A stretch of 63,709 nucleotides of DNA, counting the filler, from Choristocarpus tenellus KU-1152 (taxonomy: Eukaryota > Protista > Phaeophyceae): assembly GCA_964200185.2 (NCBI GenBank). It is 10 parts of 10 records of this genome, joined end to end, with 100 filler letters (N's around TTAATTAATTAA, not from the genome) between each part and the next. Parts side by side here need not be neighbours in the genome. Positions count along the whole stretch, not along the records: positions 42,554 to 47,481 come from CAXNAD020012498.1; 9 more parts are not named here. One strand, given 5' to 3'. The notes under the pieces are model-generated. The model was not told where the DNA came from and searched no databases. It was given only the letters and a program-made list of their open reading frames with translations. Made by a program: the position numbers and the translations under genes. Numbering within the stretch: the stretch's first letter is position 1; every line of letters starts with the position of its first letter. This document shows, one piece after another, positions 1 to 63,709 of this stretch.

Positions 1-529
1 CATTCAACACCACTCAACACCACTCCACAATCATCCAAGAACCCCCCTTCATCATCCCCTTCATACTGTGCCTTTGAGCTAGAAGACATCTACCCCGCCC
101 GAACTTGACCTCCCCTCCCACCCTGAGATCCAAGTCGGTCGTGAGCAAGCGACAGGGCGGGTGGGTGGGAAAGCTTGCTCGGGGGTCCTCTTGATCCAGC
201 CTTCCTCGTCTTGTCCCCCAGCCTCAGGTTTCCTCATTCGATTCAGTACTGTTCATTCCTTCTCCCCTTGTGCCTCCACCTGCCACCTATTTTCTTAACC
301 ACTCAATCTCAACTCTTCGTTCCCTCCTTAATACTTATATTTCTTTACTGTCCCCTTCCTTGCCCTGTGCCCCCAACCAACCAGAATTCTTCCGCCCACA
401 AAACTCAGATTACTTGATAAACTTTCCCTTTCTATTTTGGTTATCGTTTAACGTTATCTGCTAACATGGTAATACAAACGAGATAGTTGATATTTTATCC
501 CCCAAGAATATCAGTGAAACCCCTTTACA

Positions 530-1350
530 TTTATTATGATTATTATTGTCACGACTGCTACTATGGTAGCAGCTGTAGTATCGCTATTACTAATATATTA
601 TTGCTACAACTACTGCTAATAATAATAATAGTAAAATTAGTATTAGCAATTCTAATCCAATTGTTGCTACTACTGCTACTACTCTAACTACTTCTACAAT
701 TTAACTTGACATTAGTCTGAGGGATTGCAGACCCTTAATCAAAAAGGTATTCCATACAAGGCAATTCACACTCCTTCACAAGTGCAAGTAGTATAGATGA
801 AAAAAAATAACAAAAGAAAAACTAAAAGAAAATGATCCACAGGGGAATGCACTACCACCGAACAAAACCTTGAGTCATATCAGGTCCATCGAGAGTGGGA
901 AAGATAACTCACCACAAGTCACAGAAGGGAAACAAACAGGGGAGAGGAGCAAAAGGCGAAAAATTGACGCAAGATATAGCAACCCCAAAGGAGAGGGTGT
1001 ATTTGAGAACCAGCGTTCAACAGAGAGTGATTGTGGTTGTGTTGGATACTTGGGTGACCTTCACTCACTGCTGCCTTAGCATGAAGTACATCACCAGGTA
1101 TCACAGCTTCCTTGGAATGCCACTTTGCCACGAAGCTCATTGTGATAGCAGTCACACACTCGTACCGCTCCTGCTGGTTAGTAACCCCTTACCTCTATCC
1201 CTCAACCAACCGTAATCCCAATCATCTATCTCCCAAGGTTGAATTGTGGTCACACCCACCAGTTCTTCTCCTATCCACCTTGCTTTCTTTTATTTTTCCA
1301 GCCGCAACCTCCCCAAACATCAACACCTTCGGAAGTCACTCGTCCCCCAC
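530..1350 (-). mobile_element. 5'-truncated, decayed RTE-clade LINE 3' end
   Basis: Minus-strand translation from 1350 gives VGDE*LPKVLMFGEVAAGK, matching the RTE C-terminal motif MxDxRLPKxxxFGEL (stop is a CGA>TGA change). Further 3' it reads SFVAKWHSKEA..LHAKAA, then an (AGT)/(TAT)-rich tail at about 530-700. The 3' boundary is approximate. Confidence 0.65.
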
Positions 1351-1709
1351 ACATAATCTGATGGATGGTACCTTCAGGGCACTACCCGTTCGGGCAACCC
1401 CATCAACCAATTATCAGAACCAACAGTTCCCCTCGTACAAAATCGGATTACTATTGCGACAATGGCTCAGCACTAGGGTAAAACTAACCTGTCTGACGAC
1501 TATCTAAACCCAGACCGCGTTATCTGTGAGTGAACAATCCTACACTTGGTGACTTCAGTGACACGGTCGTAGGAAGAGCCGACATCAAGGGGAAAAAAAA
1601 CATGGCTATGAATGCTTAGCTGCAACAAGCCAGCTATCCTTGTGGCAACTCTGCTTAAACCTCTACCTTCAAGTCCGAAAGAAGGAAACATCGGTTAGTC
1701 ATGCTTTCA
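1351..1709 (-). pseudogene. Degenerate 28S (LSU) rRNA fragment, 3' region including the sarcin-ricin loop
   Basis: + strand matches the reverse complement of conserved eukaryotic LSU blocks: GGGTAAAACTAACCTGTCT-ACGAC..TCTAAACCCAG, GTGAACAATCC-ACACTTGG, TAGGAAGAGCCGACATC, ACAAGCCAG-TATCC-TGTGG-AACT and the SRL GTTCC(C)CTCGTAC (1426-1438). Many substitutions, so non-functional. Confidence 0.85.
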
Positions 1710-3718
1710 AATACCGAAACTAATTCTCCTAGTGGTTTCCAATACTATGGTACCCTCTGTGTCACTGAGTCACAAATCTGGGTAATCATCTGAATATGGA
1801 TTGGAACTATCTGGAGAAAAAATGAGTGCATAGCGAAGAAGCTTGAGTAGGGCATGTACAATCCACCTAGCTCTTCATTGAGCCAAAACTTCAACAAAAT
1901 ATCGTGATCAAGGTAATGCTACTAAGGGGTTGGTAGAACCGAAGAGATGGGGAAATATCCCTGCAACCACCTCCACTTTCAGGATATGACAAAGGAACGG
2001 TGAGCTTTTTGGGAAAGGGGCATTCCTATGTAAGAGAGATCCAAGGAAAAATGGGTACGTGCAAGAAGGGCATATACCACAAGTAGCGCAGAGGAGAGTC
2101 TTTTCCAGCACTTCTTCAAAAGTCACAGATAGAAGATATGGGTATCCAGGTACAGAGTACAGGAAGTAAATTATACGCAAACAAATTTATGGCCTCCCAG
2201 AGAAGTGCGAACAGTGGAAGCCCGATGCCGCAGAGAATTATGCAAAAACAATTTCATGTAAAGGGAAAGGGACTGAAATAGTGGTGGTGTGAGTTTTACT
2301 CATTGCAGGTAGATGCTGCCATAGTACTTGAATCAACAAATAGTGTGTCCATGAAGCCCAAGACATTATTGTGCAAGACGTGCTTAGAAGTAATTAGGCA
2401 CGGTTTGCTCAAATACAAGTGTAATTTCATTCGCCTCAGAAGCTGTTTATGAATAAATGAAAATGTGTGTGCAGAGTTAAACATCCGATCCGAGGTGTGT
2501 GTAAGACTTACTGGACTTGATGAGGTAGTTCCTCTGAAAATGGGATGTTGCTAACCTGGGTATGTCCTGCCCAGATGGCGAGGCCGGTTTCTCAGGACAA
2601 ACAGATGCGCACTCGCAGTGAGACTCTGGGAGAATAGTCCATGTACTGCTGATGCCCTCCTGTTCGCAAAGATTGTGGGAACCACAGAAGAGTTTGCCCA
2701 CCCATGATCATATTACCTCCTGTATGTGCCGTCTCTGTAAGAAAATGGTGAAAACACTTGGGTCAGGCAGGTTGAACAATGGAGAGGAGATAGTTGTCTA
2801 CCTTTATGTTCACATTAGATGAAATAGATACAAGCCCTGCAGTATCCTCTCACTTACTGACACATCTTCTGGAGAGAGTCCCTCTTACTCCCCATTGGTT
2901 ACATATGTCATCAACATGACCTGACCTGTTATGTTCCTGCCCAGGAATAGTCATAGGAACTATTGACTTTTACTCCTCGGGAAAAAGTAGTGTATAGAGT
3001 GTTGATAATACCTCATGGCGGTTCACAGCTGATCCAAGAAGCTCTATGGGATCTGATTTCATATCTGATATCCATCCACATCTAAAATCATCCCATTTCT
3101 ACCTCAAGGTGCACCACAAAAAAATACTTACAATACTACCAGTTGTAACATCTACCAAAGAGTACCCGACATTGCCGGATCTTGTCGCCAATAGGAAAGA
3201 TGAGGACATTATTTATGGTGAATGTCTATTCCATTTAGGACTGCACTTTTCGAATTGCTTGAAGTTATGCAATCCCACTTCAAGGTTGAGTCATCCTTGT
3301 TTACTTCCTCTAATCGTCTCTACTTGTACCTCCCCCAAACCGTGCAGACAGTTTAACACATATATCACATGCGCACATTATTCATGACGATGTTCTTAGA
3401 CTGAAATTCCCATCAATAATATATAGAGATATCAAGTGTCTCCATATTCAGAGAGATGTAGCTAGGTGTGATTCACATATGCTTCAGCCTCTACAACAGA
3501 TTGGATCATTGCATCGACCAGGCGATAGAAAGCAGAAGTACTTGAAAGTAGCTAAGAATGGTCTGTCCTCACAACGCTTGGAGCAACTGTACCCACAATA
3601 TTGGACAAGGTCGGAGAACGAAATACAAGACAAAATCTACTACTACAAGGTATCAGCGGTACATATTGTATGGTGGAGAGTGTGATATCGCTCATGGGCT
3701 GGATTTCATCTTAATACT

Positions 3719-3742
3719 GGGTCAAAGTATCTGTGTGGGGGG
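3719..3742 (+). mobile_element. MITE terminus (GGGTCAAAGTATCT family), cut by contig end
   Basis: GGGTCAAAGTATCTGTGTGGGGG; same terminus recurs at 11507, 21949, 26097, 42432 and 60770. Confidence 0.7.
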
Positions 3743-3842
3743 NNNNNNNNNNNNNNNNNNNNNNNNNNNNNNNNNNNNNNNNNNNNTTAATTAATTAANN
3801 NNNNNNNNNNNNNNNNNNNNNNNNNNNNNNNNNNNNNNNNNN
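3743..3842. other. Artificial contig linker N44-TTAATTAATTAA-N44 (also at 11407, 21969, 25861, 37012, 42454, 47482, 57743, 60645)
   Basis: Identical 100-bp N-padded spacer with stops in all six frames, nine times. Confidence 0.97.
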
Positions 3843-4333
3843 CTGATTACTACACCCATTCTCAACTGATTACTACAGCCGTTCTCAACTGATTACTACA
3901 GCCGTTCTCAACTGATTACTACAACCGTTCTCAACTGATTACTACAACCGTTCTCAACTGATTACTACAACCGTTCTCAACTGATTACTACAGCCGTTCT
4001 CAACTGATTACTACAACCGTTCTCAACTTATTACTACAGCCGTTCTCAACTGATTACTACAACCGTTCTCAACTGATTACTACAGCCGTTCTCAACTGAT
4101 TACTACAACCGTTCTCAACTGATTACTACAACCGTTCTCAACTGATTACTACAACCATTCTCAACTGATTACTACAGCCGTTCTCAACTGATTACTACAG
4201 CCGTTCTCAACTGATTACTACAACCGTTCTCAACTGATTACTACAACCGTTCTCAACTGATTACTACAACCGTTCTCAACTGATTACTACAACCGTTCTC
4301 AACTGATTACTACAACCGTTCTCAACTGATTAC
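3843..4333. repeat. 23-bp minisatellite, about 21 copies (CTGATTACTACA[A/G]CCGTTCTCAA)
   Basis: Direct tandem array with no spacers, truncated by the contig start. Confidence 0.97.
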
Positions 4334-4566
4334 AGCAGTTCATGAATGCCCTAGGCAAATAATTGGGTGGATAGGTGTTTTGCCTGGCAGTAGGTGTCAA
4401 ACTGTATCTAGATTTTGTTCGAGGTCAAAAGTAATTCAAGTCAGGATCACCAGTCGTACTAACTAGGGTTGGTGGGAAGCGGCAGAGTCACACCACAGCA
4501 GGAAGCGAGACCAAGGGGACATGCAAGTCAGTTATCACATTACTGCTTGTTGCTGAGCGGAAGATT

Positions 4567-4604
<38 letters not shown>
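4567..4604. repeat. (GT)n microsatellite (similar tracts at about 6813-6860 and 9136-9164)
   Basis: Seen directly. Confidence 0.95.
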
Positions 4605-4605
<1 letters not shown>

Positions 4606-6363
4606 AAATGCTTGACAAATACAAGGTAGAGTTTCTTGTGTGATCTACGCATTGATTTTGTGCTCCTTCCACAAATACTTCAAAATTCAAAGCATGTAAG
4701 CAGTAGTAGTAGTAGTAGAACATCACTAAAATAATAAAAAAAAAAAATGTAGAAAAACGTTTGTGATCATTTCAGAGGAAAGAGAGAGCGACTTACTGAA
4801 GCAAGCACTCACTATGAATTGCTTCTAGAACATTATTGCCCTTCCCACAAAAGAAGTATTGCTTGTTTTCCTGGAGACCAACCACCTCCCCTCCTTCCAT
4901 CAAAACGAGAACCACGATCAGAGCTGATATGGCACTCTTAGACAAGCCACTCGAGGAGTGCAGCATACGACAAAGAGCAAGCCATTCTGACCACGGCTTT
5001 ATCATTTTCACTATACATAACCGTTTCCAATACCAGTATTGGTAAGTATAGACTCCCGGTGATGATGTGATTGTGCTCTCTTAATCCTACAATATTTATT
5101 TCCTTAAATGAAGACACAATCAGTATGGGGTGACATTCCGAAAATCAAGCACACCAGGCATGACACAATGAACCACTTGACAGAGGAACTGTGTGCACCA
5201 GAGCAAGCACCGCCTCTTCCTTGCAATCACCCACTAATTCCACTAATTCCACTAATCCACCTGCACTCACAATAAATGGCAAAAAATCATTCCACAACTA
5301 CTACCACTGTTGATGACCAGAATCACCCTCACCAATTAGTCCTCCCAATAAAAAGTACTTGAGTATTCGCAGGCGTGACTACCACCACAACTTGCTCATC
5401 GAAAGAATGATAACTTGGGTACCATAGGTGAGTAAAGGCGCACCCTGGTGATTCATTCATGTGAACATAGCATTATTGTGTGGTGTCCTTCAGCAGAAGT
5501 GACTGCAGGTAGGACAGAAAAACGTCAAGGTGCAAACTATTGCCTTCTAAGCAACATCCAAACTTGTTTAACCAACCGGCTACACTTCTAATGACTACTG
5601 AGAGCTAAGCTTTACCAGGGGAGTTGTGTTACATTACACCCTTTCAGCACATTCCACACAAATGTGTGAATTCCGAAAAAATAGATGTAAAATGAGTCAG
5701 CCTACCAACGATACCACAGGATCAGAAAAATAAATTTTAATGATCAAAGGTCTATAAGTCTAGCACCGGTTTGCCACCAAAATCTTGAATTGAAGAGCAT
5801 TCAAATATATAGTCATACAATCATACACTACTTACTCCTGTAGGTAGGTTAAGTCCCATCAAGAGCACATAAATAAATAGAAAAGCAGAAAGAACCAGGA
5901 GGCAACTCAAGAGACTGAAGCATTCAGATTTATCCCTGCTTGTGAACAAAAATTCAGCTGTAACACTGTCCAATCCAAAGAAATATCTCAAAATGAAAAG
6001 AAAGAAGTGTGCACACGTAGAGCATCAAGAGAATGATCAAGAGAGCGACATAGATCAAAGACAACAAAAAACATTATCAAGGGGGACAAAAAATGAACAA
6101 AAAAAAACATAGAAAAAGGCTCTCGACGCACTCAAATCCCTCCCTTAAAAACAACAAAAAATAACTCGAAAGAAAAATAGAGTACTTCCAAAAGTACTCA
6201 TTTGCCACTACTACAAAGAGTGGACTCATAAATACGGTGTGCGCTTTTTCTTCTGCAGAGCAACTACGTGATGCCCAAGCTTCTCATCAACCATGTCTCC
6301 ATCAAAGATGCGTAACCCCCCCACTTTATATACACGACTTGGAATCTTGCCAAGGCAGCACTT

Positions 6364-6811
6364 TTAGGCAAGTGTAGAGGTAAACTTCTCCGTCTGCTGT
6401 TTATATAGCTTGGCGTAGATGCCCTTGCTGTAGGTATCACAGTGACAACGCAAGCATGGCAATAGGAGCAGCAGGCATCAAAGGCATGTTTAAGAGATTA
6501 TAATTGATGTAACAAAGAGGGGGATACATCAATGAGAGAATGGATGGAAGAAGTACTGATGAGGTGGAGCCGGGTATGGGATGAGGCGAGCTTCTGGAGC
6601 AAAGTCGTACAGCTGCCGTTGGGGGCCTAAAAAAAGAGAGGCTAAATTCACCACAACAGTCCAAACACAAAAAATGCATTAGGGGTGCCACTCGCAGGGA
6701 TCAAAATATCATAGTCAGGAGAAAGGACATACCTCATTCCTCTAAACCAATGTAAGGAAAAAAGCTAGTGTGCATACACAACAAGCAACGAGTCCTAGGA
6801 TAACCCCAACA

Positions 6812-6845
<34 letters not shown>

Positions 6846-9132
6846 GCACACACACACAAGCACTATGGGATACTACAGACTGAACAGACAAGTACTCCCT
6901 CACCCACAACCTTTCCCACCCACCTCATGGCCATGAGCTCCTCATGAGAGCCCAACTCCTTAATTCCACCTCCGGAGATCACAGCAATGCGGTTGGAGTT
7001 CCGTATTGTGGTCAGGCGATGGGCCACCACCAGCATCGTACGGCTCTTCATTGACTGCAGATGGTCAAGGGCCTCCTGGACCTAGAGGTCATTGAAAAAA
7101 AAGCAATGACAGAACTCATGAGAAATTTCATTATGGACAAAGCTGAACTGAAGCACGTTCCATAACACCAGAATTACACAGCACACAAAGCAACAGTAAC
7201 AAGTGTTCTAGCCAGATGGTGACAAGAAAAGCCGCCTCCATCTTGACAGAAACGTTCCCCTGTGCCGTACCAGGTCAAAAACAATTTGGGGCAAGAAACA
7301 TTGGGCATGGTGGGGACTTCCAGACACAACTAGGGCGGTTGACCAACACTGGTCCAAGCACAACAGTGTTGATTCAACATGCGAGAGAAGAAGGGAGAAC
7401 ACCACACATGTCATTTCGCATGCTTCCAACTTATCTACAATAGACCACAGCAACCGGTTTGGGAAAAACATAACAAACACTACCTACCACACGCACGCAC
7501 GCCACATAGCCAGGCCAAAACATGTCCACTCCAACAAACCATCGCAAGCGGAGTAAGCAAACTCAACTGTTGGACTGGGGGTCACACAAAGGAGATCCCC
7601 ACCACTACCATACACACGACTCCCATTCCGTACAGGGGTAGTTGACTCTTCCATGTTCAATCCAACAGGGGTATCACCACAGGACAGGCAATTCAAACGT
7701 TTACAATACAACCTTTACACCGACAAAATCCTTTGGCAGATGCAGGCAAGAGAGGTGGAGGAGGGGCAAGCGAGGGCAACTGACCTGGCGCTCGCTCTCA
7801 TTGTCCAGAGCGGATGTAGCCTCGTCAAGAAGGAGAATGGGAGGGTCATTGATGATTGCGCGGGCAATGGCAATACGCTGCACACGCCATGCCAGGTGAA
7901 GACGATGGAAAAAGCGGAGAGGAACAACAGAGAGGCACACATCAGGAGCAGAAAAAAAAAACTTTTTTTAAAAAATCAAGAAACTAACAAAAAAAAAACT
8001 ACACTTCACAACAGCTCAACAACAAAATCCAAAACGTTGGGACAAAAATGCAGCAGAAGGAGAAGCCAGGAGTGCACCGTTAGTGTATGCGGCATTGCCC
8101 ATGATGGTAGCAGTTCTGTAGCCTGCTAATCCTCGCCACAGAGCCACTTGGTTGGGATTCAAAATGCCCCACAATGAAACTGTGCCATGGTATCGCTCAA
8201 CCTAACACATGTATGACCTCGGCAATAGGAGAGACATGTCTTGCTGAAATGGTCAAGATGCCTGCTTTGTCCTCCTGCACACTCCAACACTGCCTAATCC
8301 AATCTGTGCTAGCACAACTTGGGGGTTTCGGACCTCTCAATACCCAACAAGAGCACAGCAGAAGAAGTGCCTTCCTAACCACTGGTACATACTACCACCA
8401 AAGTACAACAGAAGAAACGCCTTCCTAGCCCTTGGTACATACTACTACCAAAGTACAACAGAAGAAGCGCCTTCCTAACCACTGGTACATACTACTACCA
8501 AAGTACAACAGAAGAAGCGCCTTCCTAACCACTGGTACATACTACCACCAAAGTACAACAGAAGAAACGCCTTCCTAGCCCTTGGTACATACTACTACCA
8601 AAGTACAACAGACCGGTGCTGGCTTGTACTGAATAACCTTGATAACAAAATTTCACGTGGTGGAACAGCATCGTCACGTACACCTCAGTCCCACAGATAA
8701 ACTACATGAGTAGGAACCATGTGTTCCCTCAAACTTAAACCAGACAAGAGCACATGCTCACGCTTCCAACCTCAACATAAAGTTGAACAAAAGATTCGAT
8801 CACGAAGGGGCCAGAGACTTTCCCACACTGAGCACAGTGGGGCAGTGGGAAAGCTACCATGGTGCACCATGGTATATAAAGTACAGCTTTTAAAAGTACA
8901 AAGTATACAGAAGGTACAACAACCTCCTCCCCCCTCCCCTCCTCTTGCAAGAAAAAGACTGACCTGCTTTTGTCCACCTGACAGGAGAGCACTCTTTTCT
9001 CCCACATCAGTGTCATACCCATCCTGGACATCACATACACACATGTACAACACATTTGTAGGTACAAAAAACCAGAAAAATACAAAAGGTCAAATACTTT
9101 TTTTTTTATATGGAATTTCGAAGAGGTGTATG

Positions 9133-9166
<34 letters not shown>

Positions 9167-10298
9167 TAACCTCCTGCCTTCAAACAAACAGAAAACAACT
9201 AGTCAACTGCAACAACCTCTTTCTTTTGGAGTGTCACACCACAGCTAGCCTAAACCTCCCATTAAATCTCAACAAGTATCAACCCAAGCATTGCCAACCT
9301 CCCCCTCCCCCTCCCCCTCCCTCAACCCTTCCTCCACTGGCCCTTGCAGCTCCCAAAAGTTCTAAATAAACCCTTCCCGCTATCATGTCATCATACATCA
9401 TACTCAATGATACAGCAGTTAAAATTTCAAACTCAAACCTCACCCTCACTCACGCTGAATTCCATAATAAAGTTGTGCGCAAAGGCGGCCTTGGCAGCGG
9501 CCTCCACCTCCTCACTACTAGCCTCTGGCTTTCCCTTCAAAATGTTCTCCCTGATGGATCCTGTGAATAGAACCGGCTCCTGTCCCACATAGCCCATCTG
9601 TGTCCAACGTATCAATGTAACACATGCTCCGGGCGATGAACCACTTCAAAGATTTCTTGCTTCAGAGTTGGGATGATTCTGTGTGGAGGATTTCCTTCTC
9701 ACATAAGTTGACCCTATACAGGGGGTCCTTTTGTCTTCAAAAAATAAGACCAGGTTAGTCACGTAACATGGGTTAGTCACACGTAACACTTTATCACCAC
9801 GTACACCCTAACCCTAACCCTAACCCTAACCCTAACCCTAACCCAACAAACCTTCCTTCCCTATCCTAATCATCACATATTGGCAAGTGTCTTCAACACT
9901 CCACCAAAAAAAAAAAAACCAACAACCCCAAAAAAACCAACACCCACCCCACCACAACAATCAAAAAAAAAAAGAAAAAAACAAAATAACAACCCCACTA
10001 CACTCACTGTAACACAGAGAGACATCTAGCGAAAGAGGTCGACAATCAATTCAACACCACCACCCTTCAAATATTTATATTGATCTGCCAAGGTAACCAA
10101 TGAAACCACAATATTGCAGTGACTCAGTTCCAAAAACAAACCAATGCTTACAGTCGGCAAGGGTACCAAAACTGGCGTAGTCCACACCTCCCTCAAGACA
10201 AAGTGAAAAATCTTACCTGACTCCTGAGCCAGTTGACGTTAAGCTCCTTGATGTCTCGCCCCCCAAGCTCCACACTCCCCTCCAACGGGTCATAGAAC
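6364..10298 (-). CDS. ABCB (MDR/P-glycoprotein-like) ABC transporter, C-terminal nucleotide-binding domain; 5' part missing
   Basis: GT-AG exons 10217-10298, 9454-9597, 8964-9023, 7785-7877, 6924-7081, 6364-6427 splice in frame: [80 protein letters not shown] (Q-loop, signature, Walker B, H-loop). Confidence 0.93.
8361..8612. repeat. 50-bp minisatellite, 5 copies, in an ABCB intron
   Basis: Unit GAAGAA[A/G]YGCCTTCCTA[A/G]CC[AC/CT]TGGTACATACTAC[C/T]ACCAAAGTACAACA. Confidence 0.95.
9806..9844. repeat. Interstitial telomere-like (CCCTAA)6 tract in an intron
   Basis: Seen directly; shorter tracts occur throughout the window. Confidence 0.95.
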
Positions 10299-11506
10299 CT
10301 GTCACACAACACCAACACCAACACACCAACACACCAACACACATACACATACATACACACACACAAAAAAAAAAAAATCACCAACAGGTTTTGCACCAAA
10401 ATGAGAACCCCACAAATCTGAGGCCTATAACTACGTGTGAAAGGGTCACAAAGCGCTCTGTAGTGCTACAGCAAAGTGACAGACTTCATCGAACAAGACA
10501 CGGCAAGCAAACAAGTCAGGACCTAAGGAGGGGACGCAAAGAGTCGCCACCCAACTCCAACCCCCAGAGACCACTTGAGCCAGACATGCCAGCAGTACAT
10601 TTGACAGTTACAAGATGGCACGGTGCTACCCTAAAAAAAAAAGCATTTGACAGTTGTGGTTCAGGAGAGAAAAAACAACGGAGACAATCACCTCCAATTC
10701 AAACAATTGAGAATACCTGACAAATCTAACCAAAAACAATTCACCCATTCACTTCACCTCTTAGTCATCATCACAACACAACCAGATGACATGCATCATC
10801 CATCACAGAGGCATCACGGCCCACAACAACTCACTACATACACATGACTTCTCACATTGCCACGGGACATTCTAACACTAAGGACTGTGCACGTCGCGTC
10901 TCACGCACACCGTCTCATGCATCAACACTTCAATTCGACCAATCCAAATATCTTGTCAATGTAACCCTAACCTTAACTGTATAGCCCATTCTTTCAGTTC
11001 AAACTACTGTAAAACATGGGATAACCTCCCAAAACAGGAAAAGATGGGGGGGGGGGGAAGAGAGGGGAGGAGAGGGTGGTATACCATGCACAACACATTG
11101 TGCCAACACAACAAACAATAAGTCAGCTGCTGTGAATCTCCCCCTTCTGCATACGATCTGACACCATGTCCTCTGGCAATATCACAACAGATCCTCAATA
11201 AGGGATGCACACTTCAGTGAAATCTCATTTCCACAAGCACACGTTTCAGAGACTTAGCAACAACCAAAAAAAACTAATGGAAAATAGTTTTTAAAACATC
11301 GCATATATATGTATATATATTTATTTTTTTAACAATAATATGAGGCATTATTGTTTGCAGACACCAATACAAGTTACCCTCTGGAGCGGGCACAGGGGGG
11401 AGGGGGNNNNNNNNNNNNNNNNNNNNNNNNNNNNNNNNNNNNNNNNNNNNTTAATTAATTAANNNNNNNNNNNNNNNNNNNNNNNNNNNNNNNNNNNNNN
11501 NNNNNN

Positions 11507-11548
11507 GTCAGAAACGGACGCCGGCACCCCCCCCCATATACTTTGACC
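11507..11548 (-). mobile_element. MITE terminus (GGGTCAAAGTATCT family)
   Basis: Reverse complement GGTCAAAGTATATG(G)nTGCCGGCGTCCGTTTCTGAC, nearly identical to 60770-60817. Confidence 0.75.
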
Positions 11549-11599
11549 ATTTGCTGGATTGAGAGCGTACACCGCACAGGACTGTAGATGCCCAACACT

Positions 11600-14500
11600 C
11601 AGCAGGCACCAATAGCACAGGATGTATTTAAAGCCAGAGTCGCTCAGAGTAACATTTCCTAGAAATCATTTTATATGTGCCTATCTGTTCTGTAAGAGGG
11701 AACAAAATTGGGATTTTCTCATCATGCGTAATGTACTTTGTACTCGGACAACCATTTTGGAATCAGGTCTGGTCTAACGCCGAAAGTTGTATGTTTATGG
11801 AAGCACGTATGGCGTATGAAAGTTGCCCAGTCTACCCTCATTTCTGGTGTAATCTCAACAGGTGCGCCAGCTGCTGAAAGAAAAAGGTCCCAGGGCTGAC
11901 CTCATTGGACCTATGAACCACTGTTCCCTCTCCTCCTCACTCATCTCCACAAAAGATATTTCTGTACTAGGCAGTCTCCAGTACAATATTTGTAAGTTAT
12001 GGAGGTATCACACAGTCTGAGTATCCTGCACATTCGCCATCTGGTTCTATCACTCCAGGCTATTCCTTCCTCCAAACGATGCTTGTGAGAGTCCCTGACT
12101 CTCTGCACTCCTTGCTTGAATATTCTAGACTTGGTGGCTACCTTATCTCCTACAGGTATCTACAGGGATTTGACCTATACCATCCCCCACGTCCACCTTA
12201 CCCTTGACACTTTCTGCATCATCAACTCCTTTGCAGATACGACCTGGGGAAGGACCGTAACAACCACTTGGAAGTGGATGGGCTGATTTGGCAATCATTC
12301 ACCGAATTTTCTCCTTTTGGACCCCTCACTTTTGTTCTGGCGTGTGAGTTCAAAAGTTCTCTTGCCTTGGAGATTCTTGAATACCACCAACCCGTCACCA
12401 CCTTTGTTTGATAATTTGCATGTTGCCCTGTTGGAGGAGGACAATGCCATCGTAGTAATGTAGTCTCGACTACCTCCTTCACTAGTACCTTTCCTAATCA
12501 CTTCCACGGCTGTGATTCTCATACTCGTAACCTACCCTACACCCCCCGCCTTCTACTTTAAAAAGGAGTAATTATCATTATTAGATCATTATTGTTATTT
12601 TTTATCATTTTTATTCCACATATTAGACTGTATGTGTTGTTAACCTTTGAGTCCTGTCCCACTCTGAAATGCCTAGAATTCAAATGTGTTCCCCAAGCAC
12701 ACTCCCACTCAACTCTATACTATCATACTGCACCTCCTACAAATATTCAGACTCATCCTTCACTACCTTGCTATTTCGAACTTGACACTATATTGTAAGT
12801 GGAAGCGTTTGATGGGGGTGGGGTCGGGTGAGGGGATGATCTGATACCTTGCGTCTTCTGGTTGGAGTCTGTTAGGTCAGATGTATTCACCATACCGGTG
12901 TCCTAAGCTCCACAGTCCTCTTTTACTAGTCAGGGTACCAATCAGTTGCTCGAAAACATTGTTCATGCATGGTGGACATGACTACCCTGTGCTATCTGTT
13001 AATGAATAGTCCCAATGGTTACTCCAAACGTAGGGACAGCAACCTATGGCATCCATATACTCTCCTTCTACATGCGACTGTGGGCCAGTGAGTTGCCTGG
13101 GTATTGAACAAGCTCATCACGAAAGTCTTTGATTGGAACCAGTGACATTTTCAGTACACCTGATAACTCTGTGATCGTATTTTTTTTGAGGAGTTGAACA
13201 AAAGTACTTCGACATACTATGTATATATACTCTCTTTCTAACCCCTCACGTGACCAATGGCAACTCCCGATTAATCTCTAAAGGAATGGCATACTTGCCT
13301 GTTATTGGAGTGGGACATGTTAACATTTAGAGTAATTCGGTACCCAAGTTGAACAGTGTTCTCTCTCTTTATTCAGTTGTAACAGGAATGGCATTGGTTA
13401 GTACTGCTCAGTGAGCACGACCATGTACCCACCCTATCATCCCTTTGAGTTCTCTCCCAGTATGACTTCTACAGACTATCCAACTGTTTTACCACACAAT
13501 GATGTGCCATTTCATTACTACTGCTGACTTAGCTAAATTTATGTACTCACCCTACTATCCTACTGATTTCCCCCAGTGGCGACCTTCATCCAGTTATCTA
13601 CCTCACTATCATATGCTCTACTCTGTCAATTCTGGTACAGTTACCAACGGCTGGTAAAACCTATGGCAAGAACGGCAAATTCTATTCCTGATCCCGCCTA
13701 CACCGTATCCCCAATGACAGTTGTCATACTAGAAAACCATCCTACACTACAATGAGACCTAATCTGCTAATATCTACTTCGAAGTATCACTGATGCCGTG
13801 GAATATCCCACCTTGAAACCAAAACGGCGAAACAGCTACAACTGATCATTTAGTCAGGACATTTGGTTCAGGGGTATCTATGTCTAGTTACCCGTCCTAA
13901 TACTAATCTAAGTCCTCCACATATTACTCTTCACAAAGTACCACCCTAGTAATCATCCCACGATTAGGCTTCACCCTCCAATTTCGTCACAAAAATCCTG
14001 GGAAAATTAGCAAAAGTGTTGGCTGGCGACAGAAACTGCACAATCTATGACTGATCAAAATACATCCATTATTTCTCCATTTCAACGAAGATTTCCAAAT
14101 GTACTCCGACCGGCAATCACTACATAGTTGGTGTAGTCTGTACATTTTTCTTTACATATGTCATGGAAAATCCAAGATTCACCTGGAGGGACATAAGCTA
14201 GCACTTATTGGTTAGTCAAGACCACATTCCAATCTATCTATCCCTAGCCACTCACGCTATTATCATCATAAGTCCTCTAGTTGTAGCTTTTTATAGAATA
14301 TCAGGGTAACTACTACCTTCTATTAACTTTAGAAATTTCAATTTCATCATGGATGCTGAGGACTGCACAATCTAAGATTGGTCACGTAGACCCAATGCAC
14401 CCCTCCTGATTATGACTTTCACGGGGTATCCAGCGCTTTACAGTCCTACTGTGTGTGCTAACCTTTCAGTCCTTTTGTGGATGTCCTGGAACACTAGCCT

Positions 14501-15131
14501 TTGCGACCAGATCTGCATGAGCTACTATTGCCGGATTAGGCCCTATTACTAATTGATGTACGTATCCCTTAGTACCAACCTAGAATCACGCTCAGTCCTC
14601 AACTATCACTTCCATTCTGGATCGCCCCAGGTACCTCCCTACAAGATATCTGACTCCGTCACTATCATCACTCATGCCTAGTTCCCACCATAAGCAGGTG
14701 TTTTAACCACCCTCAACTATTATTATGCCCAACCACATCAATATCCCCACCCAATATCTACTACACTTGCTCATATTGTTTTGGGCAGCTTAGCATGCAT
14801 CATTCCCCTTTGCCCTTGTGAGAAAGAATGCGCAGAGGTTGCCTTGATCCTGCCCCAGTTGTTCTTCTACTCCTGCCTTTGATTTTGACCCTTTTGTACT
14901 ACCTACTTCTTCCCAACCTTCCTTCTCTCCATTATCTACTTTCTCATTTTCAATTATTTTCTCGGATCCATATTCTGCTTTCAGGCCATTCACGAATTAA
15001 TCCTTTCATCTACCCTCTCTACCTTTTCCTTTTTCCCTTGCCCCTATGCCATATGGTTTACGTATCGACCCCTTCAAATCCTCACTCTCTCATGATCACA
15101 AAAAATCGAATTAGTGAATAAACTTTCCCTT
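11600..15131 (-). mobile_element. Highly decayed retrotransposon sequence with LINE-like RT traces
   Basis: Minus-strand RFGFKVGYSTASVIL (about 13780-13825) resembles the non-LTR RT motif GFRxGRSTxD; VYGC near 13055; no long ORF, CpG-poor. Boundaries and class uncertain. Confidence 0.35.
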
Positions 15132-15729
15132 ATTCACTCAAGTATATAGAGGGGGTATCTTTTTAAGGCATGCCAGTCAATAAGGCATGCCAATCTGAAT
15201 GGACACATCATTATCGATTTGTGATACACAGCATATTTCTGGGCTATAGCGGACAGGCATGCCATACCAAGGGTGGTGAGAACCCGGTTTGCGGTCACAG
15301 AGTCTCAAGCAGTGGCCTTCCCAAGTACATCCTGCACACTTGACCATGCTGTATACAGCAAAAGGCCGCTGTCTCACTCCTGCCATGACACTGAGACCAC
15401 CACACTTCACTGGACATCAAGGTCAGTGTGGACACCACCTTAAATGGAATTTGTGGCATCATGGATTCGGATGAGGACAATGAGATGAAGGGGCTGTGCT
15501 TTGATTGTCACACTCCCAAGGAAGAGAAGAGTGAGGGCACAAGGGCACCTGCGATGATGAGAACATCGTTGTGTGAAGGACTCCATCCCCTCCACCCGGA
15601 AACAGCATCTTGTTACAGACAAGGTATGGCTGTCTACCACGGGGTCAGCTAGCAGAAAGTGTCGCCAACAAGGTTGTGAGCAGTGCCTTATCCAGCACGG
15701 CAAAGCACATGGGGGAACAGAAGGACACA

Positions 15730-15885
15730 TTAGGTGGTGCCAGCAAACGGAAAATGACTATCCGTGGGAGAGAGAAGGATGAAGTGCTGGAATTGCTAGG
15801 TGGAAACGCGATGAACTAAGTCAGTATAGCAGAGCAATTCGGTGCAACTACATCTTCTTGATTTGGAGGCAAAAAAGGCTAAAAG
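15730..15885 (+). mobile_element. pogo/Tigger (CENP-B-like) transposase N-terminal HTH relic
   Basis: SKRKMTIRGREKDEVLELLGGNAMN*VSIAEQFGATTSS* resembles the psq/CENP-B N-terminal HTH; two in-frame stops. Confidence 0.45.
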
Positions 15886-17151
15886 AGAGTAGACTAGAGG
15901 TGCCTGTACAATGCCACACAAGGCCAGAATTGAGTTCTTGAGTGCTCTCGCTTCAAGACCTGCAGCGTAGACAAATATTTACACATAGTTCCTCGACTGG
16001 CAGGTATCGCGATATGCTTCTGTTCTGTGCACCCAACAAATCCTTACCATTACTGATAAACACACACATGACATTGCACAGACACCTCACACTCGATCGG
16101 AAAGTACAATTCAATCAAACACGCGGACCCCACTTCTATGTGAAATACCACCTTTTCTTAGTTTTTACAGGCTTTTTTTTTAAAGAAGCCGTGTGCGAGG
16201 CCTGAAATTGCTACACCTTGTGCACTTTTCCCAATAATAAGGCGTGTGTGTGTTTTTGGCTTTGGACAAGCGCGTCTCGAAATTGCATCCCACACTACAC
16301 TGTTTTTTTTCCCCCTTTTGGAGTTAGCTTAGTGGTAGAGACAATTATAGTCAGGATGCGGATCGTTCATTTTCGATTATTTCAATTATATTCAGTAGAA
16401 TCAAATTGCATTTTTATATTATTTGTTGAAAGAAAAAAACACATACATATGTGTACAGGTGTATGGAATAACGTAACAGTCAACTTGCTGGTTTTGTTTT
16501 ATTTTGTTCAAATACACAAGGAGTGTAGAAAAAAAACAAAGAGAGTGGATAGAAAAGAATTGTACTTGCTGCTTTGATGTCTCCTCCCCTCCCCCCTGCA
16601 CCCCACCCCTGCACACAGCCCGTTCATCCCATGTAAAATCCGTCCAGTCACTACACAACAAAATAAACTACTGATGAGCCTATGAATAACCAAATTTTGT
16701 ACTTTTCCCAAATAGATCACATGAGTAAAAAGTTGACATACCAAAGTTCATTGCAACAGGGCATGACTATATATATATATGCATATCACAGCTCTTGTAT
16801 GTACATACAGCATGCCCCCGATGAAAGTACATCTTGATGGATATAGTCAATAAGACCACCACAAAGAAATGACGGTATCAACTAACAGGGTGACAGTCCC
16901 TTCTAACCAAAACCTTCTACCCCTCTGTCCTAGAGACAAGCAAGGATGAGGAATCTCCCCACCCTCCCCTTGTCCTTTATGATCTTCATCGCACATTACA
17001 TCAGGTGCACAACTACCTTTACACCTTACACCGACATATGAGAGCACCAAACTATTCCTACCCTACCAAGTCAGCACCCTGCTGAAACAAAGTGCAGTCA
17101 GAAGAAAAGGAAGCATTTCAACCACAGCAAGGTGTTGAGGTCAGTTGCCTA

Positions 17152-19135
17152 TCACACCTGTTGCTGGGTCAACAACACCTCACTATCCTCACCAGAAGGG
17201 GGAGAGGAGGAATCGTTACACTTGACCAGTCCTACAAGAATCGCTGCCCCCCCCAACAACCCAGCACATAAGAGTGAGGCCATGACCCTCATTTGCGATG
17301 CATAAACCAGGAAGGTGAAGAGCAATGTCGTCACCAGCAGTTTGCTGACCCCGAGCACAAGGCCACGAACCTTTTGCAGATATTTTGAGAAATAGTGATT
17401 CATAGAGAAGTGGATGGAGGGGAGGGATGGGGACGGGTCGGTTGTGAAGGGTGCAGAACAGATCTGGCAAAATCCGATGTTTCATTCATCAGTCATGTAT
17501 CCCGGATATATCCAGATTATTTTCGGTTGTTACATCGAAGGCATCTCTCCCCTTTGTAAGCTTTACGCTCTACCTCAAATCTGGAAAGGTGTTGCTAGAA
17601 AAAAGTTATACAACGCGAAAGCTGGATCAGAAAAAATTAAAGTACACAAGGCAAAGTCATTCAAGACGGAACAAATAGGAAAAAAAAGAAGAAGAGGGGG
17701 CTCCAACAAATGCTCAGAATGATGAAAAACCCACAGAATCCTCAAAAGAGTGCAGCATACTATAATAATGCACGCCTTACCTCTTGTGGAACATATTTGC
17801 CACGTATGACCCCCATTGCATTCAAATATACCCCACCGCAAACTTCAAAACCGAGAAGTGCTGCTAGTACATTTGTGCCTGAAGGTTCTGTAGCCAGAAT
17901 TATGAATGCTGTCGACCCCCCTGCGCACGCCAATAGGCACATAGTCTCTGGCGTGACCTTTAACGTCGAAGTGGCCAGCTTGTATCCAAAGGATCCGATC
18001 ATGATACATGTCATGAATTGGGAAAACACAATGCCCCAGTCAAGTTCAACGAGCCATGACTGAGGGGCTGGAGAATCACTCACGCCGTCCAAGAGTAGTG
18101 GTGTCCAGAGCAGGCCAAATGCAAACGTGGTCGCTTCGAAACATGCTTGTGCTGATGACACCAGGGCCATTTTGCGGTTGCTACCAACAGCCGTCCAGGC
18201 CCGAGAGGTCAACCGAGCGGTGTCGGCACACTTGGGGCAAGCCTTGTTGGTGTCCCGTCGCCAGGTGAGAAGAATTTGAGTAGTGTTCAAAGCTACTATT
18301 ACTATGGAGAGTTTGTATGGGCCCATGTTCCCGCCTAGGCTGTGCGCCATGGTTGTGATTGGTCCAACAGCAACTGCTAAGAAGCTCATTCCCACCGACA
18401 GGCGATTGAACGTCTGGGTAAACCAATCAAGGGGGAATCCCTGGCTCACATGCTGGCCCACCATCCAGGACTCGAAGGAGGAGTGGAGGAGGGCCGCGGC
18501 GAGACCTCCCAGGAAACGGCTGGTCACCAACCCCCCAAACGCAGGATGAAGGAGCATGCCAGCAGAAGCAGCCTGCAACATGAGGCAAGCGACGCAACGA
18601 AACTTCATGGGGATAAAGCCGCCTGCCACCTCAAGGACAACTGCGAATGCCAGCTGTGACATTACTCCCGCCAGATACATTATTACCACTTGTGCTTCAT
18701 CATGGTACTCCCGGAGGACGCTGAACAGGTAGCCTGATTGGAGCCATTCCGTTAACAAGGCGACTAGGTAGACCCCTGAGAGCGAGAGAAAATTGTAGTT
18801 CAGGAACGAGATTATCGAATCCTTGAACTCCTGAAGCACAATGCACGTGCTGCAAGGTTCTCGAGCAAGGGCATCTAGCAACTCATGATGGCACAAATTC
18901 GTTATCTGAACACATTTTGTTTCAAAGGCAAATGGGGTAACTCACTCATAAAAGTGCCTTGGAATTCTTTAAAATCTGGGGTGAGGTGAACCTCGCCCTC
19001 CTCTATCCTCTGCTGGTACTTCACCCTGATCACTAAAACCCCCAGCACACAGGCAAGGCCCATCAAGCCATACATCCATGCTTCCGACCATGCATCGCTG
19101 GATATTTCTCCTAATTCTGAATATTTATCGTCCAT
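17152..19135 (-). CDS. MFS transporter of the MFSD5/MOT2 (molybdate-anion transporter-like) family, about 467 aa
   Basis: Exons 18946-19135, 17781-18775, 17152-17370 splice in frame. Motifs FKEFQ..VYLVALLTEWLQSGY, LGGLAAALLHSSFESWMVGQH, IVFSQFMTCIMIGS, FEVCGGVY..IRGKYVPQEVRG; multiple TM segments. Confidence 0.88.
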
Positions 19136-19799
19136 TCTAAAACGTAATTTGGACAGATATGTTAGCGTTGAGGCCTACTAATAGGTCCACGTTTTTCCCC
19201 TAAGGGATACTACAGCTGAGTATGCCCTATCGAAGATCAAGTTGGATGTGGTGGAGATGCTTCTGGTTTGAAGAAGGGGGCGTTTGTAAAGAGGTTGGCT
19301 TCGCTGAGTAACTGTAAGATTTTCTGTTTGTATCGTTGATGGGGGAGAGACACTTTACACTTAATTGCGTAAATAGGCTAGTACTGGGGGTCGAGCAGCC
19401 ACGATGATATGCTCGACCCCCAAAGATGGACTTCCTTCCAGAACGTGTAAACGGGCAGGTCAGAGTGGCGGTATTCCCCACATAGTAATCCTCGATGAGA
19501 ATGCAATGTACGATCACTACATGCGACGTCTCAAAAGGTTATGGATGCGCCGTGCTGAGGTGCGTTGTAGACGTAGGAACAAGGGTGTACCTGGATTTCC
19601 AGCCAAGCTTCCTACATGTCCTGTCATATTGAGAATTATTCGGTTGGCCAGACGAAGTTCGACTAACCCCTATCGCCTCTTGTCAATATGCATGATGCTT
19701 TGGCAGACCCGCAAAAAGCAGAAATATAATGGACGCGACCATCACGTTTCATTGGCTTTCAATAAACGTCCGATCGGTTTCTTGCTCGACCCAAACACC
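19136..19799. promoter_or_regulatory. Putative bidirectional CpG-rich promoter region
   Basis: 664 bp between divergent ATGs (19135 minus, 19800 plus); CpG-rich; contains a 13-bp perfect inverted repeat at 19385-19422. Confidence 0.55.
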
Positions 19800-21600
19800 A
19801 TGAGTCAAGAGAAAAATCCCACTGAGCTTCAAGCACAACAGTGCCAAAGGCTGAGACGTGCTGCCAAGGATGACAAAGAGGTGAGTTGACCAGTGTTATG
19901 CTGTAGTGGAGGTGATATTACGAGTTCTCCGTTGCGCTAAGACTTTCGTTTGGTGTCTTCAACCCAGACCGAGCCAACCAAACATCAACAAGCGTCAAAG
20001 TCCAAGGCTGCATCGCCAACAGTCAGAAACAGTGTACGGGGCCTGGCAAGGTGGGCAGATGTGAGGGAACGCAATTTGGCTGCTTCCAGTCCAGGTCCTG
20101 TCCTTGCCCCAACAGATTATCTTCTGCATAGCAGGAAGAGGAGTTCTGGTCGCTTGATTTCCACAGGCGGGGAACAAAGAATCCTTCCCTTCCCAAGTCC
20201 AAAAGGTAATTTTTGCCTCGAAATTCTCTGGTATAGTTTCTGTTGACAGGATGAGACGAGAGTTCCCTTATTTTGAGGATCTGAAAGGTGTACAGCCGCA
20301 ACAGGGCTCTGGTCAGGGAAAGCACTAGGGTGCCTCCTATAATTTAACTCCATCTCGGAGGTCTCCTACGTCGGTTGTGGTGAAATTAGAATAGGCAACA
20401 ACAACACAGCAATGACAACTCGCTCTCTTCAGGGTAGGATTCCTATTGCAAGCAAGCAAGCAAGCAAAGCCCACCTCCCTCGACAAATTTACTGTCCTCT
20501 GTTTACTGATTACAGTGCAACGCCCAGGAAGTGCACCTGCTGGACGCCGGCAGGTCAACGCAGCATTATATTCCCCTCGAAGGAGTGGCACTGCTGAAGA
20601 AAAGACGTCTGGACTGAGGACTTCCAACATAGATCTCCTGGATCTAGAGACATCCAACCTACTGAAGAGTTGCCAAGTCACATCATCCTTCTTACAGGCG
20701 AAAGGTAGATCAAATCATGCCCACACCAACCAAGCCCAAGGACCTCGCCCAAGAAAAGCAGTGCATGCAAAACCTACGCAAGGCAAGTGTGACCCTCTAA
20801 CCAGCCAGCATCTTCTACTTTGGATATTTTCGACTTTGCAGTGTATTTTAGATCAGTATGTGATTAGTGACATTGATATTATCAGGTTGCATGCACTCAC
20901 ACAGATGGGTCAGGAACCGCTTATTGTTTTTCTTCTACGCCATGTTCTCCCAACCCTGGCAGGAAATAATATTTTATAATAGGAAACCTCTTTACTGGGA
21001 GCTGTTCTGGCCATATGTGGCAACAAATCTCATTGGGCGTCCATTTATTACAGCTTTAGTCTATTGTACCTCACCCAAGCAGGGCAAGTCAAGGCCAAGT
21101 TCTTGATGAGGCACAGACTGCCACAGTAAGAGCAGTAGCTGGGTGAATGTCATAGTACCCAGCAAAGATACACCCTTGACCTCTCTGATCTTCAGTTATT
21201 TATATTGAATAGCCCCAGATTGGCCTCAAACAAGGTTGCTCAACACTCTATATAGTAGCCCAACATGAAAAATAAATGACGTGGTTAGAGGCAGTACTTC
21301 TTGATAAAATGAACAACGCATTTATCATAAGTTGGTAGTCTTTGTATCAGTGTGATATTATCCTGGTTTGCATTGTTGTATTTTTCTACTCCATATTTTC
21401 AGGTATTGCTGCCACCCTGTTTTTCTAAATCCAGGCAGCCTTCCTGATATTGAGAGTTTGGGAAGAAATGATGTGGTGCTGCTGGTGGCGGGCTTGGGCA
21501 TGGCACGATACTGTCACAAGTTTAGGGCATTTGGTATCACTGGATCAGACCTTGCAATATGTACTGAGCAAGACTTAATACAGATAGGCATTGATTTCAG
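19800..21600 (+). CDS. SAM (sterile alpha motif) domain protein, 5' part
   Basis: First exon 19800-19880 (MSQEKN..DDKE, GTGAGT donor); exon at about 21435-21600 encodes IESLGRNDVVLLVAGLGMARYCHKFRAFGITGSDLAICTEQDLIQIGI, a typical SAM pattern. Middle exons unresolved. Confidence 0.65.
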
Positions 21601-21948
21601 GTGGGAGCTCTGAATGTACAGGGTTGTGAATGAAGAAGGAGGATGGGGTGCGAGTTGTTATTGTAGTTGTTTTTTGCCCTTTGTCCCTCAGTATCAGCAG
21701 TTCACCAGGCCTTGTTCACCCCAAATTGCAACTATGTAATTTAGAAAGTTAGTAAGTACCGACAATACTGTTGTGTCCCATCTATCTTGCTTTCTGAAAT
21801 CGAAATAATATACCATCAAAAAAGTGTATCTTCCTCGCAAGATTGCTGTCTCAATTCTTCATTGCACCGATGAAAGAGTAACTGCATCTACCTAGGCAGG
21901 TTTCAGTTCAACTGGTTTTCTTCAGGTCCTCCATCTGAGTGCAGTGTA

Positions 21949-21968
21949 GGGTCAAAGTATCTGGGGGG
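21949..21968 (+). mobile_element. MITE terminus at contig end
   Basis: GGGTCAAAGTATCTGGGGGG. Confidence 0.75.
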
Positions 21969-22078
21969 NNNNNNNNNNNNNNNNNNNNNNNNNNNNNNNN
22001 NNNNNNNNNNNNTTAATTAATTAANNNNNNNNNNNNNNNNNNNNNNNNNNNNNNNNNNNNNNNNNNNNCGAGGCAGAC

Positions 22079-24290
22079 ATGACTGGGGGTGAGAACCCAA
22101 ATATTGGACGTGGGACTCAAAATGCAAAGCGCCCAGCTTCCCCACACGGTCAAGAAATTCCCAAGATGAGACAACGCCAACGCATAGATAGGGCTGCACA
22201 AATGGCAACCAAACGCTTGACCCCACACTCTGAGAGGCGGAAATCTGCCTGGCCGGAGCAGCGCCGGCGGATGACCCACACATGCCAAATGTGTGCCCAG
22301 GAAGAGGATAAGGAAATGGAAATGAACCACTTCGTATCAACCCTTATGCAGCAGAACAACGAAGAAGTGTACTGCTTTATGGGTCTCATGGGAGAAGTAA
22401 CAGCAGGTCCAGACGAGCCATCCACAACAAAGGCGACCTTGAGTGGGCCAGATGGAGAGCAGTGGCAAGAGGCAATGGAGAAGGAAATGTCAGGGTTGTG
22501 GCAAAAAGGGACTTTTAGTGACAAGGCCCTGCCCCAAGGGAGGAAAGCAATCAAGACACGATTTGTCTTCAAGATCAAGCACTCAGCAGACGGGTCAGTG
22601 GAAAGATGTAAGGCTAGACTTGTGGCCTGTGGGTTCACCCAAAATGCAGGAGTGGACTTCTTTGAAACCTTCAGCCCGGTGGTGGGATATGACACACTAC
22701 GATGCATCGTATCAGTTGCAGCGTACAGAGGTTGGAGCTAGATGCCCTGGACTTTACACAGGCCTACCTCAACGCTGATCTGCAGGAGGACATCTGGTTG
22801 GAGCTTCCTGATGGCTGCACAGTCAAGGCCGAGAAGGCAATTTATGGGCTGAAGCAGTCAGCAATGGAATGGTACCATAAACTACGCAGTACCATTATAT
22901 CAGAAGGATGGACAAGCAGCCAACATGACGAGTGCCTCTACTTCAAGAAGAGTGAAGATGGACGCATTGCTATTCTCACGACCTATGTGGACGACACTTT
23001 CACCACTGGGGACTTCACAGAAGGAATCCAGAGGATGAGGGCATCACTGCTGGAAAAGTACGAGGGGTGGGACCTAGGTACGCCAGACAAGCTGATTGGG
23101 GTGGGGGCATCACTGTGGGTGAAGATAGAATTACCTTGGATCAACAAATGTACGCTAAAAGCATTGTTATGGCTGGGATGGGTACTTTAGAAGTACGAAA
23201 GACACCAACACCACTGGACCCCGGCATGGACCTCTCTGCTAAACAAGATCACGAGGAGGAGCTAGATCCCATCCTATACCCTTATGCCAGTATTCTTGGG
23301 AAACTTATGTTCTTAGCAGGCATGACTCGACCAGATCTGGCTAACAGTATACGTGAACTGGGGCATAGAGCAGCATCTCCATGCATACGACACTGGCGCG
23401 GACTACAGCACATTCTGCGCTACGTAGCAGGGACATTGGATGTCTGCATTCATTATGATCGAGCGGATAAAGATAAAGATATGAAAGAGGAGTGAAAGTA
23501 TCTTAGAGGGTACGAATTTTGCCCTGTTTGTCCATGTGGGGCTTGGCTTCCCACGGGTTTTTATNNNNNNNNNNGGAGTGTCCAGACAAGGATATTGACA
23601 TCTCCTAACAAACATGACAGTCAAAATTACATCAAAATTGCAACATTGGATTTTTACCCCCAAATGGACGCAGCTGTACCCTCTAAGATACTTTGGCTCA
23701 GAGATGGACGAAGAACTCCTGGTGGGGTATGGAGATTTTGACTGGGGCACAGACTCCCAAACATGCAGAAGTGTCACAGGCTACTTGCTACTTTTAAACA
23801 AGTCGCCGATTACCTGCCGATCCAAACTTCAAGGCGCAGTCACCCTCTCCAGCTCGGAGGCAGAGTGGACGGCAATGGCATATGGCATGCGCCACTGCAT
23901 TTTTATTAGAGGCATTCTGGGGGAGATAGGCACACTACAGGACCAGACTCCCTGGTTCTGTGACAACGGTGGTGCTATTCAGGCGGGAAGCATCACAGGC
24001 TTCAATGACAGGACTAAGCACGTAGATATGAAGTTGAAGTGTACCAGAGAGTATGTAGATCAAGGCATATTTCATATCGAGTATATTCCAACACGCACGC
24101 AATTGGCAGAATTGTTAACCAAGTCTTCACACAAGAGTTTTATATCTGATTTTGTGCATTCAGTGCTTTCACGTCGAGAGTGAGCTTTAGTCAGCAACTT
24201 TGCTGCACGCTCATGGGGGAGTGTGCAATATTGGCTAGGCAGTCTATAGGGAGTTATATGTTTAGTGAACAGTAAGGTCCAGCTGAAACG
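22079..24290 (+). mobile_element. Ty1/Copia LTR retrotransposon, RT-RNase H pseudogene with PPT and start of 3' LTR
   Basis: WQEAMEKEM, RFVFKIK..KARLVACGFTQ..DFFETFSPV, YGLKQS, YVDD, TRPDLA, RSVTGY, TLSSSEAE, CDN, RTKHVD. Frameshifts near 22740 and 23100. PPT GGGGGAG at 24215-24221 followed by TG at 24222. Confidence 0.95.
23490..23699. mobile_element. Non-autonomous DNA transposon (Sola2-like MITE) inserted in Copia
   Basis: 24-bp TIRs GAGtgAAAGTATCTTAGAGGGTAC / GTACCCTCTAAGATACTTTggCTC; 4-bp TSD AGAG (23486-23489, 23700-23703); removing it restores the Copia frame. Internal 10-N gap. Confidence 0.9.
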
Positions 24291-24339
24291 TTTTACTTTC
24301 AGGCTTTGGCAGGCACAGTAGAGTGACGTTCAACCAGTG

Positions 24340-25791
24340 ATCTGGCTCGTTTGCAATCGTATCTTGACACTCCCGTCCCCATTACACCCCCAAAGACTTG
24401 GGATGATGTCCAGAAAACCCCGATCACTGCGTTCGCTCCCGCCCATGCTGTAAGTGTATCAGTTCGTCGACTAACGTCTTTGAAACAGGGGGAGAACAAG
24501 TCTGTTGATCAATATACTTTACGTTGCACCACAGCAATGAATCGTTTTTTGGATGATGTTCATCGCATAACGTCGTCCTCAGATGCAGTTGACACGAAAG
24601 CTTTACTTGTCGAGCAACTGAAGATAACGCCGATGGAGGATGGCTTACTCCCTGCGATTCGTCTTGAACAGATTCGGGACGAACCTGCCACCTCGTTTGC
24701 GCAAGCTCGTGACCGTGCAAAACGGCATGAAGCTAACCAAAATTCTCGTCGCGGACAGGTTCCTCATAGCGAACTCGAGCAATCACAATGAGAGTGCCAA
24801 CGGCTCCGTACGGAAGTGGAACGTCACCAAGTAGGGGAGGCAACCCTCAACAGGGCCCCAGCTCGGTCGTTGATGGGTCCACCTCTCACAGCCGGGCACA
24901 CTGACAGACCAACGCCACCACAAGACACTTTGCCCTATTCAGCCTCACTGTCCAACTCGACGTACACCATGGATCAGCAAAATAGTGTGTGCCAGTACCC
25001 AGGTTGCCAGGCAGCGACTCGTGAGGGTCACACAACCCAGTCGTGCCTGGACAATCCGCGGGGTGCTCGTTTTGCCATACTTGCGTCGTAGAGGCAGGAG
25101 TCGTGGAAGTTGTGTTCGTGTTCGTGAGGACAGTGAGTCAACACCTGGCCACTATGGTCCGCGTCCCTAGGGGTGCCCAGGTGGATTTGACTCCTGTCCA
25201 CTTGGGAACAGCCACGTTGTTGTTGTTGACACTATCGTAGGGAGTGGCAAGCGTCAGAGGTTGACACCAGTCACACCTCTTGCCCTGCAGGCATCGTTTA
25301 TTGCCTGCACGCGTGTCACTAAGCATTTTTCTTTGCTATTAGTTCAACCAAACTCGTGCAATAATAATGAAACTTGGTTCAACAGTTCTTTGTGCAGGTA
25401 CCCATCCATGCCCAAACCTTTGTCGTTTTCATCACAAAGAGTTCGTGTATCTGGCACCGTTGAAGAACAAGAGGAAAATAACTTGACAATTGACACAGCC
25501 AGTGATGTACCATGTATTTTTGAAATATTTGTTCGCAATCACCCTCAACTGAAACGTTTTGATGTGTATCCTGTCCCACCTGGTGCAATAAATCTACGTC
25601 AGCAAATGGTTCACCTTTGCATATTCATGGATTTATTCGTTTTGCACTTACACTTGGTTACACCACATTGCCAGTTGAAGCTTTAGTGATTCCCCAACTT
25701 GGTCCCGATAATATTCTGCTTGATAATAGTGTTATGCAGGCATTCGGGGCAATCCTTGATTGGCAAGAACAACGTCTTTCATTTCACAACA
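24340..25791 (+). mobile_element. Ty3/Gypsy gag-protease remnant
   Basis: TWDDVQK..AFAP..LTSLKQGENKSVDQY (gag), CQYPGC..GHTTQSC (knuckle-like), LTIDTASDV (aspartic protease-like), ILLDNSVMQAFGAILDW; frameshifted. Confidence 0.8.
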
Positions 25792-25860
25792 GACCCAAAG
25801 TATCTGGGAGGGGGGGAGGGTCTACACCAGGGTGTCCATTTGGACCAAAATCAGGAAAAG
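25792..25860 (+). mobile_element. MITE terminus (GACCCAAAGTATCT subfamily)
   Basis: GACCCAAAGTATCTGGG..GTCCATTTGG; the inverted form lies at 37195-37210. Confidence 0.7.
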
Positions 25861-25960
25861 NNNNNNNNNNNNNNNNNNNNNNNNNNNNNNNNNNNNNNNN
25901 NNNNTTAATTAATTAANNNNNNNNNNNNNNNNNNNNNNNNNNNNNNNNNNNNNNNNNNNN

Positions 25961-26118
25961 GGGGGGGGTGGTTTATGAGGGGGCGTCCGTTTCGGTCAAA
26001 CTCTTTTTTTTGCTGACATTTCAAATCCGACACGTGCGACCAAATCACACCAAAAAGTGAAAATCGAAAAAAGGGCGAAAAACGGACGCTTACATCCCCC
26101 CCCAGATACTTTGACCCC
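25961..26118. mobile_element. Nearly complete MITE (GGGTCAAAGTATCT family)
   Basis: Left (G)n..GCGTCCGTTT and right AAACGGACGC..(C)nAGATACTTTGACCC are inverted counterparts. Confidence 0.75.
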
Positions 26119-27186
26119 GAGGTAATTCCAATTTGAGCTAACCAATTGAACAAAATTTCGAAAAAAAAAAGGAATTTGAAGAAATGAGATAAAATCTTGA
26201 TTATGATTACTTCCCTCCATAGTAACAGTCACATCTGTTTCCCATTTTACTCTCAGACCTCATCTTTTTTGGTTGGCCCAGAATCATGTTTGTATGGCTT
26301 CAAGGTCCATCAGAAGGGAGGGTGATGTGGAGAGCAGAGTCGTCTGTTATCATGCCTTTCTTGCCACATATCGTTATACCCATAAGGTGCCTTGTCAGGA
26401 ATCCTGGATTCCAGGTGAGGATCTTCCGTGAGACTAAGTCCATTGAATCTCTGCAAGAGATCAATCCCACAGGTGGTGGACTTCTCTTTATTCAGAGATA
26501 CCAAGGGTCAACGATTCCCTTTGACGTCACTCTCATGATTCGCACTCTCATGAGATCCTCTCCATTCTACAGTCTTGTACTTGTCCAAACTTAACCTTGG
26601 TCACAGTTTTGTCTTGGTCCGACTGGTCCATCTTGCCCAGTGATAATCTTCACAACCCTTGCGTGAGTGAACTTCGCCGCCAGAGAATCACACAATTCAG
26701 ATTGAACACTTTTATTCCCACATTTGTTTGTAACAATATAAGTATGTTTTGACCAGGCAGGTCCGACCTATCTTTGATAAGGTTGGACTGGGAAAAATAA
26801 TAATCCAGGACCTTGAAAAATTTAAGCTGGACTGGGTTGTGCACCCCCTTAGAAATATACTTCGAATTGTATGATTTCTACATAGTATATGAAAAGAGGA
26901 CGTGTTAAGTCCCAACAGAGTTTCAACCAGATCAGCCCATATGTCGGTGGTCCTGGTGAAGTAAGTGCCTTTCTATAATAGCAGCCTAGAGTCTTGAGAG
27001 ATTTTAAGGGACCAAGTATAGGACCAGTGTGGCTTTGGCCAGTAAATTTGTGGTCCAGTAAAATTCCAGTATACGTACGTACATGAACTCAAACTTCTAA
27101 ACTGCTGTGAAAACCGTGTCGGTTATTTTGTTCATGCAATCATGAAAACCCCCAAACCCCACTAAGTGATAAAGGATAGCCAGAAA

Positions 27187-30100
27187 ATGACAAGAGCATG
27201 GGAAGTGTTCGGGGTAGCCCTTCTAATCCCGTCAGGGGTCTTATCATTTATGTGTCCTGTTTTAGAAGGTTGCGGCCGTGATAGAGGAGCAGTGCTTATG
27301 GCTGCTTTGGATTTCAGTGCATCCCCAGTCAACACTGCTGAAACTTTATCGCGTACGACCGCTGCATCCCTTGACCAGGAACCGATGAAGAAACGCATTG
27401 CACTTTTGGGCTCTACGGTTAGTTAGATCTTCCTCGAATTTTATTTGTGTTGGTTAGTTTGTGCAACCAAAATGTTAATACCAGGATCTTGCCTCAAGGT
27501 GCACTTGTGTACGTCTCAGGGCTCCATCGGAACCCAGACGCTAGACATATGTCAGGAGAGGCCGGAGCACTTCGAAGTGGTGTCTGTGGCAGCTGGATCA
27601 AATGTAAAGTTACTGGCCCAGCAAATTGTGCAATTCAGGTGAGTAAAGAAAGCGTTTTGGTCTTTGTTCATAGTCCAGGAAATATTTGAAAGCTTGCTCG
27701 GGGCGTTAATCGTTAGCACCAAACTACACTTGAAGGCTTTAAGTTATGAATTGGTCCTCCTCATTTGATTTCCCCAATACGGTGGGTTAGGTATCTACTG
27801 TGGGTGTCCCATGCGAGATAGTCTGACCATTCTTGATGTACGCATTTCAACTCTCATTCAGGCCCAAGATGGCTTCGGTGGGTGACACACAGCTGATCCC
27901 ACAACTTAAGGACCTACTGTCCGACATGGGTTTGAAAGAGGTGTGAGTGTAGTCGTCTAACTGATTTATCTACATCCTTTCCCTGACGTTATTGTCGCAA
28001 CTCCCCGATCGGGTACTATTCTTACACTGACTCGACCAGTTCCTGCAATTGATTATCTTAGGAATGCGCTTTCCACAACCCCTGGCGACCACTCTTTGCT
28101 AGATTATCAAGGCATACAATGACACTCTTCATGAATATGCTTGTTGCAGACTGAATTCCCTGATCTGGTGGGCGGGAAAGATGGAATAGTTGCTGCTGCA
28201 TGCCATGATGATGCCGACACTGTTGTTACAGGTAATATATATTTTTTCATGGAGTGGGACCTGTTTTTTGCAGGCCTACTTTGCAGTAGTCATTGTGCAA
28301 GGAAAGAATGCGAAATTAATGGAATTGTCCGAACACTTGAGTATCCTTTATATTTTTATTTTTTTACTGAGAGAATTAAAAAAGAGATCACCCCTCAGTT
28401 TCTGATACAATTTTTGGTCATTGATTGTGTCCATTTCCAGGCATTGTGGGATGTGCTGGGCTCATTCCGACAGTTGAGGCTATAAAGAAGAAAAAGACAA
28501 TTGCATTGGCAAACAAGGAGACCTTAATAGCTGGTGGCCCAGCAGTGTTGCCACTTCTCAAGGAGTACGGTGTGGACATGATACCTGCCGATTCTGAACA
28601 CTCAGCAATCTTTCAGTGCCTCCAGGTAAGTTTGAGGACAATGTGCTCTGTTGCATTTGTTTTTTCTTATTGTATTTGCACAACTCTCTTTCATAGTGCT
28701 CATGAATGTGTTGAGTCTATTTTAAATATTTCTTTGAAACAACTATTGTGTTGAAGACCATCCCATCTTCTCAGTTCTCTCCATTGTCATTTCCGCACCT
28801 AAGGGTTTCCCTCCAGGTGCCCTACGTCGAATAATCCTGACAGCATCTGGAGGAGCTTTCCGTGATTGGGATGCTCAGGATTTGGTCAAGGTACCTATTT
28901 TATTGATACACCATTGGAATATGGGAACAATATTAATAATCATGATGATAACAATAATGGAGTAGAGTACATTCTGAATGAAGAGAGATTTAAAATGAGA
29001 TAGGGATCCTAATTTTGGTTATTTCTGACTCAGTTGCAACTCCAATTCATATTGTTTTATAGTTTTATTTTGTGCCCCCATCCAAATTTGCTTTGATCTG
29101 TGTATAATGTATTGGGCACACTATTGATTCATTTATGTCAGTCAAACAAATCACCAGGATCATGGACTGGGGATGAACTGATTTAGACCCATCCATCAGT
29201 TGCAAAACCAATTATATGACACTCCATAGATTATGAACATTTAACAAAAAAATTGAGTGTGCATTTCATCAACAGTGCAGTTGTCTACCTTAATACTTTT
29301 GCAACTTCTGGTATTTCTTCTCTGGACCACATGTGTAGAAGTGTATGTACTAGGTGTACCTCCCACTCAATGCTGTAAATGCTGTACATCTCAGTATAAC
29401 CTAACCAGTTAATCAGCCACCAAAGAGGCAGTATTTTCCATGTGTTGGAAACTGGGCCACTCACAAGATATAAAACAAGATCAGTATAATTGGCTTGAGA
29501 TCTAGTTGCTTCCATTCCAGTTTTATGTCTCTGCTACCCAAGCTGGGAGATGCGACCTTAGATTTTCATTTCAAATATCCAAGAGAGCACTGACATCACA
29601 TCCAGTCTGAAATTGAATGCAGTTGAAGTTGTAGGTACTACATTGTATTAAATGATTTTAATGACAGCTGTACCTTATGTAAAGCGTGGCATTGTAAAAT
29701 GTTGATTGTGCCTGACACAACAAACTTTGCAAGGTTCACTCCCATCAAACTCACCTTACTCGTTTGTTGCACTCTGGGGTATTAGGTTGATGCATCCATT
29801 TCACAGCGAGTGGGTATTTTGATGTTATTTATTGTGCAGCAGAGTGAAGCCTTTTAAATCATTTTGGGGGCGGGGCGCCTTTGTGAAGGTGAAATCGATT
29901 GCCTGCCATTTTGTTGTGTTCATGTGTATTTTGTAGATACTTCATTATGTGCACCCCAAAGAAACTGGCTTAGGCAGATACTCTTGGCTGGTTGTATTTT
30001 GTGTCCTGCCTGCATGGTGTGGTTGCTGTTGTGTTGTCCTAAATGACAAAAGAGCAAGAGGTGTGACCTCTGTTTTTCCTTTTCCACAATAGAACCGTTT

Positions 30101-31977
30101 TAAGCAATGGAAGTCTAGGGTATAGAATGGAAGAGGGTCAGTGTGACATTAGTTTGTTGCGCATATCCACTGCTTTGTTTGAGGTAATAACTAGTAATAT
30201 CCTCCCCATTGTTACTCATTTTTTGTTTCCAGGTGACAGTGGCTGATGCTCTGAAGCACCCAAACTGGGACATGGGTGCCAAAATTACAGTTGACAGTGC
30301 AACTATGATGAACAAGGGGCTGGAAGTGATTGAAGCACACTATCTCTTTGGTTCTGACTTCGATGACATTGACATTGTGGTACATCCTGAGAGTATCATT
30401 CATTCCATGGTAAGACTGTGCTTACAAAACTTTTACCTTTCTGTGCTTTGTACTAATGAGGTCCAGATTCTGAAATTACAGTTCAAAAGTGAGTTGGTAT
30501 GCTCCATGCATGTCGAGGGTGTAACGGATACAGCTCTCTCTATGCTATGATTCTGTGCAGTGTGGAATTTCATGCCCATTTCAACTGACAAATAAAATCA
30601 CTCCTATCTGGCATTGGCAGGTTGAGGCACAGGACACAAGTGTGATTGCACAGATGGGTTGGCCAGATATGCGCTTGCCATTGCTCTACTCACTGTCTTG
30701 GCCCCATCGTGTTCGTATGTCATACTCTCAGCTTGATTTGGCGAAGTTGTGTGAGTACAAAGATTTGAGTCCATTTGATGTGTGCATGTTGGATGCCATT
30801 TGTGTGATACTGGTGATTGCTTGATTGCTGCCTCTCGTTCATTTTCATATGCTCTCCTGTAACTGTTTTGAGTCTTTTTTGTTGGTGAAGCAAGAGCTTT
30901 TGTTCAATCTACTTGTGACTTGTGCGATCTATAATAACTAACTTGTGAGTGCCGCTGGCTCACAAGCTTTACCTGTGCCAGCCCATGATGCCCACACATA
31001 TCTTTTACATAATATTTTCTGTCCTAACCTAGACACAAGTTGGTCCTCAATAGAAAAAGACTCAACCTAGTCTGCAATTTTGCTCTTGCACGCATTTCAG
31101 CCAAGTTGACTTTCAGGGAGCCGGATCGTGTCAAGTACCCTTGCATTGACCTAGCCTACGCAGCAGGGCGAGCAGGAGGGACAATGACTGCAGCAATGAA
31201 TGCTGCCAATGAGAGGGCAAATGAAATTTTCCGCCAAGGGAAAATCAAGGTGTTTCACTGGTGCAATTAAGATTCCTTTTGGTGACATTTCTTCTACAAA
31301 ATTCTTATTTTTTATGGTGAAGAACTCCTGTGTCACTTCAGGGTCTTTTTTTTCATCATTAGCTGTACAAACACTCTCTTTAGCAAGTTAAGAAAGAAAA
31401 TGAGTTTCTCTTTGACAGCAAGTTGAGAGGGAAATGACCTAGATGAGGTAGGTTGAGCGAACAAATGGGAGATACTGTCTCATTGTATTCAGTTACTTTT
31501 TGGCAACCCTTGCCACCTTGTTTGAGGTCTGCCTCATTTTCCCTATAACAACAGATGAAATGTAATCGGTGTGTACAATCCATAGTGCTTGGCACGTTCC
31601 CCTCAATGCAATCACAACATATTCTTCCTTCACCCCACTATTTTTTCTTGTTCACCAGTTTGTGGAAATACCTGAAGTGATTGAGTCTGCAATGGAGGCA
31701 CACAAAGCTGACTTTTCCTCAACTCCGTCAGTTGAAGATATCATCTATGTAAGTGGTTCCATTTCCATTCACTTTGTGTACATAAAGTAGTTAGTACACA
31801 TCATGAATGTTGCTGAATTACTACTATACTACTGTATAATATTGTGGTTGCAACATGAGCATCATATTTCATATATTTCTGACTTTTGACGTCATTCCAC
31901 ACTATACACAGGTGGATGCTGGTGCAAGAAAGGTAGTGGATGCAGCTGCAGCCAAGCTGAAAATTCTTGTTGCATAG
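27187..31977 (+). CDS. DXR: 1-deoxy-D-xylulose 5-phosphate reductoisomerase, plastid-targeted, about 464 aa, 11 exons
   Basis: Exons 27187-27417, 27520-27638, 27862-27940, 28150-28231, 28441-28625, 28804-28890, 30233-30409, 30621-30750, 31101-31249, 31659-31748, 31912-31977 total 1395 nt in frame. Motifs [74 protein letters not shown]. Confidence 0.97.
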
Positions 31978-32341
31978 AGAGAAATTTGTTCTGTAACTGG
32001 GCAGGAGAAAGAAGAGGAATTAAATGGCATGATTACTGTATGGAAGGTATATCTCCATTTGTGTTGAACTGTCTTCCAGTGACTGTTGCTTTCATGCTTT
32101 GCCTACATCTGGCATAAACTTTTTTCTTATGTACACAGAGATAATGGAGAAACACACATGCTACACATACTTTAATAGCTAACAAAGCACAGGAGTAGTG
32201 AACAAGAACAAAAAGGGACAAGAGAAGTAGAGTTATTGCTAAAATATTGGACAATATAAAAAGATAGAATCCACAATTGTCATTTTTTAAGGAGGGTTTT
32301 TATCTTTCAACCACGTCTGGGTGCTGGGTTGAGGCCCTCCC

Positions 32342-35300
32342 TCATGCATCATTTGTGTCTGTCCCCTCTCCTTTCCTGGGTTCACCCTCTGGACGCCTTA
32401 AGCATTCATCTCGCTCTGCAACTGCCAGCTCAATAAGCACATCTGCATCATGAATTGATGCTGCTGCATAAGCAAGGCAGTCAAATGTTGCTGTTGCCCC
32501 TTGCACACCTAAAAGGTCACCCTGACCACAGAGAACAAGATGACATAAGGAGGGTGCAAAATAAGTGATAGATATGATGCAACAGAACTCACTTATTCTT
32601 TCCACTTGTTTCTGTCAAAACTCGATTACTGTGTGGAATCAGTTGGAAAGTTCTACAATAATTTAATGTCTTGTTTTTTTATTTTATTTTTTGAGAGTGC
32701 CGAAAAAAAGAATATTTGATTGGCCACTATTGCTTGCTCCTGACTCCTCCTCTTCTGTATTTTCCCTCTGGTTCTTGAATATTTGTAATTATTGGAAGCA
32801 AATATTTTATCACATACAAAATGCAATGGGGGAAATTAGCCTGTAGTAACATTGTTGTAGAACAGAATAAAAATGTGAGAACATGAGTTATCTTTTTTAC
32901 ATAATGGACACTCTTCTTACTTAAGGAGTCAATGATTGGAGTGTTAACAATTGACAAAATCTGATCTATAATTGTTTCGACAAAGATCCATAAGATTCAT
33001 CATACTTTAGAGCTGTTTTACTACCTTGAGAAAGAAAATTAAACATAATTCTCATTTCTGTCCGATTTTAGGGATGTCTCCAGAGCACCAACTGGAGAAA
33101 GGTCTCACTCACCTCAGCAAGGCGCAGTACAGCCAGTGCAACATACATCAGTACATCCACACCATCCAAGAACAGCCAGTCCCAAACACGCAGCACAGCT
33201 ATTGGTGGAAGGACACGGCAGAAGAGTGAAAGCATCCAATCACAAACCAGCAATTCCAGTGGCAATCCATGACCATCCAGATGTTCCAACAGCTCTGGCA
33301 TTCGTTCACCAACAAGATCTCTGTTGTTTGGAGTGGAGCCATCATACACGGGAAATCAAGGAAATGGATTGGACAATTTTTTTTCAACTATGTATTGCTT
33401 ACATGTGCAAGTAATCCGCATTATAGCATAGCAGCCACCAACACCTCAGTCCACCAATCAGGTCTTGTTTGTAATTTGTGTGCATAATGAACACAAAAAA
33501 ATTGAGGTTGTGTGCTGCCGAGTCTTTCTTCTTGAAAGAAGAAATCCAATCATGGACTTAAGTAGGTACTGACTACATTAGGTAAACTACATAGAGGTTA
33601 GCACATTGAACCACGTGTTAAAATCATGCTGTCTGCAATTCATGTGTGTTTAATTGCCTAATCACCATTATACCTGTACCTCAACCTCTGTACGAAGGAC
33701 ATGAATACTGACTGACACAATATATATGCCCCTGCGCATTGAGACAGATTACTCCAGGCACTTATCAAGTAGTTGTACATTTATTCACAACTTACGATAC
33801 CTCACCTCAAAATGGCTAGGTCTGTCCTGGCCTTAGTTGTGTCTGATAAACCATGCCAATACTCAGGTACAACAACAGTTGAAAGTGCATCCAACAGCCA
33901 AAAGCAAAGGTCCTCACGTCCCCCCACTGTGCGAAGTAAAAATAGTGCCACGAAGTTCATTGCCTGGTTTTGAGACAGCGAAAGAGATGCAAATATTTTC
34001 AACATGAGCCCCATTGGGAAGCGGAAAAATCAAGGCAAACACAGCAATGTGCATGTGCCTAGTCCCTAGTGAATTTGTGAGACAAAATGATACACTTACT
34101 CTCACATGACCTGTGTTAGTTGCTAGAGTTTTCTTTTAACGATGTACACCTCCCCCAGCAAGAACCAAAAAATTATGTTCCAAAGAATGCATCTCCACAA
34201 AGTATCTCTGACTAGATATGCAGTAATATGAGGTTACTCAAACACTCTGGACCACTACCACTCTTACTCCGCCAAGTGTATCATGTGAATCTACATTATA
34301 TTGCAAAATACCTTTCTAACAGATAGAAATAATCAATAATACCAACTAAAGTGTTCAGTAATGTTCAAGGATGTACAAATGACAGAATGTGCTGTCTGAA
34401 AATGATCAAGAATGATTGAAATCTGCTCTTAGCTTTAACCTATAAAGCGCCGTAAAATAGATGCTCAACAGCGTCCGGTATGGACAACACAGCCAATGAA
34501 GATTCCTCAGAAAAACTCACACATCAGGAACATAAATAAATGTAATGAAACAGATCAGAGACAACATGCCAATACCCCCAAAAGTCTGCAAAATACAACA
34601 CAAGTAGTTTTGGCACAATGATGCAGATAATACCATTGTTCATAGGAATTGACACTCATCCAGTAGACAAATATTAACTTACTACTTTGATGTAGGTATT
34701 ATGTATGGCACGTTCACCTGGCAATACCCTGTGTCTGGGTGCTGCAAAGCAAACGCCTTAAGTACACGCCTGACTCTCTCCCTTTCCACACTATCCCTGA
34801 CATTAGTCCTGTTTACATCCACATCAATTGTCGGAAAGAATGCCACAGACCGGATGTAGTCCTCCTTTGACCCACCCAGCAAACACCATTCCTTTTCCCC
34901 AGTCACTCCTCCAATCTGTTTGTACTGCAAGTGAACCCCTGTGGTGTTCACCTGGTGGTAATATTTGGTTGGGTTGATTCAATTGCACAACAAAAAAAAG
35001 GCTTGTTCTAACACAGGAGGAATAATGCCAACAAGAGTATTATCATTGTGCAATGGTGTGGCAAAGCACCAACCTTCTGTGCTGCCCCTGATAGTAGCAT
35101 CCACACAGCTACCCTCAAATCTTCTATCACAGATACTGAAGCAGGCCCCTGAGGCACCAGTTCCAGATGTGGTGGGACATTTGCGTGGTGGCCAACAACC
35201 CCACTTCCAGGGCTAGCCACAGTCCCAGTTCCTCCACGAAAGGGAAACCCCAGAAATGTTCGCACCTCACCCTGCACCTCCCAATCTGCTCGCACTGCAT

Positions 35301-36156
35301 TAATTGCCAGACGGCGTAGTGTGACCTCCAAAGCTACCCGGCGATCCTCGAGAAAGTCCTTGGAGGAAATTTAATGCAGGGAACATAAAATTGCTCATCT
35401 AATGTGGATGTACAATAATCATGTTTACAAAATGGCTTAACCTCCTAAAACAGTTTTTGTTCACTTAGAGTGTACTAGAGATATCCATTTGGCATGCCAC
35501 TGATGGGACATGAGACAAGAACCTATCAGACATACTATACTTTTGTAACAGATACACTGTGATCCACTTTCTCAGTTTGGAGATCTTTTGGGACTTTGAT
35601 TTATTCTAAATAAATCTTCTCTTTCCAACAATTTGAATGTAGGCCTGTAACCTACTTCAGTTGTTAGGATTGAAATGGGTTCATTCAGCCCATTGTGTCT
35701 TGAATGATCCAAATACAACAATGGTGACAAGAATTTTCATTCAAAAACAACCCTAATCCTCACCGCCGTCATGGTGAGATGAGAAAGTGATCTCCAACTC
35801 TTTGGGGGAAGGGGTGGTGTAATAGCAGCAAATGTAGGGGGCAAATTGCTATAAAGCTCCAGGAAGTCTGAGTAGCGTCTAAGCACTGTCCAAGATTGAC
35901 CCGAATCTTGGCAGTGAACCTGGTGTAGGGAAGGTGATCAAGGACTGAGGTTGCACACCACATATTCAGACAGGAAATGATTATGTAACACACAAAGGAT
36001 AACCCTGCCGCAGTTGGTGTAACTAGTATTATCTACTAAACAGGACAGGTCATGCACATTTTATTAATAGGAAGAAGCCTCAATAGCTTAAACGGAAGTC
36101 AACCTTACCTGTAGTTGATACTCTGCACAGCACAGAAGTCCAGAGAGGCGCACTAC
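32342..36156 (-). CDS. PX-domain + TBC (Rab-GAP) protein; 5' end unresolved
   Basis: Exons 36109-36156, 35764-35919, 35074-35358, 34718-34951, 33806-33963, 33113-33320, 32342-32521. PX: WTVLRRYSDFLEL..PPLPPK..FLEDRRVALE..VRTFL. TBC: LRVAVWMLLSGA, IDVDVNRT, GYCQAMNFVA, LRVWDWLFLDG. Confidence 0.88.
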
Positions 36157-37111
36157 CTATGGGATGTAATTTTAGACAAGGCAAGAAATACAAGTTGCAC
36201 AAGTGTATCAAGCGACAAATCAATTGCAGTAAAAAAAAAGAAAGTGTTGCACGAGACTATGTCTTTAGGAACCTACATGGTGCCAAACAATCTATCTCCA
36301 AATCATCTCCCATGTATTGGAGAGAACAGCAATTGTTCGTTCCACTGTACAGTTCTTGGCATTATGATAGAGGACTTACAAAATAAAATTGTAAATATGT
36401 AAGGCACAGGACCCCTCCGCAAAACAATACTCTACTCTACTCATGAGAGAGTAGAAAAATGATCAAGAAATGAAACAGAGCATTACGGACTATGAATACA
36501 CACACAGTAGCTCTAACATGTTTGCACCATTCTTGGAGGACAGCTCATTCTATCAGAGGGAGGTCAGGGAAGGTGGTGACCTTCAATGCCATATAAGTAA
36601 GGTGTTGTACCTACAGCCTGAACCTCGGCAGCATCCCCTGTTGGGCTGTGGAATAGAGGCACTAGACAGAACATAAAAGGATGTGTAATTCCAAACTATT
36701 ATCAGCTAGGGATCCTAGCAATAAAGGAGTCGCACTTTCAAATGAACAGAAAACGTGATTGTTGAATTGGCCATACCACTGTAACATATTTAATGACAAG
36801 CACATGTAAGGATAGAAAAATAGAGCTTCAGGCTTCCATCAGCATCACCTCTACCCCTGGAATGGTTGTGCTCATATCCTCCAGGCCACTGGCTTCCTCT
36901 TCACCACCTTCAAATGCCCCCCCCCCAACTGCCCCTCCTTCTTCCCTTGACTGTGCACGTCTTGATGACATAAGAGAACTGGGAATACCTCGAATGACAA
37001 GATCAAAGCAGNNNNNNNNNNNNNNNNNNNNNNNNNNNNNNNNNNNNNNNNNNNNTTAATTAATTAANNNNNNNNNNNNNNNNNNNNNNNNNNNNNNNNN
37101 NNNNNNNNNNN

Positions 37112-37210
37112 TTTGTTGGGTGGTAAATGTAAGTGCATTTTTTCTGGTTTTGGCCCACAGGGGCCCCCTTGTGTTGCCCCCCCCCCCCCCCCCCCCAGAT
37201 ACTTTGGGTC
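37112..37210 (-). mobile_element. MITE terminus (GACCCAAAGTATCT subfamily)
   Basis: (C)nAGATACTTTGGGTC at the contig start. Confidence 0.7.
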
Positions 37211-38202
37211 AGTTAATAAACGAACCTCTGATAACATGCTTTTGGTTTTATTGGAATTGTTGTGTGAAGTTCAACCGAATGCTCTCATCCTAATGACTGA
37301 TCAAGTTTTATGCTTGCCTGACAGGAAATTAGTCTTGGCCAGCAAGTTAGAGGGGAAGATCCTCAATTTAGAGCTCCCACATGTTCATTTCATTGTACCA
37401 TTTTGATAATGCAGCAAAATATCTGTTAACCCGTTGGTCGTGTGCTGTGAATGCCACACTGAATTCTTCTGATAATATTCCCCATTCGCTGATTTAGGGA
37501 GTAATTGCATTATTGTTGATGTTGATCGATGACTCTTGTCCATGTCTGCTCCAAAAGCAATAGATGTAGATTATTCTATAAATTCCAAATATCTGCCACA
37601 TTCCACAAAATTGGCTAATATCCAAGGACGGGTCAGGTACTTGCACAAGGCTATCCGTATCTGCTTAACGGGACAGTCCTGTGCCGAGCATACGACTCCG
37701 TAGGGTTATGTTTACGAGCAGGAGAGAGGCTCTTTTGAAATATGTGTAAGGGCAGCAATCCCAAATTATTAAAACGAGCCTACTCCACAGTATGGGTCTA
37801 CCAAATCACCTCCCTGAACAAATTCCACACGATCAAGAGCACCCAATACCAGAAGAATCTGAAGCTTTTCACTATCGAGAGACCACAAAAAAAGGGCGGG
37901 TAATGATGTATGTCTACCTTCCCTTCACTGTGTTTTGTACCTCTGCATGTCACACATCCTTCTTTTTCTCTTTCTTATTTTTGTATTGTCTGGTGCGAGC
38001 ACGTTGCATGCGTTGGTGTTTTCATGACCTTCAAAACTGTTTCGAGTTTTTTTTAAAAATAATTATGCCCTCTAACATTTTACGATATTTCGACTATGAT
38101 TGCATTATGACAGTTGAAATAAAACGTGGAAATGAGTCAGTGGTTCAAACTGGTAGAATTGTAACTATATAAACATTAACGTTCCAATTCCCACAACGAT
38201 GT

Positions 38203-38274
38203 GGTCTTATGGTGTAGTCGGTAACACTTGAGACTCTGAATCTCACGCCCCGAGTTCGAGTCTCGGTAGGACCT
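38203..38274 (+). tRNA. tRNA-Gln (anticodon CTG)
   Basis: 72-nt cloverleaf GGTCTTA..TAGGACC; anticodon arm TGAGA-CTCTGAA-TCTCA; T-loop GTTCGAG; T-run downstream; TATAAA about 30 nt upstream. Confidence 0.97.
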
Positions 38275-39346
38275 TTCTTTTTCATCTCATTGTGTTGCAA
38301 CGTCATACCATGTTCCTTTGTTATTGTTTAGATTGTGATTCAGACCTTCTCATAGGAATTAGTTGCATACTTACATATATTATCGTACCCTTTGACATTT
38401 TTCAGATGTATCAGGGGAAAAACCAATGGAAACTATTCACATGTCAGAATAACCCCTGCAAAAAAAGTAACGGTTGTCGTAAATGCGAAAGACGTGAATC
38501 TATTTACTGTTTTACCACCAGCTATAATACTACACAAACCCTTTCTGTGCCTCCAACCTAGCTTAGTCCTGCACCCCACTAAGGAAACATCCCAAATATC
38601 TAACATTCATAGTTATCAATATACACAACAGTAGTAGTGGTAAGTTGGTGCAACTACATATATAATACTATTAATTTCGTAAATATAGTAGTTGTCGGGA
38701 GGCAGGGTCCAATCAGTCGTGGGGGGTGTTGAGAATCACCAGTTGTGTCATGGTGGGGTGCTTCCAGCAAACCCAAAGCTCTCTCGGACATCAAATCTTA
38801 GGAGAAGGTTTGATGAGGTCTCAGATCCGACGGGAGATATCACATCTTTGTGAATGTTCAACCATTAGTAGTAGTAGTAGTGGTCTGAGGGTCCTCAAAC
38901 TTTTCTGTGTTTGATATCGGCGGAAAGTCACCAATGACAAAGAAATATGCGCGCAATGTACTTGTGTGTGCGCGCGGATGTGTATCTGGACTGAGATCAG
39001 CTCCCAAAGCGACCTGTCCATCACATAGTAAACATATTTTTTGGAGAGATATCTTTCACATTTACGTCAAGTGTTACTCCTTTTCTACAAGTCGTTGCGA
39101 TATTGGTTTGACTTTTTGCCTACACATCTGTCAAATGTCATCAACAATAATAATATATATACACACTATATAATAGCATTGCTTGCATTTTCCCATCATT
39201 CTCCCATTTCCTCGTACCATCACTTGACATTGTTTTGTGGACATCAAACCAAACTTAATTTTTGAAAGATTGAGTCAGATACACAAGTTGTACAGGTGAA
39301 ACTAGACCCAGCCCCTAGTTGCAACAACTTAGCAGGTTGAGTGGAT

Positions 39347-41531
39347 ATGGGTCCATCTCCACAGCTGCCCATCTCTTGTATTCCTATCAGACGCGAGGTG
39401 TCGCCTGTCCTAGATGTGACCGTAGAACCTCCACGCTTATGCCTCGGGTCTATCCCCGGAGAAGTTATAGTTCAGGTACTTGCATGGCTTCCTATTCCGA
39501 ATATTGTGGCTGTCTCGTCCTCCTGCCAACTTCTGTTCGAGGCTATCCCCGAATCGACTCGACGGGTGGGATGGCCAGGGCGTAGGGGTGACAATTGGCC
39601 AGGTGTGGGTGCAGGGAGAGGTATGGGTGAGAAGATTCAGGTTGATGCGCCTTTCTTGGACCTTGCAGAAGCTGGGAATGGAGCTACTGACGAGGCTCTC
39701 CACAGGTTGCTCGGATTGCTGAGTGTGCCATTAGGATTAGTTGACAAGTGTGAGAACGAGGCAAGACGAGGTCAATGGGGAGATGAAGTGCAAGAGCTGC
39801 CTGGGACAACAAAGGAGTCACCCCTCATCCGTGGTCTTGTGTTGAGTAGCGAAAATATATCCGATAAGGTGAGTTTACTCTTTCACCGACCAGGTCCTAT
39901 TCCTGACCAACTCGCGACTACCTCGTGCAAGAGTATCAAGTCCGAAAGTTCAAGAACGAAATCACTCAGGGAATACTCTACTCCCATCTGAACAAAGCAG
40001 CAACTCAATGCAGACTGCAATATTGCGTCGCTATCCCGGCTCCATTTGTGCGCCCTTTTTGTTCGGATCCCTTTCCATGCCGCCATGCCCATGTCTGTAT
40101 TTGGATCTTCAACATCAAGTAGCTCACAAAGAACCAAGAACCTTAACGAACATCCCTCGTACATGAAGGTTAATTTTGTGAAGGATCGACCTCTCCCCAT
40201 GGTTGTAAGTACCTTCCCTGAACGAAGACACACGAAGAGACGGGAGGGTCAGACGTGCCCTCCTCACACCTGGTAATGATTTCCAACCCTTCATTCAGCA
40301 CCATGGTACCTCTCTCTCACCAGCTTGATTGTCCGGCACCATATCCTCTCCGCTTAAGCAGGGACTCCACCGGGCTCTGGCATCCTATGGGACGGGTCTT
40401 AAAGTGCTTGGACTCAGTGGATGTCTGGGGCTTTGGGACCCTGCCACCCCGGCAGTCATTGGAAGGCACTGCAGCAACTTGATGGACCTTGATCTCTCCA
40501 ACACTCTCAGGAGACCTGTACCACAACTGCTGATCAATCCATTGGAAACGCCATTGTTGGTGAGACAAATGTTGAAATATTTGTTAGAACGTATGTTGCG
40601 AACCAAATCACTGTCACGTTGGCACCCACTGGCAGCACCTCTGTTCAACATATTCTCCCAAGGTGGAAAGCAGGTTGCACTCTATCCCCATAGGCACCAT
40701 ATATACAGGGGCCGTCCATGCTCTCCTGGCACACCATTGTCATCTCACAGCTAGCTGTGGGTGAGACTATCCCTCTCCCAACCCCAACATCTCGGGTCTC
40801 TTGGAGAGCAAACAGGTTAATCCTGAGAGGAAATACGTTCTGGATAATGTGGGCTTAGATGCAATGCTGGAAGGTATTGGGGAAGGTCTTGAGTTCCTTC
40901 GTCTCTACAACTGCCTGGGACTCACCCTCTGCGGGGCCCCTATAATTGCAAGAAAGTGCCCCCGTCTCAAGGAATTGGATGTTGGGTGAGTTATTATACA
41001 TTTTTTTCATGCTTCAGTTGAACAGAGGAGCATGTGTCCTTGTTATCTTCCGCTTCATGTCCTTTGTTTTCGGTCATGTAGAGTTGGGGCTAGGAGTTCG
41101 ATACCACTCTTCATATTTGGGCTAGGGTTAGGGTCATTGTTTGGTTTCCCCTCGCATCATCACTTCTGTGTGCTCCTTCTCCACCTCTCGCTCGCCCGCT
41201 TTCCCTCCCAAAGTACGTCACATTGACACCATTGCCACACCCAACAGAAGCACCTTGCCCAGTCATCTCCATCGTTTCCACCTTCCCCTTCTGACCTCAA
41301 CCCTGCTTCCTGTCCTTTGCTCATACCCGTGTCAATCTCGATCCTTTGTGTGGAATGGTGGACCCCAATAGATTTGATGCTCAGACCCTCAGGTGGGCTC
41401 TTTGGCAGCACAAAACAGACGAGACCCTTGCCACCCTGGCTGCTGCCCCCTGTGCCAACACTCTGGTATACCTTGGTTTGAGGGGTTGTGCCGATCTCAC
41501 AGTGGCTGGTCTACGTTTACTTTGCACGTCG
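39347..41531 (+). CDS. F-box/LRR-repeat protein; 3' end missing or unresolved
   Basis: F-box LGSIPGEVIVQVLAWLPIPNIVAVSSSCQLL; LRRs LKVLGLSGC, HCSNLMDLDLSN, LEFLRLYNC, KCPRLKELDVG, LVYLGLRGCADLTVAGL, spread over GT-AG exons. Confidence 0.82.
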
Positions 41532-42431
41532 GTGAGTTGCGTGTGATGGGGACAGATCTGTGACCTGGATTGATGTACACTTGAACTTAGAATTGGAGTT
41601 GTGCTGCGTTCCTAAGACTATACAGCCCTAAAGAGATGCTGGAAATATCAAAACGAGATGTCCAAACTTGATGAAGAAAACTGATTGATTGAAAAGTGAC
41701 ATAGTGGATAACTGAAGACCGGGGCTCTACCCTGGACTGGGTAGTTGCGAGAAGATAAGGCTGTGAGCTGACTCGGGAAGTTCTTTTTTAAGAACCAGAC
41801 CAGGGTCGTATATATGTATATGCATTTTTTTGGGGGGGGGAGGACCTGACCAGGGTTGTAGGAATTTTGGCAGGAATGGGCAGCTGGTCAGCTCAGGCAA
41901 GGTATATATTTTGAACAGGTCAGGTGGGATGTTGATTTTTAGTTTAGTCAAGCTGAATGCATGTATATGCAGAAAAAAAAGAGACCCTATTAACAAAAAA
42001 AAATGTGTTACATATACTGAGGTTGGTCACGGTAGTGACTTCGGCGGTTATAATAATGGCATTTGGACTGTAATCCACTGTACTGGCGGTGATATTCGCT
42101 GTGGTGTTGTACTGATGTAATTGTGGAAATACTGCACCTTTACTGTCAAAAACATTCAACGTTGATCCCTACAGTACTGTACCGTACTGTTATAATGGAA
42201 GAGCCACTGTACTTTCACCATCAAGAAAATTCAATGGTGTACTGTGGAAATTCCTTAAATAGCATTTGCTGTAACTGTACTGTATAGATACCTAATCGCA
42301 CTGTTCAAATCTGTTGCCATGCCGTATGGATGGATGTATTGCACATAATGATCCATGTTGTGAATTGACAGAACAGTAATGTCCATGTGGTCGCTCTGTA
42401 ATAATGGTTGTTAATTGTACGACGGTATAAA

Positions 42432-42453
42432 GGGTCAAAGTATCTGGGGGGGG
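42432..42453 (+). mobile_element. MITE terminus at contig end
   Basis: GGGTCAAAGTATCTGGGGGGGG. Confidence 0.75.
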
Positions 42454-43321
42454 NNNNNNNNNNNNNNNNNNNNNNNNNNNNNNNNNNNNNNNNNNNNTTA
42501 ATTAATTAANNNNNNNNNNNNNNNNNNNNNNNNNNNNNNNNNNNNNNNNNNNNACCATCGCCATCACCATCAAGAGGGTCCATTCTCATCACCATCATCA
42601 TGAAGAGGGTTCATTCCCATCAATACTGCATGGACATGGGGTCTTCACTGTCTCAAAATTGATGATTAAAAAAATACATCATGAGGAGAACATGGTTCGC
42701 GTGATCCTTCACCCTGGCTTAAGCCAGGGTGGGGTTAGTTTAGTGTTATGTTGATGTATTGTAGTTCATAGCACTACAGAGTGATCTATAGTATCTGTGG
42801 TGCTACATGTCTCTTGTGGTTTTTAGGGGTGCGGTCGGGTGGGGGGGGGGGCTGGTGCTCTGCATCTCTAGGGTGTGAAATCCCTTCCATAGCTTAGAAC
42901 TACCGAATGAATAGCAATAGTACTACCTAGAAGCATTACATTTGAAATATTGATAGTACTTGGAGTTAGGGTCAGGGTTAGTCATTCTGTGAAAGCCCCC
43001 ATGTAAGGATTATTTATTAATAAGCACAGTACAGAATATCACATAGTAGTAACAATAATGTTAATAATAATTAATTTCACTCCTCTACAACATTTGCCAT
43101 TATCCCTTCAAAATTATCACTATCCATACAGTAGTCGGGGAATACGTTCCTTAACAGAAATAATAATATTAATTTCTTAGCAGTAACCTCATCCACTATA
43201 CATATTACACCTTTTTTTTCTTCACTTGACTGTCCTTCCCACACACCAAGAGAGCCAGTTTGATGACCTACCCATCCATTCCACTCCACTCCACTCCCCT
43301 GTCTTGATTGTCACACCTCAG

Positions 43322-45817
43322 GGGGACAATCTCCTACGAAGGGCAATATCTATGGATGAACAAAATGCCAAGAAGTGGGTAGAGATCATCAAGGTTGCAC
43401 AGGAGGGGGTACCATTAAAGGATCAGCCTCGTGTGCTGAGCAAGATTGAGGAGGACTTTCAGTGCATGGTGAGAAGGGTGTATGTGAAAACAGATGGACA
43501 ATGCAGATTAGTGGCTGGATTCACACCTTCCATATGATGGGAATGTCTAAGTTAGAGGTCGTGCCTGGGTCACATGCTCTGCTATTTTTGGATCAAGGGG
43601 GGGGGGAAGATAGAGACACATAGAGGTGTTCTTCCATGTGGTTGTACTACTCTAATGAAATGCATGCGTGACTGTTTGGTGACATGTGAATAAGGGAGTG
43701 TGAGTTGAAAAGGAGAGGGTGGGTCACTCTCAACTGCACGAGCTGTATAAAAATTTCTTGTTATTCAAATATATTTCTTATTGTTTCTACCGTTGTGGTC
43801 ATCTCACTAAAAAAAAAATGACACTTGGGGATGACCCCGACCTGTGGCCAGAGGTTCTGGTCAGAGGCGCTACACACTGCACTCCTCCTAGTACCAACCC
43901 TAACCTTAACTATGTGTTTAACTGTGGCTAATGGTATTGCCTCTGTTCCTACCAATCTTGTGCACTGAGTTATTATTATGACTGTTACTGTTAATATTAT
44001 TATTATTAATGATTATTTATTACCAATGGTATTATTATCTTGCTTCAAATTGTGTTCATCTGTTCTTTTTTTGATGTTTTTTTAAGTAAGTTTTTTTTTA
44101 AGGGAGCGTGTATCAAAGCGTTGTTTGTTCTAGGGTTAGGGTTACATGCATACACAGTTAGTAGCAGTAGTCGTAGTAGTTTTGAAAAGTTCTTGAAAAT
44201 CAAAAATAAAATAAAATATATCGTGGTGGGCAAACATCTCACGCCGTGTGGAGTGTCCTGTTAGTAGAAAGTAGTGCTTTGAACACACTCTGGGTTTGGA
44301 AACAACTACCAGGTGGTGCTGTAAAACTGTTTGGCCTACTCCACTCTGTCACTCTCAAATGTTCTCAACCTCCCTTTGTCATGTTGGTAACCAACCCCAT
44401 TGATGTTCCTGAAATAGGTGTGCATGGACATGGCATCACCGCCAGTGACCACTCCATGTGGACACAACTTCTGCCAGTCATGCCTGAAGAGGTAGGTCCT
44501 GTTACATATTATTAAAAAGATGTGTTCTGAGATGTGTAGATACTGTGTGAACATGCTCAGCAAACTGATTACTGTCTGAACCCCTTTTCATAGGGTTGAA
44601 GTATATATGTTAAGTATGTATGTTAAGTATATATGTAAGTATATAGTCCCCATAGCTTGATTGGTTTTAGTGAGAGCGGTTCCTCGAACGGTCCTGAAGG
44701 CCCCTCCAGCCCAATGATCCAATATGCCAATGCCTCCAAAGCAGTATGAAAACCATCTCATCTGTATCTACAGACGGCTGGTAATACGTTGATCACAATA
44801 GACGTAACGAAATAATATGAGTGTACACAGTGTTAGCCCATGGCCCCTGTGCTCAACTTACTGACAAGCAATTGAAGTAGAAGAGGTTTGAGAAGTTAGG
44901 GTTAGGGTTAAGCAGTGTAACGGCGAAATATGTTGAAAGCGTTTGTTGTTAAGTTGGGAAGTCACCAACAAAGGTGGGCAGGTTTTCTTATGTCTGTGGG
45001 CTTGCTTGTTGGTAATGGCTCCATATATATTAGGAAAGGTGTTACGTTCTTAGATACTTTTTTTGTCATCAATCAGCCAGTCAAATGTACCTTGAGAGAG
45101 AGAGAGAGAGAGAGACGGTTTTGATTATCTATTTTATAAGTGTATATATATATATTTTTTTCAATAAATATACCTCCAGGAAGAAAGTTGTATTGTCAGT
45201 ATTGATCTGATAGATAATACATGCACGTATTTATGACCCCAAGTATTTGTGGTTTGAGATGTGTGAATATAAGGGGGGACGGGAGGACTAAGACTTAAGA
45301 GAGGGTTAGGGTTAGGGTATCATATCCAGACTTTTGATGTTATTGCAGTCGGCTCTTTCCGTCAAGAAGATGTGAGAGTTAAAAAGACGTACTACTCTTT
45401 GGCGGGGTGATTATGACGATTATGATGTCAGTAACACAAGTGTCCGCTACTGATAGCACTACTGCACCTTTTGTATCCTCTTACATCTTACTTACATACC
45501 GATAGGAAGTATAGAACACCACACACATGCTGACAAAAAGCACAAACTCACTTCCCAGGCCAACCTCGTGGGCCACGCTCATTGATAACACCATTCCTTT
45601 TTTGCTTGTTGATTGGACTGTGTGACGTGTCTCTTCTTATCTATAACCCTAACCCTAACCCCGTATTTCCAGAGGTATGAAGCACCAGGAGCAGAGTGGC
45701 GACAGCGCAGCATGCCCTTCATGCCGTGCTGCTCTCCCTGAGGCATTTGCTGCCAAGACACCGATCAATTGCCGTCTGCAGACCGTGTTGAGAGAGCTCT
45801 TTCCTGGATCTGGTTGA
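43322..45817 (+). CDS. UHRF1-like RING (C3HC4) E3 ligase, last three exons
   Basis: Exons 43322-43468, 44418-44491, 45673-45817 splice in frame: ..DEQNAKKWVEII..LSKIEEDFQCMVCMDMASPPVTTPCGHNFCQSCLKR..CPSCR..INCRLQTVLRELFPGSG*, collinear with the UHRF1 C-terminus. Confidence 0.8.
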
Positions 45818-47581
45818 GTGGAAGGACAAGACCGGTCTCAGGCTCTCATGGGGTGTTCATTCAGATTGCCTGTCCCAGTGAGGGAGGGATGTTGGCAAGG
45901 CCCCCAGTGTTTTGAGGCAGTGCGCTTGAAGTAGTGTTGGGTAGGCTGCATGTGTTGCATATCTTTCTAAGGCAGTTTGTGTTTGACGTTGGGAAGTTTC
46001 ATAGTGTTTTGTGTCGAGACTGGAGCAGCGGTGACAGGCATGAGTCTGGCAAATGGGGCACAGGGAGTGGTGGTGATGATAAAAGGCTAGGTTTGACCTT
46101 CTGAAGTGTATCGATTGGTGATGTAGAAATCTCGTGCAGGCAGACAACATCTCTCTCACACTAACAAAAGCAAAACAACTCTACTTCACTTCCCAAATTT
46201 TGTACAGATTCGTGTTAATATCATTGTTAATTTTGTACTCTCCGATTTTGCATAGTATGTCGTCTCACAAGGTCCGTCCTACCTGCCTAGTGTGTTGTGT
46301 TTGCACTGCAGAGAGTCAGTCCATGATGCAATTTCACCAAGACTGTACATGGGGTACTCTTGGATGAGGTCTAACCCTAACCCTAACCCATAAAAGCCCT
46401 CTGAGAAGGAGAATAAAATGAGTATTTTGTTTCTATGAAAATGGAAAACTTTAAGTCTCACCAGGAATGAACAATAGATTCCATCGGATAGGGTTTGCTG
46501 CAAGATTGCTGCCCTGACTGCCACGCCTTTCTGACCACTCCAATGCCTACCCTGACCTGAGGCTAAAGGCGTCTTTTGTGTGGTGTGAACCCTTCACACT
46601 CTATGGCACTCTGTGGCACTTTACTGTCCTGATTTAAGTAGTCAACACTACCTGCCCAGAGACCGCCACCAATATAAACAAGGGGAAAGCACTGACATAA
46701 ATTCAAGGTATGCTTGTAATATAACAAGTTTTAACATACTTTGGAATGTCAGTATGGTTATTGCAAAGGTGATGACTGTCACATCAGAGTGTTCGGACTA
46801 CACCTACTTAACGGTGTATGTTTTGATACTCCTGGATGAGAAATTGGCTCAAGGCGTATCTGTGTTTCAAGACAGTTTCATCAAATAATGCTTAAAAAAC
46901 CATCTTCGAATCATGAAGTACATTTATGTGGCAAGTATTTTTGGTGGTAGGGTAGCAATTTAGACGTCAATTGAAAAAATGACATATTAGATCAGTTGGA
47001 GTGATTAATGGTTATGATGTGGGGAGGGGGGGTGAAGGTGCTATTTTATCACCGAGATTTTAAATACAACTTGTAATAAAATCCAAGTGGTACACTGACC
47101 AAGCTCATTTCGAAAACAATGTTTTACGACATGTTTCGTGCCGATTCTCATCAAAAAAAGAGCACCGAGCAATAATCTCCTGTGTAGTGTGCAAACACTC
47201 TATTAGATCGTATTTCCAAGCATGTCTACCGTGTTCTTCAAGACAAGGTACTCACTCCTTGACATAGAGTTGTACATTGTATGTAGCACTCCGTCTATAA
47301 CATGCTCTTCGGCACAGCTCTATATTGTCTGTAACCACTCCAAGCCCTGTTTTCCGTGACCTGGTACCCCAATCAGTAGAAGTAGGAGCGGTATGTGTGG
47401 TTGTGACCTTCTGACTGACAAATGAGGAAAGTCGGGGGGGGGTGTTCTTTTCACAGTCGATTTGCCAAAGTGTTTAAGTGGNNNNNNNNNNNNNNNNNNN
47501 NNNNNNNNNNNNNNNNNNNNNNNNNTTAATTAATTAANNNNNNNNNNNNNNNNNNNNNNNNNNNNNNNNNNNNNNNNNNNN

Positions 47582-50500
47582 AGGAGACAAGTAGCTGGAC
47601 CCACCAACTGGCCTGCCCTCATCAGACAGGACAGCATCAGACACTGGACCCTGTCGCCGCAGTCGGGGGTCTGTTGGAAGCCTGAAAGGACTCCCTGCTA
47701 CTGCTGATGGTGATGCTACTGTCACTGCAGTTGATACATGCATTGCAGCAGCCCCACCGTCCCCATGAGTGTAGCCTCCTCTGTGAATACTTCTTGCAGG
47801 TGAGCCTCCATAGCTTGACATTGAAGCAATGCCCCTAGGCATTGAGAGTTGGCCTCCTCTAGATCGAGCAAGCCACACACACCCCATCCCCCCAATGTTG
47901 CCCGTGCTATGAGAGGTGTGACTAGAGAGTGTGCTCTCCTGTGCAAGCCACTGCCTGTCTGCCACACTCCCACCCCCCTGCTGTTCCATCCCCAGGTACT
48001 GTGTTGTTCTTGGATGCTGCTGCAGTTGAGCATGCTGGACAGGTGAACCAGTGTGGAGGGAGGGCAAGACTACCTCATGTCCCGGATGCTGACCAAGGTG
48101 TTGCCTTGTCGGGGAGTCTTGTGGACGGAGCTGATTCAATGACAAGCCAGAGTAAAATCCTTGCTCCCCAGGAGAATCTTGTGGTAGGACGGTGGTACCA
48201 GTGCCTCCACTGGTCCGTCTTGCAAGGTTCCTCAGTGATGCTGGACTGCCCACCTGCCCCCCTCCGTCTGACCAAGGTTGGGATGATATTGTGTCTTCAT
48301 TGTCTGCTCTCAATGCTGCTGTATCCCAAGAGGACATGTTCCGATCAGGTGATCCCCAGCTCCCTCCCCTTCCCCTTTGTAATGTTGCTGTACCAGTCAT
48401 ACTATTGAGAGATGAAGGGCGCCAAGTGAGGCCTCGCTGGAAGGCATGCGCCTCTCCCTGTACCTGGCCTTGCACTTGATCTTGGTGGAATGTTATGCTG
48501 GGCAGAGCGGGAGCAGTGATTGCCATGGGGGACCGTGGTAGTGACTCTCCTTGGAAGGCATTACTGGAGGCAACGTCCCTACTGTTGCCACTTTGTAGGT
48601 TGCCAGTACGGACATAATCACCATTGCTGTCAGAAATGGTGTTGGTTGTCATTCCAGAACTGTAGGAGCAATGTGTTTATGTGGTAAGGAAGAGAGGGTA
48701 TTAAGCACTAAACATGAATGCAGAAGGAAATATATTTTGACAAAACCAATGTGAAGTAAAAATAGTATCTAACAAACTTCATCTGAATCAGGTGGTTTCA
48801 TAGTGTTCCCCTCACAACATCATCCCAAGCTACTTCCACCAGAGACAACGCTACCATATGAAAAGGGGAATGCTACTACTACTACTAGTACTATTATTAT
48901 TATTATTATTATTATTTTGGGGGTTCAAAGGTAACCAAAAAACATGAATTTGACCAAAGCTATCCCAAAGCGGTTGCTGCACTCACTTGTTACTTGACTC
49001 CACCACTTTGGCACCTTCACCACTTGTGCATGCACTACTTTCCACCACCCCTGACACCTCCACATCGTCTAGCTCACTCTTCTCATGCCCAGAATTGCAG
49101 ACCTGTTTGGGGAACAACAAAAGGTAGAAAATGTGTGTGTGTGTTGGTCTGTGAGTATTTGAAGGTTGAGTAGAAGGCATGTTAGATTCAAATAGACATT
49201 AATAGGATGGTGGAATGACACACCATGCAATTTATTGACACATGCTAAAATTGATCACAATATAATATAATATATAATATACACGCAAGCAATTGCACGC
49301 AATTTTTTCAAATGGAGACAGGAATGAAATAGGTCTCTGTGTAGAAACAAGAAATGCTAACTTGACATAGTATTCTACCATCAAAAGGAGATATTGCACC
49401 ATGGTAAATCTGACCTTACATAACTACTTGCAAAAATACTAGACACTTGTATTGTGTGACAAAATACAAGAGCACAAAATCACCTCCAGAGGAGTGCCCC
49501 CCTTGATTCCTGCACCACCTTGTACTCTGCCGTTGGAGACAGAAACCATATCTGCCACAGGAGTAGATGAATCCAAACTTGGTCCCTGCCCCACCTCTCC
49601 CTACCAAGCGAAAAAGGATAATCAATGTAAGCATCACCAATAAGATACAAGAGGAACACCAACAGAGACCTAGGCAAGGGTTAAGGCTTATAATCAAGAA
49701 AAGAATAAGGCCTAACAACAAGCAAGACTCCATTTTGACAAAAAAAGAATATTGGGGCACAGTTCACACAACAACATCAGTGGCTCAAAACTATCATCAC
49801 ACCCTCATGAATTTTACCCTCCCCCCAATCGCCACCAATTCCAAAAACATGTGTTCTCTCCTCACAACCATCTCACTTGCTCCTTCTCCTGACCAGTAAT
49901 TCCACCACCTCCCCCCCCTGATTTGCCTTTCCCTGCCCCAGGTCCTCCTCTTCCCTTCCCCTTGCCACTCGTGGGACGACCTGATCCCCTTCCCCCTGCC
50001 CCATCTCCCATTCTAGTCCCTCGCCCCTCATCCCCTTTACTTTCCCTCTTTCGCTTCCCCCTCCCCCGCCCCACAGAGCTGCTTGCCCTCCCACCAGAAG
50101 ATTTGGCGCCTTTCACCTCCCCCTCCCCTTCTGATGCACTGCTGAAGCCATAATCTTCACCACTTTCCTTTGAGTACGGAGCTTGCCCATGTCCTGCCTC
50201 CCTTGGGCGGAAACCTTCGGGGAGGTTTGGCATGCCTCCTTTGGATGCCTCCACCACACAGTGGTTCCCACGAGACATCTGACCCCCATTGTATTGTAGT
50301 ATTGTAAACGACATGGTAAGGGATGTTATGCCACAAACATTGTACTATGTACTATGTACCAATGGTACATTCATTTACACCAATTAATTGGAAAGAATAA
50401 ATAGTCCCTGTTGTCACATCGAGTCTATGTGCTATATTTACAGTGCAATCTTGTATACTCCTTAAATCTTTCCCACAACAAAATTAATGTAGTAATATAT

Positions 50501-53500
50501 TCAGTATATAACTCTCACATCTTTAAGACAGCAAGACTTGGCTCAATGGTTGGTGTCAGTCATAAAAACATCCTCATTGTACATTTAACTACTGAGTTAT
50601 ACATCATATCAATCACCTTACCATTTGAGATTCAAAAGTTGTACTTGTGGGGGAGGGGGAGTATTTCGGTGAAAGATAAGGTAGAAGGTGTACAGAAATG
50701 GTCATCTCCTGAGTCAAAAGACAGTTTCGACATCAAGAGCTGACCACACAAGTATGGTCATATGTATACACATCTATGAAGCTCGAAATACTTCAAATAT
50801 ACTTCAAATATACCTCTCACAATAACCCTAACACTGTCAACTTCCCTTTCCACAAATAACAAACCTTGACACTGCCACCCTTCTCCACAGCAACAGGCCC
50901 CAGCTTGTTGTGTGAACAGTCGTTATGCTCCAGCGAGACCACCCCTCCCCCCAGAACCGCCACCCCTGCACCCCCATTCCAATATATGTAACTGTCATTC
51001 AAGACTGCCTTCCCCTTGGTTCCAACCTCCACTCCAGCACCCCCGCTGCCCTTCACTTCACAACCTGCCAGCGCCACAGAGCCACCCTGTAGCGACAGAA
51101 TTCCTGGACCTGGGGAGGAGTCCACATTACATTTCTCTAGAAACAAAACAGACCCCTGATCAACCACACTCAAGGCTGGAGCACCAAGAGCTGCACCCTT
51201 GTTGCCCACATGGCATGAAGTCATCTGTGGGAGTGGAAGAAGGTGAACATGTGGAGCGATTTGACTTCCATCTGTGGGGTGGGCAAAATCTTAGTTACGT
51301 CATTTTGTTGGAGCAGGGGAATGCATTGAGTTTTACAGCTTTGAAGTGCTACATAGCATGGGCCATACATGCATAGGGTTTTCAGGTCACCTAAAGAGAG
51401 TACAAGACAAATTCGAAGGATGTGCAGTGGGGGTAGGGTTAGGGTGTGTGCTTGGGGGATACATCCATAAAAGGAGTCATTCTGAAAAAGTGGAGATGAT
51501 CTTAAGCCATAGACCCACCATGATTTGATACAATTTATTTGATACAATTGTATAACATCAATACCATGTATCTTCACTGAAACTTATCCATACAAGAAAA
51601 CCACTGAGGTACACTAACAAAAATATAGTATCACAAACAGGAACTCTAAAAATAAAGTAATAACGCAACGAATGATGGAGCCTTTCTCATGATGCATGCC
51701 CAACACAAAAACATAAAAACCAAGAATTGCTAGTAGTACTACTAGTACTACTCCAAAATAGCACATGAGATATCTTAAATAGCCTTTCATCATCTGCAAC
51801 ATTCAAGAGTAATGTAATATTAAAAAGGTTGACCACAGTAAGACCTGGAGAATAATACATGAATACAATAAACCCTGAGTAATTTTTTCCCAAACAAGAA
51901 CAATTGTCTTCAAGATACGGTCAGTGTGATGTGACTGTTGCCCTGTCCTGCTACCACAATACTTTGTCTGATCAAAACCTGATCAGAACCAAACTGCTCT
52001 CAATTCATAAAATTTCACTGTATGTGTATACCATTCCCGGACCGGTTCAGTCTCTTTCTTTCCATCTACATCCACACTCCAGTACAACAAATAAGATTAT
52101 ATTTAAACAAAAATTGCACCACAAGAAAGTAAACAAACAGCATCAGTGAAGGAGAAAACACACACACTTCTACACTCAGAACAAATTTCCCGTGTCACAC
52201 ACCTGAAGCTTCCCCCCCCCTGAAACGGACACCAAGGCACCCTGCAGGGGGCAGGGTTTAGGCCTTCGCAGTGTGAGTCCAAGGAACAAGCCCTTCCCCG
52301 CTGACCACAGAAAGCCTCCAGTTATCTCCAGCACAACCCTTGCAGGATCTCTCTTGTCTCCAACTAATCGAACAGATTTGTCCACATTCAAGTCCCCCTA
52401 GAATCATCAGAGTGGGGCAGTGAGGGGTGATGAAGGGGAGCAAAGAAGGGAGGCAAGAATAACAACAACAAAAAGGAGCACTTAGTTATTATTGAAGTTT
52501 GTGGACATCTAGTTGTGCCCTTGGGTGTTGTCTCATATGAATTTGAATTTATTATGGACGTACGGAGTTTGGTCTTTCTAGACAGCTTGCATCACTTGTT
52601 AATCATTAGAGTATTATTTACTATTGTTGTTTTATGATCACTGAATGTGCTAGTTGATACTGTATTTAAAAAGCTCTATAAAGTACAACAGCCTCAAAAA
52701 TGGAACAGAAATCAACACAAAAGAGAAGGGGACTCGACAATACTCATAATACTACTAATAAAAACAGTAATGGAGAGTTGATATCATCGTAAGGTATACC
52801 ACCACTGCTGAGAAGGAGTTGAAAATGATTGTTGCATGATAAAATATAAAAAATCCAAGGAGTGTACCACACATGGACCAAAGGGTTCAAAGTACTAGCA
52901 CTATGCATATCAAGTCATGACTATTAAAATACATAAAAAGGTACACACACACACACACACACGCAAAGAAGGTATTTTTTAATTGTATTTTTGAATCTAT
53001 GCGTTCCTTTGACAGAAACAGGTCGATCGATCACTGGTTCATCTAAAAAGCTTTTTAAAAGCTGTCCCTCAGCATAAGAAAAAATAGGTCCTACCGAGAC
53101 TCGAACTCGGGGCGTGAGATTCAGAGTCTCAAGTGTTACCGACTACACCATAAGACCACTTATATATGTAGAGAGAAAACCAAAACTATAAATCAGCACA
53201 TTACACAAAGGAAAAAGCGTATGGTACAAATTCGAAATGAATAAAAAAAAAGAAAAGACAAAACAGAAAAGCTCCTTTATTTCTATATTACTATCATATC
53301 GTTATTCTTTCAACTATCAGGTAGTATACCTGAGTCAGACCACAGTAAATAAAAAAAGGAAGAGTCATTATAATACTACTAACCCTAACCTCCTTCAAAA
53401 GTGTGGATCCCTATGAACATGTTGACCTTGTTCTCTTGGGGATATCACAAAATGACTGGGGAGTGGCCACAAAATTAGAGAAGAGGGGGGGGGGATGGCA

Positions 53501-55822
53501 TACATGGTGCAGGCAAGGTCATAGACAACAAGGCACATACCTCCCAATGGTGCCCAGGCCCTAGCACAATTGTGTCCCCGGCTTCTGACGAGGCCAACGC
53601 CTCTGCCAGAGAGGTGAAAGATCCCTCCTCAAGGTGTGGACCTCCACGCAATCTGCCTTTTGTAACCCCCATTCCCCCCCCCACCTTGGCAGGAGCACCA
53701 TTGGATACTCCAGAGGGCTCAACCTTGACACTTTGGACATCAGCCTCTACTGGCAGGACCTGTTGTCAAGTTATACATACATATGGTATATATAGAGGTA
53801 TTTTTCCAAACACCACAAACCATTTAAAAGAAAATGAAGTATAAACTGAAAAAATACTAAAAATGAGTATAATAATGTTTCTTATTTGATAAATTACCAT
53901 AAACCACTTTCAAAAACACCAATGTTGATATGGTAAATAAAATAATGCTATAATTGAGACAACCATTATTTTGTTACCACAAATAAAAGAAAATAACCAT
54001 GTACAAGCACTTCCAACTACTAACCAAGCAGGGCAAACCTTGCTCTAGGAACATGTTTTATACCACCTGCTCTTCCAACTACAAACATACTATATTTGCA
54101 ACATGCGATAAACATGCACTGTAAACGGTCTTGTCATCCATTGCTCACGGTATATTGTACTGCATCAAATAAATAGTACACAATGGCCTGTCCTATTCCG
54201 CCAACTGTACAACCAAACAGATACCCATTGTTTTCTTGAAGGTGTGTCACCTTTGGCAGTGTGTGCATATGTGAAATCACTGAAGGGTAAGTAATTGTTA
54301 GACCTCTTCAAGGGAAAAATAGCATATGAGTATGAGGCAAGTAGCCTCATGATCTCGTACAAAATGTTGATATAGATACACCTTACATGTCTGCATGTCA
54401 CCCAATGAGGGAGGGAAAGGCACCAAGACATCAATCATCAAGCCATTCGAAGTCCTTCACCACATACATTTAGATGTAGTGCATATTCCCCTTCCCTCAG
54501 GATTGCACATGCCTAGGCTCCAGGAGGGTGTCTCACAAAATAAAGTGAGGTGTTGGAATACCTCAATACAATAGTACATTTTATTATAATCATATTTGAA
54601 TGTCAGATTAACTCAAAGGATAAATACATCCACAATATCTTGAAACCTTATTCTAAACCCAACATTAACCCTTGATTGATTGACACCTACAATTAATAAT
54701 AATAAATACATATGTATATTATCATCGGTATGTATATAAATATAATATAATATAATATATATATACATCAATAATAAAGAAGATACTTTGGTATGACCCT
54801 CACCTTCTTGTTGAAGCTGTCATGCAAGGCACCCTCTGCCCAGGTGCTGCTCACCCTGGCAGCAGCAAACCTCTCCGGCAAGGTTGGAAGAAAGGACAAG
54901 ACTCTAAGCAACAATGGCTGTGGGATACCTGCATACCGCCTCTCCAGGGCCCTCTTGTGTAACTCCCTTTCCATCACTACTGCAGGAGTGTCCCACATTG
55001 CCTCCCCTGGGAGTTCAAAAGTTAGGAATGGCATCCAAAACAACACCAATTTGTAAATAGAGCGCACAATGTATCATTCATAGAATGACAATAGAATGAC
55101 ATTAGAATGACAATAGGATGACATTAGGGTTAGGGTTGGAGTGATGTCAGAGAGTGGAAATGCAAAAGGAGTAGGGAATCCGGGTAAGGGTTAACTACTC
55201 TGTAATAGGACTGATTGAAGGCAAAAGTTTACTCTTCTTAGATACAGTGTATGCACCAGACAACATAAAATCTGTATTTTTGGGAAGATAAAAAATTGAC
55301 CACGGGGGAGATTTCTTTAACTATTATTATTATTATTGACACGTCATTGTTCTATACTGAGATCACTGCTAACAGCTGCCTATGGTAGAACCCGCTCTAT
55401 AAAAAAAAAAGTTAGGGAAAAGATACAAAACCATTTCTGCTAGCTTCATCAATTTTGTGGGTTCAAATCCCTTCACACCTTTTTTTGCATTATTTGTTTT
55501 CTATAATGGAGAAGGTCAGTATGATGATAGTCACAGATATCCACCACTGTCTTTTTGTAACTGACGTAACTGCTAAGATAATTACTTCTGTCAATGCCAA
55601 CATATACAAAAAAACACAGTAACTACATGCACAAAATTGTTGGATGGTGAAGAGGCACTACTCTTACATGTCAGAAATGGTGACTAGTGAGTGCAAGTTT
55701 GGAAGTGGAGTCATATTGTAAGAATCGACCAAAATAAATGCGTTTCAAATATATGGATACCATGCAAGAGCACAGAACAGTAGTAATATTAATAGTCTGT
55801 TCCTCTCTGTTCCTGACAATTA

Positions 55823-55853
<31 letters not shown>

Positions 55854-57086
55854 GCCGTTCACTGCAGATTGCACATCCTTTGTACCCCACATTCAACATT
55901 GATAAACCTACCACTTACTTCGCTATAAAGTCCCACACTATTCTTATTATAATTACTACTACTAAAATCCAATACAGGGTTAGGGTTGTCTTCCCTGCTT
56001 GGAAGGGAATTGAGAAATAATAGAAATAATAATACTTGAGAAAGCGGACCCCCTCGCTTGGGATTTGAGCCCATATTTTTTTTTCTCTTCTTTTTTCCAC
56101 TATTTTATTTCTCTTTGAAGGTCCTTATCTTTTTCTCAAGCATTATGCATTACCATCTTTGGAATACATCTTTGGACTACCACCTCCTTACACCACAGGT
56201 TTGGGATCCCTCTCAGGGTAATGCAATGGTAAAAATATATATACTTGGTGTAGATCATGGTTAAAAAATAGTACACGAGGCTAGAGGCTTGGTCCCATAG
56301 TGATGCATCAATATATTGACAGAAGTCATCAAGCCAAGTAGACTCCCCTCCCCCAAGTCTGCATGTCCTACCATGTCCCACCTGTATCAAGGTTGTACCA
56401 GAAGGGCAATTTTGATATACCATCTATGCGACTCTGCCAAGCCTCTCCAGTGAGAACCCTCTTCTTCCTTGCAGATACAGCTCGAGACCTCTCCCTCGAA
56501 AAGAGCCTTCGCTGCAAAACAACCTATATAAAAATAATGGTAAAATTCAGGTTTAGAAAAACAACTGCAAAGGGAGGTGATTCAACTATCCTAAAAGAAA
56601 AAAAAAAGTGTTTAACAATTGGCAGACCAAACTAATGCACAAAAAGGGTACACACTCAAAACAAGAAAAAAAAGAGGAAAACCTGAATTTAACCATTTTC
56701 ATTGCAAAACAAAAACGTATACATGCCACTGTGCAGTAGAGTGCTTCAATACCAAGACAAGCAGATCACATGTGAAATATTTCACTATATATATAATATA
56801 AGACTAAATTCAAAAAAGCATGCAGAGAGCAACAAACTGCATCATGAATACCCTAAATACCCTACTGGAATCAAGCTATCGAGGTAGGTTCACTTTTGTG
56901 ACACAGATGTGGAGGAAACTCTTCAATCAATACTATAAAAACACCCCCCTCCCCCCACCCTTGCCCATGCATTCTCACTCCATCTATCCATCCATCTTTG
57001 TGTCTTACTCACATGTCTGGTGCCTACATGACAGGCCAATAACTCCCCTGTCTCCATCTGACGCCTTTCCTCCACCGCCTTCTCAG
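47582..57086 (-). CDS. Large protein, internal part: WW + F-box + right-handed beta-helix + long low-complexity tail
   Basis: In-frame exons 57013-57086, 56382-56523, 54804-55006, 53541-53759, 52203-52397, 50865-51224, 49877-50278, 49484-49600, 48987-49102, 47582-48659. WW: WQSRID..PFWYNLDTGEAMWDTP. F-box: IPQPLLLRVLSFLP..ARVSSTW. Then SLAEAL..GDTIVLGPG and beta-helix repeats (GAGVEV, NGGAGVAV). Confidence 0.85.
53086..53157 (-). tRNA. tRNA-Gln (CTG), intronic
   Basis: Exact reverse complement of 38203-38274, with a T-run terminator on the minus strand. Confidence 0.97.
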
Positions 57087-57842
57087 CTACCAAGGAACAA
57101 ATTTTGTAAAAAAAATAAATCAAAAAGTGGAGTTGAGGAGTTGAGTTGAGAATTTAAAAAGTAGAGTTGAGAATGTTACTATTATTATTACTATCATTAT
57201 TAGTGTGGTATTCGACAGTGAACCTATTCTTACTAATATTATTATTATTATTATTGTTGTTGTAGGACATAGCAAGGGTAAACATTTGATATAAACAAAT
57301 TTCAAATTTAAATTTTGAACACCTGTTCCCATACAAAAAAAGTTCGAGTTTGTTTCCTTGATGGTCAAATACCCAATACCTAATACATGTAAATCGTGAC
57401 AACATGTACTCAGTAGGATTGTAGGATATACATACATAAATCCTTCTACATAGAGAACAACCATTTAACACTATAATCACTATCAACCTGGTTGAGGGGA
57501 CCTCATGTAATAATATAGGGTGATTAGAAAAGGAGAACAGAGGATTCCATGGGCAGGCAGGCAGGAGGGCAGGCAGGCAGGTCGATTCTAATTGGTACAT
57601 CTGCTCAAATCTCTACTGGAATAGAGCTCTCTGTTAGCATCATCACAGGATGATAGTAGCATCATGCCCTCTTTGGTCTTTCAATAATATGATGTACCTC
57701 TTATATACCCTAAACTTGTACCTCAACCTGTCTCTCTCTCCCNNNNNNNNNNNNNNNNNNNNNNNNNNNNNNNNNNNNNNNNNNNNTTAATTAATTAANN
57801 NNNNNNNNNNNNNNNNNNNNNNNNNNNNNNNNNNNNNNNNNN

Positions 57843-57883
57843 CCCAAATGGACGCGGCTCTACCCTCTAAGATACATTGGCTC
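57843..57883 (-). mobile_element. MITE terminus (GAGCCAAAGTATCTTAGAGGG subfamily)
   Basis: CCCAAATGGACGCGGCTCTACCCTCTAAGATACATTGGCTC, near-identical to 23659-23699. Confidence 0.8.
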
Positions 57884-58347
57884 ATAATGAGAAATAAATT
57901 AATAGATATATATATAAAAGACTGAAGAAAGATAGAACAAAACAAGGAATTAAGGGGATCAGGTACCTATTCGGATAAAGAGGAGAAAAAAAAAGTTAAG
58001 CAAGGGATAGTGGAAAAAAAAGGAAAAAATGGAAAAAAAAACAAAAGAATAATATAAAATAAAAGGGGGAAAAAAAATCCATGGAATAAAGGGGGTCAGG
58101 TACCTGATGTACACAGAAAAAATATACATTTTCAAAAACACAAAATGACAAAAAATAAAAATAAAAAACCTTACATAAATTGCTATCTGTTCTGATGTGG
58201 GTTATTTCGTGGTTCCAACTTCTGCTATCCTATCTTCCATGCAGGGACTACCTATTTCATGCTTACCACAGGCAATAATCATTATCTGGATAATAAATAT
58301 CCATCACCTTAGATCATGCTGCAGTGGCATACAAATTGCCATTTGGT

Positions 58348-58444
58348 AACATAGGGGCTTCAGTTCCGACTCTGCCAGTTGTTTCCAACATAGGGACTCC
58401 AGTTCCGACTCTGCCAGTTGTGTTCAATATAGGGACTCCAGTCC
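58348..58444. repeat. 39-bp tandem repeat, about 2.5 copies
   Basis: AACATAGGG[G/A]CT[T/C]CAGTTCCGACTCTGCCAGTTG.. Confidence 0.85.
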
Positions 58445-60769
58445 ATATTAACCCATGGATTCCAACAATGATCAACATATCCCCTCGTTTCCTTTGAGAA
58501 TGGATCCCCAAAAGTCGTAAGGCACAGTCAAGATCAATGTATGTCTGACCAGATAAGAGTATATACTTTTATTAAAAAATATATGTAACTCCAACTAGCC
58601 CCAAAAGAGGTCAACAAATATTCTTGTTCAACCTAGGAAATTTTTCCGAAGGGTCACAGAATACCATTAGAGTCAGATTGCCCCTGGCCTAGTCTGAGTA
58701 TACATTTGCTCTTTCTGAAGCACACCTTCAAAATTTACAAAGTTTGTATCTCTGACATGCCCTAAAATCAATGGGTCCCCAGTTCCAATCACATTAATCA
58801 CAACTGTGATTAATCTATCCACGTTTCCTTCAAGGTGTCCATAAGGTCACACAATGCAATCCCCGTTCAACTGTGTCTGCCCTAATCCAAGCATACACTT
58901 GTTTCTTTTGAACTGGACCTTCAAAGTTTCAAAATACATAGCTCTGATTGGGTATACAATTCATGCATCTTCCGTTCCAATCTTCCCGGCTAGATAAATG
59001 CAAGTCCTATCAAAGATTAGACTTCTATTATTCATGATCTACTCGGCATCTGATTATTGCCTGTCCTATGCCCCCCATGCACAAAGCATACTCAAGGTTG
59101 CTAGTGCGCAAAACAGGCAATGTCAAAAATTAAGATAAATAAATAAATAAGGGTCAAATAGTACTAATAATAAATAAAGAGAAGAAACTAAAAAATAAAA
59201 AATAAAACTGACAAAGAAAATAAATAGAAACTGACAGTAGTAGATAAAAAAAACAATATGTGGATGATGAGGGTAACAAAGAGGAAACTGAATAACAAAA
59301 TAAAAGAAAAAAGAAAAGAAGTCGGTAAATAAGGAGAGTAACAACTATGAAAAGAAAATGAATTAAAAATCAGGGGATGATGGGATGAGAACCAAAAATA
59401 AACAAACACTAGAAAAACAGAAGTGAGACCTAGAAGATACAAAAAACAGAGAATCCAAGATCACAGAGAGTTGTTATAACGTAGAAAAGAGGAAAAAAAA
59501 AGAAAAAGTAGTGAGTTCAGTGTTTATATTTTCTAAGGACTTCAGTCTATACAACCGATGTATATTACTGTGTGCTCTAATGTTGGCAGCTTCATTTTAA
59601 CTTCTGCTGTCTCACATTCCTTTCAGTTACTATGATTATCATTGCTACAATCTCTTGTTCTAGTATGTACCGGTTGAACCTCACCTTGTCCTTCAGGCAT
59701 ACAGTTGATACCTGCTGGGAGGTTTTCTAGAGGAGGCACTCATCTCTCTCCTGCTGAATTCCTCCTTACCTCCATCCTTCAACCATACCGTCCAGTGGGG
59801 TGACTTGAACTCAAAAACTGGACCCTGTCCTACCGGTCTCTTCAGCTTTCATCCTTCCACAATGTTTGACACTAGTAGTTATAGGGAAGAGACGTAACAC
59901 ATCCTCTCAGGGCAACAGTTGTTCTTGGGTGGTAACATTAGTTGGGCATGGTCTTGTGTTAGGGTTGTGAAGGTCCTAGAAGGTACGATAAACATCCAAC
60001 TGTAGTAAGGTAAAGCTGTTCATTTCTTTTGTTTTGTTGCCTGGTCTGACAACTATCCATTTTAGAACTTTCCTTTGTACTACAATGCCATTTGCTAAGG
60101 TCTGACAGGGGTACATTGTTACTGCTCGATCTGAGTGTTGGAATGTTGACAAAAGGTACCCATGGTGACAGTAGTGATGGTTGGGAGTATAGACCTTCTC
60201 TAAATGACAGTTCACTCTAGTGTTGTCTACAAAATGTAGCTCCAAAAAATATTTCCGTAAGGCAGCCCCACCATTATCCTAAAAGTCACATTGCGCACTT
60301 TTTCCTCTGGGGAAAACGCTATTAGAAGCTTGCATGACCTCAGTACCAGCATTGGTGGAATATTGCACCCTCTGGGGTTTGCTGCATGTAAGGTACCTTT
60401 GCGTACCATGTTGAGCTTGTGCAATATAGGCTGATAGTCTATATGGTTTATACATGTTTAGTGAACACTAGTAGACAACAGGAATTTTGACTAAATGGAA
60501 CAAGTGTCATTGACTTGTGTTCGTGTGAGTAAAGTGATGAGGCCGAATCTCAGATGATCAATTTCTTATTGCTTGATATAAATGGACTGATGGATGAGTT
60601 CTGACATAGTACTAGCTACACAGGATAAGTGACATAGTACGATGNNNNNNNNNNNNNNNNNNNNNNNNNNNNNNNNNNNNNNNNNNNNTTAATTAATTAA
60701 NNNNNNNNNNNNNNNNNNNNNNNNNNNNNNNNNNNNNNNNNNNNCCCTTAGGGCTGGGGTCAAAGCCCA

Positions 60770-60819
60770 GGGTCAAAGTATCTGGGGGGGGGGGGGTGCC
60801 GGCGTCCGTTCTTGACCCC
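60770..60819 (+). mobile_element. MITE terminus/fragment
   Basis: GGGTCAAAGTATCT(G)nTGCCGGCGTCCGTTCTTGACC. Confidence 0.75.
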
Positions 60820-61021
60820 CAGCTGTTTTCAGGAATGGGTTCAAGGTAGTCACATGGAGACATGCAAGAATCTATGTTGACTGGCAATCAGCATGGCAGA
60901 CAGAGGGGAGACCGCAAAACGTCAAGCACTGACTGCACTAAGAGATATAGTTTAGATAATGTGAAATTAGGAAAACTTCCACACAAATAACTCACTGTGA
61001 TATTTCCAAAATCGCAGCAAC

Positions 61022-62327
61022 CTTGGACTCTGTGAGGACCCCGAGTTCATTAAGCTGTTGCAGACTTGTAGGGTGATCTGCACTTATGGTAAAGCCCGCC
61101 AGGTCTGAAATCTGAAATTGGAAGAGGTGAATGACATACAATTTTTTCATACAATTTTTGGGAAAATCAGAAAATCTTCATGGACTATTTAGCAGAGAGG
61201 CGCACAAATTATGTTATCATTGTTTTTGAAAAGAAACTCTGGATATTTGTCATCAAGAAATCATTTTTAGAAGCAGGCAAGCGCTGTACCATATCTTATA
61301 TTACATTTTCTATTCCATTACCACTTTTAGCTGAAACAAAAAGAGGATCGCTTGTGTCCATACTGACTACATCTTCTACCTACTCTTTGATAATGACATG
61401 TGCTGCCAGGCAAGCCGAGTTGCAAATGGGCTTAAACCACAAAGCACAATGAGTTATCGGTATTTCAGGTTTGAATTACTCCCGCAGTGTCAGCTTCACG
61501 TCCTCACCAAAAACTTCATTTGTGTAACAAAAAAAAGTCTGATCAATAGAAAAAAATAATCTCACGAGATGAAAAGCAAGACCACAAATGAAACTTGATG
61601 TCCAATGCAAAGCACTTCTGAGCACTTCATGTTTTTGAGACGTAATGTCATTCTTTCATGAGTCATTTCTATGTCCTTAGACAATCTCCCCCAGTACAAT
61701 ACATTGATTTATTTTGCTTCATTTCTTGCCCCTACATGGCGTCATTTCCCTCACCAGATGATGTGCTCGTCATACATCTATATAAAAAATTCTTGGTCAT
61801 TCAAGGGTTGATCACTGGATGTGCCTGACACTCCTACAGAGGGTGCCTTCTGCTGCAAAAGTCAAATTACGAATTTGGTTTTGATAGGACCTATGTTGCA
61901 TGCATTTATGTTCAAAGAAAGCCAATTGAGAAAGATAAACATGGTAGACTTCATGCTGCTCCAGGGTACATACCATAAGTACTCAAGGGTATGTTCTGAG
62001 TTCTAGAATTTTCAAAAGCTACGGCATTTTATTTGTGCTGAATCCGAAACCTGCGGACTCCAAAGCTCAAAAAAAAAATCTTCTCCACTATTTCTTTGTT
62101 GAAATTGCAACCTCTTAGGCATGGGCAACAAGATTTGTCCCGAAGGGAGGGACCATTGCAGGAGAATCACCTGCTCCCAGTGATTGCTTCTCAGGTGGGG
62201 ATTAGCCAATGCCCGCATGCTGGGAAAGTCTTTTTCCACAATCCGCAGCTGCGTTAGGGATTCCTGAACTGCTTTCGCATGATTCATGTTCTTTGTAGAC
62301 AACATTATTTTCAGTAGTTCCTCCAGC
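61022..62327 (-). CDS. Dynein heavy chain, internal exons (N-terminal region 2/linker)
   Basis: Exons 62171-62327 and 61022-61111: ..FPSMRALANPHLRSNHWEQ ISDLAGFTI..TSLQQLNELGV, matching the DHC_N2 motif LxNPxLRxRHWxxI. Confidence 0.7.
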
Positions 62328-63709
62328 CTACCAGGACAGGCAGTACATACACACGGGTCCAAGACAGACAGCCTAAAGTGGGCGGGGGATACAATGAGCA
62401 CGACTTCAAAGGCTTCACTAACAGGAGGAACAATGATCAGGGGTAACAGTAGGGGTTTGAAGGTTTTCCAATAAGGGCAGCAGAAAGAGGAGAAGAAAAA
62501 ATAGACAAAAGGGGAAAATATATATCATCAACACCAAAAAAGAAGAAGGAACAAAGCGCAGACTGGATGTAGCATGCTACTGAAGTAGTGAATGTTCCTG
62601 AGGCAGAATGGAATGAAGTGTGGGGGTGGGGGTAGCAGGAGCATTGCCAGTGCACGTAGGACTGGTGGGCCTAATACTAGCTCAAGTTCAGAGCGATAAT
62701 GCTCAGGTGCTGTTTCTAACCAGAAAAGTAATTGGAAGTGTAACCTTCAGAAATACCGATTAGAAAGAAGTGCAGCACTAATGGAACTTAGAGAGTATTT
62801 TCTTCAATGCTGTAGGTGGATTGATGCATACGATAATGAGTGTGTACCTCATAGGAGAAGATAGGTACTGTTGCATGCCAATTCGAGCCTGCATTGCTCA
62901 GCCTAATGTATATTGCACTATTTTTTTTACATGACTACATGGTTCTCTCACTGATACATCAAGGTACACCAGAGGAGGAATTGATCAGGAGGAGTGATCA
63001 GAGGAGGAAGTGACCACATATCCACCCAGTACCACATTGCCACCCCAACAACATGAAAGGCTCAAAGTAACAATAACAACAATAATAAAATTGTAATCGA
63101 ATATACTTACATCCCTAACCCTAACCCTAAACAACTTCCCCCCCCCAAAAAATAATATATCAAAGAGTATCAACAACCATCAGAAAAAGGAAAGACAATA
63201 CGTCCTTCAACATCACCACCCTCATATTCTCCAATACTCACTACGCCCACACAACACAACACCAGACCACACCACACAACAAAACAGTACTCTTCAAGGG
63301 GTCAAGTGTGTTATGGTCAAGTGTGTTATGACACTTGATTCAATAAAAAAAAAAACACACACACACAGACACACTTCCAATAGATAGCCATGATTTGCTG
63401 TAGAAAGAACGCCCTCCGTGTTGTGAACACCCTTGACAACAGAATCCTAAAACTCTATCCTAACCCTAACCCTAACCTACTACCTTTCCATTTCAAGATC
63501 ATGCCTGCATCTACCACACCTCTGTGCCACAAAGGTGTTCCAAGCCTTGGCAGGCAATTGCCTTTGAAATCCTGGTTAACAACAAGACACCAATGCACTC
63601 AAACGGACCCACCCTCACTGGAAAAAAAAAAACTCGCCATTCTTTTGAAACCTCATCTCATTTTTAACCATTTCACTACAACACAACACAACTGGTTACA
63701 GAACCCCCC

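Follow-up and report, generated by a model that had tools for sequence, protein, structure and literature searches.

UHRF1 is the usual helper of DNMT1, the enzyme that copies DNA methylation, and its SRA (YDG) domain flips out the 5-methylcytosine of hemimethylated CG sites. The mechanism of UHRF1 has been described (Bostick 2007; Nishiyama and Nakanishi 2021, both as cited in PMC10538959), and its role in mono-ubiquitination of histone H3 and in recruitment of DNMT1 is summarised in 10.1101/2023.01.30.526367. In plants, MET1/DNMT1 is partnered by the VIM/ORTHRUS proteins, which carry an SRA domain (PMC9861306). UHRF1 evolves in step with DNMT1, and the two have repeatedly been lost together (PMC10538959); in the part of that 180-species survey considered here both are given as 'ND' in Rhizaria, in Alveolata and in nine stramenopile rows, including those of Ectocarpus siliculosus and Tribonema minus. 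The Phaeoexplorer preprint records DNMT1 only in Discosporangium mesarthrocarpum, Schizocladia ischiensis and Chrysoparadoxa australica, and infers its loss in all other brown algae. UHRF1 is mentioned neither in the main text of the Phaeoexplorer preprint nor in 43 of its supplementary files, and full-text literature searches that paired UHRF1 with either brown alga or stramenopiles yielded, from the texts within their reach, no paper reporting such a gene.

Here we describe a locus from a window of 63,709 nt, that is, the whole stretch of DNA that was analysed, along which all positions are counted. The analysis covered positions 42554–47481 of the window (4,928 nt, hereafter the piece), and each exon of the gene model served as a separate query. 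We put at roughly 0.8 the probability that the piece carries the 3' end of an expressed gene, with its last three coding exons and its 3' UTR, and that this gene encodes a UHRF1-type E3 ubiquitin ligase. The three small exons and the peptides that the sequence-only reading had reported for this region were recovered in place, as judged from the translations, the GT..AG borders, the kept frame and the joints seen in one sequencing run, X3 (Table 1). All exon borders conform to AG|exon|GT and a single frame runs through to the TGA. The translation of exon 1 ends in ...LSKIEEDFQCM, and an arginine codon is split by the phase 2 intron, with AG contributed by exon 2 and A by exon 3. Exon 3 supplies a 16-residue loop, Cys7-x2-Cys8-Arg and the post-RING helix INCRLQTVLRELFPGSG, followed by the stop codon.

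Table 1. Coordinates of the features recognised on the piece, counted along the window.
Feature	Position	Strand	Description
Intron upstream of exon 1, 3' part	42554..43321	+	X3 contig match starts at 43319-43322; X3 depth 0 at 42554-42883
Exon 1, coding	43322-43468	+	49 codons; linker, pre-RING helix NAKKWVEII, then LSKIEEDFQC including the first zinc-ligand Cys
Intron 1	43469..44417	+	949 nt, GT..AG, phase 0; joint in X3 contig (depth 32)
Exon 2, coding	44418-44491	+	24 codons + 2 nt; VCMDMASPPVTTPCGHNFCQSCLK; RING core: Cys2, Cys3-x-His4, Cys5-x2-Cys6
Intron 2	44492..45672	+	1,181 nt, GT..AG, phase 2; joint in the same X3 contig as intron 1
Exon 3, last coding	45673-45817	+	1 nt + 47 codons + TGA; GMKHQ...CPSCR...INCRLQTVLRELFPGSG
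3' UTR, end approximate	45818..46435	+	~0.6 kb; X3 contig unspliced to 46329; AATAAA at 46412; X3 depth 0 from 46514
Telomere-type arrays	42965-42981, 43894-43910, 44130-44145, 44894-44912, 45301-45319, 45643-45662, 46370-46390	both	

Three public runs, X1, X2 and X3, carry the piece; they come from three samples of one study from 2024. An X3 contig of 3,345 nt with a depth of 32 matches the piece at 43319–43467, 44417–44489 and 45671–46329 and nowhere between, skipping 43468>44418 and 44491>45673, both of which are GT..AG. The X3 depth is exon-biased, falling to zero at 42554–42883 and after 46513 and being thin within the introns. Neither splice joint is present in the contigs of X1 or X2, and both of these runs cover the piece continuously, as genomic DNA would, X1 at a depth of ~18x. 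X3 was treated as an RNA library because of its spliced contigs and exon-biased depth. Since both joints are found in X3 and are absent from X1 and X2, splicing is observed here and not merely predicted; the gene is spliced and expressed. The X3 contig opens with 2,464 nt that match nowhere on the piece, and the next upstream exon lies beyond its left edge; no exon of the X3-supported transcript was detected upstream of exon 1 within the piece. The longest contig of X3 measures 16.7 kb, and the run, RNA-like in its spliced contigs and exon-only depth, has a record that gives no library type.

A frame of 66 codons, open from the left edge of the piece (42554–42751), was considered as a further exon and rejected, having neither a Pfam match nor X3 cover. 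Within it, a 31-nt direct repeat (2.2 copies, 42555–42622) encodes a His-rich stretch, and the segment is probably intronic repeat DNA. The seven telomere-type arrays, each (TTAGGG)2-3 or its complement, occur on both strands within 4.9 kb and all lie in introns or in the 3' UTR, one of them 10 nt upstream of the last exon's acceptor site; shuffled sequence yields 0.055 such arrays per piece. At the four exact arrays the contig depth rises from ~18 to 360–1,580, and there are hundreds of contigs that have just these ~20 nt in common, their flanks being unrelated. Therefore, it seems that the genome carries very many dispersed short telomere-like motifs. Homopolymers of 8–11 G residues are also present (42838–42848, 43597–43606 and 47433–47441 among them), as is a (GA)11 microsatellite at 45094–45115, and the X1 contigs differ in length by one G at two of the G homopolymers. 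The G runs and the microsatellite are likely soft spots of sequencing or assembly. Comparison of the piece with Rfam yielded no match.

Read across the exons, the translations give the pattern C-x2-C-x11-C-x-H-x2-C-x2-C-x16-C-x2-C, which corresponds to a C3HC4 RING with eight of the eight zinc ligands in place. Hydrophobic residues (M and V) follow Cys1, a proline follows Cys7 and an arginine follows Cys8; in RING E3 ligases, positions of this kind make contact with the E2~ubiquitin conjugate and activate it. Exon 2 matched three Pfam families above their cut-offs (zf-C3HC4, 3e-8; zf-RING_UBOX, 2e-8; zf-C3HC4_2, 2.5e-8), and in the PDB it matched many RINGs, with TRIM25 as the best (E 8e-7) and residues 58–79 of the UHRF1 structure 3FL2 among the matches. 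Exon 2 thus reads as a generic C3HC4 RING core that is by itself not diagnostic. The TRIM/RBCC layout, in which an N-terminal RING is followed by a B-box and a coiled coil, was not found; the RING lies at the C-terminus, with 26 residues from the arginine after Cys8 through the final glycine and then the stop.

The informative parts are exons 1 and 3, which are nearly devoid of RING residues. When searched separately against the PDB (177,635 sequences), each returned UHRF1 first. For exon 1 the best match was to residues 15–56 of 3FL2, equivalent to human UHRF1 684–725 (E 0.047), and apart from UHRF1 entries (3FL2 and full-length chains) the matches included only a designed helical repeat protein. 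For exon 3 three UHRF1 sequences stood at the top (E 6.9e-4, 0.0021 and 0.003), followed by noise only; the best matches were to human UHRF1 (3FL2 88–121; 758–790 of the full-length protein) and to a second UHRF1 of 782 residues. Exons 1, 2 and 3 align collinearly to 3FL2 15–56, 58–79 and 88–121, that is, to residues 684–725, 727–748 and 757–790 of the 793 of human UHRF1. The similarity flanking the RING exceeds chance, because exons 1 and 3 independently return UHRF1 as the best match and do so in collinear order. The 'UHRF1-like' label of the sequence-only reading and its claim that the likeness extends to either flank of the RING are therefore borne out by these PDB searches, by the pre-RING helix, by the complete C3HC4 RING and by a post-RING tail ending in ...LFPGSG (compare ...LFPGYG in animal UHRF1); the human UHRF1 strings that it had quoted agree with the PDB alignments of exons 1 and 3.

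Several points tell against the UHRF1 assignment: exon 2 alone scores RINGs of the TRIM25/TRIM31 type above UHRF1, the E-value of exon 1 is marginal when taken alone, and the Cys6–Cys7 loop is five residues longer than in human UHRF1. Taking the flanks and the RING together, we regard the fragment as very probably of the UHRF1 type on the basis of its sequence. In a feature search of the ESM Atlas, exon 1 returned HAT/TPR helical repeats at 0.92–0.95; we rejected this identity as a generic helix-hairpin likeness, given that the exon leads directly into a RING and its match to UHRF1 reaches as far as the first cysteine. With exon 3 as the query, the clusters retrieved were of generic RINGs and scored below 0.9. 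Pfam assigned no family to exons 1 and 3, returning sub-threshold DUF matches or none.

Searches for closer relatives were made with individual exons. At E ≤ 0.001, exon 3 produced a single match, P0001, among 1.84 billion representatives of 15 billion proteins, and this was discarded as spurious, P0001 being a tandem-repeat protein of 1,157 aa matched in 11 stretches; that set of 1.84 billion representatives thus contained no genuine relative of exon 3 at this threshold. The 103-aa ORF that spans exon 1 retrieved nothing in a word search, which covers only proteins of 57–180 aa and leaves full-length relatives out of its range. Scans of metagenomes, one with the peptide of exon 1 and one for exact copies of a 24-mer from exon 3, were likewise without a match. 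An exact look-up of the product encoded by the exon 3 ORF gave no record.

The nucleotide composition of the piece bears on DNA methylation. Over the 4,928 nt of this one locus the observed/expected ratio of CpG is 0.40, with GpC at 0.77, TpG at 1.26 and CpA at 1.31; for the exons alone the CpG ratio is 0.35. The CpG depletion pattern invoked by the sequence-only reading is thus visible on the piece itself. Depletion of CpG with an excess of TpG and CpA is the classical signature of germline deamination of 5-methylcytosine at CG, and the locus therefore resides in DNA that is CG-methylated now or was so for long in the past. Such depletion agrees with a working maintenance system, and speaks for past or present CG methylation, not for a particular maintaining enzyme. 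If the protein acts as its animal counterparts do, the pre- and post-RING helices would pack against the RING, as in the UHRF1 structure 3FL2, and the RING would recruit an E2 of the UBE2D type. An upstream SRA domain, if present as in UHRF1 and VIM, would read hemimethylated CG behind the replication fork, and the RING would then mono-ubiquitinate the tail of histone H3 (in animals also PAF15). The RFTS domain of DNMT1 might bind the ubiquitinated H3, upon which the daughter strand would be methylated and CG methylation restored; that CpG is so strongly depleted at the locus fits a genome with such maintenance methylation in the germ line. A UHRF1–DNMT1 pathway had been proposed from the sequence at the outset. 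Of that proposal, the UHRF1-type gene end stands, being spliced, expressed and located on a CpG-depleted piece, and the pathway part is a reasonable extrapolation from family knowledge. A role as a DNMT1 partner in a brown-algal genome is plausible by analogy.

The source of the contig permits two readings, neither of which we hold at better than somewhat under even odds. According to the first, which is tentative, this is an ochrophyte contig of the brown-algal lineage, for example from a taxon that kept DNMT1, and it encodes a full, animal-like SRA-RING UHRF1. Were this so, no RING-bearing UHRF1 would have been recorded before it in the SAR supergroup, and the ancestral DNMT1–UHRF1 pair would have survived into the brown-algal stem lineage, which predicts joint loss in most brown algae. 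In a DNMT1-keeping alga the gene would be the expected, so far unreported partner of that DNMT1, and the co-loss of UHRF1, DNMT1 and CpG depletion across brown algae would become directly testable. According to the second reading, which is just as tentative, the contig carries an ordinary animal UHRF1, either because the sequenced organism is itself an animal or because an animal lived on the sampled organism or alongside it, and has no bearing on brown algae or other ochrophytes; in that case it would be a routine UHRF1 and mainly a warning of contamination. Both flanks of the RING resemble vertebrate UHRF1, including the terminal LFPG-x-G, an AATAAA lies ~600 nt past the stop, and telomere-type TTAGGG motifs are present. 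The introns have ~40% GC, as against 47–57% GC in brown-algal transcripts (Phaeoexplorer tables), housekeeping genes of invertebrates typically show CpG depletion in the gene body, and the assembly is fragmented, the contig being 4.9 kb long. An animal source is, however, harder to reconcile with the lack of any exon 3 relative at E ≤ 0.001, since a closer UHRF1 would be expected from a well-sampled animal phylum, an expectation that assumes adequate coverage of the library, and with the Cys6–Cys7 loop, which is five residues longer than the vertebrate loop and unlike it. The GC content of the coding sequence (0.53) equals that of Discosporangium coding sequence (0.54, Phaeoexplorer tables), an agreement that is suggestive only, and the piece was found in three samples of one study. 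That this 2024 study comprises both DNA-type and RNA-type runs is a circumstantial point for a brown-algal origin. The sequence-only reading, which drew on further pieces of the genome, had taken the organism for a presumed ochrophyte.

Whatever the organism, the identity of the full-length protein depends on what precedes the three exons. The 2,464 nt of X3 transcript upstream of exon 1 have room for up to ~820 codons. Human UHRF1 has ~675 residues (~2,025 nt) before the aligned point, with which the length of the upstream transcript is compatible. A UHRF1 family member must also possess an SRA domain, and the animal type has in addition an N-terminal UBL and the histone-reading tandem Tudor and PHD modules; as a matter of length compatibility only, all four could be accommodated. 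We think it fairly likely that the full protein carries an SRA domain and works with DNMT1. Alternatively, only the C-terminal RING module would be of the UHRF1 type, set on an unrelated N-terminus devoid of SRA, and the protein would be an E3 ligase that does not read hemimethylated DNA. The observed exons contain no SRA, RING modules are often shuffled, and fungal UHRF1 homologues that possess SRA and lack the RING indicate that the parts are separable (PMC10538959). Nevertheless, we consider it unlikely, given that UHRF1 is the only PDB match of the flanks before and after the RING, that ~820 upstream codons fit the UHRF1 layout and that the locus is CpG-depleted. A chance pattern of ORFs or a dead gene fragment (pseudogene or retrocopy) might be suspected from exons that are short and mostly missing among the long ORFs, but it is highly improbable and, for practical purposes, ruled out by the spliced X3 contig, which joins the exons at an RNA-type depth of 32, together with the canonical splice sites, the intact frame and the full set of ligands, and a retrocopy would moreover be intronless.

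The end of an expressed UHRF1-type E3 ligase gene, as we read the locus, can be compared with three groups of known proteins. With the RING E3 ligases TRIM25, TRIM31 and TRIM5 it shares the RING core, these giving the best PDB scores for exon 2. In TRIM proteins, however, the RING is N-terminal and precedes a B-box and a coiled coil, whereas here it is followed by 26 residues and a stop, and exons 1 and 3 match no TRIM protein in the PDB. The plant VIM/ORTHRUS proteins, arranged as PHD-RING-SRA-RING, likewise carry a C3HC4 RING towards the C-terminus, and PVTTPC-x-HNFC, the motif of exon 2, is typical of their RINGs as well. VIM proteins extend well beyond this RING and are not known to possess the LFPG-x-G end or the NAK-x-W pre-RING helix. 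Animal UHRF1 (human UHRF1/ICBP90, mouse Np95; 3FL2) differs in several respects: only about 45–50% of residues are identical where the two align, the Cys6–Cys7 loop comprises 16 residues here and 11 in vertebrates, which is the one clear difference, and the comparison covers the C-terminal exons, upstream of which any UBL, tandem Tudor, PHD and SRA domains would be encoded. Shared with animal UHRF1 are the NAK-x-W-x-E pre-RING helix, the LSK(I/V)EE-x-FQC segment leading into the first cysteine, the C3HC4 RING with CP-x-CR, and the post-RING tail (V/I)N-x2-LQTVL-x2-LFPG-x-G, which ends a few residues from the C-terminus.
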